From: a virus | Lineage: Duplodnaviria > Heunggongvirae > Uroviricota > Caudoviricetes | IMG/VR virus record: IMGVR_UViG_3300014519_000074 | Direction: 5' to 3' (one strand) | Length of the DNA stretch: 22,079 nucleotides | In this document: positions 1 to 22,079 of the stretch, piece by piece | Numbering within the stretch: the first letter of the stretch is position 1 | Layout of the letters: every line of letters starts with the position of its first letter | Position numbers and translations under genes: made by a program | The notes under the pieces: generated by a model | What the model saw: only the letters and a program-made list of their open reading frames with translations | The model's database searches: none | What the model was told of the DNA's origin: nothing

Positions 1-219
1 TCAAAGAGAGAGCGCCACCTGTCCTGATTTCATTGGATGCGGCTGAACCGGATTTGACTCTTTTGGCGTTGCAATCGAACGAACAAAAGTTTCATGGGTA
101 ACAAAAGTATGGCTGCAGTTAATGTTCTGGCACTGGTTGTAACGCTCTTTGGTCAATGAAGATACCTGAAAACTGCTGCGAGTATGGGCGGCACTTCCAC
201 ACAGTGGGCAAATCATCAT
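1..219 (-). CDS. ogr: Ogr/Delta-type zinc-finger activator of phage late transcription (about 72 aa; ORF track extends to 252 but the tandem ATGs at 216/219 follow a GGGGAGAG Shine-Dalgarno)
   Basis: Translation MMICPLCGSAAHTR...KERYNQCQNINCSHTF carries the C-X2-C...C-X4-C zinc-finger pattern and is colinear with P2 Ogr as remembered; it lies immediately downstream of D as in P2. Stop codon is at 1..3. Confidence 0.8.
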   Translation of the reverse strand: MMICPLCGSAAHTRSSFQVSSLTKERYNQCQNINCSHTFVTHETFVRSIATPKESNPVQPHPMKSGQVALSL

Positions 220-309
220 TTTTCGAGCTCTCCCCATTTTTGCTAAATTCACAATAATGATACCGCATTATTCCATTTTGCAAACTTAAAAGTTCTCCAT
301 TGCGAAGAA

Positions 310-1410
310 TCATTCCATTTCGAAATCATCAATCCTCACTTCAAGCTCCAGACTGGTTGTAAAACCGTTATCCGGGCTGACGGTATGTGTCAGAGTCGTA
401 ATGGTCCATTCCGCATCATCTATCGGCTGTTTAAAACCACTGACCTTCACAGGCATTTCCGTGTAGAGATCTGCCCGCCCTTCTGCCAGTTGTAGCGAAA
501 ATGACGCAACGCCGCGTTGCAGGCGTTCCCACTGCATTTTCGCCGCTCGTTCGGCGTTGCTCCGGTTGGCATAAGTGCGATTAAGTACCAGCACGTTTTC
601 ATCCGTACCCACCAGGTAATCGCCCTGCTTCGCTTCTGGCTCTTTCTTCTGCTTCTTAGTTCTGCGCTTACGCTTCACCGTGGTGCTTTCTTTCTTCGCA
701 GGTTCGCGGGTATGCAACCAGCTGGCAATTACGCCCGTGTAGGCTCCGCGATCTGCCAGGGTAAATCGGTGACTGTCGCCGTCCTTGCGTGTGATAGTGA
801 TCACTGGCAGAGGTTTACCAGTGGCGCTTTTGCCCTGCCCCTGCCGGATGAATAACAGATTGCCATTTTTCACCGACGCGATGGCACCGTACTGTCGCGC
901 CAGCCGCATCAGAAAACTGCCGTCACTCTCATTAGTCTGGTCTATATGCTCCACGGGCTTATCCGACAGGTCTTTACCCAGTGCCATCTTCAGCTTGTGC
1001 CGCGCGGCTATTTCCTTCACCACTTCCCCGACGGTGGTCTTATGCCACGATTTTTCACGGCGGGTATTCAGCGTTTCCCGAAAATCAGCACTTCGCGCCC
1101 GGATAGTCAGGCGGTCCGGTGCGCCAGTGTGTTCAATCTCGTCCACTGTGAATGCCCCTTTCGGGAAAAGCGGCTGCCCCTTCCAGCCCAGCGCCAGCGT
1201 AATAACCGCACCACGGCGCGGCAGCACGATTTTTCCGTCAGCGTCATCCAGCTCCAGATCAAGCTGGTCCGCTTCAAAGCCCCGGTTATCCGTCAGCGTC
1301 AAACTCATCAGGCGGTTATCCAGCACAGTGGTGATATCCCTGCCCTCAATACTGATGCTGAATGCGGGAGTTTTGTTGCCTTTGTTAAGCAGTTCAGAGC
1401 TGAAATTCAC
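310..1410 (-). CDS. D: Tail protein D (late control gene D family)
   Basis: 366-aa ORF; N-terminus (TPAF...TLTDNRGFEADQLDLELDDADG), central lysine-rich stretch and C-terminus (TEMPVKVSGFK...WTIT) match the P2 gpD pattern; position after U. Confidence 0.88.
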   Translation of the reverse strand: MNFSSELLNKGNKTPAFSISIEGRDITTVLDNRLMSLTLTDNRGFEADQLDLELDDADGKIVLPRRGAVITLALGWKGQPLFPKGAFTVDEIEHTGAPDRLTIRARSADFRETLNTRREKSWHKTTVGEVVKEIAARHKLKMALGKDLSDKPVEHIDQTNESDGSFLMRLARQYGAIASVKNGNLLFIRQGQGKSATGKPLPVITITRKDGDSHRFTLADRGAYTGVIASWLHTREPAKKESTTVKRKRRTKKQKKEPEAKQGDYLVGTDENVLVLNRTYANRSNAERAAKMQWERLQRGVASFSLQLAEGRADLYTEMPVKVSGFKQPIDDAEWTITTLTHTVSPDNGFTTSLELEVRIDDFEME

Positions 1411-1892
1411 GACAGCAGCCCTCCCACCGTTTTACTGATATCGCTTAAGGCAGACGTTGCCGTGTCCTGCAGATTATTCAGTTGCGCACTGAGATCACCG
1501 AACATATCGGACAGGGATTCATCCACTCGTTTGAGCGACAGGGTGAACTCAATCCGGCGCGGCATACCGTCGCGGAAAAACTCCGTTTTAGTCTGATTCA
1601 GTCCCTCAATCACATACATGCCGTAAATCGTGCCGCTGCCTTCAATCAGGGGCCATGCTTTCCCCTGTTCTGCCATCTGCTCCAGTGCCAGCAACGACAG
1701 CCTGCCGCCTGTTATTTCCGGCATAAGAACACCGGAAAGCGTCAGCATGTCGTTTTCCGGTCCCAGAAACTGCGTGGACGGACGTCGGTTTACCCGACTG
1801 TTTGCCGCATGTCGCCAGCTGCGTTGATACTGCAGTTCCTGATACGGAACGGTGCGCAGCATAAACACGTACAATCCCAGCACCATCATCAT
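1407..1892 (-). CDS. U: Tail protein U
   Basis: 161-aa ORF MMMVLGLYVFMLRTVPYQ...SWRH, colinear with P2 gpU; 4-bp overlaps with D and T. Confidence 0.85.
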   Translation of the reverse strand: MMMVLGLYVFMLRTVPYQELQYQRSWRHAANSRVNRRPSTQFLGPENDMLTLSGVLMPEITGGRLSLLALEQMAEQGKAWPLIEGSGTIYGMYVIEGLNQTKTEFFRDGMPRRIEFTLSLKRVDESLSDMFGDLSAQLNNLQDTATSALSDISKTVGGLLS

Positions 1893-4800
1893 GCGTCGTA
1901 TCCCCCCTGATCGCTGTAGTTACTCCTGGCTTTTGCCTTCAGCCTGCGTTCACGTTCATCAAGCTGGCGTGCCACCTCCCGCGCAATATCCTGCGCACTT
2001 TGTCCTGGCTGCGTCTGAATGATGATCTGCGTCGGTGCCTCAATCCGTTGAACGAGCGGCACAGTGGCTGCGCGACTCACAATTGCTTCTCCACCTTTCG
2101 CGGGAAGTGCCAAAGGGTGCAACGGTGGAAGCTCTGCTGGCGCGGCAGCAACGCCCATCATTCCGGCAACAACGGCAGCCAGTGCAGCTGTATTTCTCCG
2201 GCTGGTCACATTTGCCGGGCCGTTAACAATTTCCGGCCCGTTTTCACCGACGATGCCAAACTGCCCTCGCGGGATATACCCGCCGCTGTCATACATCCCC
2301 GCAAAGCCATATCCCCATGATGGAAAACCACCCGATGGCATCATCACTTTACCGTCTGCATTCACCGTCGCAGGTTGCTGACGCGTCACGCTTTCCGGCA
2401 GTTTTGCCTTTGCGGCCTCTTTACTGACAATGCCGAGCTTCTCCAGCAACCAGGAAACGCCGGATTTCAGGGAGTCCAGCGGATGCATGACCATATTCAG
2501 CCCTTCCGCCAGTGCCTCCCCGAATCGCCGCCCCATTGCCGCTGCACTCTGCAGTTCGGCAGAGGTCGACTTAACGGGCGTCAGCAGATCAGTAAACCAG
2601 CCCCACAGCGCCTGTACTTTGTCGCCAATCCACTGAAACACAGGCTTAAGTGGTTCGAATGCAGCACTGATGGGACCTGCCGCCGCTTTGAATCCTTCCA
2701 CCACGCCACCGAGAAATGCGGTGATGGGTTGCCAGTATTTCCAGACAACCAGCGCCACGCCCGCCAGTGCAGTAACCACAAGACCTATCGGACTGAGCAG
2801 AGCACCTAACAGACCAGATATGGCATACAGGGCAACGCGCAGCATCGCCAGCGGACCAGATGCAAGCACACGAAGCACCGCGCCTGCGGCAGCCAGTCCA
2901 CCGCGCAGTACCGCCAGAGGATTCATAAACATCACAGCAACAGCACGTAAACCGGATAATCCAGACCGCAAAAGTGCAACCGGCGCACCTGCTACAGTTT
3001 TAAGGACATTTCCCGTCAGTGATGCCGTGCGGCGCAAAGACGACAACGGCGCAGTAAGTAAACCTGCGGCGTTGCCCGATGAAGCAAGCCCGCGTCGCAG
3101 CAGTGCCAGTGGTGCGCCAGCCAGCCAGGACAACGCGCTGCTGGTTCGAGTTACTGCTGCCGTAACGGAAGATAACGTTTTGATACCCAGCACAGAGAAT
3201 CCCAGACGGATCACTGCCAGCGGCCCCAGCACTGCAGCCAGCGCCACCGCTAAGGTGCCGAGGCCGACGGTAACCGCAGCCACAACAGCCGATGCTTTCA
3301 TCAGTGTGCCTGTCAGTTCCGGGTTAGCTTCCACCCAGCGACGCAACGCCCCCGTGACGCTTTTCACCGTGTACAGAATATCCATCAGCGGCTGGCGCAG
3401 CGTTTCGCCCAGGCTGCTGAAGGTGTTCTGCGCTCCGGTTTTGACCAGCAACCACTGCGCAGAAAGTGAATCCTTGTTAATGTCGGATTCTTTCTGCATG
3501 GAGCCGAGCGCATCATTGCCCGCTGTCAGTTTTAACTGACGCTGCAGTTCCGGCAGGTTGTTTGCCAGTTTCGCCGCGTCATCGCCAAACTCTTTACCAA
3601 ACAACATAGTCATGGCAGACAGGCGCTTGTCCTGCGGCAGCGCGTTTACCTTCTCCAGCACGCGCTGGATGGTTCCCATCGCATCCTTCGTCATCTGCTT
3701 TTCAATCACTTCAGGATTGAGTTTCAGCAGATTCATCCCTTCAAAGAAACTTTTGCTTTGCATGGTGGCAATGGACAATTCACACACCATCGCGTTTGCT
3801 GCACTGGCTGCAACCTCTGGCGCAGCGCCCAGTGTCAGGAAGGTGGAACCCAGCGCCGCCGCTTTACGATAATCCAGACGGTCAGCCACACCGCCCAGAC
3901 GTTGCATCACATCAATGATGTCTGCCCCTTTCGACATGGCGTTATCATCCAGATAGTTCAGCGCATCACCGAGCTGTTCAATATTGCGGGTGGGGATTTT
4001 GTAGAGCTGGGCGATTTTCCCCAGACTTTCTGACAGTTCATCCGCTGGCAGCTCAAAGGCTGTTGCCGCCTTTGCTGCCGTACTGGCGAAGGCCAGCAGG
4101 TCACGTTTCTGATCTTCCCAACTGTCGTCAGGGTTTGCGACGTTCATGCGCGCGCCACCTTCAACCAGTGCAGCGAAATCCACAGCACCGTTTTCCATCG
4201 GCAACTGTTCGCTGGCAGCCTTGATGGCATCCTGCATTTCATAAAAACGTGCAGTGCGGTTGCCATTATCGTCACGCAGACCATTGACCTGCTTTGCCAC
4301 ACCTTTCATGGCATCTTCCATGCTGGTATAGCTTTTTACTGCCGCCATCACTGGTGCGCCCATTGCCAGCCCTGCAGCCGTGGTGGTGGCTCCGGCACCT
4401 GCAATACGATCACGCACCTCCAGCGAACGGGCATAACTGGCACGCGCTGCATTCATCCTGCGCTGAGCTTCCCCCAGTCGCTTCAGCCGCGCCTCCTGTT
4501 TCGAAAGTTCCTGGTTATAACGTGATGTTTCACGGGCTAAACGGGCAGTTGCTCCCGCATCGTCTTTCGCAGAAATTCCCGCCCGGTACAGTTCAGCACG
4601 CACAAGCGCCGTCTGCTGCTGCAGCTTTTTCTGGCGTTCTTCCAGGCGCTGAACAGCCAGCCGTTGACGGCCCAGAGCAACAACCTGACGTTGCGAAGGC
4701 GGCCCCATCGCTCCCAGTTCCTGACTGAGCAAATTTGCACGCTGGCGGGCATAGTTCAGCCTGTCGCCTAATTTCTGATTTTCTGCCTGCAGCTTTCGGA

Positions 4801-4966
4801 AGCTGTCCAGACTGCTCCCGGCCTGATCAAGCTGCTTTATTGCATCGCGGGATTTTTTGACAGCAGCAGCCAGTTCTCTTGAACTGGCCTGCGCAGATCG
4901 AAATGGGCGGGTGAGCTTGTCAACCGCATTAAGAATGACCTGCAGACGCAGGTTGTTATCACTCAT
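1889..4966 (-). CDS. T: Tail tape measure protein (1025 aa)
   Basis: Very long ORF with a coiled-coil-rich N-terminal third (QLDQAGSS...LKRLGEAQRR) and a long Ala/Gly/Leu hydrophobic repeat region (GAPLALLRRGL / GAPVALLRSGL / NPLAVLRGGL), typical of tape measure proteins; sits between E/E' and U as in P2. Confidence 0.9.
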   Translation of the reverse strand: MSDNNLRLQVILNAVDKLTRPFRSAQASSRELAAAVKKSRDAIKQLDQAGSSLDSFRKLQAENQKLGDRLNYARQRANLLSQELGAMGPPSQRQVVALGRQRLAVQRLEERQKKLQQQTALVRAELYRAGISAKDDAGATARLARETSRYNQELSKQEARLKRLGEAQRRMNAARASYARSLEVRDRIAGAGATTTAAGLAMGAPVMAAVKSYTSMEDAMKGVAKQVNGLRDDNGNRTARFYEMQDAIKAASEQLPMENGAVDFAALVEGGARMNVANPDDSWEDQKRDLLAFASTAAKAATAFELPADELSESLGKIAQLYKIPTRNIEQLGDALNYLDDNAMSKGADIIDVMQRLGGVADRLDYRKAAALGSTFLTLGAAPEVAASAANAMVCELSIATMQSKSFFEGMNLLKLNPEVIEKQMTKDAMGTIQRVLEKVNALPQDKRLSAMTMLFGKEFGDDAAKLANNLPELQRQLKLTAGNDALGSMQKESDINKDSLSAQWLLVKTGAQNTFSSLGETLRQPLMDILYTVKSVTGALRRWVEANPELTGTLMKASAVVAAVTVGLGTLAVALAAVLGPLAVIRLGFSVLGIKTLSSVTAAVTRTSSALSWLAGAPLALLRRGLASSGNAAGLLTAPLSSLRRTASLTGNVLKTVAGAPVALLRSGLSGLRAVAVMFMNPLAVLRGGLAAAGAVLRVLASGPLAMLRVALYAISGLLGALLSPIGLVVTALAGVALVVWKYWQPITAFLGGVVEGFKAAAGPISAAFEPLKPVFQWIGDKVQALWGWFTDLLTPVKSTSAELQSAAAMGRRFGEALAEGLNMVMHPLDSLKSGVSWLLEKLGIVSKEAAKAKLPESVTRQQPATVNADGKVMMPSGGFPSWGYGFAGMYDSGGYIPRGQFGIVGENGPEIVNGPANVTSRRNTAALAAVVAGMMGVAAAPAELPPLHPLALPAKGGEAIVSRAATVPLVQRIEAPTQIIIQTQPGQSAQDIAREVARQLDERERRLKAKARSNYSDQGGYDA

Positions 4967-5395
4967 CGTTGGCCCCGCTTCTCTGAATCGCTTTATACCG
5001 CCATTCCAGCACTTCGGTCAGCGGCATAACGTCAGTAACGGATGGCGGCCAGTGAAAAATGGTGGCGATATCTGCCACCAGATCGTCAACCGTCAGGCTG
5101 TCGGTAAACCGGCAAGCACCGACTTCTTCAACAAAAAAGTGACAACCTCAACCGACATGGCAGTGAGATCTGCCGGGTCCATCTCTGCAATTTCCTGTGC
5201 AGTCAGTGCCGGACTGGAGATGCGGGGGAGCACGGTCATCATCGCGTTTACATCCATATCCATAATGGCCTGCAGGCGTGTACCGCGCAGCGCACCGGAC
5301 TGCGGTTTACGCAGCACAATTTCGGTGATTTCTGTTTTACCGCGCTTGATGGGGGTATCCAGTTGAATGGTCTTTTCAGTCTGCTTATCGCTCAT
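4959..5395 (-). CDS. E': E+E' tail assembly chaperone fusion made by a programmed -1 frameshift at T_TTT_TTG (minus-strand heptamer at plus 5132..5138); extension ends 4959, overlapping the T start
   Basis: Hand translation of the -1 frame after the heptamer gives ...FFVEEVGACRFTDSLTVDDLVADIATIFHWPPSVTDVMPLTEVLEWRYKAIQRSGANDE*, stopping at TGA overlapping ATGAGTGA of T. This is the conserved E' tail known from P2-like and lambda G/GT systems. Confidence 0.7.
5093..5395 (-). CDS. E: Tail assembly chaperone E (in-frame product)
   Basis: 100-aa ORF ending ...VVTFLLKKSVLAGLPTA; contains the slippery heptamer at its 3' end; located between FII and T. Confidence 0.85.
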   Translation of the reverse strand: MSDKQTEKTIQLDTPIKRGKTEITEIVLRKPQSGALRGTRLQAIMDMDVNAMMTVLPRISSPALTAQEIAEMDPADLTAMSVEVVTFLLKKSVLAGLPTA

Positions 5396-5449
5396 TTTGC
5401 TGTCCTGTCAATTGGGTTCTGGCGCGGTATCCCGCGCCGTTCAGATATA

Positions 5450-5965
5450 TCAGAGGCCGAGGGCGTTGCGGTGCGCTTCCATCAGGTCCACACCGTCCAC
5501 AATTTCCACCATGTTGATAAGGTCCACTTCATAGAGCACCTCACCATTGATGGTCAGCTTCGCGTAGCTGTTGGTACTGGTCACTTTGGTGGTGTTGCTT
5601 TCGCCCGTCTTCCACTCGCCGGAATCCACTTCTTTGTGACGTCCACGCACGACAAGCTCCACGGCCTGCACTTCCCCGGTATCGTCACGCTGAATAGAGC
5701 CGGTAAAGCGCAGCTGGATGCCATCCACCGTGGCTTTACCCATCTGTTTAAACAGCAGCAATTCAGTACCACCAATGGAAAATTCTGTATCCAGCGCACT
5801 GTCATCAAGCCCCAGATCCACATCCACCGCACCCGGCATTCCGCCGCCGCGATACTTCTCATATTTGCGGGTAAATTTCGGCAGCGTCAGCGACTCAACG
5901 ATCCCCTGCCAGTTGTTCCCGTCGTTAAACAGGTTCAGGTGTTTTAATTTGCGTGGTAAAGCCAT
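5450..5965 (-). CDS. FII: Tail tube protein FII
   Basis: 171-aa ORF MALPRKLKHLNLFNDGNNWQG...; size and sequence as for P2 gpFII; lies immediately downstream of the sheath 3' fragment. Confidence 0.9.
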   Translation of the reverse strand: MALPRKLKHLNLFNDGNNWQGIVESLTLPKFTRKYEKYRGGGMPGAVDVDLGLDDSALDTEFSIGGTELLLFKQMGKATVDGIQLRFTGSIQRDDTGEVQAVELVVRGRHKEVDSGEWKTGESNTTKVTSTNSYAKLTINGEVLYEVDLINMVEIVDGVDLMEAHRNALGL

Positions 5966-5974
5966 GTTGTCCCC

Positions 5975-6195
5975 TTACGCGCTGACCTGGCTGGCGAAAT
6001 TAACCAGGTACTGATCGGTGATGCGCTGACGCAGCATCAGGTTTTCAAGTGGCGGCACTGGCGTGTAGTCGTAGTCGATGGTGAGTTTTCCGGCTTTCAG
6101 CGTGTCTTTGTCGTTCACCGACTCATCCAGCCAGCAATCACCACCAATGAGATAGCCCTGACTGACCAGGCTGCGCATTTTGGCGCGGATACCTT
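5975..6195 (-). pseudogene. FI: Tail sheath FI, 3' fragment (C-terminal ~73 codons), separated from the rest of the gene by an inversion
   Basis: Minus-strand translation ...G|[71 protein letters not shown] matches the sheath C-terminus (P2 gpFI ...[31 protein letters not shown]...). The [13 protein letters not shown] prefix of the tracked ORF is junction/cassette-derived, not sheath. Confidence 0.85.
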
Positions 6196-6207
6196 GGTTT
6201 GGGAGAA
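6182..6207. other. Hybrid recombination site (inversion junction 2): good gix/cix-like half-site TTCTCCCAAACC + AA core (minus-strand reading) fused to sheath-derived GGTATCCGCGCC
   Basis: Plus strand GGCGCGGATACC TT GGTTTGGGAGAA. The cassette-side half is identical to the half-site at 8045..8056; the other half is FI coding sequence. Confidence 0.7.
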
Positions 6208-6543
6208 TTATCTCTGGCTGGCACTGCATCGGGTGTCATTGGCCTGAATGGGTATGTAACGATCCCGTTAATTATTTCAGGTTCCCGGAGAACACTGATT
6301 ATTCAGTGGGGGCAGGCGAGATTTGGTGGGTCTGGTGGTGAAGATGCCGGATATCTTAACGATTTTCCTTTTGCCTTTCCGTCAGCATGTTATGGAATGA
6401 TAGTTAGTCATGTGGGGCATACACCTTCAGGCGCAGGAATCCTGTCGGCTTCTGCAATTACATCAAATCAGTTCCGCGGTTTTTCAAGCATAGCGACTGC
6501 TGTAAACGCTGTATTAGGTCGTTATATCGCTATAGGGGTGTAA
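6196..6543 (+). CDS. Tail fibre C-terminal variable cassette (Sv-like); no start codon or promoter of its own, in frame with the H constant part across the crossover site in the reconstructed orientation
   Basis: Open frame begins at the crossover core ([16 protein letters not shown]...[10 protein letters not shown]...GRYIAIGV) and is followed directly by a tail-fibre assembly gene; arrangement matches Mu/P1 Sv-U cassettes. Confidence 0.75.
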
Positions 6544-6544
6544 T

Positions 6545-6982
6545 ATGTTTTATAGTCCATCTTTAAACATTTTTGTGAATCCTGCACTTAAGGATGATTA
6601 CATTAATGCAAATTCATGGCCAGATGATGCTCTGGCTGTCAGTGATGATGTTTATAATGAATTTGCAATCAATACGCCTCCAGATGACAAAATTCGTGTT
6701 GCAGGAAAAAATGGATTACCCACATGGGCACTAATACCTCCACCATCACATGAAGAACTTATTCAACAGGCAGAATCAGAAAGGCAATTATTGCTTAATC
6801 AGGCCAACGAATACATGAACAGTAAACAATGGCCCGGTAAAGCCGCTATTGGTCGTCTGAAAAGCGAGGAACTGGCGCAATATAATTCGTGGCTGGATTA
6901 TCTGGACGCACTGGAGCTAGTCGATACTACCGGTGCGCCAGATATTGAATGGCCTACGCCTCCGGCAGTTCAGGCCAGATGA
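6545..6982 (+). CDS. Tail fibre assembly chaperone (Tfa, U-like) for the Sv cassette
   Basis: 145-aa ORF starting at the stop of Sv (TAAtATG); C-terminus ...GAPDIEWPTPP resembles the conserved Tfa C-terminal motif; converges on and overlaps U' by 29 bp. Confidence 0.8.
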   Translation: MFYSPSLNIFVNPALKDDYINANSWPDDALAVSDDVYNEFAINTPPDDKIRVAGKNGLPTWALIPPPSHEELIQQAESERQLLLNQANEYMNSKQWPGKAAIGRLKSEELAQYNSWLDYLDALELVDTTGAPDIEWPTPPAVQAR

Positions 6983-7556
6983 CATCCGGCGCGGTGCTGG
7001 TATCTGTTGCCGCCACCGCGTCAATGTAATCCAGCACGGCGTTAAGTCGGGTTGTTTCTGCCTGCGTCAACTTCCGTCCGGCCTGTAATTTCAGCTGAAT
7101 CAGACTAATGGAAGCCATTGCTGCATCAATCAGTGACTGGCGCTGTGCTTCTGCCGCGTCTACTGCGGCACTATGCTGTGCCTCAGTATCCGTCACCCAT
7201 TTCTCACCATCCCATTTATCATATGGCGTTAACGGGGCGATAGTGGTTGTATTTTCAGGGTAATCACCCGGAGCTGTGATTTCTTTCGATTCTCCTGTTT
7301 CGGTGCTATAGATGATTTCACCGCGATGGTCTGGCACATATTCCCATGAGTTAAAATCTGCAGAACGGCAGATTGCATAACCAGCTTTATGTGTAACTGG
7401 TGCATCTAAACAAGAACATGCCGGGATACCGACGCCAACCGCAAGATATTCAGTTGATGTGGAAATATATTCCCGCGTTTCACCATCATAATTATAAATG
7501 GTAATGTCTCCCGCTTTTATGGCAATGAGTTCGTTATTTAATACGGCTTTATTCAT
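6954..7556 (-). CDS. Tail fibre assembly chaperone (Tfa, U'-like) for the Sv' cassette
   Basis: 200-aa ORF directly downstream of Sv' on the minus strand; C-terminus ...TAPDVIWPELPEA parallels that of the opposing Tfa. Confidence 0.8.
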   Translation of the reverse strand: MNKAVLNNELIAIKAGDITIYNYDGETREYISTSTEYLAVGVGIPACSCLDAPVTHKAGYAICRSADFNSWEYVPDHRGEIIYSTETGESKEITAPGDYPENTTTIAPLTPYDKWDGEKWVTDTEAQHSAAVDAAEAQRQSLIDAAMASISLIQLKLQAGRKLTQAETTRLNAVLDYIDAVAATDTSTAPDVIWPELPEA

Positions 7557-8098
7557 CAGGCAGCCCTCACGATATAGTTAAATGCAATATTCCGTGGACG
7601 GGTTTCATTTATCCCATATGCTGTTGTTCTCTGATTCCCGACAAAATATCCATTTGGATTAGAAGATACAGAATAATCATCAAAATCAAGTGGGCTATCA
7701 GCACCCGGCGTCAGGCTTGCAATATATCCTCTTCCCATAACTTCTGATGCTGGTATTTCTTTTGTACGATAATCACTAACTCTGAAGAGCTGCCCTTGGT
7801 GGGTGTGTGATTCCACTCCTCCATTCTGAAGACTTAGCAAGGCACGTACAGCATCAATACCACGCCCGTCATCCCAGCCACGAATAAACTCACCACGTAA
7901 ATCAGGCAATTTATTTGTCGGATAAGCCTTTGCCAGTTCCGGGTATTCTTCAGCAGAAAAAGCGGCACCGTTGCATTTCAGCCAGCCTGTTGGCGGAGTG
8001 GCTGAAGGCCACGGAACAGGCACCCCAACCGGTAATGCAGAGCCTTCTCCCAAACCAACGTTTAAGAAAATGCAGAGGTAACAGCTAACTGGCATCAT
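7556..8098 (-). CDS. Alternative tail fibre C-terminal variable cassette (Sv'-like); functional portion begins at the crossover site (about 8056) and would be fused to H after cassette inversion
   Basis: Translation ...FLNVGLGEGSALPVGVPVPWPSATPPTGWLKCNGAAF...HTHQGQLF... resembles the tail-collar-type receptor-binding C-termini of Mu S'/P1 fibres; its 5' end contains the gix-like site, and the GLGE codons are identical to the start of the Sv cassette. Confidence 0.75.
   Translation of the reverse strand: MMPVSCYLCIFLNVGLGEGSALPVGVPVPWPSATPPTGWLKCNGAAFSAEEYPELAKAYPTNKLPDLRGEFIRGWDDGRGIDAVRALLSLQNGGVESHTHQGQLFRVSDYRTKEIPASEVMGRGYIASLTPGADSPLDFDDYSVSSNPNGYFVGNQRTTAYGINETRPRNIAFNYIVRAA
8045..8070. 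other. Intact gix/cix/hix-like 26-bp recombination site: TTCTCCCAAACC AA CGTTTAAGAAAA
   Basis: 12-2-12 imperfect dyad resembling DNA-invertase crossover sites (hix/gix/cix as remembered); lies at the Sv' 5' end just upstream of the invertase gene; its left half is an inverted copy of the half-site at 6196..6207. Confidence 0.7.
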
Positions 8099-8125
8099 CT
8101 CCGGTTTTTATTCAGGGGGATGATC

Positions 8126-8692
8126 ATGCTTATTGGCTATGTACGCGTGTCAACAAATGACCAGAACACCGATTTGCAACGTAATGCACTGAACTGCGCG
8201 GGATGTGAGCAGATTTTTGAGGACAAAATCAGTGGCACTAAGTCCGACAGACCGGGGCTGAAAAAACTACTCAGGACACTATCGGCAGGAGACACGCTGG
8301 TTGTCTGGAAGCTGGACAGGTTGGGGCGCAGTATGCGGCATCTTGTTACGCTGATAGAAGAGTTGCGCCAGCGTGGTGTGAATTTCAGAAGCCTGACTGA
8401 CAGTATTGATACCAGTACCCCAATGGGCCGTTTCTTTTTTCATGTCATGGGTGCCCTGGCTGAAATGGAACGCGAACTGATAGTTGAACGTACCAGGGCA
8501 GGGCTGGCTGCAGCTCGTGCCAAAGGCAGAGTAGGTGGACGCCGTCCTAAGTTGACCACCGAACAGTGGGCACAGATTGGGCGTTTACTCGAGGCCGGAG
8601 AATCAAGACAGCGTATTGCACTGATTTTTGATGTAGGCGTTTCTACCATTTATAGAAAATTTCCGGCAAATAAGATCAATGAATCCCCCTGA
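8126..8692 (+). CDS. Serine DNA invertase of the Gin/Pin/Cin/Hin family (ORF track start 8120; ATG at 8126 gives MLIGYVRVST...)
   Basis: Translation MLIGYVRVSTNDQNTDLQRNALNCAGCEQIFEDKISGTKSDRPGLKKLL...DTLVVWKLDRLGRSMRHL...GRFFFHVMGALAEMERELIVERT...GGRRPKLT...VGVSTIYRKFP is near-identical in pattern to Gin/Cin/Pin, with the catalytic Ser in the YVRVST motif and a C-terminal helix-turn-helix; GGGGGA Shine-Dalgarno upstream. Confidence 0.95.
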   Translation: MLIGYVRVSTNDQNTDLQRNALNCAGCEQIFEDKISGTKSDRPGLKKLLRTLSAGDTLVVWKLDRLGRSMRHLVTLIEELRQRGVNFRSLTDSIDTSTPMGRFFFHVMGALAEMERELIVERTRAGLAAARAKGRVGGRRPKLTTEQWAQIGRLLEAGESRQRIALIFDVGVSTIYRKFPANKINESP

Positions 8693-8740
8693 ATCAGCAT
8701 TATGTTGATTATCCCTGCAAGCAGACAAATACCGTTATTT

Positions 8741-8758
8741 TGTGTGAATAACGACACA
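8741..8758. promoter_or_regulatory. Candidate Ogr-type activator site (TGT-N12-ACA) of a PF-like late promoter, about 80 bp upstream of the FI start
   Basis: TGTGTGAATAACGACACA seen in the invertase-FI intergenic region; P2 late promoters carry TGT-N12-ACA dyads centred near -55. The motif is short and expected by chance a few times in 22 kb. Confidence 0.4.
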
Positions 8759-8834
8759 ACTGCGCTTAGCTGTTTGTCAGGCACAATCACTTCAACATAG
8801 GGCGAAGCCTAATCCAATCAGGAGGTTCGCCACT

Positions 8835-9797
8835 ATGGCTCAGGATTACCACCACGGGGTGCGCGTTGTTGAAGTCAACGAAGGTACCCGATCTATTACC
8901 ACGGTGAGCACCGCCATCGTGGGTATGGTCTGCACGGGCGATGATGCCGATGCAAAAATGTTTCCTCTTAATAAACCCGTGCTGATCACTGATGTGCTGA
9001 CTGCCAGCGGTAAAGCGGGTGAGTCAGGTACTCTGGCCCGTTCGCTGGATGCCATCGCTGACCAGGCAAAACCCGTGACCATTGTTGTGCGTGTGCCGCA
9101 GGGTGAAACGGAAGACGAAACCACGACCAATATCATCGGCGCAGTGACTGCAGAAGGTAAAAAAACAGGTATGAAAGCCCTGTTATCTGCCCAGTCACAG
9201 CTCGGCGTTAAACCGCGCATTCTCGGCGTGCCAGGCCACGACACCAAGGCGGTAGCTACTGAGTTGCTGAGCGTGGCGCAAAGCCTGCGTGGATTTGCTT
9301 ACCTGTCAGCGTATGGCTGCAAGACAGTGCAGGAGGCGATCACTTACCGCGAAAACTTCAGCCAGCGCGAAGGGATGCTGATCTGGCCTGACTTTACTGG
9401 CTGGGACACGGTGCTGAATGCCGAAGCAACGGCATATGCCACCGCCCGTGCGCTTGGTCTGCGCGCCAAAATTGACGAGCAGACCGGATGGCACAAAAGC
9501 CTGTCCAACGTGGGCGTGAACGGTGTCACCGGAATTTCTGCAGATGTGTTCTGGGATCTGCAGGACCCGGCAACCGATGCAGGTCTGCTGAACCAGAACG
9601 ACGTCACCACGCTTGTGCGTAAAGACGGTTTCCGCTTCTGGGGTTCCCGCTGCCTGAGTGATGACCCGCTCTTTGCCTTCGAAAACTACACCCGCACGGC
9701 GCAGGTGCTGATGGACACGATGGCAGAAGCACACATGTGGGCGGTGGATAAACCGCTTAACCCGTCGCTGGCCCGCGACATTATCGAAGGTATGTGA
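8835..9797 (+). pseudogene. FI: Tail sheath FI, 5' part (N-terminal 320 codons), truncated by the inversion junction; opposite strand to all flanking late genes
   Basis: Translation MAQDYHHGVRVVEVNEGTRSITTVSTAIVGMVCTG...FENYTRTAQVLMDTMAEAHMWAVDKPL...ARDIIEG is colinear with the P2 sheath N-terminal ~320 residues; it ends with M-stop contributed by junction sequence; AGGAGG Shine-Dalgarno upstream. Confidence 0.88.
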
Positions 9798-9800
9798 GAA
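9775..9800. other. Hybrid recombination site (inversion junction 1): sheath-derived GCGACATTATCG + AA core + gix-like half-site GGTATGTGAGAA from gene H
   Basis: Joining FI 8835..9788 to the reverse complement of 6193..5975 restores ...[15 protein letters not shown]... in frame; the H-side half-site encodes the H residues LLTYL. Confidence 0.7.
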
Positions 9801-10836
9801 GACCAGCTACATCCTTTCCACTCAAATTGGTAAGCGTATTGTCCAGCGGTTGTTTACCTGCCAGCGCATTAAGCATTGTCGTGGCAAAGTTCGGATCATT
9901 CCCCAGTGCCGCCGCCAGTTCGTTCAGTGTATCCAGTGCAGCAGGTGCAGAACCCACCATTCCTGCAATCGCCGATTTCACAAAAGCCGTAGTGGCAATC
10001 TGTGTATTGTTGACCGACTGCGCCGCCGTGGGGGCTGTAGGCGTTCCGGTGAGTGCCGGACTCGACAACGGTGCTTTTAGTGCCAGCGCATTGTTAATGG
10101 TGGTACTGAAATTCGGATCATTGTTAATGGCTGCGGCTATTTCTTTCAGCGTGTCCAGCGTGGCTGGCGCACCATTAATAAGGGCCGTCAGTGCCGCCTG
10201 TACAAACGCAGTGGTCGCAACCTGCGTGGTATTATTCCCCGCCGCTGGCGTTGGCGCTTTGGGGGTTCCGGTAAATGTCGGGCTGGCTTTTGGCGCGTAC
10301 TGTGAATGCGGGTCCGGTGCGGCAAGATGTTTTGCCATCTGATCATCCGCGTACACCTTCAGCTCCAGTGCCTTGTCATCCACATACTTGCGGGTTGCCA
10401 GCACTACAGCAGGGTCGATTTTCAGGGTGATATTGTCCGTGCTGCTGGTAATCAGCACCATGCGCACGGTCTGAGTGCGCCCGCTACCTTCAGCCAGTTG
10501 CGGCTTATAGCTTTCCGGGCAGTTGCCCACGGCAATCAATGCACCTGACTCATCAAACAGGCCCACTTCACGTATCCACCAACCGCCCTCGTTTTCAGGG
10601 ATCACCTGTTCGGCAATAATCTGGCTGCTGTTCTGCGGGTCGATATAAAGCATATTCAGCGCAGCCCGGCGTTTCTCATTTACCAGTGCCGTCTGCTTTG
10701 CGTCCGGCGTTGGCAATACTCCACCGCCATCGCCCACCGCCATATGGGTAATTTTTAGCGGCACACCGAGCGCGGCGGCGCTGGCAAGTTTCGCCGCGCC
10801 AATATCCGTCAGCAGGGTATAAAATTTTGTGCTCAT
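9781..10836 (-). CDS. H: Tail fibre protein H, constant N-terminal part (351 aa), ending in a junction-derived stop and lacking a C-terminal receptor-binding cassette in this orientation
   Basis: N-terminus MSTKFYTLLTDIGAAKLASAAA...; two tandem ~70-aa fibre repeats (...NTQVATTAFV...DPNF...); last codons ...LLTYLR* cross the junction into FI-derived sequence. Confidence 0.85.
   Translation of the reverse strand: MSTKFYTLLTDIGAAKLASAAALGVPLKITHMAVGDGGGVLPTPDAKQTALVNEKRRAALNMLYIDPQNSSQIIAEQVIPENEGGWWIREVGLFDESGALIAVGNCPESYKPQLAEGSGRTQTVRMVLITSSTDNITLKIDPAVVLATRKYVDDKALELKVYADDQMAKHLAAPDPHSQYAPKASPTFTGTPKAPTPAAGNNTTQVATTAFVQAALTALINGAPATLDTLKEIAAAINNDPNFSTTINNALALKAPLSSPALTGTPTAPTAAQSVNNTQIATTAFVKSAIAGMVGSAPAALDTLNELAAALGNDPNFATTMLNALAGKQPLDNTLTNLSGKDVAGLLTYLR
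9844..10281. repeat. Tandem duplication (2 x ~215 bp) encoding two copies of a ~72-aa tail-fibre shaft repeat within H
   Basis: Protein repeats TGTPKAPTPAAGNNTTQVATTAFVQAALTALINGAPATLDTLKEIAAAINNDPNFSTTINNALALKAPL and TGTPTAPTAAQSVNNTQIATTAFVKSAIAGMVGSAPAALDTLNELAAALGNDPNFATTMLNALAGKQPL; the nucleotide copies both contain TTCGGATCATT. Confidence 0.7.
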
Positions 10837-11438
10837 GGATTCACTCTCATTGTGTCAATAACATGGACCGCCCCGCCTTCATGCGCGGTGCCACCGGAAA
10901 TAATCGTTTCGTTGATATACGGATAGATCGTGATTTCTTCGCCAAGATAGCTGGCGGCTCCCACCCAATGCGGGCCGCTGGTCTGCAGATTGATGGACAT
11001 GCCGATCATGTGGCGGCTACATGGTTTGGCATCGCTTATCAGTCGCTCAAGTTCCAGATAGGTATCTTCAGTGATGCCCTGGTCCTGCACGCCGATATCC
11101 AGGCGAAACGTGCCCGGTGTTTCTCCGGTCTGCCACCACTCAATAATGCGGATCAGGAATCCGAACGGCTCCACCACCCGCCGCACGGCACTGGTGGTCC
11201 CTTTATGCTGATGAATATAAAAAGCATCCTTCACCACCTGGCGCTTGACGCTTTCTGTCCAGCCCTCGTCCCAGCGATCCACAGAGAACGCCCAGGCGAG
11301 ATAAGGCAGGAAACTGACCGGACAGGTTGCCGGATTCCACAAATCACGAAGCGGCACCTGCAGATCAGAAATCCCGCTGCAGGTTTGCGCCAGTCGGCAC
11401 TCCAGTGGTGTTGAACCCGGTGGCAGCAGACTATTCAT
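10833..11438 (-). CDS. I: Baseplate/tail fibre attachment protein I
   Basis: 201-aa ORF between J and H; position and size as P2 gpI; 4-bp overlap with the H start. Confidence 0.8.
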   Translation of the reverse strand: MNSLLPPGSTPLECRLAQTCSGISDLQVPLRDLWNPATCPVSFLPYLAWAFSVDRWDEGWTESVKRQVVKDAFYIHQHKGTTSAVRRVVEPFGFLIRIIEWWQTGETPGTFRLDIGVQDQGITEDTYLELERLISDAKPCSRHMIGMSINLQTSGPHWVGAASYLGEEITIYPYINETIISGGTAHEGGAVHVIDTMRVNP

Positions 11439-12339
11439 CCGTTCCTCCGTTGGTTACGCTCCACTGCGTACATGATGCCGCCTGTGTTTTGTTCAGGACC
11501 ACATCCGCCAGAGGAGAAGCCAGCTCCACACGCTGCACCCCCTCAACATGCAGGGCGGCAAAGATGGCGCTACGGCGAATATCCCGACCAAGACGCGTCT
11601 GACTGGCGATGTACTTCTGCAGGCTGGCTTTTGCCGCTGCCATTACCGGCTCTGCTTCCGGTCCAGGATAGAGAAAAATGGTGGCTTCCACGCGATACGG
11701 GATGATTTCTGCGCTGCGAACCGTAAGACGGTCAGCCACCGGGCGGACGTTCTCACTGTTCAGAGCTTTTTCCACCACGTCCAGCAGGTCTTTTTCTGCA
11801 GTTCCATCGCCTTCGCGGCTAAGGACAGTCAGCACCACCTCTGCAGGTGCCGGGCTGGTTGCACTGGCATCCGCCACCCGACCGTCGGCGCTTCGGGCAT
11901 GAAATTCATAAGCTGCAGTTGGCCCCGCAACAGAAAGCCCTTCAAAGGCTGCAGGCACACGCAGGCGCAACGCTTCATCGCTTTCCATCACAGCTGCAAC
12001 GGGCGGCACAGCATCATTATCAGCAGGCGTCACCGTCAGGCGTGTCACGTTGTAGTTGGCAGCGAGCTGGTCAAGATCGCCGCCCATCGCGTAAGCCACC
12101 ATCACCGCCTGCGCGGCTTCGTTAATGCGCTGGCGCAGAAGCAACTCACGGTAAGCGTTCTCCTGCAACAATTTAGTGGCGGGTTCAGATTCCAGTTCCA
12201 GCGTGCGGATCACTGCTTCCTGCTCATCTTTCGGATGAAGCGCCACAAATTCTGCCTTGCGTTCGGCAAGCAGCGTCTCAAAGTCCGGCACATCCACAAT
12301 CTGCGGTGCAGGCAACTGCGAAAGGTCAATCACTGCCAT
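11431..12339 (-). CDS. J: Baseplate assembly protein J (likely start MAVIDLSQLPAP at 12339; ORF track extends to 12378)
   Basis: Translation MAVIDLSQLPAPQIVDVPDFETLLAERKAEF...IRTLELESEP is colinear with P2 gpJ (MPIIDLNQLPAP...). Confidence 0.85.
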   Translation of the reverse strand: MAVIDLSQLPAPQIVDVPDFETLLAERKAEFVALHPKDEQEAVIRTLELESEPATKLLQENAYRELLLRQRINEAAQAVMVAYAMGGDLDQLAANYNVTRLTVTPADNDAVPPVAAVMESDEALRLRVPAAFEGLSVAGPTAAYEFHARSADGRVADASATSPAPAEVVLTVLSREGDGTAEKDLLDVVEKALNSENVRPVADRLTVRSAEIIPYRVEATIFLYPGPEAEPVMAAAKASLQKYIASQTRLGRDIRRSAIFAALHVEGVQRVELASPLADVVLNKTQAASCTQWSVTNGGTDE

Positions 12340-12685
12340 TCTCTGCTCCTGTTGATACGGAAAGGGACACAGGCACACCGTTATTCCGCCGCCCGGTCAG
12401 CTCCACCACCATTGAACCGTCAAAATTGCTGTTGATGGTGATGGAATCCAGCGTCAACCGTGGCTCCCAGCGACTCAGCGCCACATACACTGCCGACATG
12501 ACCTGCAGGCGTAATGCCGGATTTTGTGGCTGATCTATCAGTGCCGACAGCAGGGAACCATATTCCCGGCGGGCAATACGGCTACCCTGCGGTGTCAGCA
12601 GAATGTCCCGCACCGACTGGCGCAGATGATCAATATCAGTAATGACTTTGCCGCTGGTATTGTTCATCCCGCTATAAAGCGTCAT
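12326..12685 (-). CDS. W: Baseplate wedge protein W (GPW/gp25 family)
   Basis: 119-aa ORF MTLYSGMNNTSGKVITDIDHLRQSVRDILLTPQGSRIARREYGSLL...; matches the P2 gpW pattern; between V and J. Confidence 0.85.
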   Translation of the reverse strand: MTLYSGMNNTSGKVITDIDHLRQSVRDILLTPQGSRIARREYGSLLSALIDQPQNPALRLQVMSAVYVALSRWEPRLTLDSITINSNFDGSMVVELTGRRNNGVPVSLSVSTGAENGSD

Positions 12686-13260
12686 ACCGGGCCTCCGGTT
12701 GTATCGCCGCCTTTCAGGACGCCAGTATGCTGATGCGCATCAACCACGATCCCGTTAGAACTCATCGCTCCGCCGCCCTGGGTAACGCCACCATTGATCA
12801 CCACTTCGCTGTTAATGCGCGTGCGGTCAGCCTCCAGTACAAACTCACTGGTTTTCATGGTGATGTTGTCAGCAGCCTCAATGACCATTGATTTGATGCC
12901 CCTGACATACCAGCGCCCGGTGGCGGGTTCGTATTCAAACCAGCCACCGTCAGGATGTTCTGTCACGCAGGCGTCCGCCGACGTCGACGGTGGTGCGAAC
13001 TGATTCGAATAGACAGCGGGCAGCGCAAAGGCGGTTTCCAGATTGCCGCCCAGACTCAGCAGCACCACCTGCTCACCTTCCGATGGTCGCCACCATGTAC
13101 GGGCATTCCCGGCACGCAGCGTCAGCCAGCTGATCCAGTTGGTTTCAAGCTCGCCCGTTTTCACCCGGCAAAGCCAGTTTTCCCTGTCCACTTCGGTGAC
13201 TACCCCTGTGCGGATCAGGTTGGTGATAAGGCGCATGATTTCGGTTAATTGTGCGTTCAT
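12682..13260 (-). CDS. V: Baseplate spike/hub protein V
   Basis: 192-aa ORF with C-terminal ...GVLKGGDTTGGPV; position and size as P2 gpV. Confidence 0.85.
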   Translation of the reverse strand: MNAQLTEIMRLITNLIRTGVVTEVDRENWLCRVKTGELETNWISWLTLRAGNARTWWRPSEGEQVVLLSLGGNLETAFALPAVYSNQFAPPSTSADACVTEHPDGGWFEYEPATGRWYVRGIKSMVIEAADNITMKTSEFVLEADRTRINSEVVINGGVTQGGGAMSSNGIVVDAHQHTGVLKGGDTTGGPV

Positions 13261-13306
13261 AGGGAAAGGTTGCCATCAGGGGAAGAAAGGCGGCAGTGCT
13301 GCAACT

Positions 13307-13324
13307 TGTATCAGTGCTGATACA
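13307..13324. promoter_or_regulatory. Candidate Ogr-type site of a PV-like late promoter; part of a perfect 20-bp palindrome TTGTATCAGTGCTGATACAA (13306..13325)
   Basis: TGT-N12-ACA dyad centred about 55 bp upstream of the V start codon in the S-V intergenic space; the perfect dyad extends beyond the core motif. Confidence 0.5.
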
Positions 13325-13328
13325 AAGA

Positions 13329-13775
13329 TCACCCCGCCAGCCATTGCAGAATCATGTCGCGGGTCATTGCCTCAACATCATCATTTACACCCAGAAGGCG
13401 ACGCTCTGCGTAACGCACCTCCGGTCCCTTACGACTGACGCGATCTCGCAGGCCGTAATGGTGAACGCGGGCAATGCGCTGCACCTTGCCTTCAAACTGC
13501 ACGCTGGCAGAGTCGGCGCTGGCGGAAGTTTTCAGGTATTTTGTGGTGCGCAGCTTTGCAAACATCTGACGTTTGATACGGCCTTTTTTACTGCGTGCTG
13601 TTACCCGTCGCGGTTCATAACTGCTGCCATCTGGATTGCGCTGCATTCTGATATTTTGCTGCTGTGTCCGGCGTAGTTCCTGCGCCAGCTGGCGCATCAT
13701 GCGGCTTCTTGCGGCTGGCTCCAGATTCGCCAGCAAGGCACTCAGCCAGTCGTCCACTTTCTGCAGTTCAGCCAC
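13329..13775 (-). CDS. S: Tail completion protein S
   Basis: 148-aa ORF MAELQKVDDWLSALLANLEPAARSRMMRQLAQELRR...; colinear with P2 gpS. Confidence 0.88.
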   Translation of the reverse strand: MAELQKVDDWLSALLANLEPAARSRMMRQLAQELRRTQQQNIRMQRNPDGSSYEPRRVTARSKKGRIKRQMFAKLRTTKYLKTSASADSASVQFEGKVQRIARVHHYGLRDRVSRKGPEVRYAERRLLGVNDDVEAMTRDMILQWLAG

Positions 13776-14199
13776 GTTTCACCGTCCACATTTCTTCAGG
13801 TTCATCAGGTTCCGCTATAGCTTCAACGCTCGACACACTGCCGTCAGTGCTGACCAGCACACGCTCCGTCAGTTGCAGGTTGAGGCTGATATCACAGACA
13901 TCGTTGCGCAGAATATCCACCTCAAAGGTGAATAGCTTTTCCCGTAACGCCGGGTTATTGATGGCATCGGGCTGGTTATCACGCAGCCACAGCAAAACCG
14001 GGGCCATCAGCAGATTCTGGTCGCCGCTGAAATCCTCAATCACCACGTTCAGGGTGTAGCGGTACTCCCATGACATGGAGCTGGCCCCCGTGGCAACCAG
14101 CGAACCGTTATCCACAAACAGATGCAGTTTGTCCGGGTTATTGCGGACATAAGGCACCGCTTTATTGAGGGCGTGGCGCAGGGATTGTGGTTTGTTCAC
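13768..14199 (-). CDS. R: Tail completion protein R (GTG start at 14199 preceded by AGGAG; ORF track begins at an upstream TTG at 14220)
   Basis: From the GTG: (M)NKPQSLRHALNKAVPYVRNNPDKLHLFVDNGS..., colinear with P2 gpR (MLKPDSLRRAL...); AGGAGCGAAACA-GTG seen on the minus strand. Confidence 0.85.
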   Translation of the reverse strand: MNKPQSLRHALNKAVPYVRNNPDKLHLFVDNGSLVATGASSMSWEYRYTLNVVIEDFSGDQNLLMAPVLLWLRDNQPDAINNPALREKLFTFEVDILRNDVCDISLNLQLTERVLVSTDGSVSSVEAIAEPDEPEEMWTVKRG

Positions 14200-14452
14200 T
14201 GTTTCGCTCCTGACACGCAATAATCATGTCCACTTTGTCTGCACAGACCGCCCAGGCGGCCTCCGTTTCATCCAGCAACGCATTCAGATCACCGTTAGTG
14301 CGCGGTGCTGCCTGCTCCAGCCGACACGGCGTCACTCGCGGACAACCACTGACGGTAAGCTGCACCTCCGGTGAGTGCCGGACGTTCCCGCAGCCGGATA
14401 ATGTCAGCAGGCAAAGGAGTATCAGCCCAGTGGCGTAAATCCTCGTTCTCAC
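14162..14452 (-). CDS. lysC: LysC / Rz1-like outer-membrane spanin lipoprotein, partly embedded in lysB in another frame
   Basis: N-terminal signal with lipobox LTLSGC, short Pro-containing mature part; overlaps lysB by ~160 bp and R at its 3' end, as in the P2 lysB/lysC arrangement. Confidence 0.65.
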   Translation of the reverse strand: MRTRIYATGLILLCLLTLSGCGNVRHSPEVQLTVSGCPRVTPCRLEQAAPRTNGDLNALLDETEAAWAVCADKVDMIIACQERNSEQTTIPAPRPQ

Positions 14453-14723
14453 GTTTCAGTTCCTCGATCCGGCGTTGTCGTTGTCTCAGCTGTGCGCTGG
14501 TCTGTTCTGCTTCGGCATAGAGCCGCGCCTGCTCCCGGTTATTGGTTTCAGTCAGAATGGACAGGCTGATAAGCTGGCTGTTGCTCTTTGCCAGTGCCTG
14601 GCTTTTGCTCTGCAGCTCGTTTGCCTGCGTGCTGATGGTCTGGCTGGCATCAGCCAGCCGCCACGTCTGCCAGCCCAGCGCCGCTAGTAATAACGCCAGC
14701 ACAACCAGCAGCAACCGGTTCAT
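14295..14723 (-). CDS. lysB: LysB / Rz-like inner-membrane spanin
   Basis: N-terminal transmembrane helix (LLLVVLALLLAALGW) followed by a coiled-coil-like, Q/E/R-rich periplasmic domain. Confidence 0.7.
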   Translation of the reverse strand: MNRLLLVVLALLLAALGWQTWRLADASQTISTQANELQSKSQALAKSNSQLISLSILTETNNREQARLYAEAEQTSAQLRQRQRRIEELKRENEDLRHWADTPLPADIIRLRERPALTGGAAYRQWLSASDAVSAGAGSTAH

Positions 14724-15097
14724 GCTGCTACCTGTTGCGCCATCTGATTACGGGTGATCCAGAAGGCAATAACGGTCAGTAGATAAAAGACCAGGGTAAT
14801 AGCCCACCCCGTCCATGCGAGACTTACAACAATCAGCAATCGCATCACCCAACTGATAAATACGTTTTCTTTTCGGGTAATTGTCTTCAGCAAAGATGCC
14901 CTTAACTCCTGCCAGAGCGGGCCATTCTGAATTAACGCAGCCAGTGCTACCGGAATTACCGCCCATGTCAGCAAACAGGCTACCCAAACGCCGGACGCTG
15001 CCAGTACCGGAAAGATCCCCTGCGGATACACCATTGCTGCGATTAACAGCGCCATCCATAACATCAGAAACAGTCCGCTGATTAATTTCTTTTTCAT
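14720..15097 (-). CDS. lysA: LysA-like multi-pass membrane lysis-timing protein (start MKKKLISGLF...; ORF track extends upstream to 15169, overlapping the endolysin)
   Basis: Highly hydrophobic ~125-aa protein with several predicted transmembrane segments, immediately downstream of the endolysin as in P2. Confidence 0.6.
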   Translation of the reverse strand: MKKKLISGLFLMLWMALLIAAMVYPQGIFPVLAASGVWVACLLTWAVIPVALAALIQNGPLWQELRASLLKTITRKENVFISWVMRLLIVVSLAWTGWAITLVFYLLTVIAFWITRNQMAQQVAA

Positions 15098-15098
15098 T

Positions 15099-15611
15099 TC
15101 AGTTTGCTCCCTGTAAACACCAGGCCATCTCCCGCGCACGGCGGTTATCCAGCCCCTGATTAAACACACCTTTTACATAAACCCAGCGCGGCAACTGTCG
15201 GCACGCATCCGCCCAGCGCCGCTGATTGAGCAATTTCACCAGCGTGGAGCTGCAGGCATTGCCTGTCCCCACGTTGAAGGCAAACGACACCACCGAGTCA
15301 TACACCTTTTGTGGCGGCTGTTGCTTCACACATCTTTCCAGCGCCCGCTCCACACGCAGCACGTTGGAGATAAGCCCTTCTGCTGCCTGTCGTTCCGTAA
15401 TGGTTTTGCCGGGAATGACGCCCGACGTATTACCAATGCCGTCAGTCCATACACCCGCGCTGCACTGATAGGGCTGCAGACGACAGCCTTCGTAATCGGC
15501 AATCAGTTTCAGTCCCTCCACGGAGGTGTGAAGCTGCTGAAAACCCGGCAGCGTGGCAGCAATAGCCAGCACGGTCCCGACAAGGCAGCGTTTAACGATT
15601 GATGGATTCAT
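15099..15611 (-). CDS. K: SAR-endolysin (T4-lysozyme-like muramidase, glycoside hydrolase family 24) with N-terminal signal-anchor-release domain
   Basis: N-terminal weakly hydrophobic Gly/Ala-rich segment (CLVGTVLAIAATLPGF) followed by an E-X8-C-X5-T catalytic arrangement (YEGCRLQPYQCSAGVWTDGIGNT); GGGAGGA upstream of the ATG; start overlaps the holin 3' end. Confidence 0.88.
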   Translation of the reverse strand: MNPSIVKRCLVGTVLAIAATLPGFQQLHTSVEGLKLIADYEGCRLQPYQCSAGVWTDGIGNTSGVIPGKTITERQAAEGLISNVLRVERALERCVKQQPPQKVYDSVVSFAFNVGTGNACSSTLVKLLNQRRWADACRQLPRWVYVKGVFNQGLDNRRAREMAWCLQGAN

Positions 15612-15807
15612 AGTCCTCCCGCGAGATCTGCCCGTCGCGCAGAAGCTGGTAGGCTTTGTGTTTGTAGTACCAGTTGATAGCCAGCATCAGCACACCAATC
15701 ATCAGGCCGCCCAGCGTTGAGGCATCCTTGATGGACAAATCGCCCAGCCAGACCAGCACAACGGCGATGCAGTACGTGATAAAGGCGCTGATTCGCTCAA
15801 GCGTCAT
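15592..15807 (-). CDS. Y: Holin (small two-TMD, pinholin-like)
   Basis: 71-aa protein with two hydrophobic helices and a charged C-terminus (KHKAYQLLRDGQISREDYESINR); immediately upstream of the SAR endolysin. Confidence 0.8.
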   Translation of the reverse strand: MTLERISAFITYCIAVVLVWLGDLSIKDASTLGGLMIGVLMLAINWYYKHKAYQLLRDGQISREDYESINR

Positions 15808-15810
15808 AAT

Positions 15811-16014
15811 TCAGTCCCATAGCTGGACGGTCTGCACGGTGGTGGTTGTCGGAATGTCCGGCAGCTCCACCTGCAGCCCGTGAGGTAAAAAGGGGCCATA
15901 TTCGGCAAGCCCCGGATTTGCCTTCAGTACCTGCTCCGTGACACCCTGCGTGCGCCCGTAATGACGCCAGCAAAGCGCGTCCACCGTGTCATACTGATGC
16001 GCACGCACTTTCAT
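15811..16014 (-). CDS. X: Tail protein X (LysM-like domain)
   Basis: 67-aa ORF MKVRAHQYDTVDALCWRHYGRTQGVTEQVLKANPGLAEYGPFLPHGLQVELPD..., colinear with P2 gpX. Confidence 0.85.
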   Translation of the reverse strand: MKVRAHQYDTVDALCWRHYGRTQGVTEQVLKANPGLAEYGPFLPHGLQVELPDIPTTTTVQTVQLWD

Positions 16015-16478
16015 CAGATAAGCTCCACTGTGCAGTGCGGCGCGTCCTGTACCCGGCTGATGGCCCAGCGGGCGTCACGCCATAAATCACCGCTGGCTTC
16101 CGCCAGTTCCTCGCCCCGCTTCACACCGGATGCCGTGGCGTCATAGTCCTGGTAACGTTCGTTGAGCATGGCGCGTGCCCAGCAGTAAACCGCGTTGAAA
16201 TAGTGCTGAATGCGCTCACTTTTGCCGTCCAGCTGTTCCGCCGGAACCTCTGCCAGCGAGGCATACCCCAGCATCTGCTGGCATCTGCGAAACTCATACA
16301 GCTCTGCGTTGACCTCCGAAATTGCCGACAGCGCAACCTGCTTTAAACGCGGCTGCGTCACCGTACCGTCAGTGCGCATCACACTGCGGAACTCCGACAG
16401 ATCCACATCAGGCCAGAACGGCGTATTCCTGATGATTTCCGCCTGTTCCGGTGCCTGTTCTGGCGCAACAAACTTCAT
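16014..16478 (-). CDS. L: Head completion/stabilisation protein L (ATG at 16478 preceded by AGGAG; ORF track begins at an upstream GTG at 16541)
   Basis: From MKFVAPEQAPEQAEIIRNTPFWPDVDLSEF...TVTQPRLKQ...ELWRDARWAISRVQDAPHCTVELI, colinear with P2 gpL; CTCAGGAGAAAGCAGC-ATG seen on the minus strand. Confidence 0.85.
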   Translation of the reverse strand: MKFVAPEQAPEQAEIIRNTPFWPDVDLSEFRSVMRTDGTVTQPRLKQVALSAISEVNAELYEFRRCQQMLGYASLAEVPAEQLDGKSERIQHYFNAVYCWARAMLNERYQDYDATASGVKRGEELAEASGDLWRDARWAISRVQDAPHCTVELI

Positions 16479-16573
16479 GCTGCTTTCTCCTGAGATAGAG
16501 GGCGGTGGACGGGGTTTTGATGTGGCAGTGCCTTTCGCCACCCCGTGCCGCCCGTGCGCGGGGGCACGTTCTG

Positions 16574-17224
16574 TCAGCGGCTGTCATTGCGCAGTCTGCG
16601 CTCCAGCTGCTGTTTGTCTTTTTTCACGCCACAGCGGGGATCGAGCTGTAACGCATGGTTGAGATGATTAAGGGCGGAAGCCGGATTACTTTCACTCAGG
16701 ACAGCGCCAATCGCTTTATGCAGACGCGCCCGTGACTGGTCCGGCATGTCCAGACCGTCTGTCAGCTCCAGCGTCTGCAGCAACAGATCGACATCAAAGC
16801 CGGTAGTGGCAAGCATTGCGCTCTGTGCCGCGTCTGCCATTTCCTCTGCCAGCACGGTTTGCACATTGCGGTTACCCAGCGGCATCACCCAGCCATGACG
16901 CAGGGCATGACGCCCGATCTCCAGCGCCCCGGCATAATCTCCGGCATCAATGCGCCACAGCATCACGTACATCAGCACGTCATCCTGTTGAGCGCCTCCG
17001 GCAGCCAGAACACCCTCTGCCCAGGCGGCGTATTTCGGCAGCAGCTCCACCTTGATTTCCGCTTTTTTGACCGTGGACTGAACGCCCTTGAGACGGCGGC
17101 GATCTTCCGCCAGTTGCAGCAGCATCAGGTCATAGCCCGACGCGTGGCGAACGCTGCCGCCCTCACGGGCGGCCTGTTCAGCCTGAACGCGCAGGCGATG
17201 CTGCCGTGCGGGACTCAGGCTCAT
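16574..17224 (-). CDS. M: Terminase small (endonuclease) subunit M
   Basis: 216-aa ORF MSLSPARQHRLRVQAEQAAREGGSVRHASGYDLMLLQLAEDRRRLKG...QDDVLMYVMLWRIDAGDYAGALEI..., colinear with P2 gpM. Confidence 0.88.
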   Translation of the reverse strand: MSLSPARQHRLRVQAEQAAREGGSVRHASGYDLMLLQLAEDRRRLKGVQSTVKKAEIKVELLPKYAAWAEGVLAAGGAQQDDVLMYVMLWRIDAGDYAGALEIGRHALRHGWVMPLGNRNVQTVLAEEMADAAQSAMLATTGFDVDLLLQTLELTDGLDMPDQSRARLHKAIGAVLSESNPASALNHLNHALQLDPRCGVKKDKQQLERRLRNDSR

Positions 17225-17227
17225 GAA

Positions 17228-18286
17228 TTACGCTCCGGTTTCTGCTGCGGCGGCGCTAAAATCGCCAATCTGGATGTTTTCCACCAGTGCAGCGCAGCGG
17301 TAGTCCTCAACCACATAGGCTTCGTTAACGGATTCAAAGTTTTCAATCCGGTCACGTTTCGGGTTGTCGATAACTGAACGGCGGCGGGTGTCTTCCTGCC
17401 AGTAAATGGACAGGTTATCCAGACGGGTGATCAGCAGTGCATTCGGCGGGAAGAACGGCGCACGCACGGCCTGCAGGCCACCCATGCGTTTCTGACTGAT
17501 GATCATATCGGCAGCCAGTTTTTCACTGTTTTCCTGCTCTTTGTTGACCAGCGGGAAATACTTGTCAGACAGCAGTTCACGACCGCAAATCACCACCAGA
17601 TCGTCATCGTCCTGGTAGACCACGTCGATAAGCTCATTGACGGCATCCATCACCACAGCGTCCAGGTTGGCATATTCGCCACCTTTACCGACTTTCACCG
17701 CGCCCGGTGTGGTTTCACCGCCCGTGGTGGTGCTGCCCATAACGTGATCCGGTGCATCCTCACGGATTTTCTGCAGCCAGCCTTTGTTCACATCCTGCAG
17801 CAGCGGGTTTTCACTACGGTTGGAGGTTTTCGCACGCTTCACGCCGTTAAAGCCGATCATGATGCGGTCCAGTGCCTGACGTTTCACGATGGCGTCACGG
17901 ATACGCACCTGGAAATCCTGAAACTTCGCCCACAGGTCCAGCTTCGCGTAGGTCAGTACCGTGTCAAAGTTGGTCTGCTCGCATTTATATTCCACATCGA
18001 CCATCAGCGTCGGATCGACAGGTTCACGCTCTTTCGCGGTGGTATCAGTGGTTCCGGCAATGGTGCTGCCAACTCCCAACCCCAGCAGCTGACCGGACTG
18101 CTCAGTCACTGGCGTGACGTTAATCAGCGTCAGGAAAGCGGCGGACTGCTGGATCTGGTCTTCCAATGTCTGCTGCACGGACGGCTCTACGGTGAACTTG
18201 CTGGACAGTTCTTCAACTGCCACACCGTTCAGACGCGCCAGTTGCTGCAGATAAGCGTTAAAAGCAAAGCGGGTATTCTTCTTCAT
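17228..18286 (-). CDS. N: Major capsid protein N
   Basis: 352-aa ORF MKKNTRFAFNAYLQQLARLNGVAVEELSSKFTVEPSVQQTLEDQIQQSAAFLTLINV...YVVEDYRCAALVENIQIGDFS, colinear with P2 gpN over the full length. Confidence 0.93.
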   Translation of the reverse strand: MKKNTRFAFNAYLQQLARLNGVAVEELSSKFTVEPSVQQTLEDQIQQSAAFLTLINVTPVTEQSGQLLGLGVGSTIAGTTDTTAKEREPVDPTLMVDVEYKCEQTNFDTVLTYAKLDLWAKFQDFQVRIRDAIVKRQALDRIMIGFNGVKRAKTSNRSENPLLQDVNKGWLQKIREDAPDHVMGSTTTGGETTPGAVKVGKGGEYANLDAVVMDAVNELIDVVYQDDDDLVVICGRELLSDKYFPLVNKEQENSEKLAADMIISQKRMGGLQAVRAPFFPPNALLITRLDNLSIYWQEDTRRRSVIDNPKRDRIENFESVNEAYVVEDYRCAALVENIQIGDFSAAAAETGA

Positions 18287-18302
18287 CAGGTTTTGTGCTC
18301 CA

Positions 18303-19136
18303 TCAGCAATTGGTCAGAGTGTCAGCGGGGGCGTTACCGCCTGTTGCACGCTGGCGGTAGTCCTGGCGGCTGTCTTCATGGCTCAGCTTGTCCACCAGTT
18401 CGTTAAAGGCGGTCTGCTGTGCCTGCAGGGCAGTCTCCAGCTCAGACAGGCGTTCTTCCTGCTCAGACAGGGATTTTTCGGTGCGCGCACTCAGGTTCTG
18501 CTGCTCAGTGGCGACCAGTTCCACGGCCTTATGCACATCAGAGAACCGGGCGTCATCGGACTGCTCTTTTTTGGTGAACAGCGCCGTGACACGGGCAAAC
18601 AGGGACGGTTTGTCATCCTGGATTTCTTCCAGTTCGATCACCGTTTCCTCTGCAGCGGTAAAAAGATTGGCGGGATTCTGCTTGCGGTTTGCCAGCGGGT
18701 TATGGGCTGCACTGGCGCTGAATGTCAGCATTTCAGTGCCCAGACTGGCAGGGTCATCAGTGGCAGCCAGGCCGACCAGGTAGGCTTTGCCCGTATCAGC
18801 GAACTTCGGGCTAACTTCCATAGATGTGAATAATTTCTGGCCTTTTTTCACCAGTTCCACCAGGGACTCCGTTGGCTCAACGTCGGCATACAGCGCCATC
18901 TTGCCTGCCAGCGGACCTTCCTTGATTTCTTCAGCAAACAGCGCCGTCACCTTGCCGTAGCGGTTAAAGGTGCTGTCCGGCAGATAAGACTTGATGTGCT
19001 CAAGGTTAATCAGCGCGGTATACACCGCCGGGTTGTAGCTGGCTGCCATCTGTTCCAGCCATTCACGCTGGATTTCGCGTCCGTCGGTGGTGGCACCTTC
19101 CACCCCGATGCGAAAACGCTTTGCTTTCACTGTCAT
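18303..19136 (-). CDS. O: Capsid scaffolding protein O
   Basis: 277-aa ORF MTVKAKRFRIGVEGATTDGREIQREWLEQMAASYNPAVY...SMEVSPKFADTGKAYLVGLAATDDPASLGTE...; matches the P2 gpO pattern. Confidence 0.9.
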   Translation of the reverse strand: MTVKAKRFRIGVEGATTDGREIQREWLEQMAASYNPAVYTALINLEHIKSYLPDSTFNRYGKVTALFAEEIKEGPLAGKMALYADVEPTESLVELVKKGQKLFTSMEVSPKFADTGKAYLVGLAATDDPASLGTEMLTFSASAAHNPLANRKQNPANLFTAAEETVIELEEIQDDKPSLFARVTALFTKKEQSDDARFSDVHKAVELVATEQQNLSARTEKSLSEQEERLSELETALQAQQTAFNELVDKLSHEDSRQDYRQRATGGNAPADTLTNC

Positions 19137-19214
19137 GAGCCGTGCTCCGTTAGAAAAAACTTACTGGAGCCTTATGGTTGCGGTGATGGGGGCAGTGAAA
19201 CAATGCGCGGTATT

Positions 19215-19232
19215 TGTACCGACAACCACACA
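19215..19232. promoter_or_regulatory. Candidate Ogr-type site (TGTACCGACAACCACACA) in the divergent O / P late promoter region
   Basis: TGT-N12-ACA dyad in the 142-bp O-P intergenic region; a second such motif lies at 19273..19290, overlapping the P start codon. Confidence 0.4.
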
Positions 19233-19278
19233 AACCGCAGGCGGGGAAAGCCTTCATTCAAGGTTGTAGGTTTGTGCC

Positions 19279-21045
19279 ATGAACACCACACTGACACCCG
19301 CAGATCTCGATCCCCGTCGGCAGGCCATGCTGCTGTACTTTCAGGGATACCGCGTAGCCCGCATTGCTGAAATGCTGGGCGAGAAAGTTGCAACCGTTCA
19401 CAGCTGGAAAAAACGCGACAAGTGGGGTGACTATGGGCCGCTGGATCAGATGCAGCTCACCACCGCCGCACGCTACTGCCAGCTCATCATGAAGGAGCAC
19501 AAAGAAGGGAAAGATTTCAAAGAGATTGACCTGCTGGCGCGCCAGTCGGAGCGCCACGCGCGGATCGGCAAGTTTAACAATGGCGGCAACGAAGCCGACT
19601 TAAACCCTAACGTCGCCAACCGCAATAAAGGCCCACGCCGTCAGCCGGAAAAGAATGTTTTCACCGATGAGCAGATTGAGAAGCTGGAAGAAATCTTCCA
19701 TTCCTCCATGTTCAACTACCAGCGCCACTGGTGGGAAGCCGGAAAAACCAACCGCATCCGCAACCTGCTGAAGTCACGCCAGATCGGCGCGACCTTTTAC
19801 TTTGCCCGTGAAGCCCTGATTGACGCCCTGCTTACCGGACGTAACCAGATTTTCCTTTCCGCCAGCAAGGCACAGGCCCACGTCTTTAAGCAGTACATCA
19901 TCGACTTCGCCAAAGAAGTGGGGGTGGAGTTGAAAGGCGATCCGATGGTGCTTCCTAACGGGGCCACGCTTTACTTCCTCGGCACCAATGCCCGCACGGC
20001 CCAGAGTTATCACGGCAACCTGTATCTGGATGAATATTTCTGGATACCGAAATTCCAGGAGCTGCGCAAAGTGGCTTCCGGTATGGCTATTCACAAAAAA
20101 TGGCGACAAACCTATTTTTCCACGCCATCCAGCCTGACACACAGTGCTTATCCGTTCTGGTCCGGTGCGCTGTTCAACCGTGGGCGCAACAAGGCCGACA
20201 AGGTGGACATCGACCTGTCCCACAGCAATCTGGCCCCCGGCCTGCTGTGCGCAGACGGGCAATACCGCCAGATAGTCACCGTGGAAGATGCGGTGCGCGG
20301 CGGCTGTAACCTGTTCGACCTTGACCAGTTGCGCATGGAGTACAGCCCGGACGAATACCAGAACCTGCTGATGTGCGAGTTTGTGGACGATCTCGCGTCC
20401 GTATTTCCGCTCAGCGAGCTGCAGGCGTGCATGGTGGACAGCTGGGAAGTCTGGACCGACTTTCATGCACTGGCTCTGCGCCCGTTTGGCTGGCGCGAAG
20501 TGTGGATCGGTTATGACCCGGCAAAAGGTACGCAAAACGGCGACAGCGCCGGATGCGTGGTGGTGGCACCGCCAGCCGTGCCTGGTGGTAAGTTCCGCAT
20601 TCTTGAGCGTCACCAGTGGCGCGGGATGGACTTCCGCGCCCAGGCTGACGCCATCAAAAAACTGACCGAACAGTACAACGTGACCTATATCGGTATCGAC
20701 TCAACCGGCGTTGGTCACGGGGTTTATGAGAACGTGAAAGCGTTCTTTCCTGCCGTCCGGGAGTTTGTCTACAACCCCAATGTTAAAAACGCCCTGGTAC
20801 TCAAGGCCTACGACATTATCAGCCACCGCCGTCTGGAGTTTGACGCCGGGCACACCGACATTGCGCAGTCATTTATGGCAATCCGTCGCGCTACCACTGC
20901 CAGTGGCAACCGCCCGACCTATGAAGCCAGCCGCAGCGAAGAAGCCAGCCATGCCGATCTGGCCTGGGCAACAATGCACGCACTGTTTAACGAACCGCTG
21001 CAGGGCGAGTCCGCCAATACCAGCAATATTGTGGAGATTTTTTGA
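19279..21045 (+). CDS. P: Terminase large (ATPase) subunit P
   Basis: 588-aa ORF; ...LKSRQIGATFYFAREALIDALLTGRNQIFLSASKAQAHVFKQYIIDFA... (Walker-A-like QIGAT) ...SRSEEASHADLAWATMHAL..., colinear with P2 gpP. Confidence 0.93.
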   Translation: MNTTLTPADLDPRRQAMLLYFQGYRVARIAEMLGEKVATVHSWKKRDKWGDYGPLDQMQLTTAARYCQLIMKEHKEGKDFKEIDLLARQSERHARIGKFNNGGNEADLNPNVANRNKGPRRQPEKNVFTDEQIEKLEEIFHSSMFNYQRHWWEAGKTNRIRNLLKSRQIGATFYFAREALIDALLTGRNQIFLSASKAQAHVFKQYIIDFAKEVGVELKGDPMVLPNGATLYFLGTNARTAQSYHGNLYLDEYFWIPKFQELRKVASGMAIHKKWRQTYFSTPSSLTHSAYPFWSGALFNRGRNKADKVDIDLSHSNLAPGLLCADGQYRQIVTVEDAVRGGCNLFDLDQLRMEYSPDEYQNLLMCEFVDDLASVFPLSELQACMVDSWEVWTDFHALALRPFGWREVWIGYDPAKGTQNGDSAGCVVVAPPAVPGGKFRILERHQWRGMDFRAQADAIKKLTEQYNVTYIGIDSTGVGHGVYENVKAFFPAVREFVYNPNVKNALVLKAYDIISHRRLEFDAGHTDIAQSFMAIRRATTASGNRPTYEASRSEEASHADLAWATMHALFNEPLQGESANTSNIVEIF

Positions 21046-22079
21046 TGGGAAAGAGTAAGAAGAACCGCGCTGCGTCGACGAAACAGATCCAGCATAAAAG
21101 CCAGACTTCAGCCGAAGCATTCAGCTTCGGTGATCCCGTTCCTGTTCTGGACCGCCGCGAACTGCTGGACTATGTGGAATGCGTACAGATGGAGTGTTGG
21201 TACGAGCCACCCGTAAGTTTTGACGGACTGGCGCGCACCTTCCGGGCTGCCGTGCATCACAGTTCCCCGATTGCAGTAAAGTGCAACATTCTGACCAGTA
21301 CCTATATCCCTCATCCGCTGCTCAGCCAACAGGCTTTTTCGCGTTTTGTACAGGACTATCTGGTATTTGGTAACGCCTACCTGGAGAAACGCACGAACCG
21401 ATTCGGTGAAGTTATCGCCCTTGAGCCTGCGCTGGCAAAATACACCCGACGCGGGTTAGACCTGGATACCTACTGGTTTGTGCAATACGGTATGACAACC
21501 CAGCCGTATCAGTTCACGAAAGGCAGCATTTTTCAGCTGATGGAACCGGACATCAACCAGGAGATCTACGGCCTGCCCGGCTATCTTTCTGCCATCCCAT
21601 CCGCTTTGCTCAACGAGTCCGCCACGCTGTTCCGCCGCAAGTATTACATTAACGGCAGTCATGCCGGCTTCATCATGTACATGACCGATGCCGCGCAGAA
21701 CCAGGAGGATGTGAACAACCTCCGCAACGCAATGAAAAGCGCCAAAGGTCCGGGTAACTTCCGCAATCTGTTTATGTACTCGCCTAATGGTAAAAAAGAC
21801 GGACTTCAGATTATCCCGTTGTCAGAAGTCGCAGCGAAGGATGAATTTCTGAATATCAAAAATGTTAGTCGCGATGACATGATGGCAGCACACCGCGTGC
21901 CGCCACAGATGATGGGGATAATGCCAAATAATGTTGGGGGGTTTGGGGATGTGGAGAAGGCAAGTAATGTATTTGTACGCAATGAACTAATACCATTGCA
22001 AAAAAGATTTGAAGAGTTAAATGTTTGGTTAAAAGAAAAAGTGATACAGTTCGAAGAATATAAACTTCATTCAAATTAG
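21045..22079 (+). CDS. Q: Portal (capsid vertex) protein Q (ATG at 21045; ORF track starts at an in-frame TTG at 21042)
   Basis: 344-aa product MGKSKKNR...AEAFSFGDPVPVLDRRELLDYVE...NESATLFRRKYYINGSHAGFIMYMTDA...VFVRNELIPLQ..., colinear with P2 gpQ; the stop codon is the last three bases of the window. Confidence 0.93.
   Translation: MGKSKKNRAASTKQIQHKSQTSAEAFSFGDPVPVLDRRELLDYVECVQMECWYEPPVSFDGLARTFRAAVHHSSPIAVKCNILTSTYIPHPLLSQQAFSRFVQDYLVFGNAYLEKRTNRFGEVIALEPALAKYTRRGLDLDTYWFVQYGMTTQPYQFTKGSIFQLMEPDINQEIYGLPGYLSAIPSALLNESATLFRRKYYINGSHAGFIMYMTDAAQNQEDVNNLRNAMKSAKGPGNFRNLFMYSPNGKKDGLQIIPLSEVAAKDEFLNIKNVSRDDMMAAHRVPPQMMGIMPNNVGGFGDVEKASNVFVRNELIPLQKRFEELNVWLKEKVIQFEEYKLHSN

What the first reader, a model, noticed from the sequence alone, without database searches (positions are those of the whole stretch)
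5975..9797. Tail sheath gene FI is split in two, with its 5' part on the opposite strand 2.6 kb from its 3' part
The first ~320 sheath codons are on the plus strand (8835..9797), ending in a junction-derived Met-stop. The last ~73 sheath codons are on the minus strand (6195..5975), directly upstream of the tube gene FII. Joined head-to-tail after inverting the intervening DNA they give one continuous ~393-codon sheath ORF (...ARDIIEG|IRAKMRSL...), the size of P2 gpFI. As it stands, this prophage cannot make a full-length contractile sheath.
Basis: partly seen in the sequence, partly recalled or inferred. Interest (0 to 1): 0.85.

Follow-up and report, generated by a model that had tools for sequence, protein, structure and literature searches.

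The report
Prophage invertase misfire splits tail genes
In this P2-like E. coli prophage, the phage's own tail-fibre DNA invertase has flipped a 3.6-kb segment using a look-alike site inside the sheath gene, which breaks both the sheath and tail-fibre genes; the state is real and inherited by a whole bacterial lineage, but the mechanism is a known one.

Summary
The sheath gene is split into a 5' part (8835..9797, + strand) and a 3' part (6195..5975, - strand). Re-inverting 6196..9786 in silico restores a 390-aa sheath and a 465-aa tail fibre H. Both are identical to the proteins of an intact sister prophage in E. coli N32.

The other breakpoint is the native 26-bp crossover site of tail-fibre gene H. 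The inverted segment carries the invertible tail-fibre cassette, a Gin-like serine invertase and the sheath promoter. Exchange occurred at the central TT of a native site and of a weak quasi-site in the sheath gene, with no base gained or lost.

The arrangement is not an assembly error. It is present in two complete E. coli genomes, and the exact truncated sheath protein occurs on 190 contigs. The inner 1.86-kb cassette is found in both orientations within this lineage, so the system recombined at least once after the large inversion.

A second, independent case in E. coli JNEC-KY202 pairs the same H site with a quasi-site in an apl/cox-like gene.

Secondary-site recombination is known for P1 Cin, so this is a natural new member of a known kind. 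Interest is moderate.

The parts
5450..5965 (-). Tail tube gene FII. It is intact but is now separated from the F-operon late promoter.
   Evidence: Pfam Phage_tube, E 9e-60. The promoter separation is inferred.
5975..6195 (-). Sheath gene 3' fragment (residues 319/320-390 plus stop). The ORF caller extends it to 6229 as an 84-aa chimera that starts in tail-fibre DNA.
   Evidence: Collinear with the intact sheath genes of CE10 and N32 up to 6195.
6182..6207 (+). Hybrid crossover site A: GGCGCGGATACC-TT-GGTTTGGGAGAA. The left half comes from the sheath gene and the right half is the native inner half-site.
   Evidence: It is the boundary of the inner-cassette flip seen in AR_0013 and AF57.
6196..9786 (.). 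The 3,591-bp inverted segment lying between the two central dinucleotides.
   Evidence: Window 6189..9793 is a single piece on the strand opposite to both flanks in E. coli N32. Re-inversion gives 15,605 bp collinear with N32, with 5 mismatches and 0 gaps.
6199..6543 (+). Variable C-terminal tail-fibre exon Sv, now detached from the constant part of H.
   Evidence: Pfam Gp53-like_C. It fuses in frame to the constant part of H after re-inversion, giving a 465-aa H identical to that of N32.
6545..6982 (+). Tail-fibre assembly protein that is cognate to Sv.
   Evidence: Pfam Caudo_TAP, E 1e-32.
6954..7556 (-). Alternative tail-fibre assembly protein (tfaE-like).
   Evidence: Pfam Caudo_TAP, E 3e-32. 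Annotated as tfaE in CE10.
7556..8058 (-). Alternative variable tail-fibre exon Sv' (Collar domain). The mechanical ORF runs on to 8098.
   Evidence: Pfam Collar. It is fused to the constant part of H in CE10, giving a 516-aa tail fibre.
8045..8070 (-). Native crossover site R, TTTTCTTAAACG-TT-GGTTTGGGAGAA, next to the invertase gene.
   Evidence: (inverted repeat I5). PWM score +23.5 bits.
8126..8692 (+). Gin/Cin/Pin-type serine DNA invertase, 188 aa and intact.
   Evidence: Pfam Resolvase plus HTH_7. Matches Mu Gin structure 3uj3 at E 3e-93. 140 residues identical to Mu Gin, with the catalytic VRVSTNDQ motif conserved. Carries the same RefSeq accession (WP_000905010.1) as in the intact CE10 and N32 prophages.
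8741..8758 (+). Putative P_F late promoter element, TGT-N12-ACA. It lies inside the inverted segment and now points into the antisense strand of H.
   Evidence: Motif position. P2 late-promoter consensus and operon structure from PMC3931495. The function here is inferred.
8835..9797 (+). Sheath gene 5' fragment: residues 1-319, then a junction-derived Met and stop.
   Evidence: This exact 320-aa product is recorded on 190 contigs.
9775..9800 (-). Hybrid crossover site B: TTCTCACATACC-TT-CGATAATGTCGC. The first half is the native outer half-site of H and the second half comes from the sheath gene.
   Evidence: The junction is present in AR_0013 and AF57 at 100% identity.
9781..10836 (-). Constant N-terminal part of tail-fibre gene H, truncated at the crossover site (351-aa ORF).
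   Evidence: Pfam Phage_tail_fib, E 7e-65. Annotated as a pseudogene missing its C-terminus in AR_0013 and AF57. The exact product is recorded on 189 contigs.

Best explanation
The resident Gin-like serine invertase normally flips a 1.86-kb tail-fibre cassette between two native 26-bp sites. On one occasion it instead paired the native site in tail-fibre gene H with a weak quasi-site, GGCGCGGATACC-TT-CGATAATGTCGC, inside sheath gene FI. Both sites have the same central TT. Conservative exchange at that dinucleotide inverted 3,591 bp: the cassette, the invertase gene, the F-operon late promoter and the first 319 sheath codons. The result is two reciprocal hybrid sites, a truncated sheath gene and a truncated tail-fibre gene. 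The tube, tape-measure, U and D genes are cut off from their late promoter, so in this state the prophage cannot build a tail (the last two points are inferred). The state is heritable and fixed in an E. coli lineage. The system stayed active, because the inner cassette has since flipped between hybrid site A and native site R.
For: Shown:
- Re-inverting 6196..9786 restores the sheath and H proteins exactly, and gives 15.6 kb collinear with the intact N32 prophage with no indel.
- One breakpoint is the core of a native site. The restored site, TTCTCACATACC-TT-GGTTTGGGAGAA, scores +27 bits on a PWM built only from the EC958 prophage sites in PMC4134206.
- The two partner sites share the central TT and lie in inverted orientation.
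- The invertase is intact and close to Mu Gin.
- The same junction B is present in two complete genomes. The truncated sheath product is on 190 contigs and the truncated H product on 189.
- Within this lineage (shared alleles G5230 and A5929), both orientations of the inner cassette occur. The exchange is pinned to the TT, because flanking positions 6193 and 8059 stay in place.
- An independent second case in JNEC-KY202/KY174 pairs the same H site, at the same TT, with a quasi-site in an apl/cox-like gene.

From established knowledge: Cin uses secondary or quasi crossover sites at low frequency, and the choice depends on the central dinucleotide (Iida & Hiestand-Nauer 1986 and 1987, as cited in PMC4134206; Arber in PMC4270481).
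Against: - No experiment was done; the catalyst is inferred from the anatomy of the breakpoints.
- The quasi-site is a very poor match: -4 bits against +24 to +27 for native sites, and only 13th of 2,638 TT/AA-centred 26-mers in the window. The site preference is therefore not explained.
- A related invertase acting in trans from another prophage cannot be excluded.
- The two inner-cassette states could in principle be two independent large inversions. The SNP tree is star-like and cannot count flips.
- The Fis enhancer was not identified.
- The loss of the F-operon promoter rests on a motif that, taken alone, is not enriched above chance.
Confidence: 0.85

Rival explanations
1. Programmed, reversible switch. 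Sites A and B would recombine back at a useful rate, so the invertase would toggle tail production ON and OFF as a three-site shufflon as well as switching host range.
For: Hybrid sites A and B each keep one native half-site and the same TT core, and they lie in inverted orientation. Hybrid site A demonstrably still recombines with R. The tail, lysis and head genes compared remain 99.9% or more identical to the intact CE10 and N32 prophages, with no further disruption. Three-site inversion systems exist in P2-like prophages (PMC4272514).
Against: An unbiased look-up by the lineage's gpE allele found 15 contigs with the broken arrangement and none with that allele and an intact sheath at the LysR-side site seen in the loci that reach the chromosome. 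Every intact copy with that allele lay in another context, such as the ybjL site. The quasi-site is present in more than 1000 genomes but was used in only one lineage, as expected for a rare accident. No read-level data were available.
Confidence: 0.1
2. Invertase-independent illegitimate recombination between the 7-bp inverted microhomology ATACCTT/AAGGTAT.
For: A 7-bp overlap exists at both breakpoints. A 7-mer is expected a few times by chance in 22 kb.
Against: One breakpoint coincides exactly with the core of the native 26-bp crossover site, which is a 7-bp target in 22 kb. A second independent inversion, in JNEC-KY202, uses the same H site and the same TT with a different partner. The exchange is perfectly conservative.
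Confidence: 0.04
3. Assembly misjoin across the inverted repeats of the invertible cassette.
For: Invertible segments do produce spurious alternative contigs in assemblies (PMC4134206).
Against: The breakpoints are not at repeated sequence longer than 7 bp. The same junctions occur in two complete chromosomes, in further chromosome-sized NCBI contigs (L009, L023, L028), and in Illumina-era drafts, Logan and ENA assemblies. In total the truncated sheath product is on 190 contigs. Four assemblies are collinear with the window across both junctions.
Confidence: 0.01

Closest known systems
Cin recombinase of phage P1 acting at quasi (secondary) crossover sites (Iida & Hiestand-Nauer 1986 Cell 45:71 and 1987 Mol Gen Genet 208:464, as cited in PMC4134206; Arber, PMC4270481)
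   Same: A tail-fibre serine invertase pairs a native site with a poorly matching secondary site that shares the central dinucleotide. This produces reciprocal hybrid sites and gene fusions or disruptions.
   Different: To my knowledge the P1 work was done in laboratory selections; I did not read those two papers. Here the event occurred naturally inside the phage's own late region, destroyed two essential tail genes, and became fixed in a bacterial lineage.
Mu G segment with Gin, e14 P segment with Pin, and the EC958 prophage tail-fibre switches (PMC4134206)
   Same: Same cassette layout (Sv-tfa / tfa'-Sv' followed by the invertase), 26-bp sites and a Gin-like enzyme with 140 residues identical to Mu Gin. 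Both cassette orientations are seen among genomes.
   Different: The inversion studied here extends 1.7 kb beyond the cassette, through the invertase gene and into the sheath gene. One partner is not a native site.
Three-site shufflon-like inversion in an EPEC P2-like prophage (Goldberg et al. 2014, PMC4272514)
   Same: A P2-like prophage in which more than two sites recombine, giving more than two genomic arrangements.
   Different: In EPEC all the sites are native and all the products are alternative tail-fibre C-termini. Here the third site is an accidental one in the sheath gene, and its products are broken genes.
PinQ-driven inversion of the e14 P segment, which creates the chimeric protein StfE2 (Kirigo et al. 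2025, PMC12529663)
   Same: Invertase-driven inversion in a prophage creates new chimeric ORFs. Invertases can also act in trans on other prophages.
   Different: StfE2 arises from a native invertible segment and has a demonstrated anti-phage role. No function is known or indicated for the 84-aa or 115-aa chimeras or for the truncated sheath found here.
Prophage 'grounding' by recombinase-mediated inversion at secondary sites (HK022 Int; Dorgai et al. 1993, as cited in PMC6379469)
   Same: A phage's own site-specific recombinase inverts prophage DNA at a secondary site and so disables the prophage.
   Different: That case involves a tyrosine integrase and att sites and affects excision. This case involves a serine invertase and affects tail morphogenesis. 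The int and att regions lie outside the window and were not examined.

Membership tests
Gin/Hin/Cin/Pin serine DNA invertase system with an invertible tail-fibre cassette | Small serine recombinase: an N-terminal resolvase catalytic domain with the active-site Ser, and a C-terminal HTH. | tested here: met
   Pfam Resolvase E 2e-53 and HTH_7 E 1.5e-15. Mu Gin structure 3uj3 matches at E 3e-93 over residues 1-184. 140 residues are identical to Mu Gin, and the VRVSTNDQ motif is conserved.
Gin/Hin/Cin/Pin serine DNA invertase system with an invertible tail-fibre cassette | Two 26-bp crossover sites in inverted orientation, each made of 12-bp imperfectly symmetric half-sites around a 2-bp core. | tested here: met
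   Native R is at 8045-8070. The restored L site is TTCTCACATACC-TT-GGTTTGGGAGAA. They score +23.5 and +26.8 bits on a PWM built only from the EC958 sites.
Gin/Hin/Cin/Pin serine DNA invertase system with an invertible tail-fibre cassette | Mirror-image alternative tail-fibre C-terminal exons, each with its own assembly chaperone. | tested here: met
   Gp53-like_C plus Caudo_TAP on the + strand, and Collar plus Caudo_TAP on the - strand.
Gin/Hin/Cin/Pin serine DNA invertase system with an invertible tail-fibre cassette | The cassette is actually found in both orientations. | tested here: met
   CE10 and N32 differ in cassette orientation (intact prophages). The window, L007, L014, L023 and L028 differ from AR_0013, AF57, L006, L008 and L009 (broken prophages).
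Gin/Hin/Cin/Pin serine DNA invertase system with an invertible tail-fibre cassette | A Fis-dependent recombinational enhancer in cis, inside the 5' part of the invertase gene in Mu, P1 and Salmonella. | not tested
   The first 300 bp of the gene are 53-83% identical to Mu gin in 30-bp windows. No Fis sites were mapped, and coding conservation alone proves nothing.
Quasi-site (secondary crossover site) recombination by a DNA invertase | One partner is a native site and the other has only limited similarity to the consensus. | tested here: met
   The quasi-site scores -4.1 bits (half-sites +0.9 and -5.0) against +26.8 for the native partner. It ranks 13th of 2,638 TT/AA-centred 26-mers.
Quasi-site (secondary crossover site) recombination by a DNA invertase | Identical central dinucleotide in both partners, and conservative reciprocal exchange at it. 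| tested here: met
   Both cores are TT. The hybrids A and B are exact reciprocal products. The restored sequence has 0 gaps against N32.
Quasi-site (secondary crossover site) recombination by a DNA invertase | Dependence of the event on the invertase. | not testable with these tools
   This needs genetics: an invertase deletion or overexpression combined with a PCR assay for the junction.
P2-like (Peduoviridae) prophage late region | Gene order V-W-J-I-H-(fibre cassette)-FI-FII-E-T-U-D-ogr, with TGT-N12-ACA late promoters. | tested here: met
   96.5% identity over the aligned 53% of the 5.5-kb query to Escherichia phage 500465-1 (Peduoviridae, Wadgaonvirus). The annotation of the sister prophages gives the gene order. 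TGT-N12-ACA lies upstream of FI (8741), of V (13307) and between O and P (19215). The consensus is from PMC3931495.

The most novel reading that the evidence does not exclude
The large inversion is not a dead end but a slow, reversible third state of the invertase system. Hybrid sites A and B would occasionally recombine back, so a lineage of lysogens would carry a prophage whose tail production (sheath, fibre and the F operon) is phase-variable. Most cells would be protected from producing transmissible phage, while the ability to do so would be retained.
Probability: 0.1. Interest if true: 0.7.

Novelty: new member of a known kind. Interest (0 to 1): 0.45.

Why it matters
- It is a clean natural example of a phage's own host-range switch misfiring and disabling the phage. 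This is a route to prophage decay that differs from point mutation, deletion or IS insertion.
- Two independent cases were found: H site × sheath gene, and H site × apl/cox-like gene. This suggests the native H crossover site is a recurrent source of off-target inversions in P2-like prophages.
- In practice, annotation pipelines mark these genes as unexplained "partial in the middle of a contig" pseudogenes. Prophage-completeness tools could score such elements wrongly.
- Recognising hybrid crossover sites explains these pseudogenes. It also gives natural data on the half-site tolerance of Gin-family enzymes, which are used as engineered recombinases.

Tried and rejected
1. I scanned JGI metagenome contigs and GTDB species representatives for the H outer half-site plus TT followed by a non-G base (GGTCTTCTCACATACCTTH), hoping to list more quasi-site partners. 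It gave 27 hits. All but one were chance matches in unrelated DNA. The one exception, L037, looks like a native variant inner half-site.

2. I used the tube protein allele as a lineage marker to look for revertants. That allele is the common one (54,526 blocks), so the test was uninformative. It did, however, turn up the second rearrangement, in L018.

3. I used SNPs to count how many times the inner cassette has flipped. The tree is star-like, with no informative shared SNP.

4. The TGT-N12-ACA motif count across the window (6 found, 6.0 expected) is not enriched. Only the positions of the matches carry information.

5. The generic sigma-70 and terminator scan of 5900-10000 found nothing above its shuffled controls.

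6. The original quasi-site papers and R. C. Johnson's serine-invertase review are not in the held library. They are cited only through the reference list of PMC4134206 and from my own knowledge.

7. A naturally short sheath and an assembly misjoin were both rejected; see the rival explanations.
Full report
**1. What is in the window**

The window is the late region of a P2-like (Peduoviridae) prophage. The 5.5-kb query 5400-10900 matches Escherichia phage 500465-1 at 96.5% identity over the 53% that aligns. It matches prophages in E. coli CE10, N32, AR_0013 and AF57 at 99.9-100% over the parts that align.

Nearly all late genes lie on the minus strand: D, U, tape measure, E, the tube gene FII (5450..5965), then I, J, W, V and onward.

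The region 5975..10836 contains, in order:
- a sheath 3' fragment (6195..5975, - strand);
- a tail-fibre variable exon Sv (6199..6543, +) and its assembly protein (6545..6982, +);
- the mirror-image alternative pair (6954..7556 and 7556..8058, -);
- a 188-aa serine invertase (8126..8692, +);
- a sheath 5' fragment (8835..9797, +);
- the constant part of tail-fibre gene H, truncated at 351 aa (10836..9781, -).

**2.

The two sheath pieces join to give a 390-aa protein with all three sheath Pfam domains. The C-terminal domain (residues 275-377) spans the junction. The joined protein aligns over residues 5-383 with the R-pyocin sheath 3j9q, with no gap across the junction.

The coordinates given are otherwise right.

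**3. What the rearrangement is**

Comparison with intact sister prophages defines it exactly. In E. coli N32, window 6189..9793 is one uninterrupted piece on the strand opposite to both flanks. The pieces overlap by 7 bp (ATACCTT/AAGGTAT) at each end.

Re-inverting 6196..9786 in silico gives:
- a sequence collinear with N32 over 15,605 bp, with 5 mismatches and no gap;
- a 390-aa sheath and a 465-aa tail fibre H, both identical to the N32 proteins.

So this is a single conservative inversion of 3,591 bp. It cuts two genes, not one: the sheath gene FI and the tail-fibre gene H.

**4. The breakpoints are invertase crossover sites**

Written with the core as TT, the three sites in the window are:

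| Site | Coordinates | Sequence |
|---|---|---|
| A | 6182-6207 | GGCGCGGATACC-TT-GGTTTGGGAGAA |
| R | 8045-8070, reverse strand | TTTTCTTAAACG-TT-GGTTTGGGAGAA |
| B | 9775-9800, reverse strand | TTCTCACATACC-TT-CGATAATGTCGC |

R is a native site. A and B are reciprocal hybrids of two parental sites:
- the native H site, TTCTCACATACC-TT-GGTTTGGGAGAA;
- a sequence inside the sheath gene, GGCGCGGATACC-TT-CGATAATGTCGC.

The native sites fit the published 26-bp consensus and the EC958 prophage sites (PMC4134206 Table 3). On a PWM built only from the EC958 sites they score +23.5 and +26.8 bits. The sheath site scores -4.1 bits and ranks 13th of 2,638 TT/AA-centred 26-mers in the window. It is therefore a genuine quasi-site. 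It shares the core dinucleotide and the adjacent ATACC with the H site, and little else.

The invertase is intact. It has 140 residues identical to Mu Gin, with the catalytic serine motif conserved. It carries the same RefSeq accession, WP_000905010.1, in the intact CE10 and N32 prophages and in the broken AR_0013 and AF57 prophages.

Rare use of secondary crossover sites, governed by the central dinucleotide, is established for P1 Cin. This rests on Iida & Hiestand-Nauer 1986 and 1987, cited through PMC4134206, and on Arber's account in PMC4270481.

**5. The arrangement is physical and inherited**

- Junction B (sheath 5' part joined to the constant part of H) occurs at 100% identity in two of 5,426 complete E. 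coli genomes, AR_0013 and AF57. More than 1000 genomes match each half of the junction query separately.
- The exact 320-aa truncated sheath is recorded on 190 contigs, and the 351-aa truncated H on 189. Sources include NCBI, ENA, JGI and Logan, and the strains include E. coli HVH 187 and HVH 53.
- Four independent assemblies (L007, L014, L023, L028) are collinear with the window across both junctions.
- An assembly misjoin is therefore excluded.

**6. The system stayed active after the accident**

AR_0013, AF57 and several other assemblies differ from the window only by inversion of 6194..8061, which is the ordinary cassette. That cassette is now bounded by hybrid site A and native site R.

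All broken copies share alleles G5230 and A5929, which distinguish them from CE10 and N32. This points to one lineage.

Both cassette orientations are common among the contigs read: 10 against 14, and 11 against 4. Positions 6193 and 8059, which flank the core, stay in place. Exchange is therefore at the TT.

At least one A×R flip followed the large inversion. The formal alternative, two independent large inversions, cannot be excluded, because the SNP tree is star-like.

**7. Consequences (partly inferred)**

In this state no full-length sheath or tail fibre can be made. That follows directly from the sequence.

P2 late operons are driven by four Ogr-dependent promoters that carry TGT-N12-ACA. 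P_F drives FI-FII-E-E'-T-U-D (PMC3931495). In the window, the motif lies at 8741-8758, 77 bp upstream of the sheath start. Further copies lie upstream of V (13307) and between O and P (19215).

P_F therefore sits inside the inverted segment and now reads into the antisense strand of H. The tube, tape-measure, U and D genes are left without their late promoter. This step is an inference. The motif count alone is not above chance.

The head and lysis genes compared remain 99.9% or more identical to those of the intact prophages. On induction, the lysogen would be expected to make tail-less, non-infectious particles.

**8. Is it reversible?**

A and B are in inverted orientation, share the TT core, and each keeps one native half-site. 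Re-inversion is therefore chemically possible.

An unbiased look-up by the lineage's gpE allele gave 15 contigs with the broken arrangement. None combined that allele with an intact sheath at the LysR-side integration site seen in the loci that reach the chromosome. Every intact copy with that allele lay in a different context, such as the ybjL site. Reversion, if it happens, is rare. Read-level data are needed to settle this.

**9. A second, independent case**

The context look-up for the tube protein turned up L018. This led to E. coli JNEC-KY202 and KY174, two of the 5,426 complete genomes.

In these genomes the sheath is intact, but about 21 kb is inverted, from the H site back to the early region. 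The junctions are:
- TTCGCTATAACG-TT-GGTTTGGGAGAA (L018:2047-2072);
- TTCTCACATACC-TT-CGATTGTGACAT (L021:1761-1786).

These again combine native H half-sites with a quasi-site, here at about codon 17 of an apl/cox-like regulator gene.

The same H site and the same TT core with a different partner argue strongly that the invertase is the catalyst, and against random microhomology. They also suggest that such misfires recur.

**10. Comparison and verdict**

Functionally and by membership, the locus is a Gin/Cin/Pin-type tail-fibre inversion system in a P2-like prophage. All the features I could test were met; the Fis enhancer was not tested.

The large inversion is a natural instance of quasi-site recombination, a behaviour known from P1 Cin. 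It is not categorically new.

What is noteworthy:
- the accident hit the phage's own sheath and tail-fibre genes;
- it carried the invertase and a late promoter along with it;
- it was fixed in a lineage represented by roughly 190-290 assemblies;
- it left a still-flipping three-site system;
- it has an independent counterpart in another prophage.

Interest is moderate (0.45). The most novel reading not excluded is a slow, reversible ON/OFF switch for tail production. I put its probability at about 0.1.

Noticed in passing
L018:2047-2072; L020 (NZ_AP045178.1 3497476-3537716); L021:1761-1786: E. coli JNEC-KY202 and KY174, plus six draft contigs, carry a related P2-like prophage at ybjL. In it, about 21 kb from the tail-fibre H crossover site to an apl/cox-like early gene is inverted. 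The hybrid sites are TTCGCTATAACG-TT-GGTTTGGGAGAA and TTCTCACATACC-TT-CGATTGTGACAT. This is an independent quasi-site event that uses the same native H site.
   Followed up: yes
window 9152 and 10039: The window has two private substitutions, A where all 13 compared sister loci have T. One is in the sheath 5' fragment (codon 106, GCA against GCT) and one is in the truncated H gene (codon 266, CCT against CCA). Both are synonymous.
   Followed up: partly
window 20721-20732 (+): A perfect match to the invertase half-site pattern GGTTTNNGAGAA (GGTTTATGAGAA) lies inside a head-region gene, with no recognisable partner half. It is probably a chance match (about 1 expected in the window).
   Followed up: no
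window 13878-13958, compared with L002 (CE10): The CE10 prophage has an extra 81 bp here. Its tail-completion (gpR-like) protein is 170 aa, against 143 aa in the window, AR_0013, AF57 and N32. This looks like a short tandem duplication polymorphism.
   Followed up: no
window 4095-4190, compared with L009/L029 (GCA_964045765.1): One broken-lineage genome has a 96-bp tandem duplication in the tape-measure gene (1057 aa against 1025 aa).
   Followed up: no
L025 (GCA_031388985.1, plus 4 similar places): This is a prophage remnant. An intact 390-aa sheath gene and the rest of the F operon are preceded by unrelated genes (an ABC transporter and a glycosyltransferase) rather than by the invertase and fibre cassette.
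   Followed up: no
L037:2728-2746 (QZLQ01000363.1): In this metagenome contig the constant end of H and its outer half-site are followed by TT-CAATTGAGAGAA. This may be a diverged native inner half-site belonging to another fibre variant.
   Followed up: no
window 7969-7985 and 8456-8472: A 17-nt inverted repeat, 94% complementary, links the alternative fibre exon Sv' to the middle of the invertase gene (repeat finder pair I4). Its significance is unknown, and it may be chance among the 98 pairs reported.
   Followed up: no

What the first reader, a model, noticed from the sequence alone, without database searches (positions are those of the whole stretch)
6182..9800. The inversion endpoints are a bona fide invertase crossover site in H and a secondary (quasi) site inside FI
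Junction 1 (9775..9800) reads GCGACATTATCG-AA-GGTATGTGAGAA and junction 2 (6182..6207, minus strand) reads TTCTCCCAAACC-AA-GGTATCCGCGCC. Swapping halves regenerates a good 12-2-12 site TTCTCCCAAACC-AA-GGTATGTGAGAA at the H constant/variable boundary, and the uninterrupted FI sequence ...CATTATCGAAGGTATCCGCGCC. The two parents share only the 7 bp AAGGTAT around the AA core. This is the signature of a Gin/Cin/Hin-type recombinase acting on a weak secondary site, a class of event described for Cin and Gin. Here it simultaneously knocks out the sheath and the tail fibre while keeping the invertase gene intact. Two readings: a dead-end aberrant inversion that locked the prophage as defective, or, more speculatively, a reversible switch that gates virion (or tailocin-like) production.
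Basis: partly seen in the sequence, partly recalled or inferred. Interest (0 to 1): 0.85.

Follow-up and report, generated by a model that had tools for sequence, protein, structure and literature searches.

The report
Prophage invertase mis-fired, splitting tail genes
A P2-like prophage remnant in E. coli had a 3.6-kb block flipped when its own tail-fibre DNA invertase recombined its normal site with a weak look-alike inside the tail-sheath gene; this natural, inherited example of a known laboratory phenomenon broke a prophage that was already dead and is not a switch.

Summary
Junctions at 6182-6207 and 9775-9800 are reciprocal half-site swaps between the tail-fibre (H) crossover site TTCTCACATACC-TT-GGTTTGGGAGAA and a weak site GCGACATTATCG-AA-GGTATCCGCGCC in the sheath gene FI. 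Both parental sites are intact in near-identical uninverted prophages (E. coli N32, CE10, IAI39).

The inversion is real and inherited. Two of 5,426 complete genomes carry it, and the junction-specific truncated sheath protein is indexed in 294 blocks of public assemblies.

The invertase is 79% identical to P1 Cin and is unchanged between inverted and uninverted genomes. The 1.87-kb fibre segment has flipped at least twice since the large inversion, using hybrid site J2 and the natural site at 8045-8070.

A second, independent event exists in another prophage. There the H site recombined with a site in the cox gene, inverting about 21 kb. By a central-12-bp score, both secondary sites are among the four best of about 1,980 candidates.

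The prophage had already lost its integrase N-terminus, repressor and early genes, so the inversion did not cause its defectiveness. Nothing supports a reversible switch. This is a new natural instance of Cin-type quasi-site recombination, of moderate interest.

The parts
6182..6207 (-). Hybrid site J2. Minus strand reads TTCTCCCAAACC-AA-GGTATCCGCGCC: the inner (segment-side) half of the H crossover site joined to the right half of the sheath secondary site. Core at 6194-6195. Its central 12 bp are identical to those of the natural H site.
   Evidence: Still used as a recombination partner of R.
8045..8070 (+). Natural crossover site R (TTCTCCCAAACC-AA-CGTTTAAGAAAA) next to the invertase gene. 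Core at 8057-8058. It is the right boundary of the 1.87-kb tail-fibre invertible segment.
   Evidence: The segment 6194-8058 is inverted relative to the window in AR_0013 and AF57.
9775..9800 (+). Hybrid site J1 (GCGACATTATCG-AA-GGTATGTGAGAA): the left half of the sheath secondary site joined to the outer (constant-side) half of the H crossover site. Core at 9787-9788.
   Evidence: 201/201 identical in two complete genomes.
6196..9786 (.). The aberrantly inverted 3.6-kb block between the two cores. It contains the small invertible segment, site R, the invertase gene, the sheath-operon late promoter and the 5' 82% of the sheath gene.
   Evidence: Three-block alignment to N32 with the middle block reversed. 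In-silico re-inversion restores both genes.
6196..8056 (.). Normal tail-fibre invertible segment, here in 'state A'. It holds fibre C-terminus A (6196..6543 +), assembly protein A (6545..6982 +), assembly protein B (6954..7556 -) and fibre C-terminus B (7556..about 8056 -).
   Evidence: Both states occur on identical haplotypes, with and without a sub-lineage marker.
8126..8692 (+). Serine DNA invertase, 188 aa, intact.
   Evidence: PF00239 + PF02796. E = 3e-93 to Mu Gin structure 3uj3. 79% identity to P1 Cin. Same protein accession WP_000905010.1 in inverted and uninverted genomes.
8144..8215 (+). Region homologous to the annotated P1 Cin recombinational enhancer (nt 19-90 of cin). A candidate enhancer only.
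   Evidence: P1 annotation. 56/72 identical. Fis binding not tested.
8741..8758 (+). TGT-N12-ACA element upstream of the sheath start: the probable Ogr-dependent late promoter of the sheath operon, now inside the inverted block.
   Evidence: Four of the six matches in the window lie at the four expected late-promoter positions.
8835..9797 (+). Sheath (FI) 5' fragment: residues 1-318, then Gly-Met-stop read from H-derived DNA.
5975..6193 (-). Sheath (FI) 3' fragment: residues 319-390. It lies inside the 84-aa chimeric ORF 5975..6229.
9781..10836 (-). Tail-fibre H constant part: residues 1-350, then Arg-stop read from sheath-derived DNA.
310..5965 (-). Tube, tail-assembly E/E', tape-measure, U and D genes. 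All are intact but separated from their promoter by the inversion.
   Evidence: The loss of transcription is inferred.

Best explanation
The prophage's Cin/Gin-type serine invertase normally flips a 1.87-kb segment between two 26-bp sites to swap tail-fibre C-termini. On one occasion it paired the fibre-gene site L with a weak secondary site inside the sheath gene instead of with its proper partner R. The secondary site has the same AA/TT core in inverted orientation and a good central 12 bp, but poor outer arms. Cleavage and exchange at the 2-bp core inverted the 3.6 kb in between.

The inversion split the sheath and fibre genes, turned the sheath-operon promoter around, and left two hybrid sites. 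It happened in a prophage remnant that had already lost its integrase N-terminus, repressor and early genes. It was therefore tolerated, and an E. coli lineage inherited it. The invertase is still active: the small segment has kept flipping, now between hybrid J2 and R.

Shown: the reciprocal junctions, the parental sites, inheritance, the repeated flips of the small segment, and a second independent case. Inferred: that this invertase (or a near-identical one acting in trans) catalysed the event, and that transcription of the downstream tail genes is lost.
For: - Reciprocal, conservative exchange within the shared AAGGTAT that contains the core. The parental sites are intact in N32, CE10 and IAI39.
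- One endpoint is exactly the natural crossover site. Cores are TT and AA on the same strand, the orientation that gives inversion.
- The invertase is intact, Cin/Gin-like and inside the block. The Fis-contact residues Q151, R154 and L155 (Hin numbering) are conserved (PMC3798978).
- A second independent event occurs in JNEC-KY202, JNEC-KY174 and L016. L recombined with ATGTCACAATCG-AA-CGTTATAGCGAA in cox. The parental site was predicted from the junctions and then found once in N32.
- Site quality among 1,981 compatible AA-core 26-mers in the N32 prophage: R ranks 1, the cox site ranks 2, and the sheath site is in about the top 2%. With the central 5+2+5 score, only four non-natural sites reach 8/10 and both used sites are among them. 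AAGGTAT occurs once in the compatible orientation.
- The inversion is real and inherited: two complete genomes, and 294 blocks of assemblies. All inverted copies share one haplotype.
- Small-segment states A and B each occur with and without the tape-measure duplication/4168A/6680A marker, which requires at least two flips after the inversion.
- IAI39 shares the IS3/truncated-integrase scar but is uninverted. N32 and CE10 lack early genes.
Against: - No experiment shows catalysis.
- The sheath site is weak by the full-site score (12/22), and 14 compatible sites in the prophage score higher, so why this one was used is only partly explained.
- The central-12-bp scoring window was chosen after seeing the sites.
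- Predicted junctions for the other two top-scoring sites were not found.
- Enhancer function is untested.
- The invertase could have been supplied in trans by another prophage.
- Single origin rests on parsimony over very few SNPs.
Confidence: 0.85

Rival explanations
1. The 3.6-kb inversion is a programmed, reversible switch. The invertase toggles sheath and fibre genes on and off to gate production of virions or tailocin-like particles.
For: - The invertase is intact and active in the lineage.
- Hybrid sites J1 and J2 each keep one perfect half-site, so reversal is chemically possible.
- All other late genes in the window are intact.
Against: - Orientation tracks haplotype: all 13 inverted sequences (the window plus 12 loci from 10 records) share one haplotype.
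- Only 2 of about 1,150 complete genomes with this sequence are inverted.
- The secondary site is ordinary coding sequence, conserved 26/26 in relatives that do not invert.
- The inverted state yields only truncated proteins.
- The element lacks integrase, repressor and replication genes, so there is no virion cycle to gate.
Confidence: 0.04
2. The inversion arose without the invertase, by illegitimate recombination or replication template switching at the 7-bp microhomology AAGGTAT. The coincidence with the crossover site is chance.
For: Short microhomology at the junctions is also typical of illegitimate recombination. The sheath site matches the invertase consensus poorly in its outer arms.
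Against: - One endpoint falls exactly on the 2-bp core region of the natural site.
- A second independent inversion in another prophage uses the same L site with a different partner, which shares only the AA core and a GT dinucleotide with it and is the best secondary site in the prophage.
- Both events are perfectly conservative, with cores in matching orientation.
Confidence: 0.06
3. The two small-segment states among inverted genomes reflect two or more independent large inversions from ancestors in different fibre states, not flipping at the hybrid J2 site.
For: The crossover point would give identical junctions each time. Uninverted relatives exist in both states (N32 in A, CE10 in B).
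Against: This needs at least four independent rare events to explain all four marker/state combinations, including an SNP inside the segment. J2 retains the natural central 12 bp and one perfect arm.
Confidence: 0.04
4. The arrangement is an assembly artefact.
For: Invertible regions often confuse assemblers (PMC4134206).
Against: The junctions are identical in two complete long-read genomes and in many independent assemblies from different sources.
Confidence: 0.01

Closest known systems
Cin-mediated inversion between a cix site and 'quasi' cix sites (phage P1; Iida & Hiestand-Nauer 1986, 1987, cited in PMC4134206)
   Same: - A Din-family invertase, here 79% identical to Cin.
- One bona fide 26-bp site pairs with a poorly matching partner.
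- The central dinucleotide is identical and in the right orientation.
- The exchange at the core is conservative and leaves hybrid sites.
   Different: - The classical cases were selected in laboratory constructs. The details are from my own knowledge, because the primary papers are not in the held library.
- Here the event occurred naturally in a chromosome, broke two structural genes, was inherited by a lineage, and the hybrid site continues to be used.
- A second natural event uses a different secondary site.
Normal tail-fibre host-range switching in P2-like prophages, Mu (Gin/G segment), P1 (Cin/C segment) and e14 (Pin)
   Same: Same enzyme family, same 12-2-12 site architecture, same segment content (two fibre C-termini with their assembly proteins). 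This switching still operates in the window.
   Different: The 3.6-kb event uses a non-programmed partner, includes the invertase gene itself, and destroys genes rather than alternating between them.
Gene-altering programmed inversions and intragenic invertons (e.g. PMC9881135, PMC4272514)
   Same: An inversion with endpoints inside coding sequences, mediated by a site-specific recombinase.
   Different: Those systems have paired inverted repeats, and both orientations coexist and encode functional alternatives. Here one partner is a chance look-alike, orientation is lineage-fixed, and the product is two pseudogenes.

Membership tests
Din-family (Gin/Cin/Hin/Pin) enhancer-dependent DNA invertase system | Small serine recombinase: N-terminal resolvase catalytic domain plus C-terminal HTH, closely related to Gin and Cin. 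| tested here: met
   PF00239 and PF02796 above threshold. E = 3e-93 over the full length to Gin 3uj3. 79% identity to P1 Cin. phrog_125 DNA invertase.
Din-family (Gin/Cin/Hin/Pin) enhancer-dependent DNA invertase system | Two 26-bp crossover sites (12-bp imperfect inverted half-sites around a 2-bp core) in inverted orientation, bounding alternative tail-fibre C-termini. | tested here: met
   L and R sites in N32, CE10 and many relatives. R and the inner half of L are present in the window. The sites resemble P1 cixL and cixR.
Din-family (Gin/Cin/Hin/Pin) enhancer-dependent DNA invertase system | Residues that contact Fis and are conserved only in invertases (Hin Q151, R154, L155). | tested here: met
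   Alignment to the Hin DNA-binding domain 1hcr places Q, R and L at those positions. The criterion comes from PMC3798978.
Din-family (Gin/Cin/Hin/Pin) enhancer-dependent DNA invertase system | Fis-bound recombinational enhancer in cis. | tested here: inconclusive
   The region homologous to the annotated P1 enhancer is 56/72 identical. My simple Fis-motif scan failed on the P1 positive control. Binding is not testable here.
Secondary ('quasi') site inversion by a Din invertase | One natural site recombines with a partner of limited similarity that shares the central dinucleotide in the orientation giving inversion. | tested here: met
   L has TT and the sheath site AA on the same strand. The sheath site scores 12/22 against 22/22 for natural sites.
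Secondary ('quasi') site inversion by a Din invertase | Reciprocal, conservative exchange at the core, producing two hybrid sites with no bases gained or lost. | tested here: met
   The three alignment blocks to N32 overlap by exactly the shared 7 bp. Re-inversion restores both reading frames.
Secondary ('quasi') site inversion by a Din invertase | The event depends on the invertase. | not testable with these tools
   Circumstantial only: a second independent event at the same L site, and enrichment of both partners among the best-scoring sites.
Programmed phase-variable inverton (for the 3.6-kb block) | Both orientations coexist among clonal or closely related cells. | tested here: not met
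   Orientation is fixed on one haplotype: the window plus 12 loci from 10 records. Only 2 of about 1,150 complete genomes with the sequence are inverted. Read-level data were not available.
Programmed phase-variable inverton (for the 3.6-kb block) | Each orientation yields a functional alternative. | tested here: not met
   The inverted state gives a 320-aa sheath fragment, a 351-aa fibre fragment and short chimeric ORFs only.
Inversion by homologous recombination or IS elements | Long inverted repeats or IS copies at both endpoints. | tested here: not met
   The parental sequences share only 7 bp at the junctions and no IS lies at either end.

The most novel reading that the evidence does not exclude
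Tail-fibre invertases of P2-like prophages may be a recurrent and sequence-predictable cause of prophage self-inactivation. Secondary sites would be defined mainly by the central 12 bp around an AA core and recombine with the fibre-gene site. When the partner lies in cox, as in the JNEC-KY lineage, the inversion immobilises an otherwise complete, retron-carrying prophage. Such 'self-locking' could be a general and possibly host-favoured route to prophage domestication.
Probability: 0.25. Interest if true: 0.6.

Novelty: new member of a known kind. Interest (0 to 1): 0.42.

Why it matters
- It documents that quasi-site recombination by a Din-family invertase, known from 1980s plasmid experiments, happens in natural genomes, is inherited by lineages, and leaves hybrid sites that stay active.
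- It gives two natural secondary sites for defining what the enzyme really needs. The central positions appear to matter more than the HTH-contacted arms.
- It flags an unrecognised way in which prophages can break themselves. The cox/H case locks an otherwise complete prophage.
- It explains a recurring pair of 'pseudogenes' (split sheath, split fibre) in E. coli annotations.
- It warns that inverton-detection tools relying on inverted repeats will miss such events.

Tried and rejected
- **Predicted junctions.** I built the junctions expected for the other two sites that score 8/10 in the central 12 bp (N32 L003 21497 and 12439). None of the 5,426 complete genomes has them. This is uninformative given how rare the events are.
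- **Generic probe.** CTGGTCTTCTCNCATACCTTCG, designed to catch any 'L outer half + TT + CG' junction, gave 0 hits in GTDB species representatives and 0 in JGI metagenomes.
- **Lineage markers.** I tried the tube and E protein alleles as markers to look for revertants. Both alleles are widespread in other P2-like prophages, so the test does not discriminate.
- **Fis motif scan.** A simple scan of the invertase 5' region failed on the P1 positive control, so I discarded it.
- **NCBIfam.** It gave only sub-threshold hits for the invertase and none for the other proteins.
- **Literature.** Searches for natural quasi-site inversions in prophages found only normal switching and citations of the classic Cin papers. 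The Johnson review and the Iida papers are not held.
- **Rejected explanations.** Assembly artefact, IS- or repeat-mediated inversion, and a hyperactive invertase mutant (same protein accession in parental and inverted genomes).
Full report
**1. What the window is**

The window is the late-gene region of a P2-like prophage, running from ogr (position 1) to the portal gene (ending at 22079). The gene order on the minus strand is D, U, tape measure, E'/E and tube (310-5965). Further right, also on the minus strand, are tail-fibre H, I, J, W, V, the lysis genes and the head genes. Between tube and H lies the region in question.

**2.

The flanking ORFs are:
- 8835..9797(+): sheath residues 1-318 followed by Gly-Met-stop.
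- 5975..6229(-): contains sheath residues 319-390.
- 9781..10836(-): the tail-fibre constant part followed by Arg-stop.

Pfam's sheath C-terminal domain is cut cleanly. The N fragment matches profile positions 1-47 and the C fragment 47-104. Re-inverting the DNA between the two core dinucleotides in silico restores a 390-aa sheath and a 465-aa fibre.

**3. The parental arrangement exists**

E. coli N32 and CE10 carry the same prophage at 99.9% identity with the conventional order: H, invertible segment, invertase, intact sheath, tube. N32 contains both parental 26-mers:
- TTCTCACATACC-TT-GGTTTGGGAGAA, at the boundary between the constant and variable parts of the fibre gene (site L).
- GCGACATTATCG-AA-GGTATCCGCGCC, in the sheath gene.

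The window aligns to N32 in three blocks with the middle block reversed. The blocks overlap by exactly the shared AAGGTAT. The exchange was therefore reciprocal and conservative, within 7 bp that include the 2-bp core. The cores are TT and AA on the same strand, which is the orientation that gives inversion. The natural partner R of the small segment is at window 8045-8070.

**4. It is real and inherited**

Junction 1 is 201/201 identical in two of 5,426 complete genomes: AR_0013 and AF57, a UK blood isolate. NCBI's annotation of both lists the same split sheath and split fibre as pseudogenes. The junction-specific 320-aa protein is indexed in 294 blocks of the assembly collection. The window-state junction-2 ORF is in 96 blocks. 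About 1,150 complete genomes contain these sheath or H sequences, and only those two are inverted.

**5. The enzyme**

The 188-aa protein at 8126..8692 has the following properties:
- It has the resolvase and HTH_7 domains.
- It matches the Mu Gin structure over its full length (E = 3e-93).
- It is 79% identical to P1 Cin.
- It keeps the Q/R/L residues that a Hin study reports as Fis-contacting and invertase-specific.
- The stretch homologous to the annotated P1 enhancer is 56/72 identical. Enhancer function is untested.
- The protein accession is the same in inverted and uninverted genomes, so no hyperactive mutant needs to be invoked.

P1 cixR reads TTCTCTTAAACC-AA-GGTATTGGATAA. 'AA-GGTAT' is therefore a natural feature of the constant-side half-site in this family.

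**6. The invertase still works on a hybrid site**

In AR_0013 and AF57 the 1.87-kb segment (6194-8058) is flipped relative to the window. The match to junction 2 stops exactly at the end of the 26-bp site. Among the inverted sequences compared (the window plus 12 loci from 10 records), state A and state B lie on an identical haplotype.

A sub-lineage is marked by an identical 96-bp tape-measure duplication, 4168A, and 6680A; the last of these lies inside the segment. This sub-lineage also shows both states. All four marker/state combinations exist, so the segment has flipped at least twice since the large inversion. The flips used hybrid J2, whose central 12 bp and inner arm are natural, together with R.

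**7. A second, independent event**

While looking up tube-gene neighbourhoods I found contigs (L016 and five similar places) in which early genes abut a fibre variable segment. These contigs and the complete genomes JNEC-KY202 and JNEC-KY174 carry the junctions TTCTCCCAAACC-AA-CGTTATAGCGAA and TTCTCACATACC-TT-CGATTGTGACAT.

If these junctions are reciprocal, the parental partner must be ATGTCACAATCG-AA-CGTTATAGCGAA. That exact 26-mer occurs once in N32, inside the small gene next to CI. The gene is a Cox-like excisionase/repressor (phrog_575, E = 3e-29).

This inversion spans about 21 kb, covering cox, the early and replication genes, a retron, the head, lysis and baseplate genes, and the H constant part. 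It lies in a prophage that is otherwise complete by annotation. It detaches the early operon from its promoter region and breaks the fibre gene.

**8. Why these sites?**

I scored sites with a consensus built only from natural half-sites. In the N32 prophage there are 1,981 AA-core 26-mers in the compatible orientation. R ranks first (22/22) and the cox site second (16/22). The sheath site scores 12/22, roughly the top 2%.

Scoring only the five positions on each side of the core gives a sharper result. R scores 10/10, no site scores 9, and four sites score 8/10, including both sites actually used. AAGGTAT occurs once in the compatible orientation. The choice of that scoring window was made after seeing the sites, so it is a lead and not a test. 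The predicted junctions for the other two 8/10 sites are absent from the complete genomes.

**9. Consequences and timing**

TGT-N12-ACA elements lie at the four positions expected for P2-type late promoters. The sheath-operon element (8741-8758) is inside the inverted block. The tube-to-D genes are therefore probably cut off from their promoter; this is inferred.

The prophage was already dead before the inversion. N32 has IS3 and ISL3 insertions, and N32 and CE10 lack early and replication genes. AR_0013 and AF57 also lack CI and have a truncated integrase next to IS3. IAI39 shares that IS3/truncated-integrase scar, with a 73-bp difference at the junction, yet keeps L, the sheath site and an intact sheath collinear; IS26 has replaced its invertible segment and invertase. 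So the inversion post-dates the loss of the functions needed for a phage cycle, and it did not cause the defectiveness.

**10. Verdict**

Of the two biological readings, 'dead-end aberrant inversion' is right apart from the claim that it caused the defect. The 'reversible switch' reading is unsupported.

The closest precedent is Cin quasi-site inversion (Iida & Hiestand-Nauer, cited in PMC4134206; the details are from my own knowledge). I found no report of naturally fixed events of this kind in the held literature. This is a new natural member of a known kind, of moderate interest. The second, cox-splitting event is the more consequential lead.

Noticed in passing
L021 20149-20174 and L022 1761-1786 (E. 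coli JNEC-KY202, NZ_AP045178.1); also JNEC-KY174 and L016: An independent inversion of about 21 kb between the fibre-gene crossover site and a secondary site in the cox-like gene. It occurs in an otherwise complete P2/186-like prophage, detaches the early operon from its promoter region and breaks H. The parental site was predicted and found in N32 (L003 4760-4785).
   Followed up: yes
L021 11319-13259: The JNEC-KY202 prophage carries a retron Ec67-family reverse transcriptase/endonuclease between the portal and the replication genes. It lies inside the inverted 21-kb block.
   Followed up: no
window 4095-4190; L007, L019, L032: A sub-lineage has an in-frame 96-bp tandem duplication in the tape-measure gene (1057 aa instead of 1025), which would predict a longer tail. 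It travels with SNPs 4168A and 6680A and served as the marker for the four-combination test.
   Followed up: partly
window 9152 and 10039: The window's only two private SNPs relative to every other inverted copy are both synonymous. Both lie in the two broken genes (sheath 5' fragment and fibre constant part), which make up about 9% of the window. The sample is too small to interpret.
   Followed up: partly
L024 (E. coli IAI39, NC_011750.1) 17604-18308 and 29133-29837: Two IS26 copies occur in the same prophage remnant. One replaces the invertible segment and invertase; the other splits the large terminase gene. This shows a different decay route for the same element.
   Followed up: partly
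L003 21497-21522 and 12439-12464 (N32): Two further sites score 8/10 on the central 12 bp: TTGAAGTCAACG-AA-GGTACCCGATCT near sheath codon 12, and CCATGCTCAACG-AA-CGTTACCAGGAC in the head-completion gene. They are predicted candidate secondary sites and were not seen used in complete genomes.
   Followed up: yes
window 22079 / L004 29028-30371: The window ends at the portal stop codon. In the related complete genomes an IS3-family element follows about 130 bp later, and the one draft contig I mapped onto the window (JBTXEN010000132.1) ends about 70 bp past the portal gene. This fits the early region having been removed by IS3-associated deletion in the whole group.
   Followed up: partly
L028 1-3249; L033 2519-3249; L015 2761-2958: Other decay states of related prophages were seen. 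In L028 the sheath is directly preceded by non-phage ABC-transporter and glycosyltransferase genes. In L033 the invertase is missing between the assembly gene and the sheath. In L015 an assembly gene is truncated inside the invertible segment.
   Followed up: no

What the first reader, a model, noticed from the sequence alone, without database searches (positions are those of the whole stretch)
6182..8692. Mu G-segment-like invertible host-range cassette (Sv-U / U'-Sv') with adjacent Gin/Pin-family invertase in a P2-like tail module
Two C-terminal fibre cassettes, each followed by its own Tfa chaperone, face each other (the Tfa genes converge and overlap by 29 bp). They are bounded by inverted copies of TTCTCCCAAACCAA (6194..6207 on the minus strand, 8045..8058 on the plus strand), and a serine invertase gene starts about 55 bp beyond the right site. 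This is the classical phase-variable host-range switch, here sitting where P2 itself has the Z/fun region between G and FI. The two cassettes differ greatly (114 vs ~170 codons), implying two distinct receptor specificities.
Basis: partly seen in the sequence, partly recalled or inferred. Interest (0 to 1): 0.55.

Follow-up and report, generated by a model that had tools for sequence, protein, structure and literature searches.

The report
Misfired fibre switch broke its prophage
This is a well-known type of phage tail-fibre "flip switch" in a P2-like E. coli prophage, but here the flipping enzyme apparently once recombined with a look-alike sequence inside the tail-sheath gene, turning over 3.6 kb, splitting both the sheath and the fibre genes, and leaving a crippled prophage that is now inherited by a whole bacterial lineage while its inner cassette still flips.

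Summary
Two 26-bp crossover sites (6182-6207, 8045-8070) in inverted orientation bracket two fibre-tip/chaperone cassettes, next to a serine invertase (8126-8692) that is 85% identical to e14 PinE. In this window the switch is not attached to the fibre gene. The left site abuts a 3' fragment of the sheath gene (5975-6193, minus). The sheath 5' part (8835-9793) lies on the plus strand. The fibre constant part (10836-9794, minus) runs into it and stops. Flipping 6194-9788 in silico restores both genes and makes the window collinear with E. coli N32 (9,605 bp, 4 mismatches, 0 gaps). The outer breakpoints share ATACCTT, which is the inner half-site bases plus the central TT of the native fibre site. 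This points to an invertase-mediated inversion at a secondary ("quasi") site in the sheath gene. It is not an assembly artefact. Two complete genomes (AR_0013, AF57) and about 190 public contigs carry the same junctions, with the inner cassette in either orientation (55 versus 88 contigs). The switch itself is already known. The sheath-gene off-target inversion, fixed in a lineage, is a new natural example of a known phenomenon. Interest is moderate.

The parts
5975..6193 (-). 3' fragment of the tail sheath gene FI (last ~72 codons). In this orientation it is called as an 84-codon ORF (5975-6229) that begins inside the antisense of cassette Sv1.
   Evidence: Pfam Phage_sheath_1C profile positions 47-104. 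It continues the 8835-9793 fragment exactly once 6194-9788 is flipped. PGAP annotates the equivalent in AR_0013 and AF57 as a pseudogene 'missing N-terminus'.
6182..6207 (+). Crossover site A, a hybrid: GGCGCGGATACC TT GGTTTGGGAGAA. The outer half comes from the sheath gene and the inner half is a native half-site. Central dinucleotide at 6194-6195.
   Evidence: The inner half is identical to the native fibre site of N32 and to the e14 pix left site.
6196..6543 (+). Fibre-tip cassette Sv1 (about 115 codons). It has no constant part attached in this window.
   Evidence: Pfam Gp53-like_C, E=1e-12. In N32 it is fused in frame to the fibre N-terminal part to give a 465-aa protein (...[12 protein letters not shown]...).
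6545..6982 (+). Tail fibre assembly chaperone Tfa1 (145 aa), partner of Sv1.
   Evidence: Pfam Caudo_TAP, E=1e-32. 56 of 117 residues identical to e14 TfaP.
6954..7556 (-). Tail fibre assembly chaperone Tfa2 (200 aa), partner of Sv2. It converges on Tfa1 with a 29-bp overlap.
   Evidence: Pfam Caudo_TAP, E=3e-32. 185 of 200 residues identical to e14 TfaE.
7556..8056 (-). Fibre-tip cassette Sv2 (166 codons after the crossover; the open frame runs to 8098).
   Evidence: Pfam Collar, E=6e-16. In CE10 it is fused to the fibre N-terminal part to give a 516-aa protein. 110 of 201 aligned positions identical to e14 StfE, with near-identical ends.
8045..8070 (+). Crossover site B, native: TTCTCCCAAACC AA CGTTTAAGAAAA. 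Central dinucleotide at 8057-8058.
   Evidence: 25 of 26 positions identical to the e14 right pix site TTCTCCCAAACCAACGTTTATGAAAA. It is the highest-scoring 26-mer in the 22 kb under a half-site matrix, but that matrix included this site's own half-sites, so the rank is circular.
8126..8692 (+). Serine DNA invertase (188 aa) of the Pin/Gin/Cin/Hin family.
   Evidence: Pfam Resolvase + HTH_7. Gin structures 3uj3 and 4m6f, E=3e-93 over residues 1-184. 85.3% identical to PinE and 76.2% to Gin.
8148..8210 (+). Predicted recombinational enhancer: two Fis-consensus-like 15-mers (8148-8162 and 8196-8210) with centres 48 bp apart, inside the invertase gene.
   Evidence: The same two motifs occur at the same positions and spacing in pinE and gin. 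The motif is degenerate and the region is coding, so this is an inference and not a demonstration.
8741..8758 (+). TGT-N12-ACA dyad upstream of the sheath start codon, the type of element found in Ogr-dependent P2 late promoters. It is the probable promoter of the sheath-to-D tail operon and now lies inside the inverted segment.
   Evidence: Sequence match. The role is assigned from my knowledge of P2 late promoters and was not tested.
8835..9793 (+). 5' fragment of the tail sheath gene FI (codons 1-319), reversed relative to the rest of the tail operon. The open frame ends at 9797 after one junction codon.
   Evidence: Pfam Gp18_domIII_N, Phage_sheath_1 and Phage_sheath_1C profile positions 1-47. 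PGAP pseudogene 'missing C-terminus' in AR_0013 and AF57.
9775..9800 (+). Crossover site C, a hybrid: GCGACATTATCG AA GGTATGTGAGAA. The left half comes from the sheath gene and the right half is the outer half-site of the native fibre site. Central dinucleotide at 9787-9788.
   Evidence: The right half is the reverse complement of TTCTCACATACC, the left half of the native N32 fibre site.
9794..10836 (-). Constant N-terminal part of the tail fibre gene H (about 347 codons), truncated. The open frame ends at 9781 after the junction codons ...YLR*.
   Evidence: Pfam Phage_tail_fib, E=7e-65. PGAP pseudogene 'missing C-terminus' in AR_0013 and AF57. This exact 351-aa product is found on 189 public contigs.
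6194..9788 (.). The 3,595-bp aberrantly inverted segment, containing the inner cassette module, site B, the invertase, the late promoter and the sheath 5' part. It is bounded by the 7-bp inverted repeat ATACCTT (6189-6195) / AAGGTAT (9787-9793).
   Evidence: Flipping it makes the window collinear with N32 over 9,605 bp with 4 mismatches and 0 gaps.

Best explanation
The window is the late and tail region of a P2-like prophage of E. coli that carries an e14-Pin-type invertible tail-fibre module.

Ancestral arrangement (still seen in strains N32 and CE10), in gene order:
- fibre constant part
- site TTCTCACATACC-TT-GGTTTGGGAGAA
- Sv1-Tfa1 facing Tfa2-Sv2
- site B
- invertase
- late promoter
- sheath, tube, E, T, U, D

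The event (inferred). The invertase, or a related one acting in trans, synapsed the fibre site with a secondary site inside the sheath gene instead of with site B. That secondary site is GGCGCGGATACC-TT-CGATAATGTCGC, at codons ~316-324. It has the same central dinucleotide in the required inverted orientation and the same five inner bases (ATACC). It lies in cis, 1.7 kb beyond site B and beyond the intragenic enhancer. Strand exchange at the central TT inverted 3,595 bp.

Consequences (shown by the sequence).
- The fibre gene loses both alternative tips.
- The sheath gene is cut into a 319-codon piece and a 72-codon piece on opposite strands.
- The probable late promoter now points away from the tube-to-D genes.

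The prophage should therefore be unable to make tails or fibres (inferred).

Inheritance. The state is inherited vertically in one E. coli sub-lineage. The inner 1,865-bp cassette segment still flips between hybrid site A and site B, without any effect on a fibre.
For: Structure
- Both sheath pieces are halves of one Pfam domain, profile positions 1-47 and 47-104.
- Flipping 6194-9788 restores a 390-aa sheath ORF and a 465-aa fibre ORF.
- The flipped window is collinear with N32 over 9,605 bp with 4 mismatches and no gaps. No base is gained or lost at either junction.

Mechanism
- The native fibre site in N32 and CE10 is TTCTCACATACC-TT-GGTTTGGGAGAA. The outer breakpoints fall within the shared ATACCTT, which includes its central dinucleotide.
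- Each product site is exactly one native half plus one sheath half.
- The sheath sequence is the only other A[AT]ACC-TT in the 22 kb.
- The sheath site has the central dinucleotide in the inverted orientation, the same as site B.
- Secondary-site use by this enzyme family is established for Cin. Iida & Hiestand-Nauer 1986 and 1987 are cited in PMC4134206; their content is from my memory.

Not an artefact
- Both junctions are present in the complete genomes AR_0013 and AF57, where PGAP annotates three pseudogene pieces.
- The junction-specific proteins are on 189 and 190 contigs from several sources, including strains HVH 187 and HVH 53.
- Three metagenome contigs carry junction A.

One lineage
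- The window, AR_0013 and AF57 share two alleles against N32 and CE10.
- All four genomes have the prophage in the same LysR-family gene. The flanks differ by 0 SNPs within each pair and 2 SNPs between pairs over 12 kb.

Inner flipping continues
- Both orientations occur with the identical truncated fibre. The alpha-specific ORF is on 55 contigs and the beta-specific ORF on 88.
- This was verified at DNA level for L021-L027 and in L032-L034.
- The block boundaries confine the exchange to 6194-6207 and 8045-8058.

Family
- Invertase 85% identical to PinE, site B 25 of 26 to pix, Tfa2 92.5% identical to TfaE.
Against: - No experiment or read-level data links the invertase to the outer inversion. 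The exchange point can only be placed within 7 bp.
- The sheath site is a poor overall match to a half-site matrix. It scores -7.8 bits against +28.6 and +29.2 for the native sites, and ranks 96 of 2,638 AA/TT-centred 26-mers. That matrix was built from only eight distinct half-sites, which included the native sites' own. So sequence alone does not explain why this site was used.
- The enhancer assignment rests on a degenerate motif in conserved coding sequence.
- Inner flipping in the lineage could be catalysed by another prophage's invertase. AR_0013 has four related loci.
- A single origin is the parsimonious reading of a few SNPs. It is not a phylogeny.
- Loss of tail production is inferred from gene structure only.
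Confidence: 0.84

Rival explanations
1. One reading: an intact, operating Mu-G-like host-range switch, in which inversion between 6182-6207 and 8045-8070 alternates the C-terminus of a functional tail fibre.
For: The sites, the cassettes and the invertase are all present and of the right families. The segment does flip in nature. In the relatives N32 and CE10 this is exactly what the module does.
Against: In this window no fibre constant part adjoins either site. The left site adjoins a sheath-gene fragment, and the fibre N-terminal part ends at 9781-9794, 3.6 kb away. The sheath gene is split.
Confidence: 0.03
2. The 3.6-kb inversion is an assembly or chimeric-read artefact of the genome that the window comes from.
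For: Invertible prophage segments are known to confuse assemblers (PMC4134206). No complete RefSeq E. coli genome is collinear with the window.
Against: The same two outer junctions occur in two independently sequenced complete genomes, on about 190 contigs from NCBI, ENA, Logan and JGI, and in 3 metagenome contigs. A 7-bp repeat is far too short to mislead an assembler. The window's own inner orientation is indexed in 96 blocks.
Confidence: 0.01
3. The outer inversion arose without the invertase, by illegitimate recombination or template switching between the 7-bp inverted microhomology ATACCTT/AAGGTAT. Its coincidence with the crossover site is accidental.
For: The sheath site scores poorly as a recombinase site. 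Short inverted microhomologies can mediate rare inversions (general knowledge). The exchange point cannot be resolved within the 7 bp.
Against: One endpoint falls on the central dinucleotide and inner bases of one of only two native crossover sites in the prophage. For a random endpoint in a 5-Mb genome that is of the order of 1e-6 to 1e-5 (my estimate). The partner has the matching central dinucleotide in the orientation required for inversion, lies in cis next to the invertase gene and its putative enhancer, and the products are exact half-site hybrids.
Confidence: 0.08
4. The sheath-gene sequence is a genuine third crossover site of a multi-site (shufflon-like) system. It would give a reversible ON/OFF switch of tail production rather than an accident.
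For: Three-site P2-like prophage inversion systems exist in E. coli (PMC4272514). Hybrid site A evidently still recombines. All other genes in the 22 kb remain intact in the lineage.
Against: Among 1,005 complete genomes carrying this sheath region, 992 have it intact, and only AR_0013 and AF57 are known to be split there. The site scores -7.8 bits and lies in conserved coding sequence. No genome was identified as a revertant, though the data could not have distinguished one. The split state tracks one sub-clade.
Confidence: 0.04

Closest known systems
P-segment / Pin invertase system of the cryptic prophage e14 (E. coli K-12: stfP-tfaP / tfaE-stfE, pinE)
   Same: Same layout of two convergent tip-plus-chaperone cassettes between inverted 26-bp sites, with the invertase just outside. 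The invertase is 85.3% identical. Site B matches at 25 of 26 positions. The native fibre site matches the left pix site at 22 of 26. Tfa2 is 92.5% identical to TfaE and Tfa1 about 48% to TfaP.
   Different: The host element is a P2-like myovirus prophage, not a lambdoid remnant. Sv1 is only distantly related to StfP (34 of 115), and Sv2 is a mosaic of StfE. In this window the module is cut off from its fibre gene by a second, larger inversion.
G segment / Gin of phage Mu and C segment / Cin of phage P1
   Same: Serine invertase of the same family (76.2% identical to Gin; Gin crystal structures at E=3e-93). The site architecture is the same: 12-bp half-site, 2-bp core, 12-bp half-site. Fis-like motifs sit at the same positions inside the gene.
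   Different: The core dinucleotide is AA/TT here and in e14, whereas the Mu gix sites read TC/GA. The cassettes are shorter and from different families.
Quasi-site (secondary crossover site) inversions by Cin (Iida & Hiestand-Nauer 1986, 1987; cited in PMC4134206; content recalled from memory)
   Same: Recombination between a genuine site and a poorly matching sequence that shares the central dinucleotide. The exchange is conservative and produces hybrid sites.
   Different: Those events were recovered in plasmid and phage P1 experiments. Here the event is natural, lies inside the phage's own sheath gene, inactivates two essential tail genes, is fixed in a host lineage sampled on about 190 contigs, and one hybrid product site is seen still recombining.
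Invertible fibre loci of P2-like prophages in E. coli (EPEC E2348/69, PMC4272514) and prophage fibre inversions in ST131 EC958 (PMC4134206)
   Same: The same kind of element in the same kind of prophage. The 26-bp sites fit the consensus tabulated there. Co-existing orientations are seen in sequence data.
   Different: Those reports describe functional two-site or three-site switches that produce alternative fibre C-termini. Neither reports a crossover within a sheath gene or a switch detached from its fibre gene.

Membership tests
Pin/Gin/Cin/Hin (Din) serine DNA-invertase inversion systems | Small serine recombinase with an N-terminal catalytic (resolvase) domain and a C-terminal helix-turn-helix | tested here: met
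   Pfam Resolvase E=2e-53 and HTH_7 E=1e-15. Full-length match to Gin structures 3uj3 and 4m6f, E=3e-93. 85.3% identical to PinE.
Pin/Gin/Cin/Hin (Din) serine DNA-invertase inversion systems | Two 26-bp crossover sites (12-bp imperfect inverted half-sites around a 2-bp core) in inverted orientation flanking the segment | tested here: met
   Site B matches the e14 pix site at 25 of 26. Site A has one native half-site and the same core. The native two-half fibre site is present in N32 and CE10.
Pin/Gin/Cin/Hin (Din) serine DNA-invertase inversion systems | The segment is actually found in both orientations | tested here: met
   N32 versus CE10 in the canonical state. The window and L025 versus AR_0013, AF57, L021-L024, L026 and L027 in the split state. 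This is a comparison between genomes, not a within-culture measurement.
Pin/Gin/Cin/Hin (Din) serine DNA-invertase inversion systems | Fis-bound recombinational enhancer in cis (inside the invertase gene in Hin, Gin and Cin) | tested here: inconclusive
   Two Fis-consensus-like 15-mers 48 bp apart at 8148-8162 and 8196-8210, conserved in position in pinE and gin. The motif is degenerate (6 hits with at most 1 mismatch in 240 nt) and the region encodes a conserved peptide.
Pin/Gin/Cin/Hin (Din) serine DNA-invertase inversion systems | Inversion depends on the invertase, Fis and negative supercoiling | not testable with these tools
   Needs genetics or biochemistry.
Phage host-range switch (Mu G / P1 C type) | Each orientation fuses one alternative C-terminal cassette in frame to a constant fibre N-terminal part that is expressed from outside the segment | tested here: not met
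   Met in the relatives (465-aa and 516-aa fibres in N32 and CE10). In this window neither site adjoins the constant part, which ends at 9781-9794.
P2-like (Peduoviridae-type) prophage tail module | P2 gene order: V W J I H (G) ... FI FII E T U D ogr, with capsid and terminase genes Q P O N M L upstream | tested here: met
   RefSeq annotation of the near-identical loci in AR_0013, AF57, N32 and CE10, and Pfam families of the called genes. The only departures are the inserted invertible module and the 3.6-kb inversion.
Secondary-site (quasi-site) recombination by a Din invertase | One partner is a genuine site; the other shares the central dinucleotide in the orientation that allows inversion but matches the consensus poorly | tested here: met
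   Fibre site at +28.6 bits and sheath site at -7.8 bits. Both have a TT/AA core in inverted orientation and share the heptamer ATACCTT.
Secondary-site (quasi-site) recombination by a Din invertase | Conservative, reciprocal exchange that yields two hybrid sites with no gain or loss of bases | tested here: met
   The flipped window aligns to N32 with 0 gaps. Sites A and C are exact half-site hybrids.
Secondary-site (quasi-site) recombination by a Din invertase | The event requires the invertase | not testable with these tools
   Inferred only from the coincidence of the breakpoint with the crossover core.
Multi-site inversion systems (p15B Min; three-site P2-like locus of EPEC) | Three or more good crossover sites, each bordering an alternative fibre cassette | tested here: not met
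   The third site lies in the sheath gene, borders no cassette and scores -7.8 bits. The sheath region is intact in 992 of 1,005 complete genomes that carry it.

The most novel reading that the evidence does not exclude
The sheath-gene site may not be a one-off accident. It could be a low-efficiency third site that makes the outer inversion reversible, so that the lineage carries a phase-variable ON/OFF switch for production of P2-type tails or virions. Alternatively, the orphaned cassettes, which still flip, may have been co-opted for a host function such as blocking adsorption of other phages, as reported for the e14 cassette product StfE2 after PinQ-driven inversion (PMC12529663). Neither is excluded: the rest of the prophage is intact, the invertase is intact, both hybrid sites keep one native half-site, and the lineage is widely sampled.
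Probability: 0.06. Interest if true: 0.7.

Novelty: new member of a known kind. Interest (0 to 1): 0.4.

Why it matters
- **The switch itself is textbook biology.** Near-identical copies are already annotated in hundreds of E. coli genomes.
- **What is worth recording.** This is a natural, fixed example of a site-specific invertase damaging its own phage. One off-target inversion simultaneously breaks the fibre gene and the sheath gene and separates the tail operon from its probable promoter. That would turn an otherwise intact prophage into a vertically inherited remnant.
- **A route to prophage domestication.** It shows a route to prophage decay that leaves no deletion or insertion and is easy to misannotate. 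PGAP simply reports three "incomplete" genes.
- **A natural experiment on site requirements.** A hybrid site with only one consensus half-site still supports inversion in vivo. The site that was used shares little with the consensus beyond the core dinucleotide and five inner bases.
- **A practical warning for annotators.** An invertase plus inverted sites plus cassettes does not imply a working host-range switch. The junction to the constant fibre part has to be checked.

Tried and rejected
- **Repeat significance.** The 14-mer pair is at about chance level in 22 kb, so I did not rely on it.
- **Junction scans.** The 18-mer scan of viral contigs found nothing. In genome contigs it gave 12 hits in unrelated MAGs. 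I took these as chance matches of an 18-mer in 596 Gb from their taxa alone, without inspecting the loci, and ignored them.
- **Half-site matrix ranking.** I expected the sheath site to stand out. It does not (rank 96 of 2,638). Only the inner heptamer is distinctive.
- **Independent events.** Sheath-fragment cluster members of 313-321 aa turned out to be contig-end partials that continue the normal sheath sequence. The search across the intact quasi-site gave 992 of 1,005 genomes intact. So there is no evidence of a hotspot.
- **Promoter and terminator scan.** The scan of 5900-9900 gave counts no better than shuffles for promoters (5 versus 5.1) and weak terminator candidates only. I did not use it.
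- **Receptor inference.** Phage homologues of the tips were uninformative.
- **Literature.** Johnson's 2015 review and Plasterk & van de Putte 1985 are not held. The first quasi-site text search returned only irrelevant papers. The quasi-site papers are cited through PMC4134206 only.
- **Misassembly and the intact-switch reading.** Both are rejected on the evidence given under the rival explanations.

Full report
**1. The observation**

- TTCTCCCAAACCAA occurs at 6194-6207 (minus) and 8045-8058 (plus), and nowhere else even with 3 mismatches allowed. The inverted repeat extends to 17 nt.
- Between the copies lie a 114-codon ORF (6199-6543, +), a 145-aa ORF (6545-6982, +), a 200-aa ORF (6954-7556, -) and a 180-codon ORF (7556-8098, -). 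A 188-aa ORF follows at 8126-8692 (+).
- Pfam assigns these to Gp53-like_C, Caudo_TAP, Caudo_TAP, Collar, and Resolvase + HTH_7.
- One exact 14-nt inverted pair is about what 22 kb yields by chance (and my estimate). The repeat is therefore validated by context and comparison, not by statistics.

**2.

- The ORF immediately left of the left site (5975-6229, minus) carries the second half of a sheath C-terminal domain, Phage_sheath_1C profile positions 47-104.
- The ORF at 8835-9797 on the opposite strand carries sheath domains ending at profile position 47 of the same family.
- The fibre N-terminal ORF (10836-9781, minus; Phage_tail_fib, E=7e-65) runs head-on into that sheath piece and stops.
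- A 7-bp inverted repeat, ATACCTT (6189-6195) / AAGGTAT (9787-9793), marks the two points.
- Flipping 6194-9788 in silico restores one sheath ORF and one fibre ORF in which the constant part reads through "...[12 protein letters not shown]..." into the 114-codon cassette.

**3. Test against real genomes**

- No complete E. coli genome among 5,426 is collinear with window 5400-10900.
- Strain N32 matches window 6189-9793 as a single 100% block with the flanks reversed. Strain CE10 matches in the pattern expected if the fibre is fused to the other cassette.
- Their annotations show intact genes in the order I, H, Tfa, Tfa', tip', recombinase, sheath (1,173 bp), tube. The fibre is 465 aa in N32 and 516 aa in CE10.
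- The flipped window aligns to N32 over 9,605 bp with 4 mismatches and no gaps. The unflipped window aligns in three blocks that overlap only in the heptamer.

**4. The sites**

| Site | Sequence |
|---|---|
| Native fibre site (N32) | TTCTCACATACC-TT-GGTTTGGGAGAA |
| Site B | TTCTCCCAAACC-AA-CGTTTAAGAAAA |
| Intact sheath gene, complementary strand | GGCGCGGATACC-TT-CGATAATGTCGC |
| Window site A (6182-6207) | sheath left half + TT + fibre-site right half |
| Window site C (9775-9800, read on the minus strand) | fibre-site left half + TT + sheath right half |

- These are the products expected from a 2-bp staggered exchange at the core by a serine invertase. The shared ATACC means the exchange point is only resolved to 7 bp.
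- The sheath sequence has its core in the same orientation as site B, that is, inverted relative to the fibre site. It lies in cis, 1.7 kb beyond site B.
- I scored sites with a half-site matrix built from this prophage, e14 and Mu. The native sites' own half-sites went into that matrix, so their high scores are partly circular.
  - The native sites score +28.6 and +29.2 bits.
  - The sheath site scores -7.8 bits and ranks 96 of 2,638 AA/TT-centred 26-mers.
  - It is nevertheless the only other A[AT]ACC-TT in the 22 kb.
- Secondary "quasi" sites selected through the central dinucleotide are established for Cin. The two Iida & Hiestand-Nauer papers are cited in PMC4134206. Their content is from my memory, because the originals are not held.

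**5. Family**

- The invertase is 85.3% identical to PinE and 76.2% to Gin. It matches the Gin structures at E=3e-93.
- Site B equals the e14 right pix site at 25 of 26 positions. The native fibre site matches the left pix site at 22 of 26.
- Tfa2 is 92.5% identical to TfaE.
- Two Fis-like 15-mers 48 bp apart occupy the same positions in this gene, pinE and gin (8148-8162 and 8196-8210). This is weak but consistent evidence for the intragenic enhancer.
- A TGT-N12-ACA dyad at 8741-8758 precedes the sheath start. From what is known of P2 late promoters, this is probably the promoter of the sheath-to-D operon. It now lies inside the inverted segment and points away from tube, E, T, U and D.

**6. 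Not an artefact, and inherited**

- Junction A is present in AR_0013 and AF57. Junction C is present in exactly those two of the 5,426 genomes.
- PGAP annotates both sheath pieces and the fibre as incomplete pseudogenes, and nothing else in the 22 kb.
- Exact-sequence look-ups:

| Protein | Contigs |
|---|---|
| Truncated fibre, 351 aa | 189 |
| Sheath 5' fragment, 320 aa | 190 |
| Alpha-specific junction ORF, 84 aa (this window's inner orientation) | 55 |
| Beta-specific junction ORF, 115 aa | 88 |
| Intact fibre H-Sv1 | 33 |
| Intact fibre H-Sv2 | 85 |

- The truncated fibre and the sheath fragment occur in named strains HVH 187 and HVH 53.
- DNA from contigs L021-L027 and L032-L034 confirms both inner orientations on the same outer inversion.
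- The window, AR_0013 and AF57 share two alleles (5230, 5929) against N32 and CE10. The two window-private SNPs are synonymous.
- All four genomes have the prophage in the same LysR-family gene. Over 12 kb of flank, AR_0013 equals AF57 and CE10 equals N32, and the two pairs differ by 2 SNPs.
- The parsimonious history is one outer inversion in one sub-lineage, inherited vertically, with later A×B flips. This also implies that a site with one native half-site still works, although possibly through an invertase supplied in trans.
- Among 1,005 complete genomes carrying this sheath region, 992 have it intact. The event is therefore rare and not a hotspot.

**7. Comparison and novelty**

- Invertible fibre modules in P2-like E. 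coli prophages, including a three-site one, are documented (PMC4272514). Fibre-region inversions and the 26-bp site consensus are documented for other E. coli prophages (PMC4134206).
- New here is a natural quasi-site inversion into the phage's own sheath gene, fixed in a lineage. I classify it as a new member of a known kind and score interest at 0.4.
- The most novel reading not excluded is a reversible ON/OFF switch or a co-opted orphan cassette, by analogy with PinQ and StfE2 (PMC12529663). I give it about 6%.

**8. Limits**

- No reads, no expression data and no biochemistry were available.
- Invertase dependence, loss of tail production, enhancer function and single origin are all inferences.
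- Receptor specificities of the two tips could not be inferred.

Noticed in passing
window 8110-8121 and 8683-8694: A perfect 12-nt inverted repeat (ATTCAGGGGGAT / ATCCCCCTGAAT) brackets the invertase ORF from its ribosome-binding region to its stop codon (I22). About 0.5 such pairs are expected by chance in 4.3 kb.
   Followed up: no
window 8741-8758: A TGT-N12-ACA dyad (TGTGTGAATAACGACACA) lies 77 bp upstream of the sheath start codon. This is the element type of Ogr-dependent P2 late promoters. Because of the outer inversion it now drives transcription toward the truncated fibre gene rather than toward the tube-to-D genes.
   Followed up: partly
window 7556-8098 (-) compared with e14 stfE (L019 4120-4656): The Sv2 tip is a mosaic of e14 StfE. 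The first ~80 and last ~16 residues are nearly identical, and the middle (the presumed receptor-binding part) is diverged.
   Followed up: partly
protein P0011 (580 aa, E. coli): The same fibre N-terminal part is joined, right after the crossover-encoded ...YLGLGE motif, to a quite different glycine-rich C-terminal cassette in another E. coli. This is evidence that cassettes are exchanged between prophages at this motif.
   Followed up: no
proteins P0017, P0019, P0026, P0027, P0030: Partial sheath proteins of 313-321 aa from E. coli, Klebsiella and Shigella assemblies end within 6 codons of the quasi-site. They continue the normal sheath sequence, so they are contig ends and not the junction. 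I did not examine why contig ends cluster there.
   Followed up: partly
window 9152 and 10039: The only two bases that distinguish the window from all four close relatives are synonymous changes, and each lies in one of the two broken genes, the sheath 5' piece and the fibre constant part.
   Followed up: partly
L015 and L016 (AR_0013, AF57), whole 22 kb: Apart from the two sheath pieces and the fibre, every prophage gene in the region is annotated as intact, from ogr and D through the capsid, terminase and portal genes. The inactivation therefore looks recent, or the rest is being maintained.
   Followed up: partly
outside the window: L028-L031: In all four related genomes the prophage sits in a truncated LysR-family regulator gene next to sad, glsB and the lsr operon. 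The flanks are nearly identical (0-2 SNPs in 12 kb), so the hosts belong to one clonal complex that includes the neonatal-meningitis strain CE10.
   Followed up: yes
window 6199-6543: The Sv1 tip (Gp53-like_C) is rare among sequenced phages. Only 17 records match, all at 45% identity or less, and most are Klebsiella P2-like phages.
   Followed up: partly

What the first reader, a model, noticed from the sequence alone, without database searches (positions are those of the whole stretch)
9775..10836. Tail fibre gene H is uncoupled from both receptor-binding cassettes
The H constant region (351 codons, with two tandem shaft repeats) runs into FI-derived sequence at the junction and stops after ...LLTYLR. 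In the reconstructed orientation the same frame continues through the crossover site into the Sv cassette ([14 protein letters not shown]...); after cassette flipping it would continue into Sv' (LLTYL-GLGEGSALPVGV...). Both cassettes start with identical GGTTTGGGAGAA (GLGE) codons. So the fibre has two alternative tips by design but none in the present state.
Basis: seen in the sequence. Interest (0 to 1): 0.6.

Follow-up and report, generated by a model that had tools for sequence, protein, structure and literature searches.

The report
Invertase misfire split fibre and sheath genes
In this decayed P2-like prophage of E. coli, the DNA invertase that normally swaps two tail-fibre tips appears once to have recombined with a weak look-alike site inside the tail-sheath gene. 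That flipped 3.6 kb and left the fibre gene without a tip and the sheath gene in two pieces, which is a neat but ordinary kind of prophage decay.

Summary
ORF 9781..10836 (-) encodes the 351-aa constant part of a P2-type tail fibre (H). It crosses a hybrid crossover site into antisense sheath (FI) sequence and stops at ...LLTYLR*. Re-inverting 6195..9787 in silico restores a 465-aa H-Sv fibre and a 390-aa FI, both identical to the annotated proteins of E. coli N32. The result is colinear with that prophage over all 22,079 nt, with 6 mismatches and no indel. Joining H to the other cassette gives the 516-aa H-Sv' fibre of strain CE10.

The cause is a conservative 3.6-kb inversion between the true H-side crossover site and a weak site in FI that shares ATACC + core TT. 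This is the signature of secondary ("quasi") site recombination by a Gin/Cin/Pin-type invertase. The prophage had already lost its early region to an IS3 element.

The broken junction is in 2 of 5,426 complete E. coli genomes, where PGAP calls H and FI pseudogenes. The exact truncated H is indexed in 298 blocks of public assemblies. Within this clone the cassette segment occurs in both orientations on near-identical backgrounds, so the invertase still flips it at a hybrid site, next to a sheath stub.

This is a natural example of a known failure mode, of modest interest.

The parts
9781..10836 (-). Truncated tail fibre gene H. It encodes the constant N-terminal and shaft part (351 aa) and ends LLTYLR* inside antisense FI sequence.
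   Evidence: Pfam PF12571 covers residues 1-150 at E 7e-65. Two shaft repeats of about 70 aa. PGAP marks it a pseudogene in AR_0013 and AF57.
9775..9800 (.). Hybrid crossover site B: GCGACATTATCG|AA|GGTATGTGAGAA. The left half comes from FI and the right half is the H-side half of the original site ixL (TTCTCACATACC on the - strand).
   Evidence: The junction is present in only 2 of 5,426 complete E. coli genomes.
8835..9797 (+). N-terminal 319 codons of tail sheath gene FI, now ending ...IIEGM* in antisense H sequence.
   Evidence: Pfam sheath domains. Joined to 6193..5975 it gives a 390-aa FI identical to that of N32.
8741..8758 (+). TGT-N12-ACA element 94 nt upstream of the FI start, the putative Ogr-dependent late promoter PF. 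It is carried on the inverted block.
   Evidence: Identification as PF rests on position plus my knowledge of P2 late promoters, so it is an inference.
8126..8692 (+). Serine DNA invertase (188 aa from the second ATG, 190 aa from 8120). It is Gin-like, with the catalytic Ser9 and a C-terminal HTH.
   Evidence: Pfam PF00239 and PF02796. End-to-end alignment with Mu Gin 3UJ3, E 3e-93. AR_0013, CE10 and N32 all carry the same invertase protein accession, WP_000905010.1, and no SNP between the window and AR_0013 lies in this gene.
8045..8070 (.). Authentic crossover site C (ixR): TTCTCCCAAACC|AA|CGTTTAAGAAAA, between the Sv' cassette and the invertase gene.
7556..8056 (-). Sv' tip cassette (166 aa with a Collar domain), promoterless and without its own start.
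   Evidence: PF07484. Similar to the T4 gp37 tip and gp12. Fused to H in CE10.
6954..7556 (-). U' (tfaE-like), the tail fibre assembly chaperone that goes with Sv'.
   Evidence: PF02413. Annotation.
6545..6982 (+). U, the tail fibre assembly chaperone that goes with Sv.
   Evidence: PF02413.
6196..6543 (+). Sv tip cassette (115 aa, gp53-like C-terminal domain), now abutting the FI stub head to head.
   Evidence: PF21882. Fused to H in N32.
6182..6207 (.). Hybrid crossover site A: GGCGCGGATACC|TT|GGTTTGGGAGAA. The left half comes from FI and the right half is the cassette-side half of ixL.
   Evidence: It still recombines with site C: 6196..8056 is an exact reverse complement in AR_0013, AF57 and many assemblies.
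5975..6193 (-). C-terminal 72 codons of FI, detached from their start and promoter.
   Evidence: PF17482 positions 48-104. PGAP pseudogene 'missing N-terminus'.

Best explanation
The window is the late-gene remnant (ogr to portal) of a P2/186-like prophage of E. coli. It carries a Gin/Cin/Pin-type tail-fibre switch laid out as H(constant) - ixL - [Sv U | U' Sv'] - ixR - invertase - FI.

In one lineage the invertase recombined the authentic site ixL (TTCTCACATACC TT GGTTTGGGAGAA) with a weak secondary site inside FI codons 315-322 (GCGACATTATCG AA GGTATCCGCGCC). That site has the same central dinucleotide in inverted orientation. The exchange was conservative and reciprocal, and it inverted 3.6 kb (6195..9787).

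**Consequences**
- H ends after 350 native codons without a receptor-binding tip.
- FI is split into 319 + 72 codons.
- The putative late promoter PF now points away from FII-E-T-U-D and into antisense H.
- Both tip cassettes sit silent next to the FI stub.
- The invertase is intact and keeps flipping the cassette segment between hybrid site A and ixR, so the switch now runs to no effect.

**Shown:** the anatomy; exact reversibility in silico; full-length fibres in relatives; both flip states within the broken lineage; prior loss of the early region.

**Inferred:** that the invertase catalysed the event; that the tail module is non-functional; that the event persisted because the prophage was already dead.
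For: **The inversion is exact and reciprocal**
- Re-inversion of 6195..9787 restores H-Sv (465 aa) and FI (390 aa), both identical to the N32 proteins. The result is colinear with the N32 prophage over all 22,079 nt, with 6 mismatches and no indel.
- H-Sv' (516 aa) is identical to the CE10 fibre.

**The breakpoints point to the invertase**
- They fall on the 2-bp core of the 26-bp ixL. The FI partner has the same core and shares ATACCTT.
- The invertase is Gin-like along its full length, with Ser9 and an HTH.

**The switch still turns**
- AR_0013 and AF57 carry the same FI|H junction with 6196..8056 exactly reverse-complemented.
- Both states recur in independent assemblies on near-identical backgrounds. 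The junction-specific 84-aa ORF is indexed in 96 blocks, against 298 blocks for the truncated H.

**The prophage was already dead**
- N32 and AR_0013 share the identical portal|IS3 junction, and the replication region is absent in both.

**The junction is confined to this clone**
- It is absent from 50,697 phage records and 72,556 plasmid records, and present in only 2 of 5,426 complete E. coli genomes.

**Precedent**
- Normal P2-like prophage fibre switching and the 26-bp consensus are described in PMC4134206. Use of secondary crossover sites by Cin is stated in PMC4270481. PMC4134206 also cites Iida & Hiestand-Nauer 1986 and 1987.
Against: - No enzyme assay was done, so catalysis by this invertase (or by a related one acting in trans) is inferred from breakpoint position only.
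- The FI site is a poor match to the half-site consensus: 13 of 24 positions on a permissive score. Of 2,637 AA/TT-core 26-mers in the window, 96 score at least as well. Sequence alone therefore does not explain why this site was used.
- A naive scan did not find the two Fis sites of an enhancer in the invertase gene.
- The order 'prophage death first, inversion second' assumes N32 is ancestral-like and not a revertant.
Confidence: 0.85

Rival explanations
1. Programmed three-site switch. The FI site would be a genuine third crossover site, and the 3.6-kb inversion a reversible OFF state. That state would silence fibre, sheath and the FII-D operon together in a domesticated late-gene module.
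For: - Both hybrid sites keep one good half-site and the correct core, so A x B reversal is formally possible.
- Hybrid site A is demonstrably active with site C.
- Three-repeat shufflon-like arrangements exist in another P2-like prophage (PMC4272514).
Against: - The FI site sequence is 100% conserved in hundreds of genomes, but the junction occurs in only 2 of 5,426 complete genomes and in none of the phage or plasmid records.
- Both of those genomes share the IS3|int' junction, which no other complete genome carries as a single piece, consistent with one clone.
- The FI site scores no better than 96 other sites in the window.
- The prophage was already without replication genes.
- No revertant was identified.
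Confidence: 0.06
2. Invertase-independent illegitimate recombination. A 7-bp inverted microhomology (ATACCTT) mediated the inversion, for example by replication template switching.
For: The two parental sites share exactly 7 bp at the junction, and the FI site otherwise matches the invertase consensus poorly.
Against: - The H-side breakpoint coincides with the 2-bp core of the authentic 26-bp site. A random breakpoint in the 3.6-kb interval would do so in about 0.2% of cases (my estimate: 7 of roughly 3,600 positions).
- The exchange is perfectly reciprocal with no base gained or lost.
- An active invertase is encoded about 1 kb away.
- Identity of the central dinucleotide is the published rule for quasi-site choice (Iida & Hiestand-Nauer 1987, cited in PMC4134206).
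Confidence: 0.06
3. Assembly artefact. The inversion would be a misjoin at the inverted crossover repeats.
For: Invertible fibre segments are known to confuse assemblers (PMC4134206).
Against: - The FI|H junction shares only 7 bp between partners, far too little to misassemble.
- It is identical in two complete chromosomes (AR_0013, AF57). It is also identical in every NCBI, ENA and Logan contig fetched and checked here, out of two sets of 24 contigs read by the look-ups.
Confidence: 0.01
4. The 351-aa H is a complete, functional short fibre, and the cassettes are expressed separately.
For: The ORF is open with a full N-terminal baseplate-attachment domain. PGAP names stand-alone cassette ORFs 'tail fiber protein'.
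Against: - Near-identical prophages encode 465- and 516-aa fusions.
- The last codon and the stop are antisense FI.
- The cassettes have no promoter, and they have no start codon other than fortuitous TTG or ATG codons.
- The sheath gene is split by the same event.
- No sequenced phage record has this junction.
Confidence: 0.02

Closest known systems
Phage Mu G segment / Gin (S-U versus S'-U')
   Same: A constant fibre 5' part is fused in frame, across a 26-bp crossover site, to one of two inverted tip cassettes. Each cassette is followed by its own assembly chaperone. The invertase gene lies just outside the segment, and the invertase here aligns end to end with Gin (E 3e-93).
   Different: Here the system sits in a P2/186-like prophage between H and FI. 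In the window the constant part is no longer adjacent to the invertible segment.
Phage P1 Cin recombination at secondary ('quasi-cix') crossover sites. Sources: Iida & Hiestand-Nauer 1986 and 1987, cited in PMC4134206; Arber's summary in PMC4270481; Rozsa et al. 1995 J Bacteriol, from my own memory and not read here.
   Same: One authentic site recombines with a site of low overall similarity but identical central dinucleotide. This produces hybrid sites and gene fusions or disruptions. The breakpoint lies exactly at the core, and the hybrid sites remain substrates.
   Different: Those events were selected on plasmids or chromosomes in the laboratory. This one is a spontaneous event fixed in a clinical E. 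coli clone. It inactivates the element's own sheath and fibre genes.
Tail-fibre switches of E. coli P2-like prophages and e14 Pin. Examples: EC958 Phi1, Phi2 and Phi4 (PMC4134206); EPEC P2-like prophages and the three-repeat shufflon (PMC4272514).
   Same: Same host, same gene order, same 26-bp site family (for example Phi2 TCCTCAATTACC TT GGTTTAGGAGAA) and the same Collar-domain cassettes. The intact relatives N32 and CE10 behave exactly like these.
   Different: In those systems every state yields a complete fibre. Here neither state does, and a non-fibre gene (FI) supplies one half of each outer site.
Phage P2 tail fibre H/G and the FI-FII-E-T-U-D operon
   Same: H N-terminal domain PF12571, I-H order, sheath and tube genes, and TGT-N12-ACA elements at the expected late-promoter positions.
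   Different: As far as I know, P2 itself has a fixed H and G with no invertase. Here the H C-terminus is modular and currently missing.

Membership tests
Din-family (Gin/Cin/Pin/Hin) invertible tail-fibre switch | Small serine recombinase with an N-terminal catalytic Ser and a C-terminal HTH, closely related to Gin, Cin, Pin and Hin | tested here: met
   PF00239 + PF02796. Residues 1-184 align with Mu Gin 3UJ3 at E 3e-93. Ser9 is present where the crystal construct has Ala.
Din-family (Gin/Cin/Pin/Hin) invertible tail-fibre switch | Two 26-bp crossover sites with a 2-bp core, in inverted orientation, flanking the cassettes | tested here: met
   Site A is 6182-6207 (core TT) and site C is 8045-8070 (core AA). 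The inner halves are identical (TTCTCCCAAACC). This is the top-listed (first) inverted repeat of the region. Site A is a hybrid whose outer half is FI-derived.
Din-family (Gin/Cin/Pin/Hin) invertible tail-fibre switch | The segment is actually found in both orientations | tested here: met
   6196..8056 is an exact reverse complement in AR_0013 and AF57 and in contigs L006, L008 and L009, but matches the window in L007 and L014.
Din-family (Gin/Cin/Pin/Hin) invertible tail-fibre switch | Each orientation fuses the constant fibre part in frame to one cassette | tested here: not met
   In the window and in AR_0013 the segment abuts the FI stub, not H, and H stops at LLTYLR*. The feature is met in the intact relatives N32 (H-Sv) and CE10 (H-Sv'). 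The locus is therefore a broken member.
Din-family (Gin/Cin/Pin/Hin) invertible tail-fibre switch | Fis-dependent recombinational enhancer inside the 5' part of the invertase gene | tested here: inconclusive
   A scan for GNNYRNNWNNYRNNC found two isolated matches and no pair 48 bp apart. Fis dependence cannot be tested here.
Secondary (quasi) site recombination by a Din invertase | One partner is an authentic site, with the breakpoint at its 2-bp core | tested here: met
   The reconstructed junction is TTCTCACATACC TT GGTTTGGGAGAA, the same as ixL of N32.
Secondary (quasi) site recombination by a Din invertase | The partner site has an identical central dinucleotide and low overall similarity | tested here: met
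   The FI site GCGACATTATCG AA GGTATCCGCGCC has core AA, and its half-sites score 6 and 7 of 12. In the window, 96 of 2,637 AA/TT-core sites score at least as well.
Secondary (quasi) site recombination by a Din invertase | Conservative reciprocal exchange with no bases gained or lost | tested here: met
   The re-inverted window matches the N32 prophage over 22,079 of 22,079 nt, with 6 mismatches and no indel.
Secondary (quasi) site recombination by a Din invertase | The event depends on the invertase | not testable with these tools
   This needs genetics or in vitro recombination.
P2-type tail fibre protein H | N-terminal baseplate-attachment domain PF12571 followed by a shaft and a C-terminal receptor-binding domain | tested here: not met
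   The N-terminal domain and two shaft repeats are present. The C-terminal domain is absent from the ORF, and PGAP marks it 'missing C-terminus'.

The most novel reading that the evidence does not exclude
The FI site is a low-frequency but genuine third crossover site. On this reading the clone carries a reversible master OFF switch of a retained late-gene (tail and lysis) module. A x B inversion would restore the sheath, the fibre and the PF operon. C x B deletion would lock in an H-Sv' fibre.
Probability: 0.05. Interest if true: 0.65.

Novelty: new member of a known kind. Interest (0 to 1): 0.3.

Why it matters
- **A natural, fixed example.** It shows a DNA invertase damaging its own element by using a secondary site. 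This was seen in laboratory selections with Cin in the 1980s and 1990s, and I found no description of it in a wild prophage in the searchable literature.
- **A hint on site requirements.** In vivo, a crossover site that keeps one consensus half-site plus only the inner ATACC of the other half still supports flipping often enough to give both states among near-identical isolates.
- **A practical point for annotation.** It explains three adjacent 'pseudogenes' and two orphan 'tail fiber protein' calls in RefSeq genomes of this clone. Prophage-completeness tools would score this region as a full tail module when it cannot make tails.

Tried and rejected
- **Frame errors of mine:**
  - A first Pfam call failed because I started the Sv frame one base too far along. 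The cassette starts at 6196 (fixed).
  - My first FI reconstruction was off by one base and gave a frameshift. The correct join, 8835..9788 + 6193..5975, gives the exact N32 protein.
- **DNA-level repeats:** Tandem Repeats Finder found no tandem repeat in H. The repeats show only at protein level.
- **Fis enhancer:** the consensus scan gave no convincing site pair.
- **Degenerate junction pattern:**
  - I scanned for ACATTATCGAAGGTNNNNNGAGAA.
  - It gave 1 hit among one-genome-per-species contigs and 2 hits among JGI metagenome contigs.
  - All were unrelated chance matches with no similarity to the window. No independent recurrence was found there.
- **Phage and plasmid collections:** neither holds the junction.
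- **Recurrent versus single flip:** a SNP table of 11 loci had too few informative sites to decide.
- **IS3|int' junction:**
  - It occurs as a single piece only in AR_0013 and AF57 among complete genomes.
  - It therefore could not order the second deletion relative to the inversion.
- **Late-promoter element:** the count of TGT-N12-ACA in the window equals the chance expectation (6 against 6.04). Only the positions of the elements are suggestive.
Full report
**What is in the window**

The 22,079-nt window is the late-gene block of a P2/186-like prophage. Almost all genes lie on the - strand: D, U, T, E, FII, then I, J, W, V, S, R, the lysis genes, and the capsid genes, with P and Q on the + strand.

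It corresponds base for base to the stretch from ogr to the end of the portal gene in E. coli AR_0013. There the prophage sits in a LysR-family gene between sad and yneK. It is followed by an IS3-family element and a 5'-truncated integrase.

**Checking the observation**

- **H ORF.** ORF 9781..10836 (-) is 351 codons and ends ...LLTYLR*.
  - Residues 1-150 are the Phage_tail_fib N-terminal domain (E 7e-65).
  - Residues about 190-335 are two tandem shaft units, 61% identical over 70 aa (E 3e-27). They are invisible at DNA level.
- **Sheath fragments.**
  - The terminal Arg codon and the stop are antisense to the end of ORF 8835..9797 (+). That ORF carries the sheath domains up to position 47 of the 104-position PF17482.
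  - Positions 48-104 of that domain are encoded 3.6 kb away, at 5975..6193 (-).
- **Between the two sheath pieces.**

| Feature | Coordinates | Strand | Evidence |
|---|---|---|---|
| Sv tip cassette | 6196-6543 | + | gp53-like C-terminal domain |
| U chaperone | 6545-6982 | + | PF02413 |
| U' chaperone | 6954-7556 | - | PF02413 |
| Sv' tip cassette | 7556-8056 | - | Collar domain; similar to the T4 gp37 tip and gp12 |
| Serine invertase | 8126-8692 | + | PF00239 + PF02796 |

- **Cassette starts.** Both cassettes begin with GGTTTGGGAGAA. This is the top-listed (first) inverted repeat of the region.

**The three sites**

Read on the + strand:

| Site | Coordinates | Sequence | Origin |
|---|---|---|---|
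| A | 6182-6207 | GGCGCGGATACC\|TT\|GGTTTGGGAGAA | FI half + cassette half |
| C | 8045-8070 | TTCTCCCAAACC\|AA\|CGTTTAAGAAAA | authentic ixR |
| B | 9775-9800 | GCGACATTATCG\|AA\|GGTATGTGAGAA | FI half + H half |

Sites A and B are hybrids. Exchanging their halves gives two parental sites:
- TTCTCACATACC TT GGTTTGGGAGAA, a good member of the 26-bp site family tabulated for Mu, P1, e14, p15B and EC958 prophages (PMC4134206);
- GCGACATTATCG AA GGTATCCGCGCC, which lies inside FI.

**Reconstruction**

- Inverting 6195..9787 gives an open 465-aa H-Sv, identical to the annotated fibre of strain N32.
- It also gives a 390-aa FI, identical to that of N32.
- The whole re-inverted window is colinear with the N32 prophage over 22,079 nt, with six mismatches and no indel. 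The rearrangement is therefore a perfectly conservative reciprocal inversion.
- Joining H through the core to the other cassette gives a 516-aa protein identical to the fibre of strain CE10.

His refutation criteria (a frameshift after reconstruction, or a complete 351-aa fibre in relatives) are not met.

**Distribution**

- **Complete E. coli genomes.**
  - None of 5,426 genomes is colinear with 5400..11500.
  - The FI|H junction is in two of them, AR_0013 and the UK blood isolate AF57. About a thousand other genomes match one half or the other.
  - In both genomes PGAP marks FI-C, FI-N and H as pseudogenes.
  - The FI-C|Sv junction of the window is in none.
- **Relation of the window to AR_0013.**
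  - AR_0013 and AF57 have FI-C|Sv' instead.
  - The window differs from AR_0013 by three third-codon-position SNPs plus an exact reverse complement of 6196..8056.
- **Phage and plasmid records.** None has the junction.
- **Wider assembly collection.**
  - The exact 351-aa product is indexed in 298 blocks.
  - The 84-aa ORF that exists only at the FI-C|Sv junction is indexed in 96 blocks.
  - Contigs in both flip states are otherwise identical to each other. For example, L014 and L006 differ only by the flip.
  - The cassette segment is therefore still flipping in this clone, and it uses hybrid site A to do so.

**State of the prophage before the event**

- N32 has an intact FI and H-Sv, and it shares with AR_0013 the identical portal|IS3 junction.
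- In N32 the IS3 element abuts a truncated CII gene. CI and int are still present, but no replication genes remain.
- AR_0013 has a further IS3-adjacent deletion of about 4.1 kb into int.
- If N32 is ancestral-like, the prophage was unable to replicate before the inversion. That would explain why a lesion lethal to a phage could be fixed.

**Mechanism**

I infer that the Gin-like invertase catalysed ixL x FI-site recombination. It aligns end to end with Gin, has Ser9 and an HTH, and is the same protein accession in all four genomes.

The argument rests on four points:
- The H-side breakpoint is the core of the authentic site.
- The partner has the same central dinucleotide in inverted orientation. 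This is the published rule for Cin quasi-sites (Iida & Hiestand-Nauer 1987, cited in PMC4134206; Arber's account in PMC4270481).
- The exchange is conservative.
- The enzyme is demonstrably active in the lineage.

The FI site is a poor match. It scores 13 of 24 positions on a permissive score, and 96 of 2,637 AA/TT-core 26-mers in the window do as well. That fits a rare accident rather than a designed site. It shares ATACC + TT with the H half-site.

Microhomology-mediated inversion without the invertase cannot be strictly excluded. It would, however, have to hit the crossover core by chance.

**Consequences (inferred)**

- The fibre lacks any receptor-binding tip in either flip state.
- The sheath protein lacks its last 72 residues.
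- A TGT-N12-ACA element lies 94 nt upstream of the FI start, at the position of the P2 PF late promoter. Similar elements lie upstream of V and in the O/P divergent region. This one travels with the inverted block.
- As a result FII-E-T-U-D would be left without their promoter, and PF transcription would run antisense into H-I-J-W-V.
- In the window state, sites C and B are direct repeats. Their recombination would delete the invertase and FI-N and recreate an H-Sv' gene. No such product was seen in complete genomes.

**Comparison with known systems, and verdict**

The intact form is an ordinary member of the Gin/Cin/Pin tail-fibre switch family, as already described for E. coli P2-like prophages (PMC4134206, PMC4272514). 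The window is a broken member. Its defining in-frame coupling is tested here and not met, for a reason that itself belongs to a known class (secondary-site recombination).

I found no paper describing this particular event or a natural equivalent. The searchable library excludes much of the older subscription literature.

The event is real, clonal and mechanistically explicable. It is of modest interest, as a natural illustration of invertase infidelity and of hybrid-site activity.

Noticed in passing
window 8741-8758 (+); also 13307-13324 and 19215-19290: TGT-N12-ACA elements sit at the positions expected for the P2 late promoters PF, PV and PO/PP. The PF-like one lies inside the inverted block. 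It would therefore now drive antisense transcription of H-I-J-W-V and leave FII-E-T-U-D without a promoter. The total count in the window equals chance (6 against 6.04), so only the positions are suggestive.
   Followed up: partly
window 8045-8070 and 9775-9800: In the window's flip state, sites C and B are direct repeats with the same AA core. Deletion between them would recreate the authentic H|Sv' site and a full 516-aa fibre gene. It would also remove the invertase and the FI N-terminal fragment. This was not found in complete E. coli genomes.
   Followed up: partly
window 8110-8121 and 8683-8694: A perfect 12-nt inverted repeat (ATTCAGGGGGAT / ATCCCCCTGAAT) brackets the invertase ORF almost exactly. 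It could be chance, since about one such pair is expected per 5 kb. It could also be a trace of the invertase gene having been a separate module.
   Followed up: no
L007/L015 (GCA_054724705.1), corresponding to window 4095-4190: One assembly of the same broken prophage has a 96-nt duplication in the tape-measure gene, giving 1,057 aa instead of 1,025 aa.
   Followed up: no
window 3407, 9152, 10039: At 9152 and 10039 the window differs from every relative fetched that covers them, including the intact prophages N32 and CE10; at 3407 it differs only from AR_0013. All three changes are at third codon positions.
   Followed up: partly
window 7556-8098 (-) and 6199-6543 (+); L001 3800-4297: The silent cassettes are called as stand-alone genes. 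They use a fortuitous ATG in the spacer between site C and the invertase gene, or the TTG of GGT TTG GGA. RefSeq names them 'tail fiber protein' or 'gp53-like domain-containing protein'. These are probably annotation artefacts of invertible cassettes.
   Followed up: partly
L005 32209-33800 (AR_0013) against L010 (N32): The prophage decayed stepwise. An IS3-family element abuts the portal gene at the same base in both strains. AR_0013 has a further IS3-adjacent deletion of about 4.1 kb. It removes CII', CI, an ISEc53 copy, a ClbS-like gene and the 5' end of int.
   Followed up: yes
(public assemblies): The truncated H is indexed in 298 blocks of assemblies, and the ORF specific to the window state in 96. 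Roughly a third of assemblies of this clone may therefore be in the window's flip state. The clone's sequence type was not determined.
   Followed up: partly
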